In this document: one piece after another, positions 1 through 64,000 of the stretch
Layout: every line of letters begins with the position of its first letter
Numbering within the stretch: position 1 is the stretch's first letter
Source of the DNA: Candidatus Iainarchaeum sp.
Lineage (GTDB): Archaea > Iainarchaeota > Iainarchaeia > Iainarchaeales > JAXPJC01
NCBI GenBank assembly: GCA_016187745.1
Contig: JACPJC010000003.1
Coordinates: 32,001 to 96,000 of the forward strand
Direction of reading: 5' to 3'
DNA length: 64,000 nt
Notes under the pieces: generated by a model
Databases searched by the model: none
What the model was told of the DNA's origin: nothing
Seen by the model: only the letters and a program-made list of their open reading frames with translations
Position numbers and translations under genes: made by a program

Positions 1-1481
1 TTCCTGCGGAGCATATTAAATAAAACTGCCCTGTCCTGCGCATTTATTTCCCTTATTGCAAAGAGGATTGCTGCATAAAGCGCAGCAAGCGCAAGGTATT
101 TCACAACAAGGAGCGGCCCTGAAGCGCTCCAAATCGCGGAAATTCCATAAATCACTGCGCCTGAAAAAATAATTCTTATTGCGGATTTTAAACTCATTAG
201 AACCCCGAATTTCCTGTATATGTAAGCTGCAGAAATGCAGAACCCAAAAAACATTGAAACTAATGCTGCGAGGGCTGCGCCCGCAATTCCATAAATTGGA
301 ATTAGCGTATAATTAAAGGCAAATGCGAGCGCGAGCATGAATGCTGCAATGCCTGTTGCGATTTTGGGCTTCCCGGAACTCATTATTGATGTGGCAAGCA
401 CAAGGAACAGTGAGAAAAAGGCGATTGCAAACGGAAGAATCTGCAGGGCGATTGCGCCTTGCGCATATTTTGCGGAGTAAACAAGCACAATCAGCTGCTC
501 CGCTGTTGAGGAGAACAGGAAAACAATCGGCGCTAAAACAAGAAGGGAATAGCGCAGCGCGCTAGAGATATAGAATTTTGTTTTCCTTGAATCATTCTGC
601 GCCGAAGCGCCTGAAACCAGCGGAAAAAGGACTGCCGCAAATGCGACAACAATCATCTGGGGAAGCTTTGAGATTGTGGTTGCAGCAGCATAATAGCCCG
701 AAAGAAGCGCCGCGCTTGCAAGGGGGGAGAACGCCTTCACAGCAAACAAATCAATGTCTGTCCATAAATTTATCACAGCCGCAAACATTGTGACTGGCAA
801 TGCAAATTTAAGCAGTTCTGAAAATGCGAACGGCATTTCTTTTTTCTCAAATCTTGCAATGAGCAGCGCCGCAACCAATGCGAAGAAGGCAGCTACAACA
901 TAGCCTGTTATTGCGCCGAACAGCCCATATCCTACAAATGCGAATCCAAGGATGAAGAGGGCCTTGAAGGTATTGTAAATTATTGTCATGAGGGAATACT
1001 TCCCAAAATCCTTCAGCCCGTTCAGGCAGCCCGTGCATACTGAATAGATGGAAAACAGGAAGATTGAAAGTGCGGAAATTTCAATAAGCGGGGCAAGGCT
1101 TAAATCATTAAGCAGGATTGCAATCGGCCTTGCAAGCAGGAAAAACGCAACTGATGCGGCAAGGGAAATCGCGCCGAGTGCAACGAGCGCCCTTCTCTTT
1201 ATTGCGTATGCAAGCTCGTGCCTTGCGGAAACGAATTTTGAGATGCTCTGCTCTATTCCTGAGGCAAGGATTGAAACGACTATTGAAACAAGCGCGATTA
1301 CAATCGCATAATTCCCGAACTGCTCAGGCGTTAAGAGAAAGCGCGCGAGCGCAATGTAAATTATATAGCCTATCAGGAAGAAATAAAGCCTTGAAATCAC
1401 AACATAAAGGGTGCCCTTCTCAATGCTTGCGGGCTTGGGGTTCATAAGGGCATTTATGCCCTTATTTTCAATGCCGGACAT
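1..1481 (-). CDS. Oligosaccharide flippase (Wzx/MOP family), runs off the left edge
   Basis: Not in the ORF track because no stop lies in the window. Minus frame reads MSGIENKGINALMNPKPASIEKGTLYVVISR...ARFLLTPEQFGNYAIVIALVS with many TM segments; the L.PE.FG.Y motif is typical. Alternative start at 1445. Confidence 0.85.
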   Translation of the reverse strand, partial: MSGIENKGINALMNPKPASIEKGTLYVVISRLYFFLIGYIIYIALARFLLTPEQFGNYAIVIALVSIVVSILASGIEQSISKFVSARHELAYAIKRRALVALGAISLAASVAFFLLARPIAILLNDLSLAPLIEISALSIFLFSIYSVCTGCLNGLKDFGKYSLMTIIYNTFKALFILGFAFVGYGLFGAITGYVVAAFFALVAALLIARFEKKEMPFAFSELLKFALPVTMFAAVINLWTDIDLFAVKAFSPLASAALLSGYYAAATTISKLPQMIVVAFAAVLFPLVSGASAQNDSRKTKFYISSALRYSLLVLAPIVFLFSSTAEQLIVLVYSAKYAQGAIALQILPFAIAFFSLFLVLATSIMSSGKPKIATGIAAFMLALAFAFNYTLIPIYGIAGAALAALVSMFFGFCISAAYIYRKFGVLMSLKSAIRIIFSGAVIYGISAIWSASGPLLVVKYLALAALYAAILFAIREINAQDRAVLFNMLRR

Positions 1482-1482
1482 T

Positions 1483-2769
1483 TTAATGACCGATCCCTTT
1501 GTAAATAATGCCCTTTGCGGTTATTGCGCTTTTATCAAGGCAGTTGCGCGCGTCAATCACCGCCTTTACACCCATTGATTTGAGCTTTTGTGCAGTAAGC
1601 GCAGAAACAAATTCCTTGTGGTGCGTTGCAAGTATTATGCAGTCTGCATTTTTAATTGCGGCATCAATTGAAGCGCAATTGCTTTTTTCCATTATGTGCG
1701 GGTCGAATATTTTCGGGGACGCGCCCTTTGATTTTAGCAGCTGCAGAATGTGGAGCGCGGGGCTTTCGCGCATGTCATCAACGTTTGCTTTATATGCCAG
1801 GCCCAGGAGCGCAATATTTGAATTCTGAAGTGTTTTATCTGATTTTTGCAATGCGCTTTCGGCAAGCAAAACAACGTGCCCGGCCATTGAGTCGTTTATT
1901 TTTCTTGCGAGCATCAGGAACTCGTGCTCAAACCCCTTTTGTTTGGCGCGCTCAATAAGATAATAGGGGTCAACGCTTATGCAGTGCCCTCCGACTCCGG
2001 GGCCTGGGTAAAAGGGCATATAGCCGAAGGGCTTTGTGCTTGCGCCCTTTATAACTTCAAGCACATCAATCCCCAGCCTGTCAAATGATTTTGCAAGCTC
2101 ATTCACAAATGCGATATTCACATCGCGGAAGGTGTTTTCAACAACTTTTACTGCCTCTGCGCATTCGATTGAGCTTAGGACAAGTATTTCTGATTTGAGT
2201 ATTGAGTTATAGAATTTTTCAGCGATTTTTGTTCCTTTGCCGCCCAGTCCGCCCAGAACGCGCGGAATGCTCTCCAAAACCCATTTCTTGTTCCCAGGGT
2301 CAATGCGTTCGGGGCAGTGCGCAAGATAAAAATCCTTTTCGGAGATTAGGCCAGATTTCTCCAGGATCGGCTTTACGATTTCGCGGACTGTTCCGGGATA
2401 AATTGTTGACTCAATAATTATCAGCTGTCCTTTATGGAGATGCTGCGCAATTGACCTGCATGCGCTTTCCAGGGGCTTCAAATCAGGAAGCTTGTTTTCA
2501 TCAATTGGAGTTGGAACGCACACAACAACAACATCTGCATTTGAGATTGCTTTTTGGGCATCTGTTGTTGCAATGATCTTTCCTTTGAGCGCCTTGACAT
2601 TTTTAACAAGGGAAGCATCCGCAATATGGCTTTTCCCTGAGTTTGTGGCTTTTACAATTGCTTCATCTATGTCAAATCCATAAACCTTGAAATTGCGCCT
2701 GGCGCACAGGCAGGCAAGTGGCAGGCCGACATATCCCAGGCCGATTATTGCAACAGTCTGCTTCGCCAT
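1483..2769 (-). CDS. UDP-N-acetyl-hexosamine 6-dehydrogenase (WecC/WbpA family)
   Basis: GLGYVGLP, CVPTP, ESTIYPGT, PERIDPG, catalytic GPGVGGHCI, GLAYK..D.RESP. Confidence 0.92.
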   Translation of the reverse strand: MAKQTVAIIGLGYVGLPLACLCARRNFKVYGFDIDEAIVKATNSGKSHIADASLVKNVKALKGKIIATTDAQKAISNADVVVVCVPTPIDENKLPDLKPLESACRSIAQHLHKGQLIIIESTIYPGTVREIVKPILEKSGLISEKDFYLAHCPERIDPGNKKWVLESIPRVLGGLGGKGTKIAEKFYNSILKSEILVLSSIECAEAVKVVENTFRDVNIAFVNELAKSFDRLGIDVLEVIKGASTKPFGYMPFYPGPGVGGHCISVDPYYLIERAKQKGFEHEFLMLARKINDSMAGHVVLLAESALQKSDKTLQNSNIALLGLAYKANVDDMRESPALHILQLLKSKGASPKIFDPHIMEKSNCASIDAAIKNADCIILATHHKEFVSALTAQKLKSMGVKAVIDARNCLDKSAITAKGIIYKGIGH

Positions 2770-4218
2770 TTATTTCTCCGAGAATATTTTAAGGTTGCTA
2801 AGCCCCATCCTCAAAACCTGCAGGGGGGACCTGTGGTAATAGGACATCTGGAAATAGCCAAAGCTCAGTATGAATACCCAGTCAAAGAGTTTATTGCCTG
2901 GCAGTTTTATGAGCTGCCTTATTATAGGGGTTGTGAAGGGAAATTTCACCGCAATATAGAAGAACTTGTGCAGGTTAACCAGTTTCCCAATGTCCTTCTG
3001 CTTGAGAAGGCTTCTTGTGAAATAAGTTGTTGGGAAGCACGAGGGATCGGCATCCGGAATTATTTTTTTCTCAATCATGTCCTTTGTAATGTCCAGAAGG
3101 GGATAGGGCTGGAACACAGAGCACCAGACAAAATCAGTCCCAATCTGCTGGTTAAGCTTTACGGTTTCAAATCCCTGCTCAAGCGTTTCCCCAGGAAGGC
3201 CGAGCATATTTGTTGTGAGGAATTTGAGCTTGTGCTGCTTCAGGAGCTTTGCTGATTCAATCAGCTTTGCATTCGGGATGTTCTTTCTCAGAATTCCGTT
3301 GCGCAGCTCCTCGCTCCCTGTTTCTAATCCAACGCAAACCCTGTAGCAGCCGGCGTTTTTCAGGTTCAGCACCATTTCATCAGTCAGCAAATCAAGCCTG
3401 ACGCTGCATATGAAGGGAATTCCAATGCGCTTTTTATATTGGGCAAGGAAATCATAGAGCCAGGTTTTTTCAAGAGTGAAAAGCTCATCAACAAATGTGA
3501 AGAATTGGGGGCTGTATTTTGACTTTACCTCCTCAAGTTCCTCAATAACGTTCTGAACGCTACGCTTCCTTACGAATTTTCCCTTTCCCTTGTACATCTC
3601 CCTGAAGACATGGCTGTAGCAGAAGCTGCAGTTGAAGGGGCAGTTCCTTCCTGCGAGGGCATCAATTGAGGTTGCATTATCAAAATAGTGGTATTTGTCA
3701 TACAATGCGCGGTCTGCGAATGGAAGCGAGTCCAAATCCTCAACAAGCTCTCCAACGCCGTTCTTGTAGATTTTGCCCTTCTTTTTCACCCACAGCCCGG
3801 GGATGTTTGTGGGAATATTTGCAATGCCGGGCTTTTTCTCGAGTTTTTTGCAGAGCTCAAGCATCGGGATTTCCCCTTCCCCTACGCAGATTATGTCAAC
3901 ATCATTTTCATTTATCGTTTTTTCAGGGAAGAGCGTTGGATGAATGCTCCCGAAAACTATCGGAACATCTGGAAGCTCGCGCTTGAGCTTCCTTGCGGTT
4001 TCAATCGCCCATTCAAATTCCCCGGTTGCGGTAAGGCAGGAAAAAGCAACAACATCCGGACTTGAATTCTTTATCGAATCAACAATGTCCTTCTCATGGA
4101 ACTCCATAAAGAGCTCTGTCCCGTGGCCGTTCTTTTTAAGTACGGCGGAAATTGACATTGTGCCGAAATAGGAGTAAAATGTCTTCTGCACAAACGCGAC
4201 TTTCACCATTTTTACCAC
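2770..4218 (-). CDS. Cobalamin-binding radical SAM protein
   Basis: N-terminal B12-binding-like domain (GSIHPT, VGEGE), CPFNCSFC, GLETGS. Confidence 0.9.
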   Translation of the reverse strand: MVKMVKVAFVQKTFYSYFGTMSISAVLKKNGHGTELFMEFHEKDIVDSIKNSSPDVVAFSCLTATGEFEWAIETARKLKRELPDVPIVFGSIHPTLFPEKTINENDVDIICVGEGEIPMLELCKKLEKKPGIANIPTNIPGLWVKKKGKIYKNGVGELVEDLDSLPFADRALYDKYHYFDNATSIDALAGRNCPFNCSFCYSHVFREMYKGKGKFVRKRSVQNVIEELEEVKSKYSPQFFTFVDELFTLEKTWLYDFLAQYKKRIGIPFICSVRLDLLTDEMVLNLKNAGCYRVCVGLETGSEELRNGILRKNIPNAKLIESAKLLKQHKLKFLTTNMLGLPGETLEQGFETVKLNQQIGTDFVWCSVFQPYPLLDITKDMIEKKIIPDADPSCFPTTYFTRSLLKQKDIGKLVNLHKFFYIAVKFPFTTPIIRQLIKLPGNKLFDWVFILSFGYFQMSYYHRSPLQVLRMGLSNLKIFSEK

Positions 4219-4302
4219 ATCAATATGTTATTTATCCGACAAATGTTTTTAAACCAAAACAATCTAATACAATCATCAAATCCGTGAATTCCATTTCACT
4301 TT

Positions 4303-6180
4303 TTATGCCTTCCTGAGCAGAATCACCCCGTCCTCATTCACGAGAACTTTGTAATCCGCATCATTAAGCAATTCCTGCAGCCTTTCCTTCGCGCTTCCGG
4401 CGCTCGCATGCGCCTTTATTGTGGTATCAACAAGCACGTAATCCGCCTTTTCGAGATTCTCCGGGAAATAATAAACCTCGCGCCTGCTGGAAAGATGCGC
4501 AGCGAGGAATGAATCCGTGCTTACAACGGCCTCTTGGGGAATTTCCGAGATTGCATCCAGGAGCAGAACATGGTGCGGGGTTATTGTATAATTCTCAATA
4601 TTGAATGACGCTTCATTCGGCGCGAAATCAAGCAAACCCAGGGGGCTCGGGCCGAAGAATATTGCAGAAAGAATGCTGAATGAAAGCAGGGAAAGCGCGA
4701 TTGCGCGCGAGGCATGCGCGGCATTGAAATATCCGCTTAGGAATTTTTTCAGGCGCGCGTAGCCGAAAATTGCGGCAATGAAAACGAAGGGAATCAGCTC
4801 CGCATTGTACTGGAAATAAATTGTTGCGTGCTGGGGGAATGCGCTCAGGAGATTCAGGGCAAAGGTTGATGCGGGAACAAGCATTGCGCCGCTCAGAAGC
4901 GAGAGGAATGCAACAGGCACAAAGAGCAGGAGCAAATAGCCGATGTCCTGCGCCGTTGTCGCCTCCTTAATTACCATTAATGGATTTGAAATCATTGTTC
5001 CAATTACTTCTGCAGGGGAATCTCCGAACTGGAAGAAGGGGTTTTGCGTTCCCCCAATGTACTGATAGGGCCTTCCGAGCGCGGGAATTGCAACAAATAC
5101 CGCAAGCAGGAACCATATTACCGAAACTGCGCAAATGAGCATGCCTATTTTCTTTTTTCCCATTGCAAAAATCGCATAAATTCCGAGGAAGAATGCGACA
5201 ACGGCAACAGTTTCCCTTACCGCAAGCGAGAAGAAGAGGAAAACCGCGAATTTCCTGTAATCCGAAGTGTAGAGGTAATAAAACGCAAAGAGCATAAGGG
5301 GAATCACAAATGCCATTGCCTGGAATTCAGCGAGATTTATGAACTGCAGCGCCGGATACAGCAAGTAGGAAACTGCAATTGCAAATGCGGCAAATCTGCA
5401 GTTCAGAACCTTCCTTGCAAGCATGAAAATCGGAAGCGCTGCAATTGAAATGAAGACGGTCTGTATGAAGTAAAGGCTCAGTGCGTTCTGCATCAGCGCA
5501 TAAACCGGCAGGATGAAAAGCAGTATGAGGAAGAAATGGTCCCCTAAAAGAACCTGATTGCCCAGCTCGAGCGTGCGCGTTGTTACCATGAAATTCCCGT
5601 GCAGGGTATTCCACATCGCCTGGTTGAAAATCCACAAATCAGGGGCCGGGGTCTTGAATGTGAAATAGCGCAGGTAGGAAAGTATCAGGAACACAACAAA
5701 ATAAACTGCAATTGCGGCAATTAATGGGATTTTCCAGTCCATTTCCCTTGCACCCGCAAATTTGCCTGAATCGAATATCTTCCCGAGGGAAACCAGAACC
5801 TTCAGGAAAACAAACAGCGAAAGCGCAATTACGAGCAATAATTTAGTGAAGAGGTTGTATGCGAGCCCGGCAATATTTATCCCTAGCGCCATTGTAGTGT
5901 CATTCGGGACTGAGGAAAATGGGTTTATGAGAACAAAGAGAAGGATAATGAAGGGGAGGAAAGCAAGCGAGTCCTTAACAAGCGCTTCGCTGAAATCCTG
6001 ATTTGTAAATCTTGAAATTAAATGCGAATAGGCAATCCAGGCAATGAGGAAAACCGGAATTGAGAATGAGAAGGCAATAAGCGCATCAACTGCGAGCGCA
6101 CTTTTTATGAAAATTCCTGCAGAAATTGAGGCAAGCAGCACAACAACGAACGCAAGCAACAGGGGAGAATTAATCTTCAT
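4303..6180 (-). CDS. DUF2079-like multi-pass membrane protein (putative GT-C glycosyltransferase)
   Basis: DL.IFNQA.WN, LGDHF, many TM helices. Confidence 0.75.
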   Translation of the reverse strand: MKINSPLLLAFVVVLLASISAGIFIKSALAVDALIAFSFSIPVFLIAWIAYSHLISRFTNQDFSEALVKDSLAFLPFIILLFVLINPFSSVPNDTTMALGINIAGLAYNLFTKLLLVIALSLFVFLKVLVSLGKIFDSGKFAGAREMDWKIPLIAAIAVYFVVFLILSYLRYFTFKTPAPDLWIFNQAMWNTLHGNFMVTTRTLELGNQVLLGDHFFLILLFILPVYALMQNALSLYFIQTVFISIAALPIFMLARKVLNCRFAAFAIAVSYLLYPALQFINLAEFQAMAFVIPLMLFAFYYLYTSDYRKFAVFLFFSLAVRETVAVVAFFLGIYAIFAMGKKKIGMLICAVSVIWFLLAVFVAIPALGRPYQYIGGTQNPFFQFGDSPAEVIGTMISNPLMVIKEATTAQDIGYLLLLFVPVAFLSLLSGAMLVPASTFALNLLSAFPQHATIYFQYNAELIPFVFIAAIFGYARLKKFLSGYFNAAHASRAIALSLLSFSILSAIFFGPSPLGLLDFAPNEASFNIENYTITPHHVLLLDAISEIPQEAVVSTDSFLAAHLSSRREVYYFPENLEKADYVLVDTTIKAHASAGSAKERLQELLNDADYKVLVNEDGVILLRKA

Positions 6181-6970
6181 TTTTTCCTCCGGCTTTTTTC
6201 TTCCTTGCGATTATCATTATGTCAATGCTTGTCCTGCTGTTTTTGAAAAGTTTTTCATCAGTTTCAATTATGAAATCCCTTATCTTCGCAAGCGCCTTCG
6301 GGGGCTTTTTGTCCCTTCTTATTATTGGCGCCTTTCCGGATTCTGCCTTGTTGGAATAGTCAGTTTTTACAAGCGGCTGGAGCATCTGGCTCAAATAGTT
6401 CTCGCACAATCCAAGAAGATAATGGCTGAGGAACCTGATTTCGATTATTTCAAAGCCGTTCTTCCCGAACAATCTTTTAAGCTCAGTATAATCATAGGCG
6501 CGCTTGTCGCCATAGCCATAAACCCCGAGAGGGAGATGCTTCTTGAAAAGGGTTTCAAGAACCGCATTTATCGGATCGAAAGTAAAGGGGTATTTTTTCT
6601 GCGGGACCGTTATTATTGCCTCCCCGCTTCCCTTAAGCACGCGGCGCATTTCCCTTATCGCTTTTGCGTCGTCATCAACATGCTCCAGGACTTCCGAGCA
6701 TATTATTTTGTCAAATGTGCTGCTTTTGAAGGGAAGCCTTTCGGCATTTGCAACAAGGAATTCCGCATTTCTAATCCCGCTCTTTCGCGCAATCCCAATG
6801 TCGCTTGAATTTGTGTCTATTCCTGTGAGTGAAGCGAATTTTTTCTGCAATTTCCCCTCCAGCAGGCCGTCGGAGCAGCCGATTTCAAGGAGCTTTTTCC
6901 CTGAGCCCGCGGCCTCCGCAAGATTGCTCATCCTGTTGTAGAAGCTTGGAGCTAATTCCTTGAGGCTCAT
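6170..6970 (-). CDS. Class I SAM-dependent methyltransferase
   Basis: LLEIGCSDG, LPF..FD.I.CSEVLEH. Confidence 0.9.
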   Translation of the reverse strand: MSLKELAPSFYNRMSNLAEAAGSGKKLLEIGCSDGLLEGKLQKKFASLTGIDTNSSDIGIARKSGIRNAEFLVANAERLPFKSSTFDKIICSEVLEHVDDDAKAIREMRRVLKGSGEAIITVPQKKYPFTFDPINAVLETLFKKHLPLGVYGYGDKRAYDYTELKRLFGKNGFEIIEIRFLSHYLLGLCENYLSQMLQPLVKTDYSNKAESGKAPIIRRDKKPPKALAKIRDFIIETDEKLFKNSRTSIDIMIIARKKKAGGKNED

Positions 6971-6978
6971 GTTTTTCC

Positions 6979-8391
6979 CTAATAAAAGTCCTGCCTTGCT
7001 TTTTCCGCGGGCCTGCCCATCACATATGCCGCAAGCTTGAAGGCGTTTGAGATGCTTTCAATCGGCTTTGATGCGAAATACTTTATTGCATGCAGCGCAT
7101 AAGAGGGCCTGAAATAGAAGGCGCGGTAGAACTCCTTTTCCCTTCTTATCAGCCTGGCGTCAATCGCGCTGTCAAGGAATTTGTTCTCATATGGGAAAAG
7201 GGAAAAGGCAACTTCATTCTTCATCCCCTCAAAGAGCTCTGTTCCGGGGTATGGAATAAGGCTTGAGACAAGCACAAAATCAAGGTCAAGGGATTTTGCA
7301 ATTTCAATGCTCTTTCTGAAGTCCTCTTCGGATTCCTGCGGGGCAACCATAAAAAAGCCTGTTGATTCTATCCCGGAGTCCTTTACAATTCTTATTTTAT
7401 TTTTTAATTCATCTGTTTTGTATCCCTTTTTGTAAAAATCCAGGATGCGCTGCGATCCGGATTCAATTCCTATAAGGACGCGCACGCAGCCTGCCTTTTT
7501 CATCCATCCAAAAACTTCTTTGTCAATCGTATCAACGCGCGAAAAGCAGCTCCATTTCATTTTTATTTTTCTCTCAACAATGCCCCTGCACACGTCAATT
7601 ATGCGCTTCTTGTTGGCATTGAAAGTGTCATCAAAGAACCTGAAGCTTTTTATCCCCAATGCGGAAATGAATTCTATTTCCTCCAGTACCTTTTCCGCGC
7701 TTCTTTCCGCGAACTGCCTTCCGTAAGTGTGGACGCAGTAATTGCATGCGAACGGGCAGCCGCGCGAGGTCTGCAGGACGGTGAATGGCTTATCCATGAG
7801 CACCTCGCTGTATTTTTCGAGCTTGAGAAGCTCGTGCGCGGGGAGTGGAAGCTCGTCAAGATTTTTTATGCGCCCCCTCTGCGCATTTACTGTTATTTTG
7901 TTTTTCGCTCTGAAGGCAAGGCCTTTAATGCCGGAATAAGATTTGTTTTTCTGCAGGCAGTCATAAAATTCAGAGAATGTAATGTCAGGCTCATTTAGGA
8001 GAATGAAATCAATGTCTGAATTTTTCAGCGTTTCTTTCGGGAAGAGCGTCGGGTAATGGCCGAAGCAGCCGATTTTCGCTTTTGGGAATGCGCTTTTGAG
8101 CGCGCCCAGCGCCTCCATGTCCTGCTGGAATACTTCAAATCCCGTAAGCGAAACAAGAAGCCCGGGGTTGAACTGCCTCAGGCGCGCAATGACCTGCTGC
8201 AGGTCAATATTTTCAGCAACCGCATCAATAAGGAGAGTTTCCGCGTTCTTAACGCGCTTTGCAATTCCCGCAAGCGCCATCAGCTCTATTGGGGGAAATA
8301 ATGAATTCGGGGAATTGTATGAGCACATGTAGCGCCTGAAAACCCTTTCAGCGCTCGGAAGATTCAAGAGAACAACATTCATAAAATTCAC
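6979..8391 (-). CDS. Cobalamin-binding radical SAM protein
   Basis: TSRGCPFACNYC, FFDDTF, GIESGS. Confidence 0.9.
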   Translation of the reverse strand: MNFMNVVLLNLPSAERVFRRYMCSYNSPNSLFPPIELMALAGIAKRVKNAETLLIDAVAENIDLQQVIARLRQFNPGLLVSLTGFEVFQQDMEALGALKSAFPKAKIGCFGHYPTLFPKETLKNSDIDFILLNEPDITFSEFYDCLQKNKSYSGIKGLAFRAKNKITVNAQRGRIKNLDELPLPAHELLKLEKYSEVLMDKPFTVLQTSRGCPFACNYCVHTYGRQFAERSAEKVLEEIEFISALGIKSFRFFDDTFNANKKRIIDVCRGIVERKIKMKWSCFSRVDTIDKEVFGWMKKAGCVRVLIGIESGSQRILDFYKKGYKTDELKNKIRIVKDSGIESTGFFMVAPQESEEDFRKSIEIAKSLDLDFVLVSSLIPYPGTELFEGMKNEVAFSLFPYENKFLDSAIDARLIRREKEFYRAFYFRPSYALHAIKYFASKPIESISNAFKLAAYVMGRPAEKARQDFY

Positions 8392-8405
8392 TTAAGCATA
8401 ATTCC

Positions 8406-9869
8406 CTAATGCCCCATTTTCACTATTACCTTGAAGCCTCTCCAGTAGCGCACCAGATCAAAAAGGCTTCTTGCCGAGAAGAGCTCCCTGAGCATGTAGC
8501 CGGGGCGCAGATAGAAATCCTTGTGCGCTTTTACAACGCAGTTGCGCAATTCATCCTCGGTCATGTCCTTCGGAACATAGGCGAATTTCGTTTCCCCGTC
8601 AATGCTCGGGTTGTAATTCGTGTAATCGTCGTGCAGGATTTTCCCCTCGCGCCTTGCAATCTCATAGAGGTCGTTTCCGGGAAGAAGGGTAACATTGTAG
8701 AATGTAACGACATCAAGCGGGAGGGATTTTGCAAATTCAACGGTTTCATGGATTGTTTCCTTTGTCTCTCCGGGCATTCCAAAAACAAAATATGCGCGCG
8801 TTCCCATTCCCGCCTTTTTTGTCCAGTTTATCGCGTTCCTGCTCTGCTCAAGCGTAATGCCCTTGCGCATTATATTGAGGATTTTCTGCGAGCCGGATTC
8901 CAATCCAAAGGAAATCTGCCAGCAGCCAGCTTCCTTCATTTTTTTCAGGAGCACAGGAGAAACATGGTTCACGCGCGTAATCGCCGTCCATATCACTCCC
9001 AGCTTGCGCCTTATTATTTCGTCGCATATTGCAATCGTGCGCTTCTCGTCAAAAGTAAAGGTATCATCAAAAAACCTGACTTCCTTAACCCCATAATCCT
9101 TTACCATCTGCCCTATCTCATCAACAACATTTTTCGGGCTTCTCATCCTCACAGTATTGCCGAAAATCCTCTTGTCGCAGAATATGCAGCGGTAGGGGCA
9201 GCCGCGGCTTGACATCAGATGCATGTAAGGGAGCTTCCTGCAGGACGCGGGAACAGGGGAATACTTTTCAGGCCCGGGAAACAAATGGCGCGCGGGAAAC
9301 GGGACGGAATCAAGGTCCTGTATGTAAGGGCGGGGCGCTGCAAAAACAAGCTTGCTGGATTTGTCCCTGAAGACGGTTCCCTTTATATCCTTCAATATTG
9401 CAGGAGTGAGTTTTCCTTTTGCTTTTCTCATTGCCTGCGCAATCTCAAGTGTTGTGTATTCCCCCTCCCCTATAACCCCGATATCAAAGCAACTGTTCTG
9501 CATCGCTTCTTTCGGGAGGGCAGTAACGTGCGCGCCCCCAAGGGTTATTATTGCATTGGGAATTTCCTTCTTTATGTTCTGCGCAGCCTCTATTGTGGGC
9601 ATTATGAAGAGCGTTGTTGAAGTAAATCCAATCAAATCCGGGGCGTCCTTTTTCAATTCCGCAACAAGCGCATCAGTGCCCATTTGCGTCGGCAGGCAGT
9701 CAATTATTTTAACATTGAAGCCGTTCTGCTCCAATACTGCCGCAACATACCCTATCCCAAGCGGAGGGAGAATATTTGCAATTTCCTCAAAGCTTGCCTG
9801 CAGCATGCGCCTGCTCATCGGCGCATTCACAAGCACTATTTTCGGATAGCTTTCGGCCATATTCATCAT
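8406..9869 (-). CDS. Cobalamin-binding radical SAM protein
   Basis: PPLGIGYVAA, GGAHVT, GEGE, SSRGCPYRCIFC, GLESGS. Confidence 0.92.
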   Translation of the reverse strand: MMNMAESYPKIVLVNAPMSRRMLQASFEEIANILPPLGIGYVAAVLEQNGFNVKIIDCLPTQMGTDALVAELKKDAPDLIGFTSTTLFIMPTIEAAQNIKKEIPNAIITLGGAHVTALPKEAMQNSCFDIGVIGEGEYTTLEIAQAMRKAKGKLTPAILKDIKGTVFRDKSSKLVFAAPRPYIQDLDSVPFPARHLFPGPEKYSPVPASCRKLPYMHLMSSRGCPYRCIFCDKRIFGNTVRMRSPKNVVDEIGQMVKDYGVKEVRFFDDTFTFDEKRTIAICDEIIRRKLGVIWTAITRVNHVSPVLLKKMKEAGCWQISFGLESGSQKILNIMRKGITLEQSRNAINWTKKAGMGTRAYFVFGMPGETKETIHETVEFAKSLPLDVVTFYNVTLLPGNDLYEIARREGKILHDDYTNYNPSIDGETKFAYVPKDMTEDELRNCVVKAHKDFYLRPGYMLRELFSARSLFDLVRYWRGFKVIVKMGH

Positions 9870-9885
9870 TTAATTCTGCGTGCAA

Positions 9886-10998
9886 TTAAGGTGTTGTGGT
9901 ACAAAATTCCCTTATTGCATTTGCAACGTGTTCAATCTGCTCGCGCGCCAGTTCAGGATACATTGGCAATGAGAGGATTTTCTTTGAAATTGCCTCCGCA
10001 TTCGGGAACGAGCCTTCCTTGTAGCCAAGGTCCTCATATGCGGGCTGCAGATGGATTGGGGTCGGATAATGGATTCCTGTTGAAATGCCCTTTCCCTCAA
10101 GGAATGTTTTCAGCTCGTCCCTTCTCTCCGCCTGGATTGCATATAGATGGAAAACGTGCTTCACGTAGCTTTTTTCTTTCGGCAGGGTTATTTTTGATTC
10201 CAGGTTTTTCAGAAGCTCGTTGTATAATTTTGCATTGTTTCTCCTTGCCTCGGTCCATTCATCGAGCTTCTTGAGCTTTGCATTCAGTATTGCGCCCTGG
10301 AAGCCCTCCATCCTGTAATTGTAGCCGATGTCATTGTGGACGTTCTTGGGCCTTTCATAGTGCGCGCGGAGCAATTTTACCTTGTCTATCAGCTCATCAT
10401 CGCTGCTCACGACAATTCCCGCTTCGCCGAATGCACCCAGATTCTTTGTGGGATAGAAGGAAAAGCATCCCGTTCCGGCAACAGGGATTTTTTTGCCCCT
10501 GTAAACCGCATTGTGCGCCTGGCAGCAGTCCTCTATCACGCGCAGGTCGTGCTCATCCGCGAAATCAACAATCTCATCAACATCCGCGGGCTGGCCGTAC
10601 AAATGCACGGGCACAATTGCCTTTGTTCTCTTGCTTAATGCGCCATCAAGCTGCCTGAAATCAAGGTTGTAGGTTTCAGGGTCCACATCAACGAATTTTG
10701 GAACTGCGCCGCAGAGTGAAATTGCCTCAGCAGTTGCGAAAAAGCTGAAGGGGGTGGTTATAACCTCATCCCCGGGCCTTACGCCTGCCGCAATGAGCGC
10801 AAGCTGCAAAGCAGCAGTGCCTGAATTTGTTGCTGCCGCGTGCTCGTAGTTGCAGAACGCCGCGAAATTCCTCTCGAATTCCTCAACATATTTTCCGAGA
10901 ACGAATGCGCCGTCATCCAGCACATTCTGTATTGCGGAATCAACTTCCTGCTTTACAGAATTATAGTTTGCCTTCAAATCAATTATTGGTACGTTCAT
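9886..10998 (-). CDS. DegT/DnrJ/EryC1/StrS PLP-dependent sugar aminotransferase (WbpE-like)
   Basis: NSGTAAL, PVHLYG, EDCCQA, SFYPTKNLGAFGE; start set at ATG 10998 after AGGAGGAG. Confidence 0.93.
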   Translation of the reverse strand: MNVPIIDLKANYNSVKQEVDSAIQNVLDDGAFVLGKYVEEFERNFAAFCNYEHAAATNSGTAALQLALIAAGVRPGDEVITTPFSFFATAEAISLCGAVPKFVDVDPETYNLDFRQLDGALSKRTKAIVPVHLYGQPADVDEIVDFADEHDLRVIEDCCQAHNAVYRGKKIPVAGTGCFSFYPTKNLGAFGEAGIVVSSDDELIDKVKLLRAHYERPKNVHNDIGYNYRMEGFQGAILNAKLKKLDEWTEARRNNAKLYNELLKNLESKITLPKEKSYVKHVFHLYAIQAERRDELKTFLEGKGISTGIHYPTPIHLQPAYEDLGYKEGSFPNAEAISKKILSLPMYPELAREQIEHVANAIREFCTTTP

Positions 10999-11015
10999 TT
11001 TAACTCCTCCTAAAT

Positions 11016-11735
11016 TCAATCCCCTTTTGTGTTCAATCTCCACCATATCCTGAATGTGTTTGCAAGGGTCTTCGGCCCGTCTTCAAGAACCGAGAATTTC
11101 CCTTCCTCGCGCCTATGCCTGTAGGGAACGGCAATTTCCCTTATCCTCGCGTTTTTCCTGAACAGCTTTGCAAACAGCTCAACATGCACATCAAAGCGGT
11201 TTGCCTTTACGTTAACCCCCTCAAGAATTTTTTTCCTGAAAAGCACGCAGCCGCTCCCCAAGTCCTTTACCGTAATCCCAAAAAGAATCCTGTTTATTAC
11301 ATAATAAACCCTGCTCGGGAGCATGCGCGTAAATGGCAGATCCTTGGGCTTTATTCCCACATATTTGGAGCTTACAACAACATCCGCATTTTTCGCCTCT
11401 TCCACGAGCTTTGGGATTATTGCCGGGGTCAATGAAAGGTCTGCATCGCAGTATATTATGTAAGTGCCCTTTGCAGCATTCCATAATTCCTTAAGCGTGT
11501 ATCCCAGCCCTTTGTTCGGATAGTGCGAAACCGGCCTGAGCCTCCTGTCTTTTTTTGCAATGCGCCGAAGTATTTTCAGCGTGTTGTCCTTGCTGCCGTC
11601 ATTTCCCACAAGTATTTCATAATCAAACGGCATTTTTTTCAGCTCGGCGCTAAGCTTGCTGTAGGTGCTTTCAATTATGTTCTGCTCGTTGTATGCAGGC
11701 ACAATTATTGAAATTTTTTCCATATGTTTCATCAC
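11016..11735 (-). CDS. GT2 glycosyltransferase (polyprenol-phosphate glycosyltransferase-like)
   Basis: IIVPAYNE, NDGSKD, CDADL. Confidence 0.9.
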   Translation of the reverse strand: MMKHMEKISIIVPAYNEQNIIESTYSKLSAELKKMPFDYEILVGNDGSKDNTLKILRRIAKKDRRLRPVSHYPNKGLGYTLKELWNAAKGTYIIYCDADLSLTPAIIPKLVEEAKNADVVVSSKYVGIKPKDLPFTRMLPSRVYYVINRILFGITVKDLGSGCVLFRKKILEGVNVKANRFDVHVELFAKLFRKNARIREIAVPYRHRREEGKFSVLEDGPKTLANTFRIWWRLNTKGD

Positions 11736-12751
11736 TCCCTGATTTCAACCCTTGCGCCATTGTGCGCCAGCGACTGCTCCGCCGCTTCCAATACTTTCAC
11801 AACGCGCAATCCGATTTCCCCTGAGGTTTTTGGCTCCTTGTTCCGCTCAATGCATTCGATGAAGTGCGCCAATTCCGCCTGAAGCGCCTCGGTTTTTTCA
11901 GTTGCTATCGGAACTGCACCCTTATCCCTGTATTCAATGTCTTTTGCTGATTTTGCATTTTCCTGCAGCAAATCAACCCCCTTATCATAGACTGTCAGCT
12001 CGTTCTCCTTTGTGATGTCATACACTAGCATTTTTTTAGTTCCCACAACAGCCATTTCCCTGTCCTTTATGGGATAGAGCCATGAATCGTGCACATTTGC
12101 AATTACCCCATCGGAGTATTCCATGCACAGGTGCGCATCATCAACAATCCCGGGAATGAAATGCGATTTCCCGGAGGCGCTTACCGCTTTCGGCTCCTTC
12201 CCCAGCCAGAAATTTATTATTGAAATGTCATGCGGCGCAAGGTCATACAGGACATCAATCGGATCCAATTGAAACAATCCCAAATTCAGGCGCGAGGAAT
12301 TCACAAAAAGTATTTTTCCCAGTTCCCCCGAATCAATAATCTCCTTTGCCTTATTTACCGCAGAAGTGTATTCAAACGTGTGCCCTGCCATCAGCACAAG
12401 CTTTTTCTCGCGCGCGATTTTAATCAGTTCCTTCGCCTGCTCCGCTGTCTGCGTCAGGGGCTTCTCAATCATTATGTGCTTTCCAGCTTCCAGAGCCTGC
12501 TTTGCAATCTTGTAATGCGTTGTAACCGGAGTGGCAATGACCAGTCCCTTTATGCTTTTGTTTGAAAGCACTGAATCAAAATCAGTTGTTGTTTCTGCCT
12601 TGGGATGCTGGCTCTTTATTGCGTCGCATTTCCCCTCATTCAGGTCGCATGCAATAAGCCTTTCAACTTCCCCAAGCTCCTGCAGCTTAGAAAGGTTCCT
12701 TGCAATTTTAGGCCCCCAATAGCCGAGGCCGATTACAGCAATGCCCGTCAT
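11732..12751 (-). CDS. Gfo/Idh/MocA oxidoreductase (WbpB-like)
   Basis: GLGYWG, IATP..TH, EKP, DLAPHD. Confidence 0.9.
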   Translation of the reverse strand: MTGIAVIGLGYWGPKIARNLSKLQELGEVERLIACDLNEGKCDAIKSQHPKAETTTDFDSVLSNKSIKGLVIATPVTTHYKIAKQALEAGKHIMIEKPLTQTAEQAKELIKIAREKKLVLMAGHTFEYTSAVNKAKEIIDSGELGKILFVNSSRLNLGLFQLDPIDVLYDLAPHDISIINFWLGKEPKAVSASGKSHFIPGIVDDAHLCMEYSDGVIANVHDSWLYPIKDREMAVVGTKKMLVYDITKENELTVYDKGVDLLQENAKSAKDIEYRDKGAVPIATEKTEALQAELAHFIECIERNKEPKTSGEIGLRVVKVLEAAEQSLAHNGARVEIRE

Positions 12752-12864
12752 ACCTTACACTATCCTTCATAAAACAATGAACTTTGCAACATGGCCTGTT
12801 ATGCCTATTATAGTTAAGGAAATTAAGGCAACAAAGGTTTAAAATGCAAATGCCGGCAAATGGT

Positions 12865-12880
12865 TTTGAGGGTTGTACTA
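12865..12880 (-). promoter_or_regulatory. Copy 1 of conserved 16-bp motif TAGTACAANCCTCAAA
   Basis: TAGTACAACCCTCAAA on minus strand, 20 nt upstream of TTTTAAAC. Confidence 0.55.
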
Positions 12881-12883
12881 ATT

Positions 12884-14566
12884 TTATCGCTGTGCCTCAT
12901 AAACCACAAAATTTCCATAGGTAAATGCGATTTCCCCCTGAATTCCGGGTTCAGCATAATACGGGGAGTCAAATGCATAACCCTTCTCAATTACAATATA
13001 TTTTATGCCCTGCTCACGCGCCAGATCATTGATGCATTCAATGCATTTGTTTTCAATTATGTAATCCTGCTTAGTTTTGTTTATCATCATAATGCGCCAA
13101 GCTTTATTTCTAATTACCTGCATATCATTAAAAGCACCGAAGGTATCCCTCGGGAAATAGGCATAGACATCAAACGGAATCTTGTTGGAATACATCGCCT
13201 GCGCAAGCGAATCCTTTGTGAGGAAAAGCGTTTTTTGGAGGGATGGATCAAATTCATAGAAGGCGCGCGCAAATTGATAGCCGTCATAGCTTATTTTTTC
13301 CTCGCCCTTCTGCAATTCCATTATCAGGCTTGAGGAAAAGAAGCTTGCGAGGCATATTATGAGCAAAGCAATTTTGAAGTATCTGCTCTGCGCGATTTTT
13401 GATTTTGCAAGCACGCCTGCGGCAAATACAATTGCAATAATCACAATCAAACTGATGAATCTTGAATGCGCTTCCTTCAGCACAAAGCCCAAAGCCATTA
13501 TTGAATAAATTATTATGCATAGCACAAATAATTTCAGCAGGAATTTTGAATTTATATCAAAGAATTTTTTCCTGTTATGGACAATTAAAACAAGTGCAAT
13601 AACAAATGCTGCGCTCCCTACAATTCCTATCCACAAGGGAACAAAGCGCAGTGCCTCGAAAAGCATCTGCGGCGTTGCTGCGCCCGAGGTTTTCGGAAGC
13701 GCGAGGGAATTTGCTATGTAGACCATAATCGGAACCGCAAGCGAGGGAATTGCGAGCAGTGCGGAGAAAACAAACAGCGAAAGCTTTCTTCCTGCCTCTT
13801 TAAGGCCTGTGCGCAGCAAGAGCACAAGAACGAATATTACTGCAATTAGCGCTGACGCAATGTGCGCCGCTATTGCAACAGGGAAGAATAAATATGCAAG
13901 TTTGCTGCGCTTCAGATACATGTAAGCGGCAAGCAGCGCAAACGCCATTCCCAGAATCAGGGGGTGCATTCCCCAGAAGAAGTTCTGGAATACGATGCGC
14001 GTGCTGATGAAGAGAATTGCAGCAATTTCGCCTGCGTGCTCGTTCCTGAAAAATTCCCTTGCGAAGAGGTAAATTGCAAGCAGTTCAATTGCGGCAATTA
14101 TTGCCCCAATAAATGCATACCACAAATAATCCGGAATTATTGGAAACAAGTCCGAGAACAGCTTCACAAATGAGTGATATGCCACATAATAGCTGAATGA
14201 GACATCAGAATAGGGCGCATAAGTCAATGGAATTTTCTCTGCAAGAAGGCGCGTTATTGTTATCTGCCCTGCATCAATGCTCGCGGAGTAAAAGGGGGTA
14301 ATGAGAAAAACCGAATAAATGCAGAGAACAAACATGATTGCAGAAAGCGCGAAAACCCTTGGCTTTATATCAAGGCTGAAATGAAATTTTTTGTAAATTA
14401 AATAGCTTGCAATTGCGGAAACAACAAAAATAAATATTGAATTTCTCCAGAAATAGCCGAGCCACAAGGAGGTGAGGATTGAGGCTGAAATGAAAATGAG
14501 CGCAAAAAGAAGCGCGGAGTTCGCGAATCCCTTGAATTTCATTAATTTCTCATTCATTGCTTTCAC
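12884..14566 (-). CDS. Multi-pass membrane protein, putative GT-C glycosyltransferase
   Basis: About 12 TM segments with an extracellular loop and soluble C-terminal domain; glycan-cluster context. Confidence 0.6.
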   Translation of the reverse strand: MKAMNEKLMKFKGFANSALLFALIFISASILTSLWLGYFWRNSIFIFVVSAIASYLIYKKFHFSLDIKPRVFALSAIMFVLCIYSVFLITPFYSASIDAGQITITRLLAEKIPLTYAPYSDVSFSYYVAYHSFVKLFSDLFPIIPDYLWYAFIGAIIAAIELLAIYLFAREFFRNEHAGEIAAILFISTRIVFQNFFWGMHPLILGMAFALLAAYMYLKRSKLAYLFFPVAIAAHIASALIAVIFVLVLLLRTGLKEAGRKLSLFVFSALLAIPSLAVPIMVYIANSLALPKTSGAATPQMLFEALRFVPLWIGIVGSAAFVIALVLIVHNRKKFFDINSKFLLKLFVLCIIIYSIMALGFVLKEAHSRFISLIVIIAIVFAAGVLAKSKIAQSRYFKIALLIICLASFFSSSLIMELQKGEEKISYDGYQFARAFYEFDPSLQKTLFLTKDSLAQAMYSNKIPFDVYAYFPRDTFGAFNDMQVIRNKAWRIMMINKTKQDYIIENKCIECINDLAREQGIKYIVIEKGYAFDSPYYAEPGIQGEIAFTYGNFVVYEAQR

Positions 14567-15530
14567 TCAGACCAAGTTTTACGGGCTCTGTTGAAAAGAG
14601 GAGCGCGCCTATGAGCGCGGAGAACCAGTAGCCCGCGAAAAGATAGAGGAGCGAATAGGCGATTGCCATTTCCGGAGCAATAGAATAAAAGCCGAAAAGG
14701 AAAATGAATGCCGCATCCCTTGTGCCTATTCCGGAAATGCTTATCGGAAGCAGGTCAAGCAGCGCTGCTATCGGAACCAGCAAAAACAGGAATATAATCG
14801 GGATTTGGGCATGAAGGTTCAGCGCAATAATTAACATATATGCGAAAACAATCGCAAGAAGCCAGTCGAAAACCGCAATTGCAACCGCCTTGGAAATATG
14901 AATTTTTCCTTTTTTTATCGCATGCGCGAAGGAATCGTAAAAATCATGGAAGCTTGTTTTTAGCTTTTCCTTGTGCTCCATCGGCACAAACATGTTGTAG
15001 AAGGGCCTTGCAATCCTGCCAATGAAATTCCTCCTGAGGAAAAGGAATACAGCTGCAATGAATGCCAGGACAATGAGCGCAAGATAGTGCAAAGGGATTA
15101 CAACAATGTCAAACAGCAGCGCAAAGCCGGCTATTGCAAGCAGGCCCAGCACAAACAGCAGGCTCACATCAATCAGCCTGTCAATAAAAACTGTTGAGAG
15201 CGCCTTTCCCAGGGATTTTGTGTTTTTTTGGAGATAGAACGCGCGGGCAAAATCCCCAATGCGCGCAGGCGTAAAAACAGAAATGAAATAGCCTATGAAA
15301 AACACTTTAATGCATTTAAGCAGTGGAAAATCGGAATCATGCGCCCTTATCACCTGCTGCCACTTAACGCCTTTCATAATCCCCGTAACCAGCGCAATTC
15401 CGAGCGCGGCTGCAAAGAACGCGGGATTTGCATTTGCAAGGATTCCCAGCAGCTTGCTGATGTTGATATTGAGCAGTATGAATGCGAAAAGCGCAATCCC
15501 TATAAGAACGAGAAGCTTCTTTTTCGCCAT
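14550..15530 (-). CDS. UPF0104 / LPG-synthase-TM flippase-like protein
   Basis: FTPARIGDFAR, DRLID, LPISISGIGTRD. Confidence 0.88.
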   Translation of the reverse strand: MAKKKLLVLIGIALFAFILLNINISKLLGILANANPAFFAAALGIALVTGIMKGVKWQQVIRAHDSDFPLLKCIKVFFIGYFISVFTPARIGDFARAFYLQKNTKSLGKALSTVFIDRLIDVSLLFVLGLLAIAGFALLFDIVVIPLHYLALIVLAFIAAVFLFLRRNFIGRIARPFYNMFVPMEHKEKLKTSFHDFYDSFAHAIKKGKIHISKAVAIAVFDWLLAIVFAYMLIIALNLHAQIPIIFLFLLVPIAALLDLLPISISGIGTRDAAFIFLFGFYSIAPEMAIAYSLLYLFAGYWFSALIGALLFSTEPVKLGLSESNE

Positions 15531-15571
15531 TATGCTATAACAGTGCCGCATAATTTAAATAATGCTTCCAG

Positions 15572-15587
15572 TTTGAGCATTGTACTA
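15572..15587 (-). promoter_or_regulatory. Copy 2 of 16-bp motif
   Basis: TAGTACAATGCTCAAA, about 9 nt upstream of TTATTTAAAT. Confidence 0.5.
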
Positions 15588-15636
15588 TTTGTGATAAATT
15601 TATATGCAGATTAATGGAATAATCTTTGAGATTGCA

Positions 15637-16932
15637 ATGAAGATTGTGGAAAAAGCCTGGGGCTCGGAGCAGTGGATTGCAAACAACAGCAAGTACTGCG
15701 GGAAAATCCTTAACCTGAAGCAGGGCTTCCGGTGCAGCAAGCACCTGCACAAGGAGAAGGACGAAACCTTCTATCTGCTTGAAGGGAAAGTTGCGCTTGA
15801 GCTCGGCAATAAGACAATACTGCTGAAGCCGGGCGATTCCGCGCATGTGCTGCAAAACACCCTGCACAGCTTTGCCGGCCTTGAGGACAGCAGGATAATT
15901 GAATTTTCAACAACGCATTCCGATTCAGATTCCTACAGGAAAACCAGAAGCGGGGCAATCCCCTTAAATCCGCTTCTTGCGGAAATGGGGCGGAAGAAAA
16001 TTCTTGTTGTTGGGGATGTGATGCTTGATGAGTTTGTTATTGGAAATGTTGAGCGCATGTCACCCGAAGCGCCTGTTCCTGTAATTAATGTAAAAGAAAC
16101 AAAGCATGCGCTTGGCGGGGCCGCAAACACTGCAAACAATATTTCTGCATTGGGCGCAAAGGCAGTTGTTGCGGGAATGATAGGAAACGATGCGGAAGGG
16201 AAATTGCTCCGCAGGCTGCTTGCAAATGCAGGGATTGATTCCTCAGGATTGATTGTTGCTGAAAGAAAAACAACTAAAAAGAGCAGGCTGCTGGCAGGGG
16301 CGCAGCAGATTGCAAGGATTGACTCTGAAGAAACAGGCGGAATAGGCGGCGCTGAAGAGAAAAAATTAATTAACTTAATAAATAAGAAAATTGCCGGGAT
16401 TGATGCTGTTGTTGTGTGCGATTACAGCAAGGGCGTTGTAACAAAGAATGTTGCGGATTTCCTTTCAGGAATTTGCAAAAGGCACGGCAAGCCCCTGCTT
16501 GTCGATTCAAAGAACTTCATGTCCCTTAAATTCGGGGGCGCTTTTGTGCTGAAGCCGAATGAAAAGGAGCTTGCAAATGAAACTGCAATGAAAATAGATT
16601 CGGAAAGAGCATTTGAGAACGCCGCGAGGAAATTCTATTCCGCGCTGAAGCCGGAATTCCTCATAGTGACGCGCGGGGCAAAGGGAATTTCAGTTTTTGA
16701 TGGGAAGAAATTCAGCAGCATGGGCACAAGGGCCGAAAAAATAGTTGATATCACAGGCGCAGGGGACACTGTAATTGCAGCGCTTGCGCTCGGCGCCGCA
16801 TGCGGCCTTGATGTATTTAGTGCAGTGGAACTGGCAAATTATGCGGCAGGCATAGTGATAAAAAAGCCCGGCACTTCCGTTGCAAGCCCCGAAGAGCTTA
16901 ACAATTTCTTCATGGAAGGGAATTGCAGATGA
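15637..16932 (+). CDS. Cupin (sugar-isomerase-like) fused to heptose-7-phosphate kinase (HldA / RfaE domain I)
   Basis: N-term KAWGSE..CSKHLHKEKDETFY..H cupin; C-term VGDVMLD, R.SPEAPVP, GGAANTA, DYSKG, DITGAGD. Confidence 0.88.
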   Translation: MKIVEKAWGSEQWIANNSKYCGKILNLKQGFRCSKHLHKEKDETFYLLEGKVALELGNKTILLKPGDSAHVLQNTLHSFAGLEDSRIIEFSTTHSDSDSYRKTRSGAIPLNPLLAEMGRKKILVVGDVMLDEFVIGNVERMSPEAPVPVINVKETKHALGGAANTANNISALGAKAVVAGMIGNDAEGKLLRRLLANAGIDSSGLIVAERKTTKKSRLLAGAQQIARIDSEETGGIGGAEEKKLINLINKKIAGIDAVVVCDYSKGVVTKNVADFLSGICKRHGKPLLVDSKNFMSLKFGGAFVLKPNEKELANETAMKIDSERAFENAARKFYSALKPEFLIVTRGAKGISVFDGKKFSSMGTRAEKIVDITGAGDTVIAALALGAACGLDVFSAVELANYAAGIVIKKPGTSVASPEELNNFFMEGNCR

Positions 16933-17453
16933 ACTGCGCGGTATTCCTTGACAGGGACGGAACAATAAATCACGATTACGGGTATGTGCACGAGATAAAA
17001 AAATTCAGATTTCTCCCAAATGCAATAGATGCGCTGAAGAAATTATCGAAAAGCAGATACAGAATAATCATAACAACAAACCAGTCCGGAATAGGAAGGG
17101 GGTATTTCCCTGAGGCGGATTTCATGAGGCTGAGCAAACACATGGCTGATTCACTTAAAAAACAAAATGCGGGGATTGATGCGATTTACTATTGTCCGCA
17201 TTCACCAAAGGAGAACTGCGCATGCAGGAAGCCGAAAACAGCAATGCTTCTTGCAGCAAAGAAGGATTTCAACATAGCACTAAATAAGAGTTTTGTTATA
17301 GGTGATAAATCGGAAGACATTGAGATGGGCAAAAAGGCGGGATGCAGGACAATACTCATAACAACCGAGAGAAGGGAAAAAAATTCAAATGCGGACTTTA
17401 ATGCAAAGGATCTGCTTGAAGCGGCAAAATGCATTCTTGATGGGAAAGCATGA
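16929..17453 (+). CDS. gmhB: D-glycero-D-manno-heptose 1,7-bisphosphate phosphatase
   Basis: FLDRDGTIN, TNQSGIGRG, CPH....C.CRKP, IGDK..D. Confidence 0.9.
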   Translation: MNCAVFLDRDGTINHDYGYVHEIKKFRFLPNAIDALKKLSKSRYRIIITTNQSGIGRGYFPEADFMRLSKHMADSLKKQNAGIDAIYYCPHSPKENCACRKPKTAMLLAAKKDFNIALNKSFVIGDKSEDIEMGKKAGCRTILITTERREKNSNADFNAKDLLEAAKCILDGKA

Positions 17454-17932
17454 ACGGCAAAATAAAAACAATTGAAGAAATTGCGCAGATTGCAGATGCG
17501 CTCAAAAGGCAGGGCAAAAGAATTGTATTTACAAACGGCTGCTTTGATTTGCTGCACTTGGGGCATGTGAAATATCTGCAGCAGTCCAGGGCGCTCGGGG
17601 ATGTGCTGATTCTTGCGCTGAACAGCGATGAGAGTGTGAGGCAGCTTAAAGGGCCTTCGCGCCCGCTTGTTCCCGAAAATGAGCGCGCAGAAATTCTTTC
17701 CGCGCTTGAATGCGTGGATTATGTTGTAATATTCAATGAAAAGCGAATCAACAGGGCATTTGAGGCTGTGAAGCCCCAGATTTATGTGAAGGGCGGGGAT
17801 TACACGATTGACACGCTGGACCAGGACGAAAGGAGAATGATTGAAAAAAGCGGGGCAAAGATCCACATAATCAGGAAAATCGGGAATTACTCAACAACAA
17901 ACATCATAAATAAAATTTCAGGAAGCGCATAA
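17450..17932 (+). CDS. Heptose-1-phosphate adenylyltransferase (HldC / RfaE domain II)
   Basis: FTNGCFDLLHLGH, NSD.SV..LKGP.RP, VKGGDY, STT. Confidence 0.92.
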   Translation: MNGKIKTIEEIAQIADALKRQGKRIVFTNGCFDLLHLGHVKYLQQSRALGDVLILALNSDESVRQLKGPSRPLVPENERAEILSALECVDYVVIFNEKRINRAFEAVKPQIYVKGGDYTIDTLDQDERRMIEKSGAKIHIIRKIGNYSTTNIINKISGSA

Positions 17933-17933
17933 A

Positions 17934-18851
17934 ATGAAGGCTGTTGTTACAGGCGGAGCGGGCTTTATTGGGAGCAATCTTGCGCTTGAGCTGGAGGCGC
18001 AGGGGCATGAAGTGGTTGTAATTGACAATCTGTTCTCGGGGAATATGGCAAACCTTGAGGGATTTTCAGGGGACTTTGTCAATGCGGATATAAGGGAAAT
18101 CAACTGGAATGAAATTGCGGGGGATGCGGATGCAATATTCCACAATGCCGCAATAACCGACACAACAATCCCTGACAAGGAGCTTATGATGGATGTGAAC
18201 GCGCATTCATTTGAAAAGCTGCTTGAATTTGCAATTAAAAAAAATATAAAAGTGATTTATGCAAGCTCCGCTGCCACTTATGGAAGCGGGAAAATGCCTA
18301 TGGAAGAGTCGCAAAAGCCCGCTCCGCTGATTGATTACGGGGCTTCAAAGGTTGAAATGGATAATATTGCGAAAAAATATATTGCAAAATATCCGGATGC
18401 GGAAATAATAGGGCTGCGCTATTTCAATGTTTTTGGGCCAAGGGAAAAATTCAAGGGAAAATCCTCAAGCCTTACTTACCAGTGGATAATTAAAATGCAG
18501 GATCCCGAGGCAAAAACAATAAAGATGTTCAAATTCGGGGAGCATGCGCGGGACCATATCTATGTGAAGGATATTGTAAGCGCGAACCTAAAGGCGCTTG
18601 AATTCAATGGAAGCGATATATTCAATGTTGGAACAGGGATTGGAACCTCATACAACAGGATACTTGAAATTCTCAACGGGCAAATGGGCAAAAACTGCAG
18701 GCCTGAATACATTGATTGCTTCCTGAAAACATACCAGGGATTCACGCAGGCCGATACAACAAAGGCAGAAAAGGAACTGAAATTCAGGGCGCAGTGGAAT
18801 ATTGAAAGGGGAATTGGGGATTATATTGAATTTCTGGGAAAAGAATACTAA
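17934..18851 (+). CDS. hldD: ADP-L-glycero-D-manno-heptose 6-epimerase-like SDR
   Basis: TGGAGFIGSN, YASSAATYG, YG.SK, LRYFNVFGP, YQ.FTQAD; follows gmhB and hldC. Confidence 0.8.
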   Translation: MKAVVTGGAGFIGSNLALELEAQGHEVVVIDNLFSGNMANLEGFSGDFVNADIREINWNEIAGDADAIFHNAAITDTTIPDKELMMDVNAHSFEKLLEFAIKKNIKVIYASSAATYGSGKMPMEESQKPAPLIDYGASKVEMDNIAKKYIAKYPDAEIIGLRYFNVFGPREKFKGKSSSLTYQWIIKMQDPEAKTIKMFKFGEHARDHIYVKDIVSANLKALEFNGSDIFNVGTGIGTSYNRILEILNGQMGKNCRPEYIDCFLKTYQGFTQADTTKAEKELKFRAQWNIERGIGDYIEFLGKEY

Positions 18852-19030
18852 TTCCTCTTCTTTAATTTTCTCCCATGCTTGAGAATTATATCGCCTTCAC
18901 TTGCCACTACAGAGCTAAAGTCTGTGCGCTTTCCTGCATCCTGGATATCTGAGAAAAAGAATTTCTCAATCCCTCTCATAGTTGGCTTTTTATTTCTAGG
19001 CCAAATCTTTCGCAATGTTAATCTTTTCAT
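18848..19030 (-). CDS. Small basic orphan protein (possible remnant)
   Basis: 60 aa, MKRLTLRKIWPRNKKP; fills the gap between the GT9 gene and convergent hldD. Confidence 0.4.
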   Translation of the reverse strand: MKRLTLRKIWPRNKKPTMRGIEKFFFSDIQDAGKRTDFSSVVASEGDIILKHGRKLKKRN

Positions 19031-19040
19031 AATCGTTGCC

Positions 19041-20264
19041 TCATTTCAGCGCCTTCTGCACTTCATTATAAACCTCTTGCACGCTAATCGCCTGCATGCA
19101 CTTGTTGTTGTTGCATGCGCTGTGCCTTTCATTGAATGCGGAAACGCACGGGGCGCAGGCATAATTTGCATAAACCGCCTTGACATTATCCCCGAGCGGA
19201 GCATATACCTTTGGGCTTTCAGGCCCGAACATCACAATTACTTTTGTGCCAGTGATTGAAGCAAAATGGGCAGGCCCTGAGTCATGAGTTATTACAACAT
19301 CTGCTGTGCCCAGAACTTCAATGAACTCATCAAGGGTGAATTTGCCTGTAAGGTCAATGCATTTATCGCTTTTCAGATTATCGCATATTTTTTTCGCATT
19401 CTCGCCACCTGAAGCAATCGTTCCTGTAAGCAGAACAAAAGTATTTGGGGCGCGGAGCAGCATTTTCGCGAGCTTCGCATAATTCCCGGCGGGCCAGGAG
19501 CGCATTGGAATCGCCCAGCTGTAATTAGGGTCAATGACAATCAATTTGCTCCTTTCATTTATTGAGGGGTTTATTGCCTTCAATTTGTTAAGAACTTTCT
19601 GCTTTGCCTCCCTGCTTACCTCAATGTGCTTTCTTTCTATTTTTTCTCTGAAGAGCTGCGCCTTCAGCATTGGAATCTCATTTTGCGGGGCTTTCAGCGA
19701 AAGCGCAAGCGCAAGGAAATTCTGGCTTATGTGCATGTGCGGGTTGTACTGGACCTTGTGCGTGTGGAAATTTCCCCTGTAAAGCCCTTCTGAATAAAAC
19801 CTGTAAAAACCGATTCTGCGCCTTGCGCCTGAAAGGAAGCTTATAATTGCTGTGAAGCGGGAGAACAGTTCAAAATCAATTGTAGTGTCAATGCGCGCAT
19901 TCCATAATTTAGGGAGCAGGGCAAGCGCATCAATAATGAATTCCCCGAATTTCTTGTCCCTTATTGTGAATATGTTTTTTTCCGGAATCAGGCCGAGGAT
20001 TTTGACGCTCTCAACATTGGTTTTGAACACTAGGAAATAGAGTTCGGCTTTCGGATACAACGCTTTAAGGCGCTTCATTGCGTGATACGCCATAACTGTG
20101 CTGCCCATCTCAGAAAGCTCAATGAAAAGCACTTTCTTCGGGGCTTCATTCCAGTCAAGCTTTCCGAAGCCAAGTGCGCGCTTTATGGAACAGATGATTG
20201 AAAGAATTAGGCATATCGGAATTCCCGCCAAATAATCAACATCCCTTACAACCTGGATATTCAT
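19041..20264 (-). CDS. GT9 glycosyltransferase (heptosyltransferase family)
   Basis: SEMGS, IDLTGK.TL, ITHDSGPAHFA, MFGP, C.PC.......C....CM. Confidence 0.9.
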   Translation of the reverse strand: MNIQVVRDVDYLAGIPICLILSIICSIKRALGFGKLDWNEAPKKVLFIELSEMGSTVMAYHAMKRLKALYPKAELYFLVFKTNVESVKILGLIPEKNIFTIRDKKFGEFIIDALALLPKLWNARIDTTIDFELFSRFTAIISFLSGARRRIGFYRFYSEGLYRGNFHTHKVQYNPHMHISQNFLALALSLKAPQNEIPMLKAQLFREKIERKHIEVSREAKQKVLNKLKAINPSINERSKLIVIDPNYSWAIPMRSWPAGNYAKLAKMLLRAPNTFVLLTGTIASGGENAKKICDNLKSDKCIDLTGKFTLDEFIEVLGTADVVITHDSGPAHFASITGTKVIVMFGPESPKVYAPLGDNVKAVYANYACAPCVSAFNERHSACNNNKCMQAISVQEVYNEVQKALK

Positions 20265-20313
20265 TTTGTTTGCTCCGCATTAGTAGAATGCATATTTAGT
20301 TATTAAAACTATT

Positions 20314-21684
20314 TCAATTCCCCTGCAGCAATCCGAGGGCATCCGCAATATTGTTTTTCAGCTCCGCGAAACTCCTTATGCCTAAAATGCGCCCCGCGAT
20401 GTAGCTAGGGCGCAGGTAGAATTCCCTCACTGCGCGCTTTCTGAGCTCCGCAAGCCTTTCTGCTGGAATCTGCTTTGTTGAAATTTCCACAAAGCTCCCT
20501 GTTTGGTCAAGGGGAAGCAATTCATCGGCAATAAGATGCCCCGCAATCTCCTCTTTTCTCAATTGCGTTGCGGCCCTTGGCACAGGCACATTGAATGCTG
20601 CATAATCCGGGTTAAGGCGCTTTGAGAATTCAATTGTGCTGAGAACTGATTGCTCAGTTTCCTCGGGGAAGCCGAGCATGAAGGTTGCAAGCGTTTTTAT
20701 TCCCAGTTTCCTGCAGAGCGCGAATGTTTCTTCTACCTGTGCAATTGTAAATCCCTTATCGTATTTGCGCAGGATTTCCTCGTTTGAGGATTCCACCCCG
20801 AACATAATCGTGTGGCAGCCTGCATTTTTCATAAGGGTAAGGATTTCTTCATCCATCAGGTCCACGCGGGAGAAGCAGGACCATTTCATTTGCAAGTCAT
20901 TTGAAAGCATTGCATTGCACAAATCAATTGTTCTCTTCCTGTTTACGCCGAATGTCTGGTCATCAAAGTAAATCTCATTAATTCCGAGGCTTTTGATGTA
21001 TTTTAATTCTGCCATTACATTTTCTGCGCTTCTGAACTTGAAGCCAAGGCTGGACATAATGCAGAATCTGCAGCGGAAGGGGCAGCCATAATCCGTAAGC
21101 ACTGTTGCAAATTTCCCATAAGCAAAAGGGAATCGGTATTTGTGCAATGGGAACAGCTCGTGCTTGGGAATTGGAATTGCAAAGTTGGCGAGTTTTATGC
21201 GCGACGCATTTGTTTTTATTATCCTGCTGCCTGTGCGGTAAATTATGTTCTGCGCATTCTTGCCTTCCAAATATGCAAGTATATCGGGGGTTGTGAAATC
21301 AAGCAGAACTGCATCAATGAATTTGTATTTTTCAATTATTTTCTCCCCGTTCTCCATGAAAATGTCAGCGCTTCCAATGAGCCTTGCGTTTGTGAGCTGC
21401 TTCACTTTTTCCATAAACGGGAAATCCTCCTGGAAGGAAACCGCCCCGCTCAGGAAAACAATCGCATCAGGCCTGAACTGAAGGATGCGCGCAATGCACT
21501 GCTCTTCAGAAAGCTTTTCAGCAATCGCATCAATAACTGCAACCCTGTGCTTTTCCGAAAGAATTCCTGAAAGTATCAGAAGGTCTGGAGGTTCGTAAAT
21601 GTAATTGGTTTTCGAGACCTTGCTGCAGTAGTAGTCCCTTATGTAAATTTTTGTTCCGGGCGGATTCAATAAAAGTATGCGCAT
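20314..21684 (-). CDS. Cobalamin-binding radical SAM protein
   Basis: GCPFRCRFC, FDDQTF, GVESS. Confidence 0.88.
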   Translation of the reverse strand: MRILLLNPPGTKIYIRDYYCSKVSKTNYIYEPPDLLILSGILSEKHRVAVIDAIAEKLSEEQCIARILQFRPDAIVFLSGAVSFQEDFPFMEKVKQLTNARLIGSADIFMENGEKIIEKYKFIDAVLLDFTTPDILAYLEGKNAQNIIYRTGSRIIKTNASRIKLANFAIPIPKHELFPLHKYRFPFAYGKFATVLTDYGCPFRCRFCIMSSLGFKFRSAENVMAELKYIKSLGINEIYFDDQTFGVNRKRTIDLCNAMLSNDLQMKWSCFSRVDLMDEEILTLMKNAGCHTIMFGVESSNEEILRKYDKGFTIAQVEETFALCRKLGIKTLATFMLGFPEETEQSVLSTIEFSKRLNPDYAAFNVPVPRAATQLRKEEIAGHLIADELLPLDQTGSFVEISTKQIPAERLAELRKRAVREFYLRPSYIAGRILGIRSFAELKNNIADALGLLQGN

Positions 21685-21685
21685 T

Positions 21686-23185
21686 TTACTCCCATCCGAA
21701 ATATGTTCTGGTTATGAAGTTCATAAGCTTTGTGTCAATCTTGTTGGAGAAATCGTGATTTTCCCAGCGCTTCCTGTAATGCGAGCCGAATTTTTTGAGA
21801 AGCGAGCGCGGCATGTGCAATGAGCTCAGCATCCCTTCCAGGCGCTTCCCATCTACGAGCTTGCTTGTATACATAATATTCTTTATCACATCAAGCTTGT
21901 CCTGTATCCACGGGGTCTGGAGATGCTGCCTGCTGTAAATTGCCCAGCCTTCAAGAGTATTGGGCACAGAAAAGCCATTTGCAACCGCAAAATCAAAAAG
22001 CTCTGTTCCGGGATATGGGGCAAAAACATAGAAGCCAGAGAGCTCCGCATTCGGATTTTCCCTAATAAGCTTAAGCGCAAGGTCAGTGCTTTCCGCCAGC
22101 TCATGATTTGTTTCCGTGGGAAAGCCCATCATGAAATTGTATACTGAAACAATGTTTGTTTTTGCCAGTTTTTTATTCACTTTCAGGATTTCGGAAACGC
22201 TCTCGTCCTTCTTTATCAGCTGCAGAATTCTCTCAGAGCCGGATTCAATCCCCGGCTGCACAACGCTGAGGCCATAGCGCTCCATTTTCTGCAGGTCAAC
22301 CCTTCCAAGCGCATCCATGCGCGCCTGTATGCTGAAATTGAATTTGTTGTTTATCAGTTCCGCGATTTTTTCCGCCCTTGTGGGATTTGCAAAGAAATTC
22401 TCATCATGGAAAATTACGGCATCCAAATCAAATTGCTCCACCATTTCATTTACAAGGGCATAAGAGCGCTCTGCGCTCATGCAGCGCCATCTCCTCAGCG
22501 AAAGGCGCGGGTTGCAGCAGAATGTGCAGCGGTAGGGGCAGCCGCGGCTTGTAATGAAGGGGAGCGCCTTTTCAGTTCCCTTCCCCACCATGGACTTTGT
22601 GTGGATGTAATTCTCAATGTCAACCAGATCATAGGGGAGCGCGGGAAGCTTGTCAAGGTCCGCAAATCCTGCGGATTTTGTTCTTACCTGCCTTTCTTCT
22701 TTCCCTTTTTTCTGCTTGAAAATTATGTTATTTGTCTTTTTCAGCAGTTCATTTTTTCTTTTTTCATTCGGCTTTTCTAATGCGCCCATCAAATCCTTAA
22801 TTATGATTTCCCCTTCGCCGATTGCAACAACATCAATCAGCTCATTCTGCAGCGTCTGCTCTGGAAGAAGAGTTGCATGGATTCCGCCCCACACTGTCGG
22901 AACTTGCGCATCCGCATTTTTCACAACCCTGCAGGCATCCAGCCCGAATTTTATCTGCGTTCCTGTCATTGAGGAAATTCCAACCGCAACAGGCTCTTTC
23001 CGAAGCTCCTGCCTCAAATGCTTTTCCCATTCGGAATCAACCCTCATGTCAATTATTTTAGTTTCCCTTTTCCCAGAAACCATTGAAGCGACTGAAAGGG
23101 AAGCGAGTGGCATATCCACGCTCACATTCTTTATGTCGTATCCCGTCCTCGGATAAACCATTACCAATTCCGCCATATAAGACAC
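21686..23185 (-). CDS. Cobalamin-binding radical SAM protein
   Basis: WGGIHAT, GEGE, TSRGCPYRCTFC, GIESGS. Confidence 0.9.
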   Translation of the reverse strand: MSYMAELVMVYPRTGYDIKNVSVDMPLASLSVASMVSGKRETKIIDMRVDSEWEKHLRQELRKEPVAVGISSMTGTQIKFGLDACRVVKNADAQVPTVWGGIHATLLPEQTLQNELIDVVAIGEGEIIIKDLMGALEKPNEKRKNELLKKTNNIIFKQKKGKEERQVRTKSAGFADLDKLPALPYDLVDIENYIHTKSMVGKGTEKALPFITSRGCPYRCTFCCNPRLSLRRWRCMSAERSYALVNEMVEQFDLDAVIFHDENFFANPTRAEKIAELINNKFNFSIQARMDALGRVDLQKMERYGLSVVQPGIESGSERILQLIKKDESVSEILKVNKKLAKTNIVSVYNFMMGFPTETNHELAESTDLALKLIRENPNAELSGFYVFAPYPGTELFDFAVANGFSVPNTLEGWAIYSRQHLQTPWIQDKLDVIKNIMYTSKLVDGKRLEGMLSSLHMPRSLLKKFGSHYRKRWENHDFSNKIDTKLMNFITRTYFGWE

Positions 23186-23213
23186 CTACGGTTTCTTATT
23201 AATTTCCCATCCC

Positions 23214-24645
23214 TTATGAAGTGAATCCCAGCAAAAACCTCGCGCCCTTCGCATAGCGCATCAGGTCCCTGAAGGATTTTATTTTTGCAAATCTCCCAAG
23301 GACATATGCCGGGCGCAGATAAAACTCCCTGAAGAATTTCTTTTCAAGCGCAAGAATTTCCTCCTTGTTTTTATATCCTTTCGGAATGAAAACCGCATCC
23401 CAGCCATGGAACTTGTCAAAATCCTTTGTGAGCTTCCCGTATTTTTTCGCATCATTGTAGAGGGCGGTTCCAGGATATGGAGTAGTGATGCAGAACTGCA
23501 CATAATCAGGGTTCAGTTCCTTTGCAAACTCAAGCGTCTGCTCCGCAAGTTCGGGAGTTTCCCCCGGAAGCGCAATCATGAATGAGGCGCGGATTTCAAT
23601 TCCCGCCTCTTTTGTCCATTTTGAGGCATTCCTTATCTGCTGCAAGGTAATGCGCTTTCCTATGTTGTCAAGCAGCTGCTGGTTGCCGGATTCAAATCCA
23701 TAGAAAATATTCCAGCAGCCCGCGCGCTTCATTAATTTCAGCAGTGGCAGATCAACAGTATCAACCCTTGCGTAGCATGTCCAGGTTATGTCAATCTTGT
23801 TTTCAATCAGCAGACTGCAGAATTTTTCCATCCATTTCCTGTTGGCAGTGAGCATGTCATCCCAGAAGGAGATTTCCTTCGCGCCATATTTCTCCTGCAG
23901 ATGCCTTATTTCTTCCAGCACCTTCTCCGGGCTTCTCGCCCTGATAGCACGGCCAAAAACAGCATTGTTGCTGCAGAATGTGCAGTTGTATGGGCATCCG
24001 CGAATTGCAAGCATATGCACCACCGGAAGCCTCAAATACTGGTTGGGGAGGGGGATATACTTGCGCATCGGAAGGAGGTGCCTTGCCGGGAACGGAAGCT
24101 CATCAAGGTTCTGCACGGGTTCCTGCGGGGCATTCATAATTATCTTTTTGCCATTCCTGAAAACAATTCCCCTTATTTTTGCAAGCGTTCTGTAATCCTT
24201 GAGGAATTTTTCTGTGCTGTAATGCGCCTCCCTGAATTTCTGCATTATTTCCGCAAAAGTGATTTCACCCTCCCCGTAAACAAGGATGTCAAAGCACCTG
24301 TGCCTGCGCATTATTTCCTCAGGCATTATTTATTATGAGCTTTTCGGGAAATTTCTTTTTCAGTTTCTCCGCGGTTATTGCAGCGCGGTGAAACATGCTT
24401 GTAAGCGCGGAAAATCCAATTGCCTTCGGGTTGTCCTGCGTGATTTTCTCAATTATTTCCTTATCGGTAAGCTCGTCCGCAAGCGCGTCAATTATGTCCA
24501 CTTTGTACTTCTTCCCAATCAGATATGCGGCAAGGCTTGCAAGCCCCAGCGGGGGCAAATGCCCCTCGTGCCCCCTGCCGATATTGCGCGAGCCATAGCG
24601 CTCTGAAACGGAAAGCGGGGGGAATATGAATTCTACATCCAGCAT
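23214..24645 (-). pseudogene. Frameshifted cobalamin-binding radical SAM gene (ORFs 24319-24645 and 23214-24326)
   Basis: N-part has PPLGLASLAAY and ends PEKLII; C-part starts MPEEI with GEGE and GCPYNCTFC; the GGxH motif that should join them is missing. Confidence 0.8.
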
Positions 24646-24695
24646 TATAGGAATATATTGCGGGAATGTTTTAATATCTGCTGTGTGCGCTTTCT

Positions 24696-24711
24696 TTCTA
24701 AGTTTGTACTA
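24696..24711 (-). promoter_or_regulatory. Copy 3 (degenerate) of 16-bp motif
   Basis: TAGTACAAACTTAGAA, 19 nt upstream of TATTAAAA. Confidence 0.4.
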
Positions 24712-24785
24712 TTTATATCTTCTATATTACCCTCACAAATATATCTATATATCCTTTTGATAACTAGTTAATAGGTGATTTGAAA

Positions 24786-24965
24786 ATGAGCGAGGATTTG
24801 GTAAAGGCAGTGAGTGAAATTGAAGATTGGTTAGCTACAAGAAAAATGGAAAAAATAAGTGGGGAAATAAAATTGGGAAAGAGAAGGTTATTCACAGAGC
24901 AGCAGATTATGAGGAAGTATAACCTATCAGGAAGCCCAGTACAAAAAACAATAAGTATTATTTAA
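24786..24965 (+). CDS. Small antitoxin-like hypothetical protein
   Basis: AGGTGA SD then MSEDLVKAVSEIEDWLATRKMEKISGEIKLGK; AT-rich insert. Confidence 0.45.
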   Translation: MSEDLVKAVSEIEDWLATRKMEKISGEIKLGKRRLFTEQQIMRKYNLSGSPVQKTISII

Positions 24966-24990
24966 TATGATTTTGCTCTATTGATGAATT

Positions 24991-26001
24991 ATGCCTGCGC
25001 AAAAACAAAACTTTCCTTTCATTTCAATAATTGTGCCCTTCAAGAAGGACTACCCATGGGTGCGCGAGTGCGTGGAATACTGCAAGGCGCTTGATTATCC
25101 CAAAAACAAATATGAAATTATACTATTGCCAGATGTTCCTGTAAACAGGAAGGATTTCCCTGATTGCAAAATAATCGTAACAGGGGTTGTGAACCACTCC
25201 GCAAAGCGCAATGCGGGAATGCGCGCTTCTCGTGCAGAACTTTTTGCATTCATTGATTCGGATGCCTATCCTGAGAAAGGCTGGCTGAAAAATGCCGCAA
25301 AATATGCTGATGATGAGGGCATTGGCGCATTTGGCGGACCCAATTTAACGCCGCATAATGCAAATTTGATGGAAACAATAAGCGGATATGTGCTTGCAAA
25401 TACTATTGCCGCGGGAAATATTGCTGTGCGCTACAGGATTGACAAAATTCAGGAAGCTCCGATGGTGCCGAGCTGCAACATGTTCATAAGCAGGAGTTCC
25501 GCGGAAAAGCTGAAAAGGGAAAAGGGGCATTTGTGGGATGAGAAGGCGCTTGCATATGAGGACCAGAAAATCTGCTATGAGCTGCGCGACCTCGGAAAGC
25601 GCATCATGTATGTAAGCGATGCTATTGTTTATCATCACAGGCGCGAAATGTTTTTGCCGCACATGGAGCAGATGTGGAATTACGCAAGGGATGAGGCCTC
25701 ACTCATGAAAGAGCGCATGAAATTTGACAGGATTATAGTAATGATGCCGAGCCTGTTTGTTTTGTGGCTTGCATTTGGATGGATTGTTCCAATTATTAAT
25801 GTACTTTATCTTCCGACGATTCTGCTCTATTTCATTGCAATTGCGGCATCAGGCATTACCCAGGATGCGGGACTGAGCCCGCTGATATTTGTGGGAATTT
25901 TCCTTACTCATATTGCATATGGGCTGGGATTCCTGCGCGGGCTGCTGCTTCCGAAAGTGGAGTTCAGCGCGGAATTCAAGAGAATTACTTACAACAAATA
26001 A
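24991..26001 (+). CDS. GT2 glycosyltransferase with C-terminal TM helices
   Basis: ISIIVP, KRNAG, FIDSDA, GGP, ED, VYHHRR. Confidence 0.9.
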   Translation: MPAQKQNFPFISIIVPFKKDYPWVRECVEYCKALDYPKNKYEIILLPDVPVNRKDFPDCKIIVTGVVNHSAKRNAGMRASRAELFAFIDSDAYPEKGWLKNAAKYADDEGIGAFGGPNLTPHNANLMETISGYVLANTIAAGNIAVRYRIDKIQEAPMVPSCNMFISRSSAEKLKREKGHLWDEKALAYEDQKICYELRDLGKRIMYVSDAIVYHHRREMFLPHMEQMWNYARDEASLMKERMKFDRIIVMMPSLFVLWLAFGWIVPIINVLYLPTILLYFIAIAASGITQDAGLSPLIFVGIFLTHIAYGLGFLRGLLLPKVEFSAEFKRITYNK

Positions 26002-26068
26002 ATGCATATATTTAAGTAAGTTTCTAACCAATATTATAACTTATGTTATAACAACACAAGGTGCCCCA

Positions 26069-26353
26069 ATGACGGATTGGATTAAAAAAGCACTGGAAAA
26101 ATACAGCAGAAACACGGTATTTGTGCATTTCCATCCGCATGCAGACATTAAAGTTCCGACAAGAAATGTTGATGTCGACAAAATTGTCAGCACTGCAAGA
26201 AGAGGCAGGATATATGAAAGGAAGTCAACATATCCGAACAGAATCGCATTCAGCAATTTCTTCAAGGAAGGTTATACTTATGTTGTTATAGTAGAATTAT
26301 TTCCAGATTCATTTCAGGTGAAAACCGTATGGAAAATAAAGGGGAGGATTTGA
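26069..26353 (+). CDS. DUF4258-like putative RNase toxin
   Basis: F.PHA....R at the N-terminus and VKTVW at the C-terminus; start at ATG 26069 after AGGTG. Confidence 0.65.
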   Translation: MTDWIKKALEKYSRNTVFVHFHPHADIKVPTRNVDVDKIVSTARRGRIYERKSTYPNRIAFSNFFKEGYTYVVIVELFPDSFQVKTVWKIKGRI

Positions 26354-26354
26354 T

Positions 26355-26663
26355 ATGATAAAAGTAAAATGCAATTGCGGCGGCGAATTCAGAGAGCAGA
26401 CAGTCGAATTTGAGGGTTTTGATGTAAAGGGATTAAAATGCAGCAAGTGCGGGGAACTGACATTCACGCCAGAGCAATTCAGGAAGATTCTTGCACTGAA
26501 GGAATTGGCAAAAGAAGTCAATTCAACAAGGAAAGTGGTAAAAATAGGGAATTCTCTGGGCATAACACTGCCTAAAGCAATAAATGCTCTTGGATTGAAA
26601 GTTGGCAGCAAGATTGCATTAAGGCTCGAAGACAGAAAAAGGCTTCAGTTGGTTGTTGCTTAA
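26355..26663 (+). CDS. Zn-ribbon (YgiT/MqsA-like) plus AbrB/MazE domain antitoxin
   Basis: CNCGG...CSKCGE and RKVVKIGNSLGITLPK. Confidence 0.8.
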   Translation: MIKVKCNCGGEFREQTVEFEGFDVKGLKCSKCGELTFTPEQFRKILALKELAKEVNSTRKVVKIGNSLGITLPKAINALGLKVGSKIALRLEDRKRLQLVVA

Positions 26664-26748
26664 TAGGATTCAGCGCCGAATTCAGGAGAATTACCTACAA
26701 CAAATAGAATAATAAATGCAAGAGCACTAAATTCATTGTGAGAAGCCG

Positions 26749-27477
26749 ATGAATCCTAAATTACATAAATTGTTCAAGAAGAAAATGCCAAAGCCAAATG
26801 CATTTGCAAGAAAATACGCGATAACCCTTTCAGACCTTGAGCAAACGAAGGTAACGACACCTTTGGCTGCTGGCATTATAACCGGTGCTATTGCTAAAGA
26901 GGTTATTAGTCAATATGGAATTCCCCCTGTTGTTGGTATGCCTGTTGTTCTTTACAACATATATTCGGCAGGATCTCTTGCAAGCCTTGCAGTGAACAAA
27001 GCACTCAGATATAGAATTGCAAACTGCATAGGCAGACCAAGGTTTGCACGTAAGCTGATCTCTGAGCTTAAAAAGCAAGGAATGGAAAGAAATGCACTAG
27101 ACCCAAAACGTCTAAATGTATTAGGATGGCTAGAGAACATATCTTATATTAAGGGTGCATCGCATAGGGAAATCAAACAACTAAGAAATGAATTTATAAA
27201 AGGCAATTTTGGTTCTGTAAGGTCTGCACTTAAAGAAATTTCATCATTTCAATATTTCAGAGAAAAAAATGGAAATCTTGCAGGGCTTATACTCAAGAGA
27301 ATTGAGGAAAAAAATGGAAAAGGTTTAGATGCCATCAAAATAACAAATTCTATTCTTAATGAATTCTTTGTTAGTAAAAAGTATGGTCACCAAATTAACA
27401 TAAGAAATAAGTTATATAGTATAAGAATCCACAACCTAGAAGGAGAATGGCATGTGGAACTAATTGAGTCGAAATAA
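26749..27477 (+). CDS. Basic orphan protein
   Basis: 242-aa ORF, AT-rich, K/R-rich; alternative start MPKPN at 26785. Confidence 0.6.
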   Translation: MNPKLHKLFKKKMPKPNAFARKYAITLSDLEQTKVTTPLAAGIITGAIAKEVISQYGIPPVVGMPVVLYNIYSAGSLASLAVNKALRYRIANCIGRPRFARKLISELKKQGMERNALDPKRLNVLGWLENISYIKGASHREIKQLRNEFIKGNFGSVRSALKEISSFQYFREKNGNLAGLILKRIEEKNGKGLDAIKITNSILNEFFVSKKYGHQINIRNKLYSIRIHNLEGEWHVELIESK

Positions 27478-27487
27478 ATATTGTTAC

Positions 27488-28963
27488 TTAAGCCTGCTCT
27501 ATTTCCCGGTCTGTAAGCAAATCGCGCTTTTGCTCCGGATCTTCCTGCGCGCTTTCGCTCGGCTTGCTCCTTATCATTTCAAGCAGAGCTTGCAGGCCCT
27601 TGAAGGAAATGTAAATGTCCTGCGGGGAGCGCAGGCTTGCAATCCTGCTGAGTATGTAGCGCGGCCTTGAATAGAAGCGCTTGAAGGCATATGTGCGCAG
27701 ATATTCAATCTGCTCCTTTGTCATTGTATATGGAACAAAGGAAACATGGTGCATTGTTAATCTGTCAATATCCCCAATCAGCTTGCCGTATTTGCCTATA
27801 TTGTCATAGAGGTCTGTCCCGGGAAGGGGGGTAAGTGGGAAGAATTCCGCATAAAACGGATTCAATTTGCATGCGAATTCAATTGTTTGGAGCGCCTCCT
27901 CATAAGTTTCGCCGGGAATTCCGAGGATAAAGGTGCAGAAGCTTTTTAGGCCAAGGGAATGGGTCAATTTAAGCGCCTTTTCAACGCGCTCAAGCGTTGT
28001 GCCCTTCCTGAGAGTATTCAGGTTTTTCTGCACTCCGCTTTCTATCCCGAACTGCAGATACCAGCAGCCCGCGCGCTTCATTGCAAGCAGCATTTCCTTA
28101 TCTATTGAATCAACCCTTGCTGTTGCGCTCCATGTGATGTCGAAATTGCGTTTTTTGAATTCATTGCAGGTTTCTATTACATTTTTCTTGTCGTATGTGA
28201 AAAGCTCGGTCCAGAATTTCACTTCCTTAATTCCATATTTCTGTATGTAAAATTCAAGCTCATCCGCGACTTTTATGGGATTGCGCGTTCTGATGGTGCG
28301 CCCGGAGATTTTCGAGCAGAAGATGCAGTTCATTGGGCAGCCCCTTGACATTACCAGTTCGCCTGAAGGGAGCCTGCGGTAATGGCCAATGCTCGGCCTG
28401 TAGTTATGCAAATCTATCAAATCAAATGCCGGGTATGGAAGGGAATCCAAATCCTGGAGCAGGGGGCGCATTGGCGTTTTAACTATTCTTTTGCCATCCC
28501 TGAAAATTATTCCCTTTACATCGGCAAGGCTTTTGCGTTTCTCAAGCCTTTCAAGCAGCTCAACAATTGTCTGCTCCCCCTCCCCATAAACAACCGCATC
28601 CAATTCAGCGCAGTCCTGCAGGCTTTTTTCCATAAGCGCTGTTGGATGCGGCCCCCCGACTAAAATGAAAAGATTCGGATTTTGGGCTTTCGCCTGTTGT
28701 ATGAGCTCCTTTGCATGGAACCAGAGCATTGTTACAACTGAAATTCCGAGAAATTCCGGGTCATAGGACTTGATTTCGCGGAGCATCTGCGGAAGCGAGC
28801 AAACAGCGCCGTCAATCACTTTCACTTCATGGCCTGCCTCGCGAGCGCATGCCGCTAGATAGAGAATTCCTGTAGGCGCTGTAAGGCCTGCGACATTCTC
28901 CTGCAGCTCGGCCATGTGCGTATCCCTGAAACTCCACGGGGGAACAACAAAAAGCGCTCTCAT
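27488..28963 (-). CDS. Cobalamin-binding radical SAM protein
   Basis: GILYLAA, GGPHPT, GEGE, SRGCPMNCIFC, GIESG. Confidence 0.92.
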   Translation of the reverse strand: MRALFVVPPWSFRDTHMAELQENVAGLTAPTGILYLAACAREAGHEVKVIDGAVCSLPQMLREIKSYDPEFLGISVVTMLWFHAKELIQQAKAQNPNLFILVGGPHPTALMEKSLQDCAELDAVVYGEGEQTIVELLERLEKRKSLADVKGIIFRDGKRIVKTPMRPLLQDLDSLPYPAFDLIDLHNYRPSIGHYRRLPSGELVMSRGCPMNCIFCSKISGRTIRTRNPIKVADELEFYIQKYGIKEVKFWTELFTYDKKNVIETCNEFKKRNFDITWSATARVDSIDKEMLLAMKRAGCWYLQFGIESGVQKNLNTLRKGTTLERVEKALKLTHSLGLKSFCTFILGIPGETYEEALQTIEFACKLNPFYAEFFPLTPLPGTDLYDNIGKYGKLIGDIDRLTMHHVSFVPYTMTKEQIEYLRTYAFKRFYSRPRYILSRIASLRSPQDIYISFKGLQALLEMIRSKPSESAQEDPEQKRDLLTDREIEQA

Positions 28964-29002
28964 GAAAATAATATGTTCTGCACCTGAATTAAAAGCTATT
29001 TA

Positions 29003-29018
29003 TTTGAGGCTTGTACTA
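29003..29018 (-). promoter_or_regulatory. Copy 4 of 16-bp motif
   Basis: TAGTACAAGCCTCAAA; its TAG is the upstream gene stop; 8 nt before TTTTAATT. Confidence 0.55.
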
Positions 29019-29429
29019 TTTCTTCATTCCGGGAATCCAGAGGCCGGGCCTGCCCTTTATGAGGCATTCCGCAATGTCAGCATAGAAATGAAGCAGAATC
29101 CCGAGGGCAAAGGCGGCATTCCAGAGGTAAATGCCGAGCGCTGTAATCAATGCAACGAAATAAATGTTGTGGAAATAGGACTTGTTTGTTGTGTTTCTGT
29201 TGTCGTAATAGTATTTGTATGCCTCTATTATTTTCCACTGCCTGATGAGCCTGCGCGTATGGGCGTGCATGCTTGTTTTCTGGAAAAGAATGCAGGGCAC
29301 ATGGTCAAGCACATCAATGAAAATTGTAAGGAAAAGCGCCGCAACAAGGACAAGCTTTGGCATCGGGATGAATGAGGCAATTACCATATATGCCAGCGCG
29401 GTAACAACAAGATGGTTAAGGGAGTTCAT
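29016..29429 (-). CDS. Small membrane protein, metal-dependent hydrolase-like
   Basis: H..., D.LDH, FH, LH..D pattern in TM helices. Confidence 0.6.
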   Translation of the reverse strand: MNSLNHLVVTALAYMVIASFIPMPKLVLVAALFLTIFIDVLDHVPCILFQKTSMHAHTRRLIRQWKIIEAYKYYYDNRNTTNKSYFHNIYFVALITALGIYLWNAAFALGILLHFYADIAECLIKGRPGLWIPGMKK

Positions 29430-30370
29430 TTTTGTTCCCTGAAATATTCAATGGTTCTTTTCAGACCTTCTTCCAGCTCCACTTTAGGATGCCAGTTGAA
29501 AAGCTTTTTTGCGAGCGCTATGTCGGGCTTGCGCCTTTCGGGATCGTCCTTGGGAAGGGGCTTGAAAATTATCTCGGATTTTGAATTTGCAAGCTCTTTT
29601 ATTTTTTGCGCGAGCTCCAGGATTGTGAATTCGTTCGGATTGCCTATATTCACGGGGAGATTGTAGTTTGCCTGCATAAGCCTCCAGATGCCGTCAATCT
29701 CATCGGAAACATAGCAGAAGGAGCGGGTTTGCTGCCCGGAACCGTAAATTGTAATGGGCTTGTTGTGCAGGGCCTGGTTTATGAAGTTTGTTACAACTCT
29801 CCCGTCATCGGCGCGCATTTTCGGGCCGTAGGTATTGAAGATGCGCACAATCCTCGTATCCAGGGAGTATTTGCGGTAATAGGCCATTACGAGCGCTTCG
29901 GAAAATCTTTTGCTCTCGTCATAGCAGGACCTTGGGCCTATTGAATTCACATTGCCCCAGTAGCTCTCGTCCTGCGGGATTTTCAGTGCGCTCCCATAGA
30001 CCTCGGAAGTGCTTGCCTCAAAGAATCTCGCCTTATTTTTGAGCGCCAGGTCAAGCATGTTCTTTGTCCCAAGGGAATTTACTAGCAGAATCTCCTCCGA
30101 AAGCCTGTCAAAATCAACAGGGGAAGCGGGCGAAGCAAGATTGTAAATTTCATCAATTTTTGAATTTAATTTCAGCGGGGCAGTAATGTCGTGCTTTATG
30201 AATGTGAAGTTCCTGTTTTTGAGCAGGTGCTGAACATTCTGCTTTCTCCCTGTGATTAAATTGTCAACGCATATTACTTTGTTGCCTTTCGCAATCAGCA
30301 AATCGCACAAATTGCTGCCCAAAAAGCCGGCGCCGCCCGTTACTAAGATTGTTTTCTGCTCCCTAGCCAT
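29426..30370 (-). CDS. UDP-glucuronate decarboxylase (UDP-xylose synthase)
   Basis: [51 protein letters not shown]. Confidence 0.93.
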
Positions 30371-31097
30371 GGAATTCCCTTCTTGCCTGCTCCAGGGCCT
30401 CGGGCCAGCCTATGTCAAAGTATTTCTCCTCGTAAACAAACCCATAGAGCTCCTTTCTTTCAGTAAGCCAGATCATGAAATATCCCATCTTGTCAGGATT
30501 GCCGCCGGAATTAAGATATTCGCTGATTAGTTTTAGTTTTTCCCTCGGAAAGAAATATATGCCCGGGGAGACATAGGTTGTTTTCGGCTCTTTTGGCTTC
30601 TCTTCAAAGAGAATTACCCTTTTTGAGGCATCTATTGACGCATTGCCCTGCTCCTGCGCGACTTTCAGGGATTTTGCATCATGCAAGGCATTTACAATAA
30701 CCCTTTTTTCCTTGAAGAACTCATATATCCTCCTCAATGAAAAGTTGAAGAGATTGTCCCCGTTAATGCTGATTAAATCATCGTCAATGCTTCCTTTCCG
30801 CAGGGCAAGTGCAATGTCCCCGATCTGCCCTAATCTGTTCTCATTCGAGGTTGTGTCGTCATTCAGGAGCTTTATCGGGATTCTGGAATTAAAATTCTTC
30901 AGCCAGGACTCAAAGTTCGGATAGAACTTTGCATTCGACACAATGTAGATTTCATCCACTGAATCCAACTCAACAATTTTGTCGATTATGTGCTCTATCA
31001 TCGGCTTCCCCTGTATATCGAGCAGTGCTTTCGGCATGTTCTCGGTCAGGGGATAAAGGCGTGTCGCGTATCCCGCTACCGGAATTATTGCTTTCAT
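30363..31097 (-). CDS. Sugar-phosphate nucleotidyltransferase
   Basis: [27 protein letters not shown]. Confidence 0.9.
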
Positions 31098-31178
31098 TTT
31101 CTTTTCCTCCTCAGTAAAACATTGAGCACACCAAAACATTTGGCACACGAGGTTTGCCAGCCAAGCGTGCTCAATGTT

Positions 31179-32471
31179 TCAGCGCCCCATGCAGATGTAA
31201 TTGAAGCCGAGCGCCTTCATTTTTTCCTTTTCAAACAAATTGCGCCCGTCAATTATCAATGGTGCTTTCATTGCGCTTTTTATTTTTCCCAGGTCCATTT
31301 CCCTCACTTCCTTCCACTCAGTAATTATAAGCAATGCTTCCGCCCCCTTTGCGGCGCCATAAGCATCGGCGCAGTATTCGATTTTATTCCCGAAGAGTTT
31401 CTTGGCATTCTCCTCTGCCTTGGGGTCAAATGCCTTTATCCTTGCACCCTCCGCAAGCAGTGCATTGATCACATCAACGCTTGGGGCAAATCTCATGTCA
31501 TCAGTGTCAGGCTTGAACGCAAGCCCTAAAACTCCAATTGTTTTGCCCTTCAGGTTCCACAAGGCGCTTTCAATCTTTTTTATGAAATTTCTCCTCTGCA
31601 CTTCATTTATTTTCTGCACTTCCTTCAGCAATGCGAAATCATAGCCCTTTTTTTCTGCAATCCTTATGAAGGCTTCGGCATCCTTCGGGAAGCAAAACCC
31701 CCCGTAGCCAAGGCCCGCGGCAAGGAAGCGCTTTCCTATCCTTTCATCATAGCCCATCCCTTCCGCCACTTTTTTAACATCCGCCCCAGTAAGCTCGCAG
31801 ATATTTGCAATTGCATTAATGAAGGAGATTTTTGTTGAGAGGAATGCGTTGCTCGCGTGCTTTATTATTTCCGCGCTCTTAATGTCAGTAAATAGAATTG
31901 GCGCATTCAGCGGGGCATATAATTTTTTCATAATTTCCTGCGCATGCCCGCTCTCTGTCCCTATTACAATCCTATTGGGTTTCATGAAATCATTCACTGC
32001 CGTTCCCTCGGACAGGAATTCGGGGTTGCTGACAACCTCGAATTTTATATTGTGCGGGTTATGGCGCTGCAGGACTTCCGCAATCTTTTCCCCGGTTTCA
32101 ACAGGGACGGTGCTCTTCTCAACAACAATTTTTGGGGTTGTGGAAATTTCAGAAATGCGTTTGCATGCATTCTCCACGTGGCTCAGATCAGCATCGCCGT
32201 TCGCCTTTGGGGGGGTTCCAACGCAAATGAAAATTATTCCGCTCTTTTTAACGGCATAATCGAAATCTGTTGTGAATTCAAGGCGCTTTGCCTTGGTGTT
32301 TTTCTTCACAAGGTCTTCAAGCTGCGGCTCGTAAATCGGCATTATGCCCGCATTCAGCTTTTTTATTTTTTCCTCATCAATGTCAACGCAGGCAACGCTG
32401 TTCCCCAGCTCCGCGAAACACGCGCCTGTAACCAGCCCCACATATCCGCTGCCAATGATTGCAATGTCCAT
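31179..32471 (-). CDS. ugd: UDP-glucose 6-dehydrogenase
   Basis: GSGYVGL, KSTVP, NPEFL.EG, GYGGFCFPKD, FKPDTDDMR. Confidence 0.92.
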   Translation of the reverse strand: MDIAIIGSGYVGLVTGACFAELGNSVACVDIDEEKIKKLNAGIMPIYEPQLEDLVKKNTKAKRLEFTTDFDYAVKKSGIIFICVGTPPKANGDADLSHVENACKRISEISTTPKIVVEKSTVPVETGEKIAEVLQRHNPHNIKFEVVSNPEFLSEGTAVNDFMKPNRIVIGTESGHAQEIMKKLYAPLNAPILFTDIKSAEIIKHASNAFLSTKISFINAIANICELTGADVKKVAEGMGYDERIGKRFLAAGLGYGGFCFPKDAEAFIRIAEKKGYDFALLKEVQKINEVQRRNFIKKIESALWNLKGKTIGVLGLAFKPDTDDMRFAPSVDVINALLAEGARIKAFDPKAEENAKKLFGNKIEYCADAYGAAKGAEALLIITEWKEVREMDLGKIKSAMKAPLIIDGRNLFEKEKMKALGFNYICMGR

Positions 32472-32519
32472 AAAAACCGCAAAAGAATAATGGATTAACA
32501 TATATTAAAATGAATGTTA

Positions 32520-32535
32520 TTTGAGGTTTGTACTA
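32520..32535 (-). promoter_or_regulatory. Copy 5 of 16-bp motif
   Basis: TAGTACAAACCTCAAA, 9 nt before TTTTAATA upstream of ugd. Confidence 0.55.
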
Positions 32536-32584
32536 TCAGAAAGCCTTTTAAACTTCGGAATGCAGAATATATGTGTGATGGGAA

Positions 32585-32686
32585 ATGGCAGGGCCTAAAA
32601 TACCAAAAATAAAGAGGAAGGTTACGCAGGGAGAGCTGCTTAGGCACGGGATTAGCGGCTTAAGGAAATATTTCAGGCGCCTCTGA
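32585..32686 (+). CDS. Tiny basic ORF / orphan-gene remnant (33 aa)
   Basis: MAGPKIPKIKRKVTQGELLRHGISGLRKYFRRL, preceded by TTTTAAAC and GTGATGG. Confidence 0.35.
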   Translation: MAGPKIPKIKRKVTQGELLRHGISGLRKYFRRL

Positions 32687-33533
32687 GGAATTTTTCCAGC
32701 ATTTCTTTTTCTTCCGGTATCTGCGCTTCGCTCACATCCAGACCGTGCTCAAGCACCAGCGGGATTTTCTTAATTTGCTTTATTTTCAGCAGCCTGCGCA
32801 GGTCAAAATCCTCCGGAAGCGGCGCATGCTGGTCTGTTTTATAGGTTGCGCCCTTTGCATTGCTGAAATGAATGTGCATCTCAATTATTTTTTTGTGGAA
32901 TTCGGGCAGCAGAATGTCAAGCTGGCTTTCAAAGAGCGAATGCCCAAGATCGAACAGCATGCCCAAATCAGGATAGCGCGCAAAAAGCATTTCAAAATCC
33001 TCTAGGGAATAGAATAATGGGCGGAGTTTTGATTCCCAAACAGTATTTTCCATGGCAAAATCCAGCCCGAGGGCATCTGATTTTTTCAGCGCATAATCAA
33101 GGATCCCGGATGCATTATCGAGGCATTTTTCCTTCGGCCATTCCTCCATTGCGCCTGTTTCATTAAATCCGCTTTTAAGAGTCTTGCCGTATGAGGCCTT
33201 TCCAAGATAGCCAGGATGCACTGCAACAGCGCGCGCTTCAACAATGCGCCCCGCCTCAAGCAGCCCGTCAATTATTTTCCTGTTTTTGGGAGTCAGGCCT
33301 TCTGCGATATTGAACCATAATCTTTCTTTCATCGGAGGGAACAGCCCGTGCACCGTGAATTGCAAATCAGGGAAATCCTTCTTTATTTTTTTGATTGTTT
33401 CAAAGGCATTCTTCTCATATGCGTGCGCTGCGCCAAGTTCTGCGCATTCAAAGCCGAGTTCCGCAATCTTCCGCACGCTTTCATAAATTCCGGAATTGCG
33501 CAAAGCAAAATAAGTGCTGCTCAAGCCAAGCAT
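32673..33533 (-). CDS. Sugar-phosphate isomerase/epimerase (AP endonuclease 2 TIM barrel)
   Basis: E..H, VHPG, EN, D.GH, H.H, D.H, LE metal motifs. Confidence 0.85.
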   Translation of the reverse strand: MLGLSSTYFALRNSGIYESVRKIAELGFECAELGAAHAYEKNAFETIKKIKKDFPDLQFTVHGLFPPMKERLWFNIAEGLTPKNRKIIDGLLEAGRIVEARAVAVHPGYLGKASYGKTLKSGFNETGAMEEWPKEKCLDNASGILDYALKKSDALGLDFAMENTVWESKLRPLFYSLEDFEMLFARYPDLGMLFDLGHSLFESQLDILLPEFHKKIIEMHIHFSNAKGATYKTDQHAPLPEDFDLRRLLKIKQIKKIPLVLEHGLDVSEAQIPEEKEMLEKFLRGA

Positions 33534-33648
33534 ATTGAAAGGAACGCACAAAAAGGAATAAAAAGGGGATGAAATATGGAGCCACATATATCGGCAAAGA
33601 ACGTAAAAATAGAAATGCTTAAATAGTGGTTAGTGCATAAAATATTGC

Positions 33649-34254
33649 ATGGAAAAGGCGTATGAGATTGTTGTCAGGGGCGATGTGCAGAAAAGTGCCT
33701 TCAGGCGCTTTGTCAAGCAGCTTGCGAAAAAGCACAATCTGTTCGGCAGCGTTGAAAATCTTGACAATTATGACGAGGAGGTCAGGATAATCTGCGAGGG
33801 GGAAGAGGGCAATGTTCGGGAATTCATCAAAAGGCTTGAAAACCCGAGTGAAGAAGATAGGGAAGAAACAAGTGCAGCAATAGCCAATATACAAACTAAT
33901 GCAATTCCTCCCCGCGGTAGGTTTGAGAATTTTAAAATAATAAGGGGCCCTGAAGAAATTGCCGAGAGGCTGGATGAGGGCCTGGTAATTATGAACAAGG
34001 GATTCAAAGAGCAGAAGGAAGGGATTGATAGGCTCGGGGAGAAGATGGATGGGAATTTTAAGGAGCTTAAAGAGGAAACAAAGACTGGATTTTGCAAGAT
34101 GGACGGGAATTTCAAAGTGCTTGGGGAAAAGATAGATGGAAATTTTGATAAGATGGACGGGAATTTCAAATCATTGGATACAAAGTACGGGGTGGTTTCC
34201 GAAATTCTGATGAGAATGAACAAGAACCTTGAGAAGATTGTTGCAAAAATATGA
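33649..34254 (+). CDS. Acylphosphatase domain with repetitive coiled-coil tail
   Basis: GDVQKSAFR, GSVEN, V.I.CEG; four K(M/I)DGNF repeats. Confidence 0.85.
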   Translation: MEKAYEIVVRGDVQKSAFRRFVKQLAKKHNLFGSVENLDNYDEEVRIICEGEEGNVREFIKRLENPSEEDREETSAAIANIQTNAIPPRGRFENFKIIRGPEEIAERLDEGLVIMNKGFKEQKEGIDRLGEKMDGNFKELKEETKTGFCKMDGNFKVLGEKIDGNFDKMDGNFKSLDTKYGVVSEILMRMNKNLEKIVAKI

Positions 34255-34305
34255 ATGCTTTTAAGCAGAGTTTTCTGCACCGGCGCGCAGTGCCTCTCTT
34301 GCGGC

Positions 34306-35067
34306 TCACTTCTTTGCCAATTTCTTATAGCGCCTGTCCCTGCGCTCCGCGGCATCGGCCTCTTCCTTTACGGAGCAGTAGTGCACGCTTATCTTCAGTT
34401 TCCTGCGCTTCGCTTCATTAACCAAAAATTTGCCCAGCTCATCGCTCCCCGCAATGGATTTTTCCGCAATCTTATAGCCCCTTTTCTTTATTTCAGGAAG
34501 ATTCAGCTCCGCAACCTCAAGCTCATTGAGATTTATGAACTTTATCCCTAATTTATCAAGAGCAAGAACGAGATTGAGCAGCTTTTCCTTTTTCCCCGGA
34601 ACAGCAACCACTTCCGCGCCGGCATGCGGAATGTATTTTTTTGCAATCCTGAATTTCCCCAAATCAAAGCTGTGCAGCCTTATTTCATCAAGCCCCGCAT
34701 CTGCCAATCTTTTGGCTGTTTTTGCATTGAGCAAATCCGCATTGGTATAGAGGTGTATGTAAAACTTCTTCCCGAAATTATCCTTGAGCGCCTTTATTGT
34801 CTCGGTTGTTTTTTTCAGCGCGCACAGGGGGTCGCCGCCGCTTAGGGAAGCTGCGGAAAAATGCCTTGCAATCCGCAGAAGCCCTTTTGCGCTTTTGATT
34901 TCCTTATATGGCGTTAAAATGATGTCCCTGCCCTGAAGCTTCGGAAGCACCGGGCAGTAGAAGCAGGATTTGTTGCATTTGAATGTAATGTAAATCGGAA
35001 GCACCTTTGCAGAAAGGCACAGTTTGCAGCCACCTGCAGGCTCACCGGAAGAACAAGTTCTAACCAT
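34306..35067 (-). CDS. Radical SAM protein (archaeal PFL-activase-related, COG2108-like)
   Basis: GC..C N-terminus, CNKSCFYCP, SGGDPL, IHLYTN, GLDEIRLH, NLNELE. Confidence 0.85.
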   Translation of the reverse strand: MVRTCSSGEPAGGCKLCLSAKVLPIYITFKCNKSCFYCPVLPKLQGRDIILTPYKEIKSAKGLLRIARHFSAASLSGGDPLCALKKTTETIKALKDNFGKKFYIHLYTNADLLNAKTAKRLADAGLDEIRLHSFDLGKFRIAKKYIPHAGAEVVAVPGKKEKLLNLVLALDKLGIKFINLNELEVAELNLPEIKKRGYKIAEKSIAGSDELGKFLVNEAKRRKLKISVHYCSVKEEADAAERRDRRYKKLAKK

Positions 35068-35076
35068 AAAAACCAA

Positions 35077-35136
35077 TTACTTCTTTATTGAATGGCTTGT
35101 TGCAAACTTTGTTGTGAATTTTATTTTTCCTGTCAT
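35077..35136 (-). CDS. 19-aa peptide ORF MTGKIKFTTKFATSHSIKK
   Basis: AAGGGGGT SD-like element upstream; stop 9 nt before the radical SAM start. Confidence 0.35.
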   Translation of the reverse strand: MTGKIKFTTKFATSHSIKK

Positions 35137-35201
35137 TTTGGACCCCCTTTCCCTTTTGAAGATTAAGAGTATTATTGCATGCAGGTTAAAAATCTTTTTG
35201 T

Positions 35202-35660
35202 TCAGAGCAGCGGCTGCGGGGAGAAACTTTCTCTGATTGTCTTAAAGATGAGGTTTGTGCTTGTTCTTTCAATAAATTCCTCCCTTGAAAGCTTGTTTAT
35301 GAATTCGTCAAGGCTCTCGGTGTTTTTGAACTTTCCAACAACCGCAAGGTCATACTTTCCGGACACATTGTATACGCTGCATATGTTTGGATGTTCTGAA
35401 TATTTTGCGCAGAATTCCCCCAATTTTCCCTTGTTGACGGCAATGAATATCAAAACGCTCAGGTCAAAGCCCAGTTTGCGCAGGTCTATCCTCGGCGCAT
35501 AGCCGTGCAGAACCCCGAGGTGCTTTAATTTCTTCACGCGCTTGTGTATTGCGGCTGAGCTTAATTTCATTTTTTTCGCAAGCGTTGAATGCCTTGCGGT
35601 GTGGTTTTTTATCATCTCATTGAGAATGCGCTTGTCGGTTTCATCAATTTTTCCCGCCAT
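35202..35660 (-). CDS. Lrp/AsnC transcriptional regulator
   Basis: IDETDKRIL, HTH, ID..KLG, VSGKYD. Confidence 0.92.
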   Translation of the reverse strand: MAGKIDETDKRILNEMIKNHTARHSTLAKKMKLSSAAIHKRVKKLKHLGVLHGYAPRIDLRKLGFDLSVLIFIAVNKGKLGEFCAKYSEHPNICSVYNVSGKYDLAVVGKFKNTESLDEFINKLSREEFIERTSTNLIFKTIRESFSPQPLL

Positions 35661-35910
35661 AAAAAACCCCATTTTTGTGAATTTTTTTAACCTTAGTGCC
35701 TTGCACTGGTTAAATTTATATGCACTTTATATATATAACTCCTTTTAAATGTTATATTTTTCAACCAATCCGAAATAATTTTAACCTTTTAAATAGATTG
35801 CTGCAATATATTGCCTGAGAGGGTGGGTTAGCATAGGGGGAAATAAATCACACGGAGCTGAAAGCGGGAAAAATTCCGATTCCGGATACTCCGGGGATTC
35901 AAATCCCGCA

Positions 35911-36099
35911 ATGGTCTGCTTCGGGGAATACGCAAGCTACCAGTTCAACTGCAAATTCTGCGATTTCCTGCAGGGCTGCAGGGAATTCACAACAGCAAAA
36001 GGCAGGGCGCGGGGAAAGAATTCCGCTTCTGCAATTAACGAAAAAAAGCAAAGCAATAAAAAGCAATATCCATCAGTAAATAATCCAGGGGTTGGGTGA
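35911..36099 (+). CDS. Small Cys-containing hypothetical protein
   Basis: CFG.Y....C..C.....C pattern. Confidence 0.4.
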   Translation: MVCFGEYASYQFNCKFCDFLQGCREFTTAKGRARGKNSASAINEKKQSNKKQYPSVNNPGVG

Positions 36100-36568
36100 G
36101 GGTTTGGCGGGAGTTAAGTTAATCATAGTGATTGCGGCAGCGGTCCTGATTTTAATAGCGGTTTTTGGCAAGCCCCTTACCGGATTCAGCGTGCTTTCTC
36201 TCCTAGATGTTCAGGCGCAGTCAAACAAAGCGATGCTGGATGATGTGCTTAAGGAAAATCCGGAACTTGGCAGCAGCCTGACGCAGGCAGAGAAAACAAA
36301 GCTTTATGATGTAATTTCTGACAAAAAGCTCACAAAGGAACAGATTGAGGATCTTGTAAGAAGTATGCATAGATCGCCAGAAGAATTAGCAGAGACACAA
36401 AAAATAATAGAGGAAGCATTGCGTACAGGCCCTACTGCCGTTGGAGGCTATGAGGAAAGCTTTGTGATTGGTGGAAAGACATACACTGAAGACGAACTCA
36501 AGAATATGACTGCTGAGCAAATTGAAGCGCTGACGGGGCAAACGCAGGGCGGAGGCACGGATAAATGA
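36092..36568 (+). CDS. Membrane-anchored hypothetical protein, first gene of toxin operon
   Basis: N-terminal TM followed by TGFSV; acidic helical domain; ATGA overlap with next gene. Confidence 0.7.
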   Translation: MGEGLAGVKLIIVIAAAVLILIAVFGKPLTGFSVLSLLDVQAQSNKAMLDDVLKENPELGSSLTQAEKTKLYDVISDKKLTKEQIEDLVRSMHRSPEELAETQKIIEEALRTGPTAVGGYEESFVIGGKTYTEDELKNMTAEQIEALTGQTQGGGTDK

Positions 36569-37992
36569 ATGCCAAGCTCCTGCTGGCGTTTGCCGTACTC
36601 TCTTTATTCCTATTAAACAATGCCTCTGCAATCTGGCCATGGGATGAATGCAACAGCCCGAGCGGTGGAACAATTTACCCCGGAGGAAGCGCAAGCGGAT
36701 GGATTGCCGGCTGGGTTGATGGTGATGATTGGGTAAGTGTTAATATCAGCAGTTCCGGCGAGTATAACTTCTGGCTTACCGGACCAAGCAATGCAGATTT
36801 TGATTTGCAAGTTTATTCAAATTGCAGCGGCAGTTGGGTTTGTGGCTCAGCAGGCGGGAGCTCTTCTGAAAGCTGCACAAAATCTATCTCTTCTGGCACT
36901 TACCATATGAGGGTCCTTGCATATGGCTATTGGGATTCAGGCAATTGGACTATGGGCGCAACAAAAAAGGCAACAACCTGCTACACCCATAATTATTCCG
37001 CGTGCTACAGCAACGACCGCTATTGGTATAATTCCTGCGGCACCAGGGAAGAGGTAAGGTATGATTGCGGAGATGATTCATATGGAAGCTGGAATAATTA
37101 CTATTGCTCAAGCAATGATGTTTATAGGAGCAGGAGCTTTACAGACAGGGGCTGCTCATCAGATAGCTGCTTTGCAAATTCAAGCACGCAATATGAGCTA
37201 TACCAGGATTGTGGCGATTCCAGCTATGGGTCATGGAGCAGCAACTATTGTTCAAGCAATAATGTAACGCAATCAAGGACTGTTTACAACAAAGGATGCT
37301 CAAGCGGCTCTTGCACATCAAGCAATACAACTGAAACCCGCGTAGTGGATTACTGCTCATCAAATGAAACATGCGAGAGCGGGCAATGCAAGCCGAAATG
37401 CACAAGCAATGCCTATACTTCGTGCTATAACGGGGATATTTATTGGTATGATTCCTGCAACAACAGGCAGGAGATAAAGACGGATTGCGGAGACACTACA
37501 TACGGATCATGGGGAAACAGCTATTGTTCCAGCAATAATGTAATGCAGACTCGCAATGTTTACGGGCCCTATTGCGAAAGCAGCCAGTGCAAAAGCCAGA
37601 CAACAACAGAAAGCCGTATTGCGGAAACATGCGATGGGCAGTTTAATTTCTGCCTTGGAAACTCGTGCATTTTATGCGATTCACATACATCCTACCAATG
37701 CACGGACAATGATGTTTATTGGTTCAACTCCTGCGGCACTAAAGAGGACAAGAAGCAGGAATGCGGCTCAAGCTATTGTGATGCCTGGAGCGGAAATTCC
37801 TGCAAGGACGGGAGTGTTGTAAGGAGCAGGACTTGCTACGACAAGGGCTGCGGAAGCAATGCGTGCTACGCAAATCCGGACACGCAATATGAAAGTGTGG
37901 AAACGTGCCAGTATGGGTGCAGCGGCGGCGCATGCATCCAGCTCTCAGACCTGTCCATAGCGCCAGAGGACATCATATTTGAAAAGACGTGA
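36565..37992 (+). CDS. Secreted Cys-rich repeat protein with PPC-like domain
   Basis: Signal peptide; DDW..V...LTGP.NADFDL.VY...S.SSESC (PPC-like); three D.YW.(N/D)SC modules and W...C....V...R modules. Confidence 0.85.
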   Translation: MNAKLLLAFAVLSLFLLNNASAIWPWDECNSPSGGTIYPGGSASGWIAGWVDGDDWVSVNISSSGEYNFWLTGPSNADFDLQVYSNCSGSWVCGSAGGSSSESCTKSISSGTYHMRVLAYGYWDSGNWTMGATKKATTCYTHNYSACYSNDRYWYNSCGTREEVRYDCGDDSYGSWNNYYCSSNDVYRSRSFTDRGCSSDSCFANSSTQYELYQDCGDSSYGSWSSNYCSSNNVTQSRTVYNKGCSSGSCTSSNTTETRVVDYCSSNETCESGQCKPKCTSNAYTSCYNGDIYWYDSCNNRQEIKTDCGDTTYGSWGNSYCSSNNVMQTRNVYGPYCESSQCKSQTTTESRIAETCDGQFNFCLGNSCILCDSHTSYQCTDNDVYWFNSCGTKEDKKQECGSSYCDAWSGNSCKDGSVVRSRTCYDKGCGSNACYANPDTQYESVETCQYGCSGGACIQLSDLSIAPEDIIFEKT

Positions 37993-37996
37993 TGAA

Positions 37997-40900
37997 ATGA
38001 ATGAAAAAGCAAGGGTGCATATTGCAAATGCTTTGGTTTTGCTAGTTGTGGTTGGCCTCATATTCGGGGCGCTTGCCGCAAGGGGCGGAAGTGGAAATGA
38101 CAACGGGAATGCCCATGACAATATGGCGGATGCGGAACTTATTTTTACTGATGAAGATTTGAGCGCAAAAGAGCTTAAGGGGCGGGCGCTCACATTCATT
38201 GAGCCAATGATTGCAACAGCAGCAGGCGATGACCTGAGCAAACTGCTTGAAATAAAGGCAAATATATCAGAAAGCCTTAATGCGGATTATTGGCTCTCCG
38301 ATGAGTCTGTTACTAACGAAGAGGTCTTTAATTCTGAGAAATCCGCAGCAAATGACATCCGCACGCTCTACAACAGGGAAAGCAGCTTGCTTGACAATGC
38401 TTCCTTATTGCTTGCAATAAGCAGGTTAATCCAGGCCGATGATGAAATTTCCAAATTGCAGATGGAACAAACAGAGAATCTGCTCCTGCAGATAAATGAT
38501 GAGGCAACAATTGCGGCAATAAGCTCATACCTCAATGATGCAAGAAGCAGCTATGAGCAGGCATGGCACCAGATAGAGCAGCCAAGCAACTATCCGAATT
38601 CAATTGAGCACTTCAAGAATTCATGGAATAGCTCATACAATGGCCTGCTGAAATTAGATGAACTAACAGTGCCGATAGTAACTATAGATTTCCCTGCAAC
38701 AAATACTTACACCACTGAGGCAGACCAGGCAATTTCCGGCACAGTATGGGATGCAAGGCTGCACACAATCCCAAATGTGAAAGTAAATGTGAATGATGCG
38801 GCATATGAATTTTCCCTGGATAATGGAAACTACAACGGCGCAATTGCCCTGAGCGAAGGGAACAACCTCATAACCGCATATGCAACTGATGCATTCAACA
38901 ATGCAGGGAGTGCAGGCATTGAAATGGTATTGGATACAATTGCGCCTGAAATAACTATTGAAGGTGTAGAAGACGGCGTATTTTACAATGCGGATGTAAT
39001 TCCGATAGTTTCAATTGCCGATCTGCACCTGGCAGAAACAGTCATAACATTAAATGGCAATCCATTTGCTTCGGGAACAAGCATTGCAGAAGAAGGAGAA
39101 TATACATTAACTGCCTATGGAAAAGATTTGGCAGGAAATGAATCAAGCAGGACAATAAGTTTTGTAATAGACAAGACTCCGCCAGCAGTGGTGATAAATG
39201 CCCCTGCAGATCTTGTTTACCTAAGGCAGGTTGTGCAGATTAATGGAACAGCAACTGACAAATATTTGGACAGTATTTCACTAAAGATTAATGGTAATGA
39301 GGTTTCAAGTATAGCTAACTTTGAATGGAATACAATAGAATATGCGGATGGGGCTTATAATATTGAATTAAGCGCAAGAGACAAAGCCGGTAATGCTTCA
39401 TCCACAACAATTTCAGTAATTATTGATAACACTCTTCCGGAAATTACAATCAGCGGTATTGAAGAGGGGGCATTCTATAATTATGATGTTGTGCCGGTGG
39501 TTGAAGTAATTGAAGCTAATCCTGATATAACTACAGCAATGCTTGATAATGCTGAATTTGAGCTTGGCTCAAGCATTTCGGAAGAGGGAATGCATGAGTT
39601 TTCTGCAACAGCAACAGACAAGGCAGGAAATAGTGCAAGCAGGTCTGTAAGCTTTGGGATTGACAAAACTGCCCCAATAACAACTGATAATGCAATAACG
39701 GGATGGGTAAATACAGATGTTGTTGTAATTCTCACATCAGTAGACAATCTAAGCGGAGTGACAAAAACTTATTATTCAATCAATAATGGAGCAGAGCAGG
39801 AAGGCACGCAAATAACACTTACAGAAACAGGGGAATATATTATTTCATATTATTCAACAGATATTGCAGGAAACGTTGAGGATGCAAAGCAAAGTGCGAA
39901 AGTGCAGATAGACAAAATTGCCCCTGAAATTTCAGTTATTGCACCTGAGGAGAGGGATTATTCCTATACGGCTATTTTGCCCCTCAATTTCTCAGCAACT
40001 GATGCGGATTCAGGATTAAAAGAACTAAATGCAGAGCTTGATGGAATTGCTGTTAATTCTGGAGAGAATATAAACCTCTATAGTTATGCGCTCGGTCAGC
40101 ACACACTTGTAATTAGTGCAATTGATAATGCAGGCAATTCTGCAACAAAGAGTGTTGTATTCAATCTAATTGATGATGTAAAGCCAGAATCAAACGCTGA
40201 ACTTGCAGGAACGCCTGGAAATAATAATTGGTATGTGAGCGATGCTACAATTATACTTACTGCAATTGATGCAAAAAGTGGAGTTAAAAAAATACAATAC
40301 AGCACTGATGGAAGCACTTATGCAGATTATGCTGCTCCGCTAATAATTTCCACAGAAGGCCTAACAACAATTTATTACAGGGCAGAGGACAATTCAGGCA
40401 ATATTGAAGATACAAAAACAATTAGTTTTAAAATTGATAAAACTCCACCAGAACTAAACATTACTGAACTCAATGAAAATCCAACGCTTGAAGATGCTAA
40501 TTATTCAATCTTAGTTGAAACAGAGAATGGTGCAGATTTGGGTGTTAGTATAATCCAAACTAATATAGATACATCAACGGGAAGCAATCTTGGTGCTACT
40601 CAATCTTCAGAGAGTATTGCTCATAATGGTTCCGCAATCTATAGAATGGATGTTATTGAAGGAATTAATGAAATAATCTTTACTGCAATGGATGAAGCTG
40701 GAAATACAACAATAAAACAGTTTAGAAGGCTTGTTGATAGGGATAAGATTTCTGATAGTTATGAAATAGAGATGCTCAAAACAGATCCTCTAAAAGCAGA
40801 TTCTGATAGTGATGGCATAAATGATGATATTGAGGACTTTGATGCAGATGGATTAACAAACCTTGCTGAATTTTTATTAGGCAGCAACCCATTTGATGCT

Positions 40901-43900
40901 GATAGTGATGATGATACGCTTACTGATTTCTATGAGGTTGTAATGACAAATACAAGCCCAACAGATTCTGATACAAAGGATGCAGGAATTTCTGATGGCT
41001 TGCAGGACTTTGATGAAGAAGGTTTAACAAATGCTTCTGAACAACAATATGGTACACATCCCTTTAGAGAAGATACAGACAAAGATGGCATTAGTGATAG
41101 CAATGAGATTAATACATACAGAACAGACCCGCTAAATCCAGATACTAGCAATGATGGCATAACCGATGGAGATGCAGTTAGATATGGGCTGAATCCCTCT
41201 GAGAATAATTCAAACACCCAACTTACATTTGAATTTGCTAATGAAGCAGCCGATGCTGAAATTGAAATAAAGGCAAGAGGTAAGATAATTGATGATGTAA
41301 ACATTGAAGTTAATCAAAACCCCTTCCCATTGCTTAAAAATCTTAGTGGAATATCATCCGAATTTATAGCAATTTCAGTTGATGAAAACTTTGATTCAGC
41401 AACAATAAAAGTACATTACAATCCTTCAGAGATTCCTGATCCAAGCAAATTAAGGCTTTTCAGATTTGATCCTGAGCAAAGAATTCCTGTTGAAGCTGGT
41501 GTACAAGGAATTGACATTGTAAACAACCTTGTGTGGGCAGAAACAAATAGCTTTAGCCTATGGTTCTTGGCTGATCCTAATGATTGGTATGCAAATTCTG
41601 CAATTTCTTGGAATAGGCCTGAACTGGTGTTTTCATCAGAAGAGATTATGACTGTCAAGGCACGCATTAGAAATAATACTTCTGTTCCTACCTCAAATGT
41701 AAGGGTTGATTTCTATGCTGGCAATCCAGATTCTGGAGGCATATTAATAGGAACAACCTATGTTGATGTTCCGGGAAACAACTATGCATTTGCATCAATT
41801 GAATGGCTTCCAGAGAATATCAAGGATGTTTATGTAGTTGTTGATCCTGCAGGCTTGATTGCAGAGACAGACAAAACCAACAACAAAGCCTCAAGAGTTT
41901 TTGAAACATATATAGATTCTGATGGCGATGGATTAAGCGACAGCGAAGAAACAAATGGCATGAGATTGTTGTTTCCTTACACACCAATCTATACAGATCC
42001 AAATAACCCAGATAGCGATGCTGATGGCTTAAGTGATAGCGAAGAGATGGGTGCACAGATAGAAATTAATGGGAAATTATACTACAATCCGGTAAGTTTG
42101 CCGGATAAGGCAGATTCTGACGCTGATGGCCTGGATGATTATTCAGAATCAGAAGGCTGGTATGTTTCTGTAATCTCTAATCTCTCTACACTAAAGGAGG
42201 TTCTGCAAAAGCAGGAGAATGATGAGGATTACACCAGCTTCATAACAAACTATCATGTAACCTCCAACCCGATGCTTTATGATACAGATAACGATTATGT
42301 GAATGATGAAAGAGAGATGGCATTTGGCTCTGATCCTAGAAACAAAGATACTGATGGAGATTGGTTGCGAGATAATAGAGATGATGATCCAACAGTAATT
42401 GAAACAGAAGTTCCAAAGATTGAGTTGCTGGGGATAACAATAATAGATTATAAAGTTGGGCCAGGCATACCTCCATTGCCACCAAGTATTACTATTTGGG
42501 CAGAAGTTGCCTACTTTACTGAGGATAATGTAAAAATAAAGGTTGTATCTCTTGAAAATAATGGCAATCCACAAACAAGCCATTATTCTGAGGGCTTGTA
42601 TTTGGATGGCTTTAGCTCAGAGCTTGTTTCCGGAGCATTGTTTGGAATAGATGTTAGGGTTCGTGCTGAAGACCTTGTTGGAAATGAGAGGATTGTACAG
42701 ATAATCTATGCTGAAGGCGTAGTGGCGGGGGTATACAAATTTTTTGACGAACAAGTAAAAGCATTTATTACCTCCCCAAGCGCCTACAATTATGGTTTTG
42801 GGCACGGCTTGATAGATGGGGTAGCAATGGAGGTTGGTGATACAGTAGACTTTGTTGGGAGTGTTGTTACTGAAGGAGCACAACCGTGGATAGCTGCCGG
42901 CAAGGGCATTGAAACCGTTGCAAATGAAGGTTTGGGAATAATATTTGAAGCATATGGCCAGCGAATGAAGCCCTTGAGAGAGGCCGACAACCCCTATCCA
43001 AAAAACACCCCTGATTATAGCTCATTCAATACTGGTTGGAATACTGGCTTTGGCACCGGCTATATAAGTACAGCAGTGGTTGAGGGAATTGCAATCTCAA
43101 AAGGTGCAAGTTGGGCAGCAAGCGTTGCAAAGAACCTTGCAAACTCAGGCAAGCTTGCAGGCATTGCCTCAAAGCTCTCAAAGGCAGGCAAAATAATTAA
43201 ATCGGCAGCCAGCATGCCACTAAAGAACAAGCTTGTGCTTGGAGCAAGTGCTGTCGGCAGCACCTACTTGCTGAAAGAAGCCTTCCCAGATATTGATGCG
43301 TTAGATAATCTATACTATCTTGAACTAGGAGTTGCACCAACATTCCTTACAATGGGGGAAGGCAAAAATCTTCGCAAGCTGAATGCTCTCACGCCAGACG
43401 AACAAGAAGGAGTACTAAAATTTATTGCAAGAAACGATCAATCGGCAATAAAGACTAGAGTGAACTTCCTTAACAAGCTTGATGATGCCTCTCTCAAAAA
43501 TTGGGCAAATACTGAAGCAAGTATACAGAAGCACCTCTATGGTGGAGTTGTAAAGCTCAGAAAACTAGGATATGATGATGAGTTAATAGCAAACGTCTAT
43601 AAAAATAATGGGGATTTGACACAAACTTTAAGGATAGCTAAAGACGGGAGTGGAGTTACCGGGTGGCTAGAGATTGGAGATCGTGCAGCAAAAAACGGGT
43701 GGGATCACATTAAATTTGACCATCAGCTAGATTTTGTTAAAAACATTGGTGCAGAATTTGTAAATGGTGATAAATTGAAAGATTTAGTAATTGAAAGTGT
43801 AAGAAATGGTTTAACCCCGGATTATCCAACACAATATTTCTTTGAAGTTAAGCCAGGTAAATGGATGAGAACGGTGAGAGGTTCAAATGGTTATATACAT

Positions 43901-43948
43901 ACTTCACATCCAGTAGAAATAGACCAAGTACCACTATCAATAAGGTGA
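37997..43948 (+). CDS. Giant surface polymorphic toxin (Ig-like repeats, Ca-binding DxDxDG repeats, CARDB, C-terminal toxin-like domain)
   Basis: N-terminal TM; repeated D.AGN and DKT.P Ig units; DSDGDGLSD repeats; VVVDP...I.E.DK.NN; tip WLE.G....GW.HI...H..DF...GSNGYI.T.HP. Confidence 0.8.
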   Translation: MNEKARVHIANALVLLVVVGLIFGALAARGGSGNDNGNAHDNMADAELIFTDEDLSAKELKGRALTFIEPMIATAAGDDLSKLLEIKANISESLNADYWLSDESVTNEEVFNSEKSAANDIRTLYNRESSLLDNASLLLAISRLIQADDEISKLQMEQTENLLLQINDEATIAAISSYLNDARSSYEQAWHQIEQPSNYPNSIEHFKNSWNSSYNGLLKLDELTVPIVTIDFPATNTYTTEADQAISGTVWDARLHTIPNVKVNVNDAAYEFSLDNGNYNGAIALSEGNNLITAYATDAFNNAGSAGIEMVLDTIAPEITIEGVEDGVFYNADVIPIVSIADLHLAETVITLNGNPFASGTSIAEEGEYTLTAYGKDLAGNESSRTISFVIDKTPPAVVINAPADLVYLRQVVQINGTATDKYLDSISLKINGNEVSSIANFEWNTIEYADGAYNIELSARDKAGNASSTTISVIIDNTLPEITISGIEEGAFYNYDVVPVVEVIEANPDITTAMLDNAEFELGSSISEEGMHEFSATATDKAGNSASRSVSFGIDKTAPITTDNAITGWVNTDVVVILTSVDNLSGVTKTYYSINNGAEQEGTQITLTETGEYIISYYSTDIAGNVEDAKQSAKVQIDKIAPEISVIAPEERDYSYTAILPLNFSATDADSGLKELNAELDGIAVNSGENINLYSYALGQHTLVISAIDNAGNSATKSVVFNLIDDVKPESNAELAGTPGNNNWYVSDATIILTAIDAKSGVKKIQYSTDGSTYADYAAPLIISTEGLTTIYYRAEDNSGNIEDTKTISFKIDKTPPELNITELNENPTLEDANYSILVETENGADLGVSIIQTNIDTSTGSNLGATQSSESIAHNGSAIYRMDVIEGINEIIFTAMDEAGNTTIKQFRRLVDRDKISDSYEIEMLKTDPLKADSDSDGINDDIEDFDADGLTNLAEFLLGSNPFDADSDDDTLTDFYEVVMTNTSPTDSDTKDAGISDGLQDFDEEGLTNASEQQYGTHPFREDTDKDGISDSNEINTYRTDPLNPDTSNDGITDGDAVRYGLNPSENNSNTQLTFEFANEAADAEIEIKARGKIIDDVNIEVNQNPFPLLKNLSGISSEFIAISVDENFDSATIKVHYNPSEIPDPSKLRLFRFDPEQRIPVEAGVQGIDIVNNLVWAETNSFSLWFLADPNDWYANSAISWNRPELVFSSEEIMTVKARIRNNTSVPTSNVRVDFYAGNPDSGGILIGTTYVDVPGNNYAFASIEWLPENIKDVYVVVDPAGLIAETDKTNNKASRVFETYIDSDGDGLSDSEETNGMRLLFPYTPIYTDPNNPDSDADGLSDSEEMGAQIEINGKLYYNPVSLPDKADSDADGLDDYSESEGWYVSVISNLSTLKEVLQKQENDEDYTSFITNYHVTSNPMLYDTDNDYVNDEREMAFGSDPRNKDTDGDWLRDNRDDDPTVIETEVPKIELLGITIIDYKVGPGIPPLPPSITIWAEVAYFTEDNVKIKVVSLENNGNPQTSHYSEGLYLDGFSSELVSGALFGIDVRVRAEDLVGNERIVQIIYAEGVVAGVYKFFDEQVKAFITSPSAYNYGFGHGLIDGVAMEVGDTVDFVGSVVTEGAQPWIAAGKGIETVANEGLGIIFEAYGQRMKPLREADNPYPKNTPDYSSFNTGWNTGFGTGYISTAVVEGIAISKGASWAASVAKNLANSGKLAGIASKLSKAGKIIKSAASMPLKNKLVLGASAVGSTYLLKEAFPDIDALDNLYYLELGVAPTFLTMGEGKNLRKLNALTPDEQEGVLKFIARNDQSAIKTRVNFLNKLDDASLKNWANTEASIQKHLYGGVVKLRKLGYDDELIANVYKNNGDLTQTLRIAKDGSGVTGWLEIGDRAAKNGWDHIKFDHQLDFVKNIGAEFVNGDKLKDLVIESVRNGLTPDYPTQYFFEVKPGKWMRTVRGSNGYIHTSHPVEIDQVPLSIR

Positions 43949-43952
43949 ACAC

Positions 43953-44441
43953 ATGCCATCAATTTTAATCGAAACAAAAAAGATTATTGGATTAAATGAC
44001 ATAATTAGATTCCCTAATGTATCTGCTAGTGCTGCGGATCCTAGGTTTATTGCCTATGCGGATATTTATATTAATATAAATGGAAAAGAATTAAAAACAA
44101 AAAATAAAGTTACAGGTGATTGGTTGTGGTGGTTTTATTCTGAATTATTGAAATCATACTGTGATGCAATAGCAAAAGGTATTGGTATTTGCAATTTTAC
44201 TGATTCTGCAGATCGTCTGATTCTGGAAAGAAAAGGTGGGGAGTTATTTCTTACTTTCAAATATGCCTATAAAAATAAAACTAATATCAAAAAAGAAAAA
44301 TTAGAACTCATTTTATTTAGAGACTATATAACTGAAAAGGCTAGTAATTTTTATAATGATTTAATAAAATTGAATAAGAATATCAAGAACAAGGAGTTCA
44401 TGAAACTTGGAAGTCTAATCAGAAAGGTTAAGAAATTATAG
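43953..44441 (+). CDS. Putative cognate immunity protein
   Basis: Starts 4 nt after the toxin stop, AGGTGA SD, AT-rich, no signal peptide. Confidence 0.65.
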   Translation: MPSILIETKKIIGLNDIIRFPNVSASAADPRFIAYADIYININGKELKTKNKVTGDWLWWFYSELLKSYCDAIAKGIGICNFTDSADRLILERKGGELFLTFKYAYKNKTNIKKEKLELILFRDYITEKASNFYNDLIKLNKNIKNKEFMKLGSLIRKVKKL

Positions 44442-44588
44442 AGAAGCCCATGGGGGGATTTAAGCAAAACACTGCATATAACAGATTCAGAAATTCGTAG
44501 AGTTATAGCTAACAGTGGATTGAAATACATTGATGAGGTCCAGATTGAAACTACCATGGATATAAAAATATTTTCAGTACCAAAATAA
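44442..44588 (+). pseudogene. Start-less orphan toxin-tip remnant
   Basis: 48 open codons RSPWGDLSKTLHITDSEIRRVIANSGLKYIDEVQIETTMDIKIFSVPK ending just before the next immunity-like gene. Confidence 0.45.
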
Positions 44589-44604
44589 AAAGTAAATAAA
44601 TGAT

Positions 44605-45312
44605 ATGGTGTATACAATGCATGAATTTTTAAAAGAAGGTTTTATAGGTAGTGATAGTCTAACTTCCTGGTCATTTGAATTAGGTAGAAAAGAAACGAGT
44701 GTAGGCGTGGCTAGCATATTAGATAACATATTACGCAAAAGGTTAAAGTTTTGCTATCCTTATAATGTAGAGATAGACCAAGCAGACTTCTCAATATTTA
44801 TGAAACCAAATGATCCACCTTTAGGGAAAGTATTGGGAAAAAACAAAGCGGTAATGGATGCAATTAAAGAATTTACTGAAAACAATCCGCAATCATATGG
44901 TGCCAGTATTGCTATTGACTGGTCCGTTAATCTCTATTTGAAGACTAATGAAACATATAAAAAAAGACTTGTTAAACCAGGAGAGTTTCAAATACATAAA
45001 GGGACTCGTTATCCAGTTATTTTAACTATAAGTGATTCAGAATGGGTCCATTTTTATAATAACGCACAAATTTGGTTTCCTTGTGTATATAAACATAATA
45101 ATAATCTTGGACATGCTAAAAGAAACATACCTCTTTTAAACAAAGCTTTTAAAATGCTTGATAGAGAACTTGAACCAAAAGATATAGACTTTGAACCAAA
45201 CGAATTCAATGGTGCAAAAGTTTTCAAACATGGATTAAAAATACAAAAAGGGGATTGTTGGTGTAAACGGACATCATCGTGGGAAAAACCTTTAATTTGG
45301 AAGACATTATAA
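44605..45312 (+). CDS. Putative orphan immunity protein
   Basis: 235-aa AT-rich ORF within the array. Confidence 0.55.
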   Translation: MVYTMHEFLKEGFIGSDSLTSWSFELGRKETSVGVASILDNILRKRLKFCYPYNVEIDQADFSIFMKPNDPPLGKVLGKNKAVMDAIKEFTENNPQSYGASIAIDWSVNLYLKTNETYKKRLVKPGEFQIHKGTRYPVILTISDSEWVHFYNNAQIWFPCVYKHNNNLGHAKRNIPLLNKAFKMLDRELEPKDIDFEPNEFNGAKVFKHGLKIQKGDCWCKRTSSWEKPLIWKTL

Positions 45313-45314
45313 AC

Positions 45315-45452
45315 ATGACTGAAGAAGAAAGAGAAATTGAGATTGTAACCATTGGTCCTAAAGATGGAATTGGTTTTGATAAGACCTTAGATTATACTGA
45401 AAAAGAACTGGATGAATTATATAACACAATAAGTAAATGGTTAAGTGGTTAA
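45315..45452 (+). pseudogene. Orphan toxin-tip fragment (45 aa) homologous to the C-terminus of 45917-46339
   Basis: IVTIGPKDGIGFDKTLDYTEKELDELYNTI vs LITIGPKGGKKVGFDRELEYTEMELDELYKTL. Confidence 0.7.
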
Positions 45453-45453
45453 T

Positions 45454-45912
45454 ATGGGTCAAGGCTACTATTTATATAAGGGGGCTGGCAATGAACCAAG
45501 AGAAGACCGTAACGAATTTACATTGTTGGGCAAAGGAGAACCACGTTTTGGTGTTTCTTATGGTACTGGTGGGCAAGTTATCATAACTCTAGAAGAAAAT
45601 GGTTGGGGTGCAAGTGTATTGAGAAAGATATATAAAATATGGGATAAAGAAGAAATTCAGAAACATACATCTGAAGAGCTAATGGCACATCTAAAAGAAT
45701 GTAGTGATATAATTTTATCAGAAGACGAAATAAAGGAAGTAAAAGAGTACTGCAATACAATTATACCACAATTAGAAAAAAGAATAGAAGAAATGGAAAG
45801 CAAAGGAGACTTCAAAACAGGTTACTTTGATGAGGCAGTTTTCTTCTTGAAGGGATTAAAAAATTTGTGTGAAAAGGCATTAGAAAGAAACCTGAAAATT
45901 AGGATATCTTAA
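45454..45912 (+). CDS. Putative orphan immunity protein
   Basis: Starts 1 nt after the fragment stop; acidic; ends LCEKALERNLKIRIS. Confidence 0.6.
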   Translation: MGQGYYLYKGAGNEPREDRNEFTLLGKGEPRFGVSYGTGGQVIITLEENGWGASVLRKIYKIWDKEEIQKHTSEELMAHLKECSDIILSEDEIKEVKEYCNTIIPQLEKRIEEMESKGDFKTGYFDEAVFFLKGLKNLCEKALERNLKIRIS

Positions 45913-45916
45913 AGAC

Positions 45917-46339
45917 TTGCGACTAAATAAAAAGGACTTATTGCTTATGCCTGCATTTGAAGTTAAATTGAAGGATGCAACAACGGGGGAAATAAAAATT
46001 GCAAGAGTTTCAAATTTTGTTACAAAAAATAATGAGATTGTTGCAATATACAATACTAAGAGTAAGTGTAACAAATCCGAGGCAAAGGCAGCCAAAGAAG
46101 AATTGGAAAATTTTATATCACTTATTAAGGCTTGGCAAAATAGCGAAACTGGAAAAGATTATACACTTGGAGCAGAAGGATTCAAAATAAAGGTTTCTGA
46201 AATAAACACTGATAAGATCAAACTTATAACAATAGGTCCAAAAGGTGGGAAGAAAGTAGGATTTGATAGGGAATTGGAATATACTGAAATGGAATTGGAT
46301 GAATTATATAAGACACTTAAGTATGGGATGAAATCATAA
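45917..46339 (+). pseudogene. Orphan toxin tip, possibly degenerate nuclease
   Basis: No good start or SD; shares C-terminus with 45315-45452; RVSNFV...IYNTK resembles a decayed PD-(D/E)xK pattern (weak). Confidence 0.5.
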
Positions 46340-46360
46340 TCTTGATGCACTGAAACACTT

Positions 46361-46422
46361 TGTAGTGCCTAATCTCTTCAAAATAAAAGCATGCTCCTCT
46401 GCAAAATCTGTGTAGTGCCTAA
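46361..46422 (+). repeat. 12-bp direct repeat TGTAGTGCCTAA x2
   Basis: 46361-46372 and 46411-46422 at the right edge of the AT-rich array. Confidence 0.7.
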
Positions 46423-46622
46423 GTTTTGTGCGAATTCTGAACAAAAACGATAGCTATATTAATGAGAACAGCGTATAACTAATTGATTTTTTGGGTGAAT
46501 GAAAAAAGATAATGTTGCTATCCTTTATTTTTCCAATTTCAATTAAATCGCCTCTCCCGGGCGCCTGTTTTTTTATTCCCAATCAATTTAAATATATCCG
46601 CACAATAATTCTGTAGCGAAAT

Positions 46623-46776
46623 GCGGGGGTGGCCCAGCCTGGCTACGGCGAGAGCCTGCTACCGACCCTTTTCTTTTTAGAAAAAAGAAAAGTGTTAGGT
46701 TATCCCAAAAGAAAAACCTTATGGGCAATAAGCTCTTGGGCGAAAGCCCGCGCGAGTTCGAATCTCGCCCCCCGCG
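46623..46776 (+). tRNA. tRNA-Ser(GCT) with 69-nt intron at 37/38 (46662-46730)
   Basis: Acceptor GCGGGGG/CCCCCGC, anticodon stem AGAGC/GCTCT, loop CT-GCT-A, long variable arm GGGCGAAAGCCC, T arm GCGAG-TTCGAAT-CTCGC; TTTAAATA upstream. Confidence 0.93.
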
Positions 46777-46797
46777 CATTTGAATCTGTGGAAAAAC

Positions 46798-47352
46798 ATG
46801 CGCTATAAATTGCTGCTGGTCCTGCTGTTTGCGGTTGCGCTTTTCGCTGCAATCAGCGTCTTGCGCCCGATAGGGGAAGCCGGGCTGAAGAGCCAGACTG
46901 AAGTTCCGGAACAGCAGAAAGTTTCCGCTTACTTCTGCCCCGAGGACGACTGCAGCGGCAAATTGATTGATGCGATTGGTAGCGCTAAAACTTATGTGCA
47001 CATTGCAATCTACTCCTTCACGCATAAGGGAATTGCAGATGCGCTTGTTTCAGCAAGGCTGCGCGGAGTGGAAGTGAAGGTCCTTTTTGACAGGCAGCAG
47101 GCGGGAAGCGAATTCAGCGTTGATGAAATTTTAAGCGAGGCGGGAATTGAGGTTAAGTATGATACGCTTTCGGGGTATATGCACGACAAATTCACGGTAA
47201 TTGATGACAGGATTGCGACAACAGGCTCCTTTAATTACACAAGGAATGCTGATGCGAGAAATGCCGAAAACCTTGTAATAATGAATGCCGAGGATGTTGC
47301 AATGAAGTTTGAACTTGAATTCCAGAAGCTTTGGGAGAGCAGCGGAAGCTAA
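46798..47352 (+). CDS. Phospholipase D-family (Nuc-like) nuclease with N-terminal TM/signal
   Basis: IYSFT, MHDKF.VID, TGSFN.T..A...N.EN; single HKD motif. Confidence 0.9.
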   Translation: MRYKLLLVLLFAVALFAAISVLRPIGEAGLKSQTEVPEQQKVSAYFCPEDDCSGKLIDAIGSAKTYVHIAIYSFTHKGIADALVSARLRGVEVKVLFDRQQAGSEFSVDEILSEAGIEVKYDTLSGYMHDKFTVIDDRIATTGSFNYTRNADARNAENLVIMNAEDVAMKFELEFQKLWESSGS

Positions 47353-48536
47353 AAAATCCTGACTTTTTTATATGCCCTGTCCGGCAGCCTGTTCACAATC
47401 CTTCTCGCATTCCTTATGTTCTTTACGGATTCCTCAAAATAGGGGTAGAACGCCCTTAATTTCAGGTCTTGCCTTTCCCTCGCAGGCCTGTATTTGTACA
47501 GGTCAATTTCCAGCTTCCTGCTTCCGAGGATTTTTTCAGCCTTAATAAGCTCGCGCAGCGCACCATCCTTTGTCATCGTGCCCGCAAGCCCCCTTGCTAT
47601 CGAATCAATTGAATAATTTTTCCTCCTGAAAAGCAGCCTCTCAAATGCGATTTTCTGCGCGGCATTGCGCAGCCCAAGCTCATTCATCAGCCCGAGGGAG
47701 AAAATGCGCGCATTTACGGCGCCTGCGGCCTGCGCAGCGGTTTTTCCCCTTGTGAATGGGATTCTCCGCATTTCCTTTCTCCTGCCCCCTGCATAAATCG
47801 CATGTTTTCCAACATGCGCCCTTGTTTCCTTGCCTATCAGATGGACATTTTCCGGGGTAAACGGAGCGCCGACAACCCTTTTTGAGAGCGTGCGCTCGCC
47901 GAATATTGTTGCCCTGTTTCTCCCGGCCTCTTTTGAATGATAAAGCGCATTGTCCGCTGCTTCCGCCATCATATCATAAATTGTTTTTGGGCTGCCTTTC
48001 ACAATTTCTGAAAATTTGCTTATTTTATAGCCGCGCCTGTCCTTTAACGGCTTATTTATTTCAGCAGCCTGCAGTCTCCTTACGGTTTCTGCGTCTGCAA
48101 TTCCCGCGCTGAATGTGGGAAAGCTCACCTTGTAGAATTTCTTCCCGTTTGCAATGAAATTCCGCCTGAGCGCTTCATTGAATTCCGCAATTACCCCCTC
48201 TGCCCGCTTTGCATCCATCGGAAGGAAAATCCTGAATTCCTCCCCCCCGAATCTTGAGGCCAGGGCGCCATGCTTTCTTGCAATCTCCGCCATTGTTCTT
48301 GTGTATAATTCAATTACCCTGTCGCCCATGAAATGCCCCCTGATATCATTGAACTTTTTGAAATTGTCAATGTCAAGCATTACAAGGGAATGCGCGCCGC
48401 GCCTTCTCAGAAATGGCCTTGCCATCCTCACCAATTCGTTATCCCTGAGGACAAAAGGGAATTTCTCATCCATTATGCCTTTCGGGAGCTTTTTCCTTGG
48501 CCCCCTTGAAAGCTGCCTTATGCGCATAAGAAACAT
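47349..48536 (-). CDS. GGDEF-domain protein (putative diguanylate cyclase) with basic extensions
   Basis: MLDIDNFKKFND..GH..GD, RFGGEEF, TFSAGIA, AD.ALY.SK..GRN. Confidence 0.88.
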   Translation of the reverse strand: MFLMRIRQLSRGPRKKLPKGIMDEKFPFVLRDNELVRMARPFLRRRGAHSLVMLDIDNFKKFNDIRGHFMGDRVIELYTRTMAEIARKHGALASRFGGEEFRIFLPMDAKRAEGVIAEFNEALRRNFIANGKKFYKVSFPTFSAGIADAETVRRLQAAEINKPLKDRRGYKISKFSEIVKGSPKTIYDMMAEAADNALYHSKEAGRNRATIFGERTLSKRVVGAPFTPENVHLIGKETRAHVGKHAIYAGGRRKEMRRIPFTRGKTAAQAAGAVNARIFSLGLMNELGLRNAAQKIAFERLLFRRKNYSIDSIARGLAGTMTKDGALRELIKAEKILGSRKLEIDLYKYRPARERQDLKLRAFYPYFEESVKNIRNARRIVNRLPDRAYKKVRIF

Positions 48537-48593
48537 TACGCAAACCGCATATAAAAATCTTTTTAATGTCTTGCTGGCTTATTTATTGCATAC

Positions 48594-48680
48594 GCGCGGG
48601 TTCCCAAGCGGTCTAAGGGGCAACGCTCAAGACGTTGTGGCTTAGTGCCTTCGGCGGTCCGAATCCGCCCCCGCGCACCA
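48594..48680 (+). tRNA. tRNA-Leu(CAA), CCA encoded
   Basis: GCGCGGG/CCCGCGC, anticodon arm CAACG-CTCAAGA-CGTTG, variable arm, GGCGG-TCCGAAT-CCGCC, ACCA. Confidence 0.92.
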
Positions 48681-48683
48681 ATC

Positions 48684-48761
48684 CTTTCTTTTTTAGGAAA
48701 AAAGAAAGTCTGGGTTTTACCCAAAGAAAAAATAGTTTTGAAGTTATCCCAAAAGAAAAAC
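48684..48761 (+). repeat. Hairpin plus 19-bp element shared with the tRNA-Ser intron
   Basis: CTTTCTTTTTT-AGG-AAAAAAGAAAG then GTTATCCCAAAAGAAAAAC (identical to 46699-46717). Confidence 0.85.
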
Positions 48762-48773
48762 GGAAATGTGAAT

Positions 48774-49001
48774 ATGACCTGCTGGATGATGTATCTGAAT
48801 TATGTGCGCAAGCTGCTGAAAAATAAAATTACCAATGACGAGGCTGTGGAAATCCTCAGGGATATTGAGGGGCAGTTCGGGCATGACAAGGTTACGATAA
48901 AGGCTGTAATTGATGCGGAGAAGGAAAATCTCATAAAAAGGCTTGGGAAGAAAGAAAAAAAGAGAAAAGAGAGGGAAACCGCGCTTGCTTCTTATGCATA
49001 A
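48774..49001 (+). CDS. Small hypothetical protein
   Basis: MTCWMMYLNYVRKLLKNK...; host-like codon style. Confidence 0.55.
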   Translation: MTCWMMYLNYVRKLLKNKITNDEAVEILRDIEGQFGHDKVTIKAVIDAEKENLIKRLGKKEKKRKERETALASYA

Positions 49002-49010
49002 ATGCTATTT

Positions 49011-50747
49011 TCAATCGTACTCAATTTCAAGGAATTTCGGGGAATTTTCAGCTTCAATTGCGATTGTTTTGGTAGGTTCAATGCTTGTGCTTTCCCCGTA
49101 CATATCAGTAAGTGTAACTGATTTTGGAGTTTGGCTCAGGGCAATTGTATAATCCGCCTTCTTGCTGTCAAAATCAATTGTTTGCCCCGCACGATATTCA
49201 AATGGCTTGAAGAAAATATATAATTCCTTTCCTGAATCTGAGGAGAATTTCTCAACCCATGCCTCATTTTCATTGTCGAATGCACCGCTGATGTGCCCCA
49301 CATAATTATATTTGTCCAATTTTGAAAAAAGGAGCGCTGCGCTTTCCACTGATTGCGGGGCGCTTCCATCCGGCCTGAGTGTTCCCCAGCGCCCCTCGCC
49401 TTCCTCGCTTCTGAGCCTTATTTTGAAGCTTATTACCCCTGAAAGGATTCCGTTTCCCGCGCTGTCCTGCAGCGTTTTCTTCAGTATCAGTTCCTGCAGG
49501 GTAAATGCCGCATCAATATCCTCATTTGTGAAAACTCCGCTTGCGCCGTCATAATTTTCCAGTCCAAATCCCCATGCGAATGCATTAACGTGCTCAGTGT
49601 CAATTATTCTCTTCGCGCTGAATCCGTTCATGTTCAGCAGCTCCCTTATTTCCAGCATTCCGGGAATTCCCGCATACTTGTTTGATGTTGGGACTCTTGT
49701 TGGCGGATACAAATTAGTAATTCCCCCGCCTGATGTTGTCGGGTCTCCGCTCGGATATCCGTGGAACGCCCAGAAATCAAATTTCGCTCCGCTCGCGCTG
49801 TCTGCAAAGCCCTCTATCAAATTTGTTGATATGCCCTCATCCCTAACAGGGTCGTTCTGATATTCAAATCCGGGGGTTCCGACCTGAATTTCCGGATATT
49901 TTGCCTTTATCAGATCATACGCCTTCGCGTTTATTTCCGCGAGGTCCTTTCCTGCGTTCTCCCATGATGCGGTATGCGCCGGGGAGTTCTCAAATTCAAC
50001 AAATTCTATATTTGCGCTTTCAGCATACTCATCCACAAACCAGAAATAGAAATTTGCAGCCCTTTCAATATAATCGCTGATGTCCTCGTTTGTTCCGCGC
50101 TTTTTGGGAGTGAGCATCGGAACCATGCTCCATTTGTTCTGCGAGAAGAATGCCGCAACCTCATCCAAATTCCCCCTGTCCTGGCATTTTGAAGGGGATG
50201 GAAGGCAAAGGTCTTTTGTATACTGCCCGTTCTCCAGCACCATATGTTCCTCCTTGAGCCTGTATTTCACATACGAGGTATTTATCACATTGTTTACAAC
50301 ATCAGCGGCATAATCCGCATTTGCTGCAGCCTCAACGCCCCATAGGAAGCCATCGGCATCGGTGCTGTAATCTCCGGTTGGAGAAATTTGCACTGAACAT
50401 TCATAGCCTCTTGTGCAATTGTTTTCATCGCGTATGGACTTCATGAAACCCCCGCGCTCTTTGCACTGCTCTTCAAGCTCCGGGGACGGCGACACAACAG
50501 TTGGGCAGTTGACATCGCTTATGCAGTCCTCAGGGCAGATGCCTTTCTCCTTTTCAATTGCTCCGCAAATTCCATCTCCGCACTTTCCTTTTGCGCCGTT
50601 TCCCTGCTGTTCGCATTTCTGCTTTTCAATATCGCTTACCTTCCCGTCCTTGTTCAAGTCGCATTCATCATATGTGACGCAGCCGCTGAGAAGAATAAGC
50701 GCAGCCAGTACAAGCGCAATTCCCAAAACAATTATTTTCCTGTCCAT
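49011..50747 (-). CDS. Secreted/lipoprotein with Cys-rich modules and clan GH-A-like TIM barrel
   Basis: LSGC lipobox-like, DLNKDGKV, CGDGIC...CPEDC, FDFWAFHGY, IIDTEH. Confidence 0.7.
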   Translation of the reverse strand: MDRKIIVLGIALVLAALILLSGCVTYDECDLNKDGKVSDIEKQKCEQQGNGAKGKCGDGICGAIEKEKGICPEDCISDVNCPTVVSPSPELEEQCKERGGFMKSIRDENNCTRGYECSVQISPTGDYSTDADGFLWGVEAAANADYAADVVNNVINTSYVKYRLKEEHMVLENGQYTKDLCLPSPSKCQDRGNLDEVAAFFSQNKWSMVPMLTPKKRGTNEDISDYIERAANFYFWFVDEYAESANIEFVEFENSPAHTASWENAGKDLAEINAKAYDLIKAKYPEIQVGTPGFEYQNDPVRDEGISTNLIEGFADSASGAKFDFWAFHGYPSGDPTTSGGGITNLYPPTRVPTSNKYAGIPGMLEIRELLNMNGFSAKRIIDTEHVNAFAWGFGLENYDGASGVFTNEDIDAAFTLQELILKKTLQDSAGNGILSGVISFKIRLRSEEGEGRWGTLRPDGSAPQSVESAALLFSKLDKYNYVGHISGAFDNENEAWVEKFSSDSGKELYIFFKPFEYRAGQTIDFDSKKADYTIALSQTPKSVTLTDMYGESTSIEPTKTIAIEAENSPKFLEIEYD

Positions 50748-50993
50748 GTGCCTTGTTCCAATATATAAATTAAGCATTATAAAAAGCTTTCCCTTTAATC
50801 AGAAAATAACTGCGCAATCGCCAGCAAAAACATTTATAAACACTTGGTGTTTGAATTTTTATATTGAGGTGAAGCCTGATGAAATTCTTTTATGAAGAGG
50901 AAGAGGAAGAGTTCTAATTTTCTTGAAAGAGTGGAAAACCATAAGAAACTACGGGTTTCTTATTTTTTAATCTATTTGTCCATTTTATTTACC

Positions 50994-51458
50994 ATGGCCG
51001 AGTTGCAAAACCTTTCGCTGAGGGAGGCGGAACTGCGGGATGCCGAGCAGATCCAGAGAAATATTTTTCCGAATAAAACGATTGAGCAGATAGAAAACAG
51101 GATAAATTCTGCGCACAAGAGGCGCATTGTTGCCGAATACAATAATGAAATAATCGGATATGCTGTTCTGGCATTCAGAACAGTTCCGCATGCGCATACT
51201 GCGCTGCTGCATTCGCTCTTTGTAAAAGAGAATTTCCGCAATGTTGGAATTGGAAGGGCAATTGTTGAATATGCAGAAAGGCTCGCGCTGCAGAATGGAA
51301 TTGAAATCCTGCTGCTTGAGGCTGGCGCGGAGAATAAAAACGCGATACCGCTCTACAAAAAACTGGGCTTTGAGGAATATGGGCTGTTGAAGAACGGCTA
51401 TAAAAAAGACGGCAATTACAAGGACCTTGCGCTGATGAAAAAATCTTTGGGGAAGTAA
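50994..51458 (+). CDS. GNAT acetyltransferase
   Basis: V...FR..GIG, N..AI.LYKK.GF. Confidence 0.9.
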   Translation: MAELQNLSLREAELRDAEQIQRNIFPNKTIEQIENRINSAHKRRIVAEYNNEIIGYAVLAFRTVPHAHTALLHSLFVKENFRNVGIGRAIVEYAERLALQNGIEILLLEAGAENKNAIPLYKKLGFEEYGLLKNGYKKDGNYKDLALMKKSLGK

Positions 51459-51459
51459 A

Positions 51460-52299
51460 ATGCGCCTTGCAATTATCGGCTCAACCAGCAGCTATGGCTC
51501 GAAGCGCATCCTTGAGGAGGCGCAGAAGCGCAGGCATTATGCTGAATTGATTGCTATTGATGATGTGTTGAATAAAACAAAAAGCCTTTCCGAATTTGAT
51601 GCAGCGCTTTTTTACGGAATCAGCCTGCACCCAAAAGAGGCAAGCGAAATGGCTGCGCGCTTGCTCAAAAACAAAAAAACTGTTGTTGATGAGGTTATTG
51701 CAGGGGGAATTTTGAACAACAAAATGAACACATGCGGGAAAATGCAGGGCGTAAATATCCCCTATCCGAAATCATTTGAATTTGACAATTTGCAGGACGC
51801 GATAAGGAAAATCGCGCAGCTTGACTTTCCCATTGTGATAAAGCCGCTTGACGGGAGGAAGGGAAGGGGCATTGAGGTGTTTGACTGCATGGAGGAAGCC
51901 GCAGTTTATCTCTCAAGGAACGGAACTGAGAACAAAATGGCGCAGGAATTCATCCCCAATGCGGGGAATGACATAAGGGTAATTGCAATCGGCGGAAAGG
52001 CGCTTGGCGCAATCAGGAGGATTGCAAAGAGGGGGGAATTCCGCGCAAATATCGCATTGGGCGCAAGCGCAGAGAAAACAGAACTCACAAATGAGCTGAA
52101 AACCATTGCGGAAAAGGCAGCGCAGGCAATGCATTATGAATTTGCAGGCATTGACATAATTGAGGATGCGCATACCGGCAAGTTATTTGTCCTTGAAGTG
52201 AACAGGAGCCCGCAGTTTGAGGCATTTGAGAAATGCACAAAAATCAATGTCGCGGGGGAGCTGGTAAAGTATATTGAAGGAAAATGCGTGAAAAATTAG
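51460..52299 (+). CDS. RimK-family ATP-grasp ligase
   Basis: IKP..G.KGRG, QEFI, DIRV, FRAN...G, GID, LEVN..P. Confidence 0.9.
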   Translation: MRLAIIGSTSSYGSKRILEEAQKRRHYAELIAIDDVLNKTKSLSEFDAALFYGISLHPKEASEMAARLLKNKKTVVDEVIAGGILNNKMNTCGKMQGVNIPYPKSFEFDNLQDAIRKIAQLDFPIVIKPLDGRKGRGIEVFDCMEEAAVYLSRNGTENKMAQEFIPNAGNDIRVIAIGGKALGAIRRIAKRGEFRANIALGASAEKTELTNELKTIAEKAAQAMHYEFAGIDIIEDAHTGKLFVLEVNRSPQFEAFEKCTKINVAGELVKYIEGKCVKN

Positions 52300-52895
52300 C
52301 TCTTTAATTTTATTGCAATTATTCGCATCGGTTTTACTTTATCTTTTAGTTCTGGATTTTTTTCTAAATAGTTTGAAATCTTCCCAAGAAATGTTGTTCT
52401 ACTGAATTTTGTTTCGGATAATGGTTTTATAGTATAACTGAAGCCTGATGCATTAAGAATTTCTTGCGTAGGCCGGAGATTGTCATTATATTCAGTAATA
52501 ACGAATCTGCCGTTTGGAACTAAAATTCTTTTAATCTGTTTTGCTACTTCTATTCTTTGATTTTGGAACTCTTTTTCAAAAAATGTGCTTCGCCAACCAA
52601 GAACAGATGGATCAAACCCCCCAACTTTGAATTCGGTAAATAAAAAATCAGCAGTAATAATTTTTACTGATTCTGAAGGTAATCTTCTTAATTTATTTAG
52701 GGCATCCCCCCATACCAATTTTAGATTATGCCTCCTCGTCATTAGTCCTTTTTGCTTTGTCCATTCTATTCCCATAAATTTTTTGTTTTTATGCTGCCTT
52801 TTGGAAGCGAAGTATGTCAATCCCTTGGCATCTTCAAAACCTAGGTCTAATAAATTAATGGTGGGTTTTGGGCATCGGCTTTTAGGTAGCGGCAT
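52296..52895 (-). CDS. Divergent class I methyltransferase-like protein with MPLPK N-terminus
   Basis: LLDLG, FMGIE, GDA, RILVPNGRF; AT-rich. Confidence 0.65.
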   Translation of the reverse strand: MPLPKSRCPKPTINLLDLGFEDAKGLTYFASKRQHKNKKFMGIEWTKQKGLMTRRHNLKLVWGDALNKLRRLPSESVKIITADFLFTEFKVGGFDPSVLGWRSTFFEKEFQNQRIEVAKQIKRILVPNGRFVITEYNDNLRPTQEILNASGFSYTIKPLSETKFSRTTFLGKISNYLEKNPELKDKVKPMRIIAIKLKS

Positions 52896-52925
52896 AGTAA
52901 AAATAAGGCATTCATAAATTAAAAT

Positions 52926-53357
52926 CTATTTATTTCTGAGTCTTTCCCTTATTTTTGAGCTCTTGTGCTCCTCGGGCTTGTAAGGCGCAATCCTCACTAT
53001 TTCTGGATTGAGATGCAGTTTGTGCAGCTCGCTCCTCAGGAATTCATCGCTCGGCCTCTGGTCATATCCAAGCGCAATAATATCAGGGTTTATTTTCTTG
53101 ACTAACCTGTATTTATCCTCATAATTCTCATCGCCGAGAAGAGCCTTATCCACGAATTTCAGTTTTTTAACTTCCCTGAGCCTTTCCTTCTCGCTTTGCT
53201 TCGGGAGATAGCCCTTCGCGCGCCATACGTTCAAATCCCTGGCAACAATTACGGCCAGTCTATTTCCCAGTTTTTTTGCCTCGCGCAAATAAAATTCATG
53301 CCCCTTGTGCAATAGGTCAAATGTGCCGAATGCCAGCACTTTAATGCTCTTTCGCAT
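52926..53357 (-). CDS. ribL: FAD synthase (archaeal cytidylyltransferase family)
   Basis: FGTFDLLHKGH, VARD, PDIIALGYDQ, SS.I. Confidence 0.85.
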   Translation of the reverse strand: MRKSIKVLAFGTFDLLHKGHEFYLREAKKLGNRLAVIVARDLNVWRAKGYLPKQSEKERLREVKKLKFVDKALLGDENYEDKYRLVKKINPDIIALGYDQRPSDEFLRSELHKLHLNPEIVRIAPYKPEEHKSSKIRERLRNK

Positions 53358-53388
53358 ATTCCCAAAATAATTATGAACGTGCGCTTTT

Positions 53389-53664
53389 TTATCCATAAGC
53401 GTCGTCATGGTGCTTGAGCTTTACAAGAACAACTGCGCCCTCCTGCTCTTTTATGCCATAAAGCAGGACAAAGCTTTTCATGATGTGGACCCTTCTCAGG
53501 CCCTGCAGCGGGCTGCGCAGCGGCTTGAATCTGAATGGATTTTGGAGAATTTCTTCAGCTTTGCTGTCAATCGCCTTTTTAAATTCGGGATTCTTCCTGG
53601 CTAATTTCCTATACGCTTTGTCAAACTCACTTGTGGTTTCAAGTGCAAAAGCCATCAGAATCAC
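53389..53664 (-). CDS. RelE/ParE-family toxin
   Basis: F.K.Y.KL, NP.R.KPL...L.G.RRVH, HHDDAY. Confidence 0.88.
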   Translation of the reverse strand: MILMAFALETTSEFDKAYRKLARKNPEFKKAIDSKAEEILQNPFRFKPLRSPLQGLRRVHIMKSFVLLYGIKEQEGAVVLVKLKHHDDAYG

Positions 53665-53966
53665 TTTAACAGTTCATCAAGGCTTTTGATTCTCTTGGGC
53701 CTGCTTTTGCTTGCCTGCATGGCTTCCTTGACAAACTCGGGCTTATAATTCATTTCATCAACGGGGTGCCAGTCAATTTCATCCATCCAATCCCACTCCT
53801 CTTCAGTTATGGGCTTTCTCTCCATGTACTTCTGCAGTATTTCCAGTTTTTTCATCCGTTTGGCTTCCTTCCTTATGGCTTCCCTGGCTATTTCCGTCCA
53901 TTTGATCTGCCTGTGGCTTTTAACCAAAGTTTCCAATTCCCCGCTGACAGATAAAGTAATGTTCAT
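53661..53966 (-). CDS. Antitoxin (RHH-like) of the RelE pair
   Basis: MNITLSV...IKW.EIAR.AI; overlaps the toxin start. Confidence 0.8.
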   Translation of the reverse strand: MNITLSVSGELETLVKSHRQIKWTEIAREAIRKEAKRMKKLEILQKYMERKPITEEEWDWMDEIDWHPVDEMNYKPEFVKEAMQASKSRPKRIKSLDELLK

Positions 53967-53982
53967 CTTGAATCACAATAAA

Positions 53983-53997
53983 TATGTGAATCACATA
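53983..53997. promoter_or_regulatory. Palindromic operator of the TA pair
   Basis: TATGTGA-A-TCACATA between TATA-like ATTTAAAT and the antitoxin start. Confidence 0.6.
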
Positions 53998-54109
53998 ATA
54001 TTTAAATATATGTTTAAAGGCGCATGGCGCTTATGGATTTCTGCGGTTTTTCGCCAGCAATAAACCTATAAATATAGTATGAATACTAATATTGGCAAGT
54101 TGTGATTTA

Positions 54110-55087
54110 ATGGCTAAATTAACCCCAGAAGAGCGCATGGAAATCATAAGGCGCAATTCCGCCGAGATAGTTACGGAAGAGGAGGTTGCGCAATTATTGC
54201 AGGGAAAGAAGAAGCCTGTTGCCTATTGCGGATATGAGCCTTCCGGGGAGCTGCACATAGGGCACCTGGTAACGCTTCTCAAGCTGCTTGATATGGAAAA
54301 GGCAGGCTTCCAGGTGAAGGTTCTTCTTGCGGACTGGCACGCATGGCTGAATAAAAAAGGCGACTGGAAAACAATCCATGAAAGCGCAAAATTATACGAA
54401 AAGGCGTGCAGGAAAATCGGCTTCAGGAATGCAAAATTCTTCCTCGGGAGCAAATTCCAGAGAAAGCAGAATTACATTGATGATGTTTTCATGCTTGCGC
54501 TCCATACCACAATCAACAGGGGCCTGAGAAGCATGCAGGAAGTGGCGCGCGATGTGGAAAACGCAACAATCTCCCAGACGCTTTATCCCCTGATGCAGAT
54601 TGCGGACATAAAATACCTTGGGGCGGATGTTGCCGAAGCCGGGCTGGAGCAGAGGAAAATTCACATGCTTGCCCGCGAGACGCTTGAGCTTATAAAATAC
54701 AGGAAGCCCGCGTTTGTTCACACCCCCCTGATAAATTCATTGCAAGGGCCTGGCGCAAAAATGTCAAGCTCTGTGCCTGAAAGCTTCATTTCTGTAAGAG
54801 ACAGCGCGGAGGAAATAAAAAACAAGATAAACAAGGCATTCTGCCCCGAAGGCATAATTGAAAACAACCCCGTGCTTGAAATAACAAAGCTGATTGTTTT
54901 CCCGAAAATTACACTGCTTGAGATAAACAGGCCCGAGAAGTTCGGGGGCGCTGTTTCCTTCGGCAGCTATGAGGCGCTGGAAAAGGCGTTTGCGAACAAG
55001 GAGCTCCATCCGATGGACCTGAAGAGTGCTGTTGCGGAAAAGCTTGCTGAGATTTTAGAACCAATACGAAGGGAATTCAAAAAGTAA
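54110..55087 (+). CDS. tyrS: Tyrosine--tRNA ligase (archaeal type)
   Basis: GYEPSG.LHIGH, LADWHA, YP.MQ..D, KMSSS, LHPMDLK. Confidence 0.96.
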   Translation: MAKLTPEERMEIIRRNSAEIVTEEEVAQLLQGKKKPVAYCGYEPSGELHIGHLVTLLKLLDMEKAGFQVKVLLADWHAWLNKKGDWKTIHESAKLYEKACRKIGFRNAKFFLGSKFQRKQNYIDDVFMLALHTTINRGLRSMQEVARDVENATISQTLYPLMQIADIKYLGADVAEAGLEQRKIHMLARETLELIKYRKPAFVHTPLINSLQGPGAKMSSSVPESFISVRDSAEEIKNKINKAFCPEGIIENNPVLEITKLIVFPKITLLEINRPEKFGGAVSFGSYEALEKAFANKELHPMDLKSAVAEKLAEILEPIRREFKK

Positions 55088-55365
55088 TGGGGATGAATAT
55101 GGGAAGAAAGGGGCCGGGCTCAAAGAGATTTGTTTCAGGGACGCAGCTGTTTATGGATAAGCCGGAGTGGAAACCCAAATTCGGGGAACAGCAGGAAACA
55201 TTTATCAGAAGGGTTTTTAGGAAAATGAGGGACCCGTACAAGGTTGCGGAAGTCGCCCGCAAGCGCGGGACAAGATTAAGGGAAGGCAGGCTTAGAAGAA
55301 TGGTTAAAAGAAGGCCCGTGGAAGGCGGTTCTCGAGCAAATCTGCGCAGACCCCAGACTAATTAA
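55087..55365 (+). CDS. Very basic orphan protein
   Basis: 92 aa, R/K-rich. Confidence 0.5.
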   Translation: MGMNMGRKGPGSKRFVSGTQLFMDKPEWKPKFGEQQETFIRRVFRKMRDPYKVAEVARKRGTRLREGRLRRMVKRRPVEGGSRANLRRPQTN

Positions 55366-55429
55366 ACTTAATTCTGCAAAAGTAAAACTTTATATATCCC
55401 TTAATCCCTTAATTAAAGCATTTGAGAAT

Positions 55430-56071
55430 ATGAATCCGCTTAATTTCCTGATAAAGCCTCGCGCAGAAATAGACAGGGCATTTGAAAAGCCGAATATCGG
55501 GCTTGCGGCAATACTTGTGGTTCTGCCGAGCATAATTGCATATGCCGCGCTTGCCTTGCTGATTGGCTTCAATCCCGTGTCATTTTCCCTGCAGCTTATT
55601 TATGATTTGGTGTTTTGGGTAATTGCAGGCGCGATAATCTATGTTGCTGCTGCAATACTGCACAGCAGGAAGGGGAGAAAATTCAAGAACGTATGCACAG
55701 CGCTTGCGCTCTTCAAGACAATTTCAATAATCCTCCTTGTGCTGTTCTTTATAGTGCTGCTTGTGGGAATCCCAAACTTCCTGCCGGCGCTCAATGACTT
55801 AAGCTTAAACCAGACAACAAGCGATTTCCTTACTGGAAAAATAAGCCAGGCAGGGTATGCGGGGAAATTCGCGCTGTTTTTGGTCCAGTCAACAGCCGGA
55901 GCAAACTTTCCTGTAATAATGCTTCTTTTTGCGCTCATGGCAATTGCGCTGCTTTACGCATTCTATCTGCTTTATGTGTTCAATTCGGAAGTTTTCGGAT
56001 ATGCATTCATTGGGAGCCTCATAATAACGCTTATACTCTATCTCCCGGTGATTTTCCTGCTTGTTTTCTGA
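55430..56071 (+). CDS. Yip1-like membrane protein
   Basis: N-terminal L..P...F followed by 5 TM segments. Confidence 0.65.
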   Translation: MNPLNFLIKPRAEIDRAFEKPNIGLAAILVVLPSIIAYAALALLIGFNPVSFSLQLIYDLVFWVIAGAIIYVAAAILHSRKGRKFKNVCTALALFKTISIILLVLFFIVLLVGIPNFLPALNDLSLNQTTSDFLTGKISQAGYAGKFALFLVQSTAGANFPVIMLLFALMAIALLYAFYLLYVFNSEVFGYAFIGSLIITLILYLPVIFLLVF

Positions 56072-56130
56072 ATTCTCCATTAAATTGTTCCAATCGCGCG
56101 GTCGGCCGGATGTTGAGGCAAAGTGGCGGC

Positions 56131-56553
56131 CTATACCGGCTTCCTTAATTTATAAAATAACTCTTGAATCGACCTGATTTTATATTTTTCCCCATAGTCC
56201 CTCATAATGCCCGATTCCCATTCAGTTATTGCTTTCAAGCGCACGTATGCGCTTGCATATGCCCTTCGCCGCATTTCTTTATCGCCTGCAACAAATGCTA
56301 TTTGGTTTGGCAAGCGGTGAAGCAGCTCACTTTGCTCAGCTTTTATTTTAAGTATTTCCGACATTCTCTCGCTCAATCCTTCCGGGCTGCGGTTTTTGAT
56401 TAGGTCAGTTTCAGGGAATTTCGAGAGGTTTATCTTCTCAGGCGCAAATCCTTCCGGAAAGAGCCACACTGTTGTGAACTTTCCATACGGGGTTCTGCGT
56501 ATCTTGGCCGGCTTATTGAAATCAGTGCGCTTGCTAAAAGGAAGTTCCGGCAT
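56131..56553 (-). CDS. Basic orphan protein
   Basis: MPELPFSKR..., divergent from 56607. Confidence 0.6.
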   Translation of the reverse strand: MPELPFSKRTDFNKPAKIRRTPYGKFTTVWLFPEGFAPEKINLSKFPETDLIKNRSPEGLSERMSEILKIKAEQSELLHRLPNQIAFVAGDKEMRRRAYASAYVRLKAITEWESGIMRDYGEKYKIRSIQELFYKLRKPV

Positions 56554-56606
56554 ACTAATATTTGATAAATCCCAATATTTAAATACTTCCCCTCAATTAA
56601 TCAATA

Positions 56607-57248
56607 ATGCCTATGCGCCCGGTAAAAGGAAGCCAACAGCCGCAATTGGAATTTAAATTTGCCAGAAGGATGCCTGGCGCCACTTCAGGGATGCAAAAGC
56701 CAAAGCGCATTCCCAAGAACAAAAGAAAGTATTATACCAGGCAGATGGAGGAATATATTTCGAGCTTGTTGGATTCGGAAAATCCGCAAAAAAGGCCGAT
56801 TGACCGGCAATTAAGATTTACCTTTGCAGATATAAAACAGTTCCCTAAAGGCATAAAGCCCCTTTCAGAAATATCTATTGAAGAGGCGCACATGGACAAA
56901 AGAGATTTTGCAAAAGTAAAAATTGGCAAAGAGAATTACTTCTTTCTGCCTAAAGGCCTGAATGAATTGTACAAGCGGGACATTGTGCGGGACATTGCGA
57001 CATTGTTTGATGAGGTAAATGCGCTTGTTGCCGAAGGCAAAATAGATGTGGGGCATGTTGCAAAAGACAGCATACCGCCGGTGCTTCATGCCGTTGAACC
57101 AAGGGTTCTGGAGCTTTCACAGAAAAAACTCCCCTCCCTAACAAGAAATGAGCAAAAAACATTGCAAATTGCAAACGCTTTCCTGAGAAGAGCATTGCCA
57201 TTGCCGCGAAAAAGCTGGCGCGGGCAATATCCTGCGGGGGCGAGATGA
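56607..57248 (+). CDS. Basic orphan protein
   Basis: MPMRPVKG..., overlaps the cysS start. Confidence 0.65.
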   Translation: MPMRPVKGSQQPQLEFKFARRMPGATSGMQKPKRIPKNKRKYYTRQMEEYISSLLDSENPQKRPIDRQLRFTFADIKQFPKGIKPLSEISIEEAHMDKRDFAKVKIGKENYFFLPKGLNELYKRDIVRDIATLFDEVNALVAEGKIDVGHVAKDSIPPVLHAVEPRVLELSQKKLPSLTRNEQKTLQIANAFLRRALPLPRKSWRGQYPAGAR

Positions 57249-58645
57249 TGGCTCTTAAATTCTTCAACACGCTTTCAAGGCGCAAGGAAACCTTCAAGCC
57301 CCTTAAGGGAAAGGAGGTGCGCATGTACACCTGCGGCCCCACAGTTTATGATTATGCGCACATTGGGAATTTCCGCGCATATGTGTGGGAGGACATTCTG
57401 AGGCGCTATCTGAAATACAGGGGCTTCAGGGTGAAGCAGGTAATGAACCTTACGGATGTTGATGACAAGACCATAAAGGGCGCGCATGCGCAGGGGATTC
57501 CGCTGCAGGATTTCACTTCAAAATACAAAAAGGCGTTTTTCGGGGACATTGCAAAACTGAATATTGAAAAGGCGGAAATCTATCCTTCAGCCACAGAGCA
57601 CATAAATGAAATGGTCGCGCTCATACAGAAACTGCTCAGGAAGAAAATTGCATATAAGGGAGAGGATGGCAGCATTTACTACAACATCAAAAAGTTCAAA
57701 AATTACGGGAAACTGAGCAAATTCAGATTGCGCAAGCTGATTGCGGGAAAAAGGGTTAAGCAGGATGAGTACGCAAAGGAGGTCGCAAGCGATTTTGCAT
57801 TGTGGAAGGCGTGGGATTCTGCAGACGGGGATGTTTTCTGGGAAACTCCCCTTGGGAAGGGCAGGCCGGGCTGGCACATCGAGTGCAGCGCAATGAGCAT
57901 GAAATATCTGGGGGAAACATTTGACATTCACACTGGCGGAATAGACAACATGTTCCCGCATCACGAGAATGAAATTGCGCAGAGCGAGGCCGCAACAGGA
58001 AAGAAATTTGTTAAATGCTGGATGCACTGCAGGCATCTGCTGGTAGAGAATAAAAAAATGTCAAAGAGCCTCGGAAACTTTTATGCGCTGAGAGACCTGC
58101 AGAATTATGATGCAAGCGCAATCCGCTATCTGCTCCTGGCAACGCACTACAGGAAGGAGCTGAATTTCACGCTGCAGGGCCTTGAAGGCGCAAAGAACAT
58201 AATCAATCATTTCAATGAAACCATAAGGAGATTGCAAAATGCTGCGGGAAAAGAAAATAAAAATATGCAAAAATTAATCAGGGAAATAAAAGCTGAATTT
58301 GAGAGTGCGATGGATGATGACCTGGACATTACAAAGGCGCTTTCAGCGCTCTCCGGGTTTGAGAAGCAGATAAATAAGGCAATTGATGCGGGCGAATTAA
58401 GCGGAAATAATGCAAAAGAGGCTATTGAATTTTTGCGGGGGATTGATTCTGTGCTGGGAATAATGAAATTTGAATCTGGGGAACTCAAACTGGGCGCGGA
58501 AGTGGAAAGACTGATTGAAGAAAGGGAAAATGCAAGAAAGGAAAAGAACTTCGCAAGGGCCGACGAGATACGCGCAAAGCTGAAGGAACTGGGCTATGCG
58601 CTTGATGACACCCCTGAAGGCGCAAAAGCAAGGAAAATTGCATAA
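57245..58645 (+). CDS. cysS: Cysteine--tRNA ligase
   Basis: CGPTVY..AHIGN, DFALWK, GRPGWHIECSAM, FPHHENE, KMSKS. Confidence 0.97.
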   Translation: MMALKFFNTLSRRKETFKPLKGKEVRMYTCGPTVYDYAHIGNFRAYVWEDILRRYLKYRGFRVKQVMNLTDVDDKTIKGAHAQGIPLQDFTSKYKKAFFGDIAKLNIEKAEIYPSATEHINEMVALIQKLLRKKIAYKGEDGSIYYNIKKFKNYGKLSKFRLRKLIAGKRVKQDEYAKEVASDFALWKAWDSADGDVFWETPLGKGRPGWHIECSAMSMKYLGETFDIHTGGIDNMFPHHENEIAQSEAATGKKFVKCWMHCRHLLVENKKMSKSLGNFYALRDLQNYDASAIRYLLLATHYRKELNFTLQGLEGAKNIINHFNETIRRLQNAAGKENKNMQKLIREIKAEFESAMDDDLDITKALSALSGFEKQINKAIDAGELSGNNAKEAIEFLRGIDSVLGIMKFESGELKLGAEVERLIEERENARKEKNFARADEIRAKLKELGYALDDTPEGAKARKIA

Positions 58646-58684
58646 TCATTATAAATTGCAATATTCTATTCCTATTGTGGTTTT

Positions 58685-60430
58685 ATGGCTGCGGAATTTG
58701 CGCTTCTTCTGGATTTGGGGATAATCGCGATATTTGCGACAATTCTTGCGTATTTCAGCAGGCTCATAAGGCAGCCGATAATTGTCGCATACATAATTGC
58801 CGGGCTGATTATAGGGCCTATAGGCCTGGGGCTCATAACCGACAGCGTAAATATTGCAATCTTGTCAGAACTGGGAATCGCCTTCCTGCTTTTTACGATT
58901 GGAATAGAGACTGAAGTTTCAAAATTGCTGCGCATAGGAAAGACAATTGTGATTGGGGCAATGCTGCAGGTTGCTCTTACTGTATTTGCAGCATTCGGGA
59001 TGATGCAGTTCCTTGGAGTCGGCTTCATTGAGTCAATGTATGTCGCGCTTATTGTAGCGTTCAGCAGCACCGCAGTAATTGTAAAAATGCTTTCGGACAT
59101 GAAGCAGATAAGCACGCTTCATGGGCGCTTATTGATAGGGTTTATGCTGATGCAGGATGTGCTGATAATCCTTGCAATGCCACTGCTTGCGAACATAAGC
59201 AATATTGTTTCAGCTTCAATGCTTTTAAGGCTGGCAGGAAATGGCACAATTCTTCTGGTTCTCACGCTGATTGCGAACAAATTTGTTTTTCCCGCGCTTT
59301 TCAGGTATTCATCAAAATCCAAGAGCAGCGAGCTGCTGTTTTTAACTTCCCTATCCGCATGCTTCGCATTCATTGGCGCTGCGCTTGTGCTGAATTTCTC
59401 AATTGCCATTGGCGCGTTCCTTGCGGGAATTGCGCTTTCGGGGCTGCCATACACCTTTGAGGTGCTGAACAGCATAAAGGGATTGAGGGATTTTTTGGTT
59501 ACTGTGTTTTTCGTTTCGCTGGGGATGCAGATTTCCTTGGGCTTTGCGGAATTCAACCTCGCATTAATAATTGCGGTTTTTATGCTGGTTATTCTGCTCA
59601 AGCCCGCGCTTTTCTTCCTTGTTTCGCTGCTCGCAGGCTATGGATACAGGACCGGAATTTTTGTCGGGCTTGCAACAGCGCAGATTTCGGAATTCTCATT
59701 CATAATTGCGGCTTCAGGGCTTGCGGGGGGATTGATTTCAGCAGACATGTTCTCGCTGCTGATTCTAGTAACGGCAGTTTCAATGGCGCTTACCCCATAC
59801 CTGATGAAATATTCAGAGAACATTTACCTTGCGCTGGGAAGAATATTCCGGAAATTCAGGCCGGTTATTGAGCGCGCATTCCTCAACAGGAGCATTTCAG
59901 AACTTGAAAACCTCCCTGAAAAGGAGCTTAATGGGCACATCATTGTTGTTGGAGCGGGCGCGCTCGGAAGCAATATTGCAAGCGCACTGCAGAATTCCCA
60001 GAAAGTAGTTGTAATTGACCATGACCCTGAAGTTGTGTTCGGGCACATAAGCAGGAAATTCTATGCGATTTACGGGAATGTTGAAAGTTCGGAGCTCTGG
60101 GAAAAGGCAAATCTTGAAAAGGCAAGGCTGCTTGCAATAACAATCCCGGATTTTGAGCGCGCGCTTTTCCTCGTGCAATATGCGAGAAAAATAAACAAAA
60201 ACATTGCAATAATTGCAAGGGCGCATTATTACGATGAGGCGCTGGAGCTTTACAACAAGGGGGCGGATCTGGTAATAATGCCCGAAATAATAAGCAGCAA
60301 TGTTTTCCTGCAGAACATTTCTAAATTCCTTGAATCCGGGAAAAGGAATGCGCTTACGCACATGCAGGAGGAGTACATAGAATTCCTGGAAGAGAAGGCC
60401 GCAGAGCAGAAAAGGGCATTTAAATTATAA
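58685..60430 (+). CDS. CPA2 cation:proton antiporter with TrkA-N/RCK domain (Kef-like)
   Basis: Y..AG..IGP, LLF.IG.E, FSSTA, QD, FFVSLG, Q.SEF; GAG.LG domain. Confidence 0.92.
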   Translation: MAAEFALLLDLGIIAIFATILAYFSRLIRQPIIVAYIIAGLIIGPIGLGLITDSVNIAILSELGIAFLLFTIGIETEVSKLLRIGKTIVIGAMLQVALTVFAAFGMMQFLGVGFIESMYVALIVAFSSTAVIVKMLSDMKQISTLHGRLLIGFMLMQDVLIILAMPLLANISNIVSASMLLRLAGNGTILLVLTLIANKFVFPALFRYSSKSKSSELLFLTSLSACFAFIGAALVLNFSIAIGAFLAGIALSGLPYTFEVLNSIKGLRDFLVTVFFVSLGMQISLGFAEFNLALIIAVFMLVILLKPALFFLVSLLAGYGYRTGIFVGLATAQISEFSFIIAASGLAGGLISADMFSLLILVTAVSMALTPYLMKYSENIYLALGRIFRKFRPVIERAFLNRSISELENLPEKELNGHIIVVGAGALGSNIASALQNSQKVVVIDHDPEVVFGHISRKFYAIYGNVESSELWEKANLEKARLLAITIPDFERALFLVQYARKINKNIAIIARAHYYDEALELYNKGADLVIMPEIISSNVFLQNISKFLESGKRNALTHMQEEYIEFLEEKAAEQKRAFKL

Positions 60431-60716
60431 TTTTATCATGCAGGCACCACAGCCATAATTTTTCCATTTTCATCACAGCCCTAAGCAGAAAGCCATGCTC
60501 ATAATCCTCATGCAAATGCCGCAGATATTCCCCTGCGCCTTCTTTCCCGAATTTTTTTCTCACAAGCGGCAGGAATTTTTGCACATTTGAGGGCGCATGC
60601 CTTGAGAGCATTTCCCCATAGCTCAGATCTTTGCCATCAAGCCATTCGTGCAGCGCCCTGTGGGAATTCCCGGTGCGCCTGATGCTTGATCCAATATGCT
60701 CTTCAATCGTTCCCAT
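60420..60716 (-). CDS. Small His-rich hypothetical protein
   Basis: H...S....G.....H.WLD.......RH...HL..D. Confidence 0.6.
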   Translation of the reverse strand: MGTIEEHIGSSIRRTGNSHRALHEWLDGKDLSYGEMLSRHAPSNVQKFLPLVRKKFGKEGAGEYLRHLHEDYEHGFLLRAVMKMEKLWLWCLHDKIII

Positions 60717-60720
60717 TCTC

Positions 60721-61725
60721 TCAGCAGACCAAAAGTTTAGGGGTGAAACAGCAGTAGCCTATCCTGTCGCAGCGCTTCTTTATTTCCGCCCACTTCTCAT
60801 TCGGAATTGCCTGCAATGCCATCGGATACAATATGTTATCTTCCTTGTAGATGTGGTTTGGGAGATTGCTTATGAGATATTCCGCAAGTTCTTGAACTTT
60901 GCTTATAAAATTAGAGTATTGCATTTCCTTCTTCGAGTTTGCAATTTCATGCAGTGCCTTTTTAACCGGCTTTATGTCATTGTGCTCCTCAAGCATTATT
61001 GCAGGGGGCTCTGAAACCCCGTGGCTTTCAAGCTCGGGAAAAAGCACCTTCTCCTCCCGCTCATGGTGCTTGTCGGCCTCAACCAAATGCCCCGCAATGT
61101 GCTTCAGCACCTCAATTTCTCCATGCGCATCATCAAAATTCTTTTTAGATTTCAATGCATTCAGCGTTTCCTGCAGCTTTTCAACAGAATCTAGAATCAT
61201 TTTATGCTCTTCCATAAAAGTGTGTATCGGATGCCCCGGCTGAAGGCTTATGTGCGCCTTTTCAATGCCTTCCTTCATTATGTCAAGATGAACATCGCAG
61301 AGCTTGCGCATTTCCTCCCTTGAAACCCCCTCTTTTATTATTTCCTGCTCTATCAGCCCCAAATCCGTCGGGGAAATTTCCTTGAATATTCTCCTGCCCC
61401 TTTCCTTTATTCTGCCAGCATCAGCCCCGGAGTGAAGTTCCTTCAAAAGCGCTTTTACCTCATCCTTTCTGCTCTCTTCAGCGCCTGTTGCTTTTATCCT
61501 TTTTATTTTTACAATCCAGTCGGCAGGGCCCTGCTTCTCATAAGCCCATTCAAACTGCCCGTTGTATTCCGCTTCCAGCATATAGCGCAATGGCTTTGGG
61601 TCATGGTCGTTTGTTATTCTGAGAGTTTCGCCAAGCGAAAGATTCCCAAGCATGTCAAAAATCTTTTCATGCCTCTCAGAGAGCAGCATGCCCCGCAGAT
61701 CGAGATTCTTAATATTCCCTTTCAT
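60721..61725 (-). CDS. DUF2249 + DUF438 + hemerythrin-domain protein
   Basis: NDHDPKPL, LCDVH, GHPIHT...EH, H..REE..LFP, HI.KE..ILYP, IGYCCF. Confidence 0.88.
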   Translation of the reverse strand: MKGNIKNLDLRGMLLSERHEKIFDMLGNLSLGETLRITNDHDPKPLRYMLEAEYNGQFEWAYEKQGPADWIVKIKRIKATGAEESRKDEVKALLKELHSGADAGRIKERGRRIFKEISPTDLGLIEQEIIKEGVSREEMRKLCDVHLDIMKEGIEKAHISLQPGHPIHTFMEEHKMILDSVEKLQETLNALKSKKNFDDAHGEIEVLKHIAGHLVEADKHHEREEKVLFPELESHGVSEPPAIMLEEHNDIKPVKKALHEIANSKKEMQYSNFISKVQELAEYLISNLPNHIYKEDNILYPMALQAIPNEKWAEIKKRCDRIGYCCFTPKLLVC

Positions 61726-61736
61726 GCAACGCCTCC

Positions 61737-61760
61737 ATATGTGAAATATAATTCACATAT
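61737..61760. promoter_or_regulatory. 9-bp inverted repeat, putative operator
   Basis: ATATGTGAA-ATATAA-TTCACATAT between TATA-like TTTAAATA and the GGAGG SD of the hemerythrin gene. Confidence 0.6.
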
Positions 61761-61914
61761 AATTATTTAAAGCTTGCGTTGTGCGGGCAATTTCCATGAA
61801 AGGGTTGTTTTCCGGCTTTCATATATAATCAAGCCTTTTTTCATATTTTTGAGGTTGCCTGCAGCATGCTTTGATTACATAAAAGAGCTCATTAATTAAT
61901 TTAGCGGAATTGCT

Positions 61915-62886
61915 CTAAGCTTCCTTTTTCATTGCCGCGCGCAATCTGCCCAAAGCCTCTTGATGGGAATTTCCCATGCAGCGCAGGTACAAATAGTCCC
62001 ATCTTTCGTTTGCAGGCAAATTCTTGTAAATCCATTCCCCAACCCTAATCCCTATGTCATCAGACCATTCCGCCTCATACCACAGGCCCTTAACTTTTTT
62101 TTCAGGCTGTGGCCTCCTGTTAAATTCTTCGGCTGTCGGAGCTCTTACATTGGGGTTTGGCTTGAAAAACCCGTGTTCAAGCGCAAGAACCCTGTCTGCT
62201 GCCTGCGCAAACGGTATATCAATCTTAATTACACCAATTTTCTGAAGAACATGGATGACTTCGTGAAGCGGGGTTGATTTTGAAGCGGGATCAAAAACCC
62301 AGCCTTTCCTGAAATAAGCCTTTCCTGTTTTGTCCTGCATCAGCCCCATGAACATCTCGCCGCCGTCTTTCAAATAGTGGTAAAGCTCCTTTCCAGACCT
62401 GCGCATTTCGTGTATTGAGCCGCCTTTTTCCCTTAATGCAACATTTACAGACAAGATACTCTGCGGGAGCTTTTTCCTTACTTCAATTTCAATAGCTTTT
62501 TTCTCTGTCGGATTGAAGTGCCTTGCAAACTTATCCATTGCAAACATAATTTGCCTGTTGATCTCTGCAGCGCCTGCCATTGATTGCCTGCTGCCATAAA
62601 CTCTCTGCCTCATTGTCGGCAAATATTTTCTTAAATCCTTTTCACTTTTTACATTTGCTCTTGCTTCCTTCTGCCAGACTCCGCTTAGAAATCTTGTTCC
62701 GATGCGCTTGGCTCCCTTTTTTGATATGCCTTCAGGAACTTCGCCTGTCCTGATGAAATAGGTTTCCGGCGAAACAAACTTTCCCGGCAAGCCCCTTTTC
62801 TTTGCATACCTATAAGCCGGTGGTGAAACCTTTCCCAGAACTTTCAGGGGCATAAAAACTTTCTGTTTTGGTTTCATAGGCAGCAT
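61915..62886 (-). CDS. Basic orphan protein with HExxH motif
   Basis: MLPMKPKQK N-terminus; TPLHEVIH. Confidence 0.65.
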   Translation of the reverse strand: MLPMKPKQKVFMPLKVLGKVSPPAYRYAKKRGLPGKFVSPETYFIRTGEVPEGISKKGAKRIGTRFLSGVWQKEARANVKSEKDLRKYLPTMRQRVYGSRQSMAGAAEINRQIMFAMDKFARHFNPTEKKAIEIEVRKKLPQSILSVNVALREKGGSIHEMRRSGKELYHYLKDGGEMFMGLMQDKTGKAYFRKGWVFDPASKSTPLHEVIHVLQKIGVIKIDIPFAQAADRVLALEHGFFKPNPNVRAPTAEEFNRRPQPEKKVKGLWYEAEWSDDIGIRVGEWIYKNLPANERWDYLYLRCMGNSHQEALGRLRAAMKKEA

Positions 62887-62958
62887 ATGAATATATTCCA
62901 TAAGGCAGTATTTAAATTCTTACGAAAGGATTTTAAAGAACGGCAAAGTAATATTAAT

Positions 62959-63141
62959 ATGCCAAAAGTAGGAAAAAAACGCGCTTGGTGGAATGTAGTG
63001 CAAAAATACCACGCAGGTGAGTTGTCATATTCTGCTCTTGTGCGCCTTGGCAAATCTTATTGGGGTCCTAGTTATCGGCCGGCAGTAAAGCGGCTCACGC
63101 AAAGACCACGCAAGCTGCTTATAAGGCGTAATGTAGCATAA
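62959..63141 (+). CDS. Small basic orphan protein
   Basis: MPKVGKKRAWW..., TTTTAAAG upstream. Confidence 0.45.
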   Translation: MPKVGKKRAWWNVVQKYHAGELSYSALVRLGKSYWGPSYRPAVKRLTQRPRKLLIRRNVA

Positions 63142-63146
63142 ACCCT

Positions 63147-63344
63147 TCAGCGCCTTCTTAAGGAAAGAACCTTTTTCAGATTGTAGAAGAAGCCCTGTTT
63201 TCTCTTCTGCGCTTCTGAGAGTTTTTCTTGCATTTCTGCCCTGTGCTCGCTTACAATTGCGGCAAGGGGATCCCACTGATAAGGTTTTTCCACACTAACT
63301 ATCCTGAATTTGCGCTCCCCTAAATGATTTTTCACAGCAGCCAT
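63147..63344 (-). CDS. Small hypothetical protein
   Basis: 65-aa ORF downstream of ogt. Confidence 0.4.
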   Translation of the reverse strand: MAAVKNHLGERKFRIVSVEKPYQWDPLAAIVSEHRAEMQEKLSEAQKRKQGFFYNLKKVLSLRRR

Positions 63345-63356
63345 TATAATATATAA

Positions 63357-63659
63357 TCAGAAATCGTATAAATATGTTTCTAATTCAGAAATTCTCCCCT
63401 TTTTGATTTCAATCCCCTCTTTTTTAAGCAGCGCAATTTTCCTTTCTGCGCCCAGTGCGTAATTTCCCACTGCGCCATTGCTTTTCACTACCCTGTGGCA
63501 CGGAACTTCAATCAAATGCGGATTTTTATTGAGAGCGTTCCCAACTGCGCGCGCAGCATTAGGCCTGCCCAATGCAACTGCAATTTGCCTGTATGTGGAA
63601 ATTTTCCCTTTCGGGATTCCTGCAGCAAGCCTTAAAACACTTTCCGAGAAACTATCCAT
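63357..63659 (-). CDS. ogt: Methylated-DNA--protein-cysteine methyltransferase
   Basis: IP.G...TY, ARAVG, NP....PCHRV. Confidence 0.93.
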   Translation of the reverse strand: MDSFSESVLRLAAGIPKGKISTYRQIAVALGRPNAARAVGNALNKNPHLIEVPCHRVVKSNGAVGNYALGAERKIALLKKEGIEIKKGRISELETYLYDF

Positions 63660-63680
63660 ATCAGTAAATAAGTGGCCAAT

Positions 63681-63824
63681 ATGGATAAAAAATTCTATCG
63701 CTGCATGGTCTGCAATGACATACATTTCGGGGTGAATGCGCCTGATGTCTGCCCGACGTGCCTGAACAAAAACGCATACATTGAATTCTCCGCTGAAGAA
63801 GCCAAGATGATGATGAAATTATGA
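63681..63824 (+). CDS. Rubredoxin-like small protein (47 aa)
   Basis: MDKKFYRCMVCNDIHFGVNAPDVCPTC; below the ORF-track cutoff. Confidence 0.8.
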   Translation: MDKKFYRCMVCNDIHFGVNAPDVCPTCLNKNAYIEFSAEEAKMMMKL

Positions 63825-64000
63825 ATGAATCGGAAATTGAGGGCCTTCGCAAGCTTTTTGAGGTTTTCTGCACAAAGCAGGAGTTCATCCTCAATCCCGA
63901 CAGGGCGCATGTGGATTTCCTGCTGAAGGGGCTAATTGAATTCAAAAATACATTGGGGCTGATGTACTGCCCCTGCAGAATCCGCACCGGTAATTTTGAA
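63821..64000 (+). CDS. Ferredoxin:thioredoxin reductase catalytic subunit (partial)
   Basis: LNPD.....LL.GL......G..YCPCR; ATGA overlap with the rubredoxin-like gene; truncated by window. Confidence 0.85.
   Translation, partial: MNESEIEGLRKLFEVFCTKQEFILNPDRAHVDFLLKGLIEFKNTLGLMYCPCRIRTGNFE

Follow-up and report, generated by a model that had tools for sequence, protein, structure and literature searches.

The C-terminal tail of the secreted Cys-rich protein P0001 has about an even chance of acting as a strand that complements, in trans, the CARDB domain of the giant surface protein encoded immediately downstream, by which the two proteins would be clipped together. Both genes belong to a conserved unit of three genes on the forward strand of the window (the whole 64,000-nucleotide stretch of DNA analysed), in which the gene of a small transmembrane protein precedes those of the Cys-rich protein and of the giant; a chaperone or usher was not recognised by Pfam among the three.

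The C-terminal tail of the Cys-rich protein

The first gene of the unit (36092..36568, plus strand), taken from the list of open reading frames, corresponds to 158 predicted amino acids from a TTG, including an N-terminal hydrophobic helix, and a Pfam search with this protein returned no family. Homologous small genes are located directly upstream of the Cys-rich gene in the loci L002 (9483-9998), L003 (7962-8480) and L043/G046 (219 amino acids). The protein P0001 (36565..37992, plus strand) has 475 amino acids with a signal-peptide-like N-terminus, a PPC-like N-terminal domain, repeated Cys modules and the C-terminal tail, and it ends in ...CQYGCSGGACIQLSDLSIAPEDIIFEKT, followed by a TGA stop codon at 37990-37992. 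Weak PPC matches, under the Pfam cut-off, were obtained for its relatives P0014 and P0049, and PPC-type neighbours of P0001 at 0.81-0.85 in the ESM Atlas serve as leads only; besides these no look-alikes were found in the Atlas, and all were below 0.9. The family includes 727 relatives at E ≤ 0.001. Cohesin (PF00963) and dockerin (PF00404) domains were found by Pfam neither in P0001 nor in the giant P0002.

The tail LSDLSIAPEDIIFEKT (residues 460-475; 37942..37989, plus strand) resembles the first (A/A') strand of a CARDB, orphaned from its domain, and runs directly into the stop codon. The motif [PS][DN]L.[IV]...DI.[IF]E[KR] forms the C-terminal end of 10 of the 180 family proteins compared, and of a genomic copy in G046, with an end point common to within 0-4 residues. 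Three of the tail-bearing relatives are subtilases, which fits the earlier suggestion that the connection is swappable. At the position of the tail other relatives have transmembrane-like ends (15 of 180), a dockerin (P0007, P0189) or a full CARDB. A search with the tail module of the subtilase P0067 added no more tail-bearing proteins among its 10 matches.

Residues L463, D469, I470 and E473 are invariant in nine tail sequences which are otherwise 23-95 % identical to the last module of the window protein over the same stretch, and, cysteines apart, no other part of the last module of P0001 is as well conserved as the tail. Between the window and its 81 % relative in L003, the 16 codons of the tail show 6 synonymous and 2 non-synonymous changes (dN/dS ~0.06). 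The tail is under purifying selection, and in the same comparison purifying selection on the adjoining last module is equally strong. The possibility, raised in the sequence-only reading, that the tail is not conserved is contradicted by the four invariant residues and by the selection seen against L003. Conservation of the tail as a by-product of its overlap with the start region of the giant gene was considered and rejected, as the codons vary freely and the residues are kept. The same reading had also allowed for homologues continuing into a full CARDB. This applies to four relatives (P0016, P0017, P0032 and P0035), in which a full CARDB follows the same junction, but ten others, from diverged lineages, stop at the same residue, which argues for a fixed architecture and not for a broken gene.

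That the Cys-rich protein ends abruptly in a motif like the first strand of a CARDB was borne out by the presence of the motif at the C-terminus of the ten representatives. Nine of their ten tails scored 4.4-27.6 bits, and the tail of P0001 14.1 bits, with a position matrix of 10 first strands from the 'GDPDxGG' subfamily of CARDBs, to which the giant's own CARDB belongs, these strands having been chosen by a regular expression, so that the test is partly circular. True strands left out in turn scored -0.6 to 23.6 bits, and among 20,000 random 20-mers 0.31 % reached at least 5 bits and 0.015 % at least 12 bits. The spacing of the tail is that of the first strands in canonical CARDBs of this subfamily. 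The tail shows the PDL...DI.F pattern of CARDB first strands, and does so at the junction where P0016, P0017, P0032 and P0035 begin their full CARDB; on inspection of the sequences, unscored, the first strands of the P0016-type CARDBs and of the other CARDBs of the genome were without D-I-x-F at positions 9-12. A profile of 12 other CARDBs gave no significant match to the tails (-2.8 to 0.7 bits, E 0.44-1.8), and Pfam gave no match to the tail alone. Judged from sequence, the resemblance of the tail to a CARDB first strand is beyond chance.

The CARDB domain of the giant and its modelled complex with the tail

The giant gene (37997..43948, plus strand) corresponds to 1983 amino acids from a probable ATG at 37997, or to 1989 from a TTG at 37979, from which the residues are numbered here. 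The protein has an N-terminal hydrophobic segment, Ig-like and OmpL47-type domains, TSP3-like calcium repeats, many of which adjoin its single CARDB, and a variable C-terminus.

The CARDB core, strands B to G (residues 1221-1308; 41639..41902, plus strand), was placed by Pfam PF07705 and by alignment with the solved chain 2kut_A, which extends from strand B to G (E 4.9e-11). In the whole protein, residues 1221-1305 matched positions 18-100 of the 101-position Pfam profile with 26.9 bits (cut-off 22.7); the region alone matched positions 17-100 with 29 bits, and the genome search gave 28.5 bits. The giant does carry the rest of the domain, as had been read from the letters, since the match is above the cut-off from profile position 17/18 to 100. 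The first 16-17 profile positions, which represent the PDL strand, are unmatched. The match starts at position 17/18 in the window giant and at 16 in both L002 and P0043, compared with 1-2 in P0016 and P0017, and of the 12 CARDB matches in the genome the eight strongest other than that of the giant begin at profile positions 1-9. A second CARDB without a first strand was not found in the genome, the weak match in L064 having a PDL strand of its own.

The site of the expected first strand and of the loop to strand B is occupied by the non-canonical segment NDWYANSAISWNRPELVFSS (residues 1201-1220; 41579..41638, plus strand). Two details of the earlier description of this site had to be revised. 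The peptide PELVFSSEE, taken at first for the PDL strand, is placed by the alignments to 2kut_A (ETPFEGEEITV) and to P0044 (ISFN-PEAAIVGQQV) in the loop just before strand B. The chain upstream of it, DPNDWYANSAISWN, spans the length of a first strand, so that the domain is not some 10 residues short; a non-canonical segment fills this length. The giants' own segments at the first-strand site scored -5.7 to -15.6 with the strand matrix in six of six giants (-10.6 for the window segment), and W-N alone is conserved among them. The AISWNRPE of the giant resembles the canonical DISFN-PE. As far as the sequences tell, the first strand of the giant is unrecognisable, not shortened, and the giant may carry a degenerate first strand of its own, with the conserved W-N as a possible remnant of an A' strand filling the slot, in which case its CARDB may be complete by itself.

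Complex models of the tail module with the giant CARDB gave ipSAE values of 0.67, 0.65 and 0.62 (median 0.65), with 0.00 for the best of three controls, none of which had a complete CARDB as receptor. Among solved complexes 116 of 157 attain this ipSAE mark, and among mismatched pairs 2 of 215, counts that apply roughly since own alignments were used. Contacts agreed by at least 92 % between runs and the partner pLDDT was at least 59, the pLDDTs of the chains being modest (60-68). Tail residues 463-472 were placed antiparallel on giant residues 1225-1232, with contacts at 1284-1289 and 1294-1308. The predicted socket consists of strand B (residues 1222-1234; 41642-41680) and strands F/G (residues 1284-1308; 41828-41902), all on the plus strand. 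Docked there, the modelled tail takes the place that the first strand has in a canonical CARDB. The segment NDWYANSAISWNRPELVFSS is outside the confidently placed interface residues. Such a docking geometry is a prediction of the model, and we infer that the giant's own segment either leaves the slot unfilled or is displaced. The two partners pass as 'two halves of one fold', and this result may reflect fold memory, stemming from likeness to the intact solved CARDBs 2kl6, 3idu and 2kut and not from true affinity.

Gene linkage and alternative explanations

The giant gene lies directly downstream of the tail-bearing gene in five of the five loci with downstream DNA, a count that leaves out 6 of the 11 tail-bearing proteins (P0014, P0049, P0055, P0064, P0067 and P0101). 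In 215 genomes of the phylum, the tail-bearing form was found in three, belonging to three different families, and the full two-domain giant region in the same three, a co-occurrence confounded by the operon linkage. The central claim of the sequence-only reading, completion of the toxin's CARDB by the tail in trans, is favoured by the conserved tail, the operon and the modelled placement, and is weakened by the alignment of PELVF, by a possible degenerate strand in the giant itself and by possible fold memory.

There is a small but real chance that the tail is a true docking or anchoring strand with another acceptor, be it in the giant itself (a different Ig-like domain), in the envelope (an S-layer or other protein) or on the surface of a host, and that the CARDB of the giant is complete in cis. 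The conserved tail sits where relatives carry transmembrane anchors, dockerins or CARDBs, it is present also on subtilases, the giant has many more Ig-like domains, and its AISWN segment could be its own A' strand. This explanation leaves aside, however, that the tail looks like a first strand from the very subfamily to which the giant's CARDB belongs, that the CARDB of the giant is the only strong one in the genome without a recognisable first strand, and that the complex model docks the tail on this CARDB with controls near zero.

It is likewise improbable that the tail is the vestige of a lost C-terminal CARDB, kept for capping or stabilising the last Cys module or for some other local reason and binding nothing, so that the complex model would be a fold-memory artefact. 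A full CARDB is still present at the same junction in four relatives, no profile can call a tail of so few residues, complex prediction tends to accept the halves of a known fold when it is split, and purifying selection acts as strongly on the module beside the tail. A vestige would nevertheless be expected to lose the canonical pattern of buried residues and the identical end point across lineages whose module identity is just 23-59 %; it would not be transplanted onto subtilases, nor would its link with the giant gene persist across three different families.

The two remaining explanations concern the junction of the genes, where the giant start lies 5 nt past the stop of the Cys-rich gene in the window and +5, +5 or +11 nt, or an ATGA overlap (-3), separate the two genes in the loci compared. 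A single protein produced by frameshift, read-through or a recoded stop, with the tail as an internal linker, might be suspected from this proximity and from a frame 2 that is open from 37961, but it was rejected as extremely improbable, since read-through of the TGA soon meets further stops (TGA TGA AAT GAA TGA), the stop codons (TGA, TAA) and spacings vary among loci, in every locus the downstream protein opens with a basic-plus-hydrophobic export signal of its own, and a fusion would set a membrane helix, not the remaining CARDB, after the strand. Simple truncation or breakage of the Cys-rich gene in this genome, suggested by a protein that ends where a CARDB would start, has hardly any likelihood, and a recent truncation or pseudogene was rejected, given the same end in 10 representatives and 4 independent operons and the synonymous change over the tail.

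Comparison with known systems and implications

If strand complementation between the tail and the giant is correct, the last 15-16 residues of the Cys-rich protein would be a docking tag, a CARDB A/A' strand detached from the rest of its fold. After export of both proteins the tag would insert into the giant's centrally located CARDB, pairing antiparallel with strand B and packing against F and G, where the giant has a degenerate segment. The adhesin-like Cys-rich head would thereby be clipped onto a giant stalk resembling a polymorphic toxin. The 'toxin' and 'adhesin' roles are putative assignments from architecture alone.

In chaperone-usher pili (e.g. FimH-FimG), donor-strand complementation joins the tip adhesin to the pilus stalk. 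The predicted adhesin-stalk link is similar in that an Ig-like domain wanting a strand would be completed by a terminal extension of a secreted protein from the same operon. It differs in that the donor strand is C-terminal and on the adhesin-like protein, that the acceptor is an internal CARDB of the giant, and that the strand wanting is the first (A/A') and not the last (G), without chaperone, usher or polymer. Since the Cys-rich donor has no acceptor domain, no polymer would be expected. In cohesin-dockerin pairs of the cellulosome type, the dockerin is a folded calcium-binding domain of ~70 residues which binds a complete cohesin. A short C-terminal module on diverse cargo and a socket domain on a large scaffold protein are common to both arrangements, and precomputed Pfam annotation shows P0001 relatives with a cohesin (P0004) or a dockerin (P0007, P0189), whereas the tail would supply an incomplete fold with a strand of 15 residues. 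Unlike in the canonical CARDB (PF07705; solved chains 2kl6/3idu, 2l0d and 2kut), the first strand and strands B-G would be on two polypeptides. No link of CARDB with donor strands was found in the literature searched.

Strand donation between surface proteins without chaperones, partly calcium-dependent, is described for archaeal filaments, namely Sulfolobus threads, Pyrodictium cannulae, bundling pili and tafi, in the available parts of the sources (PMC9715654, 10.1101/2024.12.30.630787, PMC12337348, PMC11821415). As far as these parts go, the present case is similar in lacking a chaperone and in the TSP3-like calcium repeats beside the giant's CARDB, and differs from such homopolymers of small subunits in being a proposed one-to-one heterotypic clip, in DPANN archaea and with a CARDB fold.

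With polymorphic toxin systems, as outlined in the available part of PMC6393860, the unit has in common that a giant protein is exported, that its C-terminal module is swapped on a conserved body, and that small ORFs of low GC come next. A conserved body with a variable C-terminal module is seen between the close relatives in the window and L003, whose giants are similar until residue 1844 of 1989. The variable region of the window giant, a putative toxin module (~residues 1845-1989; 43511..43945, plus strand), was delimited by comparison with the L003 and G046 giants, and its residues 1873-1978 match the distant G046 giant at 35 %. The four small ORFs downstream (162, 235, 155 and 140 amino acids; 43953..46339, plus strand), candidate immunity genes or spare cassettes, are in a low-GC region (0.315 at 44001-46000, ~0.45 around). 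Unlike in polymorphic toxin systems, toxin or immunity proteins of a known family were not detected in the window, where neither the C-terminus of the giant nor the four ORFs matched a Pfam family above the cut-off; the C-terminus of the L002 giant has a weak likeness to the restriction-endonuclease fold (Mrr_cat, E 0.0016, 19 bits, below the cut-off of 21). In the available parts of the literature searched, no polymorphic toxin system was found described in which a split domain clips on an accessory protein.

A modular plug-and-socket is suggested by subtilases with this tag in other DPANN archaea, the taxonomy of which rests on one source name. A more general proposal, tentative and falling somewhat short of an even chance, is a split CARDB plug-and-socket of DPANN archaea, with a 15-residue strand tag on interchangeable cargo (Cys-rich heads in Iainarchaeota, subtilases in Woesearchaeota) and a strand-deficient socket on giant toxin-tipped fibres, the degenerate segment of the socket being a placeholder displaced by the tag. 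If true, this would be a chaperone-free, heterotypic donor-strand complementation, and the known kinds would be joined by one in which the donor is C-terminal and gives an A-strand to a different protein. It would also be nature's equivalent of the split-domain tags made by engineers, and would offer protein engineering a small natural peptide/domain pair. An orphan motif that is widespread at the C-termini of DPANN Cys-rich proteins and subtilases would thereby gain a function, and it would be seen how genome-reduced episymbiotic archaea put together surface weapons or attachment organs from several proteins with no machinery dedicated to their assembly.

Gene organisation and the putative toxin locus

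The window corresponds to C2:32001-96000 of the source genome G000 (0.96 Mb, 10 contigs, 91 % complete), and the nearest named relative of the locus, L002, is found in a 'Candidatus Iainarchaeum archaeon' MAG of the same order (G010), which points to a DPANN archaeon as the source. Three genes, all on the forward strand, occupy positions 36092-43948. The first ORF (36092-36568) codes for a small protein with a single N-terminal hydrophobic helix, and the second (36565-37992) for the secreted Cys-rich protein P0001 of 475 amino acids, which ends in ...CQYGCSGGACIQLSDLSIAPEDIIFEKT, followed by TGA at 37990-37992. The third, coding for the giant protein P0002, extends from TTG 37979, or more probably ATG 37997, to 43948 (1983 amino acids in the public protein set; residues are numbered here from the TTG). 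P0002 contains Ig-like (Big_13, Glucodextran_B) and OmpL47-type domains, TSP3-like repeats and one CARDB domain at residues 1221-1305.

The small helix protein is first in all four loci with upstream DNA, being always 5' of the Cys-rich gene in the window, L002 (9483-9998), L003 (7962-8480) and L043 (genome G046). Its C-terminal part is conserved (...IGGKTYTE.ELK.MT.EQ...), no Pfam family was matched, and the protein may serve the gene unit as an anchor or in assembly.

Similarity between P0002 and the L003 giant ends at residue 1844 of 1989, and residues 1873-1978 have a 35 % match to the otherwise distant giant of G046. Four small ORFs, in a stretch with a GC content of 0.315, are found 3' of P0002. 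Based on the L003 and G046 comparison and on GC content, the variable C-terminal 145 residues together with these ORFs (43511-46339) resemble the tip of a polymorphic toxin followed by immunity genes or by spare cassettes; no family was recognised in this region. The C-terminus of the L002 giant gave a weak Mrr_cat match, below the cut-off, whereas that of P0002 gave none. The architecture of the locus fits that of polymorphic toxin systems as outlined in PMC6393860, the toxic activity of P0002 being putative. Directly after the low-GC cassette region, 46780-47352 codes for a protein of 190 amino acids in which a hydrophobic N-terminal stretch is combined with a domain of the PLD-like type (PLDc_2, E 1.1e-29); this protein may or may not be part of the toxin locus.

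Conservation of the tail and its linkage to the giant

The family set contained 180 proteins, drawn from 36 relatives, the best 150 of 727 matches (E<=0.001) and 10 from a later search. The same C-terminal motif, ending 0-4 residues from the same point, was present in at least 10 of the 180, the best 150 of 727 included (P0001, P0003, P0006, P0012, P0014, P0049, P0055, P0064, P0067 and P0101), and an eleventh copy was found in G046. P0055, P0064 and P0067 are Peptidase_S8 subtilases with Cys modules and the same strand tail, one of them named 'S8 family serine peptidase [Candidatus Woesearchaeota archaeon]' in its source.

When the last modules of nine proteins, 23-95 % identical to that of the window, are aligned, the tail supplies four of 13 invariant columns (L463, D469, I470 and E473), the remaining nine being eight cysteines and one glycine. 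The 16 tail codons differ from those of L003 (81 % identical) by six synonymous and two non-synonymous changes (dN 0.056, dS 0.974), a ratio resembling that of the rest of the module, and in more distant loci the same residues are written with different codons. Four relatives (P0016, P0017, P0032 and P0035) do extend beyond this point of the chain into a full CARDB at the C-terminus, spanning profile positions 2-99 and 1-99 in the two tested (P0016 and P0017), as simple truncation would require, but the shared end point of the tail-bearing proteins speaks against it. The tail is thus established as a conserved feature and not a break, and that it is a vestige binding nothing appears unlikely.

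A TM-like C-terminal helix was present in at least 15 of the 180 family proteins (crude test; best 150 of 727 included), and a dockerin in some relatives. With the CARDB ends, these indicate that the tail stands where the family places anchoring devices. Cohesin or dockerin domains in the relatives P0004, P0007 and P0189 (precomputed Pfam) hint that surface proteins of these small archaea may dock with one another in the manner of cellulosome components.

A giant homologue is the next gene in all five loci with downstream DNA (window, L003, L002, L010 and L043), starting 5, 5 or 11 nt past the stop codon of the tail gene or in an ATGA overlap. The Cys module (E<=1e-5) was found in 25 of 215 genomes of the phylum and the two-domain region of the giant, partially or fully (E<=1e-8), in nine. 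The tail-bearing form and the end-to-end giant match were both confined to G000, G010 and G046, which belong to three different families, and all four whole giants share the non-canonical CARDB start. Linkage of the two genes is established; since they adjoin, the perfect association means that they travel together and is no proof of binding. An acceptor other than the P0002 CARDB appears unlikely.

The CARDB start and the resemblance of the tail to its first strand

The Pfam CARDB alignment of P0002 starts at profile position 18 (17 with the region alone), and at 16 in the L002 giant and the distant giant P0043; in P0041, another distant giant, CARDB was not matched at E<=0.001. In G000, eight of 12 CARDB matches (E<=2.5e-10) begin at positions 1-9, compared with 17 for P0002, and the sole other late-starting match, a weak one, has its own PDL strand. 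Very large ORFs with tandem canonical CARDBs and intact PDL strands are also present at C1:22102-23469 and C6:34852-36318 (1772 and 2155 amino acids).

The sequence-only reading took PELVFSSEE of P0002 as the PDL strand and the domain as about 10 residues short. Alignments with 2kut_A (ETPFEGEEITV) and the canonical-CARDB protein P0044 (ISFN-PEAAIVGQQV) place PELVFSSEE instead in the loop before strand B. The first strand is unrecognisable, but the chain upstream, DPNDWYANSAISWN, spans the length of one, and the CARDB is not short. The giants' own upstream segments scored -5.7 to -15.6 with the position matrix described below in six of six cases; in distant giants P, G, N and S abound in them, and conservation among giants is limited to W-N. 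AISWNRPE of P0002 aligns with DISFN-PE of P0044, so a degenerate A' strand in cis is possible.

The CARDB subgroup of P0002 has the signature FYxGDPDxGG...NNKA, and its canonical members begin x-D-L-x-[LIV]-x-x-x-D-[IL]-x-F, with spacing identical to that of the tail. With a matrix of 10 first strands from P0040, P0042, P0044, P0045 and P0047, picked by a regular expression imposing the pattern itself, nine of 10 tails scored 4.4-27.6 bits, the tail of P0055, one residue short of the 14-residue frame, -18.1, and the true strands, leave-one-out, -0.6 to 23.6 bits. Among 20,000 random 20-mers from other proteins, 0.31 % reached at least 5 bits and 0.015 % at least 12 bits. The tails went undetected when a general CARDB profile, built from 12 other domains, was used (-2.8 to 0.7 bits), and the tail had no Pfam match. 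The claimed match to a first CARDB strand was borne out to the extent that the tail looks like that of P0002's own subgroup.

Modelled complex and proposed strand complementation

A complex was modelled from the C-terminal 44 residues of P0001 (nine aligned sequences) and residues 1098-1317 of P0002 (five aligned sequences), the upstream segment of P0002 being kept as competitor. The ipSAE was 0.67, 0.65 and 0.62, and 0.00 for the best of three controls; of 157 solved complexes 116 attain the mark, as do two of 215 mismatched pairs, a rough guide only, as own alignments were used. Contact agreement between runs was at least 92 %, with pLDDT of at least 59 for the partner and 66-68 for the other chain. 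Confident antiparallel contacts placed D469-F472 on T1225-R1229 and L463-I465 on I1230-N1232, with further contacts at V1284, V1286, V1288, D1289, I1294-D1298, N1301-R1306 and F1308, and residues 1202-1221 of P0002 were absent from them. The predicted site lies between strands B and G, where the first strand is accommodated in CARDBs. The model, which supports binding without demonstrating it, is a case of 'two halves of one fold', and its score may reflect a resemblance to solved CARDBs that are intact (2kl6/3idu, 2kut).

The idea of complementation in trans withstood all tests run, its alignment being wrong in detail, and we give even chances to the P0001 tail completing the P0002 CARDB. Donor-strand complementation is known from bacterial pili. 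It is also described for archaeal threads, cannulae and bundling pili (PMC9715654, 10.1101/2024.12.30.630787, PMC12337348, PMC11821415). A literature search for CARDB together with donor strand found nothing, the abstracts of papers naming both CARDB and DPANN made no mention of split-CARDB strand sharing, and nothing comparable was among the best 12 of 359 matches of a looser search. If real, the proposed pairing would be a heterotypic, chaperone-free variant of donor-strand complementation with a C-terminal donor, an A-strand and a CARDB fold, its tag common to different cargo.

Follow-up and report, generated by a model that had tools for sequence, protein, structure and literature searches.

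The two hairpin-bearing segments that we analysed in a 64,000-nucleotide stretch of a Candidatus Iainarchaeum sp. contig (the window) are members of one large and widespread family of three-armed repeats in small groundwater archaea. On its sense strand, the element is about 50 nt long and consists of a pyrimidine arm (Y), a first loop of 2-5 nt, a complementary purine arm (R), a linker or second connector of 8-16 nt and a further purine run (R'), which mirrors R. The arms are made of T/C and A/G, respectively, with 1-3 C or G per arm. Judged by sequence, this Y-R-R' layout corresponds to an intrastrand (fold-back) purine-motif triplex, and the triplex fold of the archaeal family is a prediction from that design. 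One window copy lies in the intron of tRNA-Ser(GCU), the other in the trailer of tRNA-Leu(CAA). The features of the two loci are as follows.

46623-46777, plus strand: tRNA-Ser(GCU), whole gene (aragorn -i; cloverleaf checked by hand)
46623-46660, plus strand: 5' exon of tRNA-Ser(GCU) (aragorn -i and cloverleaf read by eye)
46661-46729, plus strand: tRNA-Ser intron, 69 nt, at the canonical position 37/38, relaxed BHB (aragorn -i; BHB by hand)
46661-46667, plus strand: 5' flank of the intron copy, ACCGACC, a variant of the family's ACCAATCC flank (alignment)
46668-46678, plus strand: pyrimidine arm Y of the intron copy, C T4 C T5 (sequence, motif detector)
46679-46681, plus strand: loop AGA of the intron copy, between Y and R (11-bp hairpin)
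46682-46692, plus strand: purine arm R of the intron copy, A5 G A4 G, perfect complement of Y
46693-46706, plus strand: linker of the intron copy, with CCC at its end (sequence, alignment)
46707-46716, plus strand: third arm R' of the intron copy, A4 G A5 (motif detector)
46717-46729, plus strand: tRNA-specific 3' part of the tRNA-Ser intron (read from the sequence)
46730-46777, plus strand: 3' exon of tRNA-Ser(GCU) (aragorn -i)
46798-47352: PLD-like ORF between both copies (PF13091, E=1e-29)
47349-48536, minus strand: GGDEF ORF between both copies (PF00990, E=7e-19)
48594-48680, plus strand: tRNA-Leu(CAA), CCA encoded (ARAGORN)
48684-48694, plus strand: pyrimidine arm Y of the trailer copy, C T3 C T6, 3 nt past the tRNA-Leu CCA
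48695-48697, plus strand: loop AGG of the trailer copy
48698-48708, plus strand: purine arm R of the trailer copy, A6 G A3 G (sequence, motif detector)
48709-48722, plus strand: linker of the trailer copy, with a small GGG/CCC stem (sequence and fold)
48723-48732, plus strand: cognate third arm R' of the trailer copy, A3 G A6 (motif detector)
48743-48761, plus strand: extra unit of linker end and third arm (A4 G A5) behind tRNA-Leu

Removal of the intron yields a canonical cloverleaf and a normal class II tRNA-Ser (aragorn -i and manual cloverleaf). The cut between 5' exon and intron is ambiguous by one base, because an A is found at both junctions. The 3' part of the intron provides GCAA opposite the anticodon-loop bases 32-35 (CUGC), which gives three of four pairs and leaves C32/A unpaired; our hand reading thereby agrees with the relaxed BHB described in an earlier, sequence-only reading of the window. 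Measured against the strict hBHBh' motif, in which two 3-nt bulges flank a 4-bp helix, the inner helix of this hand-read BHB is CC/GG only, and minimum free energy (MFE) folds favour other pairings. An Rfam/Infernal search of the window returned no match at all, neither tRNA locus included, which leaves ARAGORN and the cloverleaves read by eye as the basis of the tRNA calls.

The interpretation offered by the sequence-only reading holds in part, and the observation behind it, a shared 19-mer and two perfect hairpins in the tRNA-Ser intron and the tRNA-Leu trailer, was confirmed. The 19-mer (46699-46717 and 48743-48761) has two exact occurrences in the window, and allowing up to 3 mismatches adds none. 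By chance 0.05 would be expected, and two or more were seen in none of 100 shuffles. The internal anatomy of the trailer copy has to be revised, however. What had been called a degenerate unit is the exact mirror (A3GA6) of the purine arm of the tRNA-Leu hairpin (A6GA3), matching at 10/10 positions; in the intron copy, R' is likewise the exact mirror of R minus the clamp G (10/10). The identical 19-mer fits the A5GA4 hairpin type, is not cognate to the neighbouring tRNA-Leu hairpin and is an extra, orphan third-arm unit. The PLD and GGDEF genes do lie between the two copies, but this looks incidental: each copy belongs with its own tRNA, and the two share one direction.

The window stretch was found in four sequencing runs, all DNA and all from one groundwater study. 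Metagenome contigs break off inside the element, and the summed depth there is about 15 times that of the flanks (845.7 versus 57.2 in X1). These contig ends and the raised depth are repeat behaviour. No presence/absence variant of the element was seen in the contigs of these runs at the window stretch.

A model-free detector recovered 30 three-arm motifs in the 964 kb of this 91% complete genome, compared to 0 in each of five shuffled genomes, and nhmmer yielded 26 sense matches at E<1e-5 in the same genome. Moreover, of 40 relatives from the same order, 19 gave covariance model matches, and one arm type alone is present at at least 118 loci in public genomes. Thus, although the window itself has just two exact 19-mers, the detector counts, the covariance model matches and the public loci refute both a chance likeness and a merely local duplication of some 50 nt. 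The family is concentrated at tRNA genes: tRNA territory (gene and near flank) makes up 1.0% of the genome, yet contains 24 of the 30 motifs, 11 in introns, 12 in trailers and one in a leader. All 24 are sense and none is antisense. The proposal of a multi-copy, tRNA-associated small element residing in processed-out RNA is borne out by this placement, which is far from independent of stable-RNA genes. In 10 trailers the first arm begins 3-10 nt past the gene end, with two further tandem copies at 59 and 60 nt, and in introns it begins about 3-9 nt past the 5' splice site, as read from the sequence. All intron copies in this genome are at the canonical position. Non-tRNA copies are found in both rRNA operon spacers, both before and after protein genes, and in some cases 3' of the ftsZ, cdc48 and sepF stop codons. 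The only known RNA families that adjoin them are the rRNA operon and RNase P RNA.

Selection on structure, which had been suspected from the two hairpins, is supported and extends to a covarying third arm that had been missed. Y and R are paired in 98.7% of 230 cells, and the hairpin changes on both sides in 4 of 11 pairs, a level reached in 0 of 500 shuffles. A third arm accompanies the hairpin in 125 records. Of these, 25 are symmetric, 88 fit the mirror better than the direct orientation, 12 are ties and none fits the direct orientation better. An exact mirror arm is found in 91 of 100 informative records, whereas permutation gives 19.8 on average and 31 at most. If the clamp G is included, the 95 motifs divide into 64 that favour the mirror, 25 ties and 6 that favour the direct orientation. 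The Y arms differ between genomes (55 distinct among the 95 motifs), and within the same genome subfamilies near-identical across 57 nt are common to the introns and trailers of unrelated tRNAs. The folding tools we used consider Watson-Crick pairs only. The three-way covariation, here based on 31 distinct asymmetric arm types that each keep their exact mirror arm, is a rare and strong kind of sequence evidence for in vivo selection of a three-stranded fold.

What this fold does, and in which nucleic acid, can be weighed from placement and distribution. We consider it about an even bet that the family consists of DNA repeats under structural constraint, which spread by copying or conversion from site to site within a genome and survive where they are harmless. 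Such spots would be the positions 3-10 nt past exon 3' ends in introns and trailers, as well as leaders, rRNA spacers and some intergenic sites. The conserved property would be the capacity of one strand to form the hairpin and accommodate a third strand. This fold would form more likely in single-stranded DNA (the non-template or the replicating strand) than in RNA, and it would be needed for the persistence or copying of the repeat rather than for tRNA function. The tRNA-Ser copy would then be cargo, occupying the larger part of a BHB intron at the canonical site and leaving the RNA once the splicing endonuclease and ligase excise the intron. The tRNA-Leu copy, situated in the 3' trailer, would be lost during 3'-end maturation, and the mature tRNAs would end up without either copy. 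This account is supported by the 30 motifs versus none in shuffled sequence, their placement in tRNA territory, the covarying hairpin, the near-identity of copies within genomes, the mirror rule and the dispensability of the element in relatives. By analogy, it is also supported by the bacterial TMECO/BoxC/PIT repeats, whose arms follow one another in the same order and for which a DNA triplex has been demonstrated in vitro (Holder et al., 2015; PMC4666352). Against it stands that no mobilising gene was found. The 91% complete genome has no match to the Y1/HUH transposase family (PF01797) at E<=1 and no DUF559 gene, and none of its three TnpB-like ORFs (C8:69540, C1:263173 and C1:265794) adjoins a copy. 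The linked HUH/TnpA-like gene that had been anticipated is therefore not seen. Passive cargo is the most likely reading, an RNA-level role being a possible one.

Comparison with relatives bears on this question. The family is found in about half to three quarters of the 40 relatives of the same order, with long-arm motifs absent from 10 of them, and also in MAGs that carry the labels of several DPANN phyla and of Altiarchaeota. Searched by tblastx against named loci, this genome returned conserved-gene matches only, the best being 75.8% identity over 421 aa to a locus labelled Iainarchaeum, which does not decide its lineage. Among the genomes compared, this one (G000) is the sole representative of its taxonomic family. 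We found no paper in the literature that describes this archaeal repeat family. The intron of tRNA-Ser(GGA) is occupied by the element in this genome (G000) and in G001, G035, G016 and G026, that of tRNA-Ser(GCU) in G000 and G035, and the intron and trailer of tRNA-Pro in G000, G001 and G035. Occupancy of the same sites in orthologous genes of different families could reflect long-term function rather than cargo. In G002, all 37 tRNA matches span at most 89 nt and no introns were detected. The 24 tRNA flanks inspected there, including those of tRNA-Ser(GCU) and tRNA-Leu(CAA), are without intron and without element.

The sequence-only reading had suggested a REP-like element that may be a source of archaeal tRNA introns. 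In its fullest form, a REP/MITE-like mobile element would be moved by an HUH-type enzyme and create new introns by insertion into tRNA genes. We regard this as highly doubtful. The near-identical copies in trailers and introns of unrelated tRNAs would fit, as would G002, which lacks both elements and, in its 37 detected tRNAs, introns. Similar "transposed" intron families are known in Thermoproteales (PMC4090602). However, besides the missing Y1/HUH gene, no target-site duplication was seen at the copies, and each intron also needs a tRNA-specific 3' segment that is complementary to the anticodon loop of its tRNA and is absent from the element. Moreover, introns and elements come apart in both directions: among the matches listed, G011, G027 and G040 have tRNA spans above 100 nt, that is introns, without the long-arm element, and G029 has many copies, mostly in trailers, with tRNA spans of at most 86 nt. 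Occupancy of orthologous sites across families also argues against frequent new insertion. A role as source of introns is thus not shown. A composite transposon, which an inverted pair on contig C6 might suggest, was discarded, the enclosed gene being ftsZ.

A structure acting only in duplex DNA would be indifferent to orientation, and 24 of 24 sense copies therefore indicate an RNA-level or transcription-coupled constraint. A tentative alternative to the DNA repeat is a cis module acting in RNA, in which hairpin and third strand form a compact, nuclease-resistant fold just past exon ends and aid the maturation of stable RNAs. It might block 3'-5' exonucleases until endonucleases act, prevent exons from mispairing with long introns and trailers, or offer a rigid helix beside a relaxed BHB to the splicing endonuclease. 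The uniform sense orientation at a short, fixed distance past exon ends is what such a module predicts, transcription of the intron copies is unavoidable, and the element is present in both rRNA operon spacers. Orthologous introns and trailers keep the element across families with all three arms changed, and a single 1-kb tRNA cluster of G001 (L041) has six differently armed copies, as avoidance of cross-pairing inside a single transcript would yield. On the other hand, the element is dispensable, since G002 has the same tRNAs without it and 10 of 40 relatives lack long-arm motifs. It is linked to only about 18 of the roughly 44 tRNA genes of G000, and copies also flank protein genes. Mismatches of the G/U type are not in excess on the sense strand: the single mismatches are four T/G versus four C/A and one other, a small sample. 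Finally, purine-motif triplexes of RNA strands are generally considered unfavourable, which counts against the module. In our view, the same fold is unlikely to be a natural purine-motif RNA triple helix, with A.A-U and G.G-C triples in 10-16 layers, that has a function in the maturation of stable RNAs or in stable excised RNAs. Such a helix would occur in the introns and trailers of pre-tRNAs and in rRNA spacers, in DPANN archaea as well as in Altiarchaeota, and, if true, would be a kind of long RNA triplex not known from nature.

It is also quite improbable that the element is a bidirectional terminator or insulator, in which the T-rich Y arm would end sense transcripts and the T-rich complements of R and R' would end antisense transcripts running into stable-RNA genes. 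The Y arms do place T4-T6 tracts 3-10 nt past tRNA ends, plain T-runs take the place of the element at the trailer position in G002, the G029 copies are mainly in trailers, and copies follow the stop codons of ftsZ, cdc48 and sepF. Yet the same element sits in the same orientation in 11 introns, where read-through is required. One of them is that of tRNA-Ser(GCU), for which the scans found no second copy. Furthermore, Y/R pairing and a mirrored R' are needless for termination, but both are kept, and the bacterial counterparts lacked terminator activity (PMC4666352).

Other candidates were set aside. C/D-box, H/ACA and K-turn readings were dropped, as no box motifs were seen in the sequence. 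A promoter reading, with TTAT/TTTTAC as TATA box, was rejected: ordinary TTTAAATA-type boxes stand roughly 30 nt upstream of the tRNA genes in this genome, and the distance from element to downstream start ranges over 6-56 nt. We likewise rejected a cut site resembling a BHB where tRNA and trailer meet, flank and linker forming a 4x4 internal loop closed by ACC/GGU.

The family joins the question of where archaeal tRNA intron sequences come from and how they move between genes, and also bears on the role of intrastrand triplex repeats in prokaryotes. Since its members lie in defined, transcribed, single-copy contexts, they are a clean test bed, as 50-nt oligonucleotides and pre-tRNA substrates, for distinguishing action in DNA from action in RNA. 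In practical terms, such repeats fragment metagenome assemblies and mislead tRNA finders in DPANN genomes.

Compared to a canonical archaeal BHB intron, the tRNA-Ser intron is alike in its 37/38 site and in the normal tRNA-Ser left after removal, but its BHB is relaxed (3 of 4 central pairs), and it is long (69 nt) and mostly made of a repeat shared with non-intron sites. The transposed BHB introns of Thermoproteales (Fujishima et al., 2010, via PMC4090602) are closely similar introns in tRNAs of different identity, and such sharing implies copying of intron sequence at the DNA level. Our family differs in that what is shared makes up just a portion of the intron, occurs also in trailers, a leader, rRNA spacers and mRNA flanks, is confined within introns of this genome to the canonical position and belongs to a different lineage. 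The three-arm rule is a feature of the present family that PMC4090602 does not describe for Thermoproteales. REP/BIME/REPIN sequences with RAYT are likewise short, structured extragenic repeats with covarying hairpins, often at the 3' ends of transcription units, but they have neither a mirror third arm nor a link to tRNA introns, and no RAYT/Y1 gene was found here. Nor do TnpA or TnpB genes adjoin the repeats or share ends with them, as would be expected of MITEs derived from IS200/IS605. A bacterial intrinsic terminator has a G+C-rich hairpin followed by a U run; in our element, the hairpin is rich in A/U, its 5' arm is itself the U-rich tract, and an A-rich run comes next. The homopurine mirror repeat formed by R and R' is the classical signature of H-DNA, but H-DNA does not depend on a Y arm in inverted repeat on that strand. 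The antisense strand, with two U-rich tracts and one A-rich tract and a single C/G interruption, resembles ENE-MALAT1-type helices, but a U.A-U reading of this type would require antisense transcription of the element.

A close likeness is to TMECO, also known as BoxC or PIT. As described in PMC4666352, TMECO has the same order on one strand (Y stem, loop, R stem, loop, mirrored R), is multi-copy and mostly non-coding, varies greatly in copy number between related genomes and, like our family, has no known function or mobilising enzyme. The same source shows where the two part. TMECO is G/C-rich with CCCTCNCCC-type stems, whereas the archaeal family is A/T-rich. The second connector of TMECO is N3 and ITxF loops measure 1-6 nt, compared to 8-16 nt here, which exceeds that short-loop range. 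TMECO has a single consensus, whereas the archaeal arms vary freely from copy to copy. Moreover, the archaeal copies, unlike TMECO, are anchored in sense just past tRNA and rRNA exon ends, introns included. Finally, the TMECO triplex was demonstrated in vitro, that of the archaeal family being predicted from sequence. We conclude that the archaeal repeat shares the TMECO/BoxC design as a separate sequence family.

The element that the sequence-only reading had described in an intron and behind a tRNA lies at two tRNA genes:

46623-46777, tRNA-Ser(GCU), 69-nt intron at the canonical site (ARAGORN with intron search)
48594-48680, tRNA-Leu(CAA), CCA encoded (ARAGORN)

Re-reading the region reproduced the described sequence of both the intron and the trailer copy. 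The 19-mer they have in common occurs exactly twice in the window (expectation 0.05; two or more in 0 of 100 shuffles). A cloverleaf drawn by hand for the spliced tRNA-Ser has a 7-bp acceptor stem, a class II-like D stem of 3 bp, an AGAGC/GCUCU anticodon stem, a GGGC/GCCC variable arm and a normal T arm. Its bulge-helix-bulge (BHB) is relaxed, as had been proposed, because loop bases 32-35 form only three of four pairs with the intron sequence GCAA. Rfam/Infernal found no tRNA at 46623-46777 or 48594-48680, even when a 2.3-kb slice was searched at E<=1, and 35 tRNAs elsewhere in the genome; both window tRNAs thus rest on ARAGORN, and their cloverleaves are sound. The two copies do bracket a PLD-like and a GGDEF ORF. 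The latter (47349-48536, minus strand, 395 aa; PF00990, E=7e-19) lies in a genome that looks DPANN-type archaeal, and GGDEF proteins are uncommon in archaea. The original observation is therefore confirmed, and its interpretation, a tRNA-associated mobile or REP-like element, is partly supported.

Alignment of copies from the whole genome defined the parts of the element: a short flank, ACCAATCC or a variant of it, a pyrimidine arm Y, a loop of 2-5 nt, the complementary purine arm R, a linker ending in CC or CCC, and a second purine run R'. In the aligned copies R' is the mirror image of R and not a repeat of it. R and R' read A5GA4 and A4GA5 in the intron copy, and A6GA3 and A3GA6 in the copy behind tRNA-Leu. 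The stretch at 48714-48732, previously taken for a degenerate unit, therefore belongs to the trailer hairpin as its cognate third arm. At 48743-48761 the 19-mer adds one more unit of linker end plus third arm, of the A4GA5 type, and such additional units also follow several other trailers in the genome.

Of 230 cells in the hairpin formed by Y and R, 98.7% are paired, and changes on both sides occur in four of 11 pairs. For the third arm we pooled the whole genome with 79 loci of relatives and obtained 125 records of hairpins flanked on one side by a third arm. Twenty-five had a symmetric core and were uninformative; the mirror arm matched better than the direct one in 88, 12 were ties, and the direct arm was better in none. 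An exact mirror arm was present in 91 of the 100 informative records, compared to a mean of 19.8 and a maximum of 31 when arms were re-dealt in 1000 permutations. Counting only asymmetric cores whose mirror arm is exact, there are 31 distinct sequences of up to 16 nt. When the clamp G was included in the arm, the relatives alone gave 64 mirror, 25 tied and 6 direct cases; where the purine arm ends with the clamp G, the sole mismatch in most copies is this G opposite a C preceding R'. These results show that the three arms obey a mirror rule. An antiparallel purine third strand requires a mirror R' of this kind; on the opposite strand, the mirror arm is that needed for a parallel pyrimidine third strand. 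We infer that a triplex would really form, and in which molecule. Two other causes of the arm pattern, a protein reading duplex DNA and alternative Watson-Crick pairing, were rejected, since neither can account for a mirror repeat.

The source genome (964 kb in 10 contigs, 45% G+C, 91% complete) bears out the claim that the element is multi-copy and tRNA-associated well beyond the two copies in the window. An HMM built from 13 copies gave 26 sense matches genome-wide at E<1e-5. A sequence-blind detector accepted only perfect pyrimidine/purine hairpins of 8 bp or more accompanied by a mirror arm with no more than one mismatch; it found 30 motifs in the genome, compared to none in any of five shuffles that preserved composition. 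Together, tRNA genes and their near flanks cover 1.0% of the genome and contain 24 of the 30 motifs, with no antisense case: 11 are intronic, 12 are in 3' trailers and one is in the tRNA-Glu leader. Each of three sequence subfamilies is present in both introns and trailers. A terminator or insulator, the reading we rank third and consider improbable, is weakened as to termination because the same element inside 11 introns must be read through. Imperfect copies follow the 3' end of 16S rRNA and the ftsZ and cdc48 stop codons, and a perfect one follows the sepF stop codon.

Several loci of this genome (G000) deserve mention. In the rRNA operon (L007:6187-6534, C4 30186-30533) the imperfect hairpin stands behind the 16S 3' end; in the spacer tRNA-Ala an element fills the intron and another lies in the trailer, before the 23S gene. 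At L008:3651-4603 (C4 9650-10602) tRNA-Ser genes UGA and GGA, each with the element in its intron, surround a small ORF, and ARAGORN reports the pair as a single spurious tRNA whose intron would be 869 nt long. At L005:3599-3700 (C1 27598-27700) a copy and a second short hairpin separate a TATA-like box from the start of a 370-aa ORF, and would therefore be in the mRNA leader. Finally, tRNA-Arg(TCG) and tRNA-Cys(GCA) lack an obvious TATA box and instead have in common a conserved ~30-nt 5' leader with a GGAAGGTATCGGAAACG..TTTCTGATT-type motif and a small GAAAC/GTTTC hairpin (L009:272-316, plus strand, C1 38271-38315; L019:391-435, minus strand, C1 137290-137334). The elements also fragment metagenome assemblies: contigs from four DNA runs of the source study stop inside the element, where summed depth relative to the flanks is ~15-fold at 48650-48743 and ~3-fold at 46676-46769. 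A look for sequencing runs containing the region turned up no RNA run.

A covariance model of 21 copies was searched against 40 genomes of the same order, all of other families, and matched 19 of them at E<=0.001. The best match per genome lies in a tRNA intron in eight and a 3' trailer in five (ARAGORN), behind an anticodon loop in one (by eye), and elsewhere or without placement in five. In the 79 loci of relatives the sequence-blind detector found 95 motifs in 76 loci (27 intron, 25 trailer, 1 leader, 14 antisense near a tRNA, 28 other) with 55 distinct Y arms. A composition proxy (10 pyrimidines, gap, 10 purines, gap, C plus 9 purines) matched in 31 of 41 genomes, against 0-4 matches per strand for the reversed control pattern. 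One exact arm type, counted in one genome per species, recovered at least 118 loci, most from MAGs labelled Micrarchaeota, Aenigmatarchaeota, Iainarchaeum/Diapherotrites, Altiarchaeota, Woese-, Pace- and Nanoarchaeota; in the first 80, ARAGORN placed 24 motifs in sense tRNA introns, trailers or leaders, 5 antisense and 51 elsewhere. A few of these loci (L107, L113, L125, L141, L142, L166, L167, L176 and L179) are from records labelled as bacterial MAGs (Oscillospiraceae, Selenomonadaceae, a Gammaproteobacteria bin, Hydrogenedentota and CPR phyla), and could reflect chance, contamination or a truly wider spread. In the relative G001, a 1-kb tRNA cluster (L041, C1:393300-395100; Ser-UGA, Ser-GGA and Pro by ARAGORN) holds six three-arm elements, in introns, leader, trailer and one spot without tRNA assignment; all six differ in their arms, and each has its own matching third arm.

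Both conservation at orthologous sites and dispensability were seen. Orthologous genes of different families carry the element at the same place with all three arms changed:

tRNA-Ser(GGA), intron element: G000, G001, G035, G016, G026
tRNA-Ser(GCU), intron element: G000, G035
tRNA-Pro, intron and trailer elements: G000, G001, G035

Ten of the 40 relatives lack any long-arm motif. G002, a single-contig genome, has 37 tRNA matches, none longer than 89 nt; its 24 inspected tRNA flanks, including those of tRNA-Ser(GCU) and tRNA-Leu(CAA), have plain T-runs and no element. The element is thus dispensable in at least one relative. Some introns sampled in G008 hold short-armed versions. G029 has many trailer copies and tRNA spans of at most 86 nt among the matches listed, and G011, G027 and G040 have tRNA spans above 100 nt (introns) and no long-arm motif; introns are thus partly uncoupled from elements.

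Copy number, sense placement just 3' of exon ends and spread across lineages are evident from these surveys; how the copies spread we infer. The linked HUH/TnpA-like gene expected of a mobile element did not materialize: neither a Y1/HUH transposase gene nor a DUF559 gene was found in the 91%-complete genome. It encodes three TnpB-like ORFs (389-440 aa, Cas12f1-like_TNB domain), none of which adjoins any copy:

C8:69540-69734, TnpB-like ORF
C1:263173-263373, TnpB-like ORF
C1:265794-265988, TnpB-like ORF

We favour, with about even confidence, a structure-constrained DNA repeat that would be carried as harmless cargo within spliced and trimmed RNA. A module for processing or protection at the RNA level ranks second and is a rather unlikely option. 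A count of mismatches made to gauge G/U tolerance on the sense strand came to 4 T/G against 4 C/A, which is compatible with selection on RNA and on DNA alike.

No paper joining both subjects was found in the literature searched on tRNA introns and triplex, triple helix, H-DNA or mirror repeats, nor was the element found in titles and abstracts on DPANN or Micrarchaeota tRNA introns. For intron sequence held in common, the nearest precedent is the 'transposed' introns of Thermoproteales (PMC4090602). Among known kinds of element, TMECO/BoxC/PIT, an intrastrand triplex motif of bacteria, comes closest and has the same arm order. According to PMC4666352, it forms a purine-motif DNA triplex in vitro, has no established function and, in earlier work cited there, showed neither promoter nor terminator activity. 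Compared to the motif as described there, the archaeal element differs in composition and linker length, its arms vary freely, and it is anchored at tRNA and rRNA exon ends.
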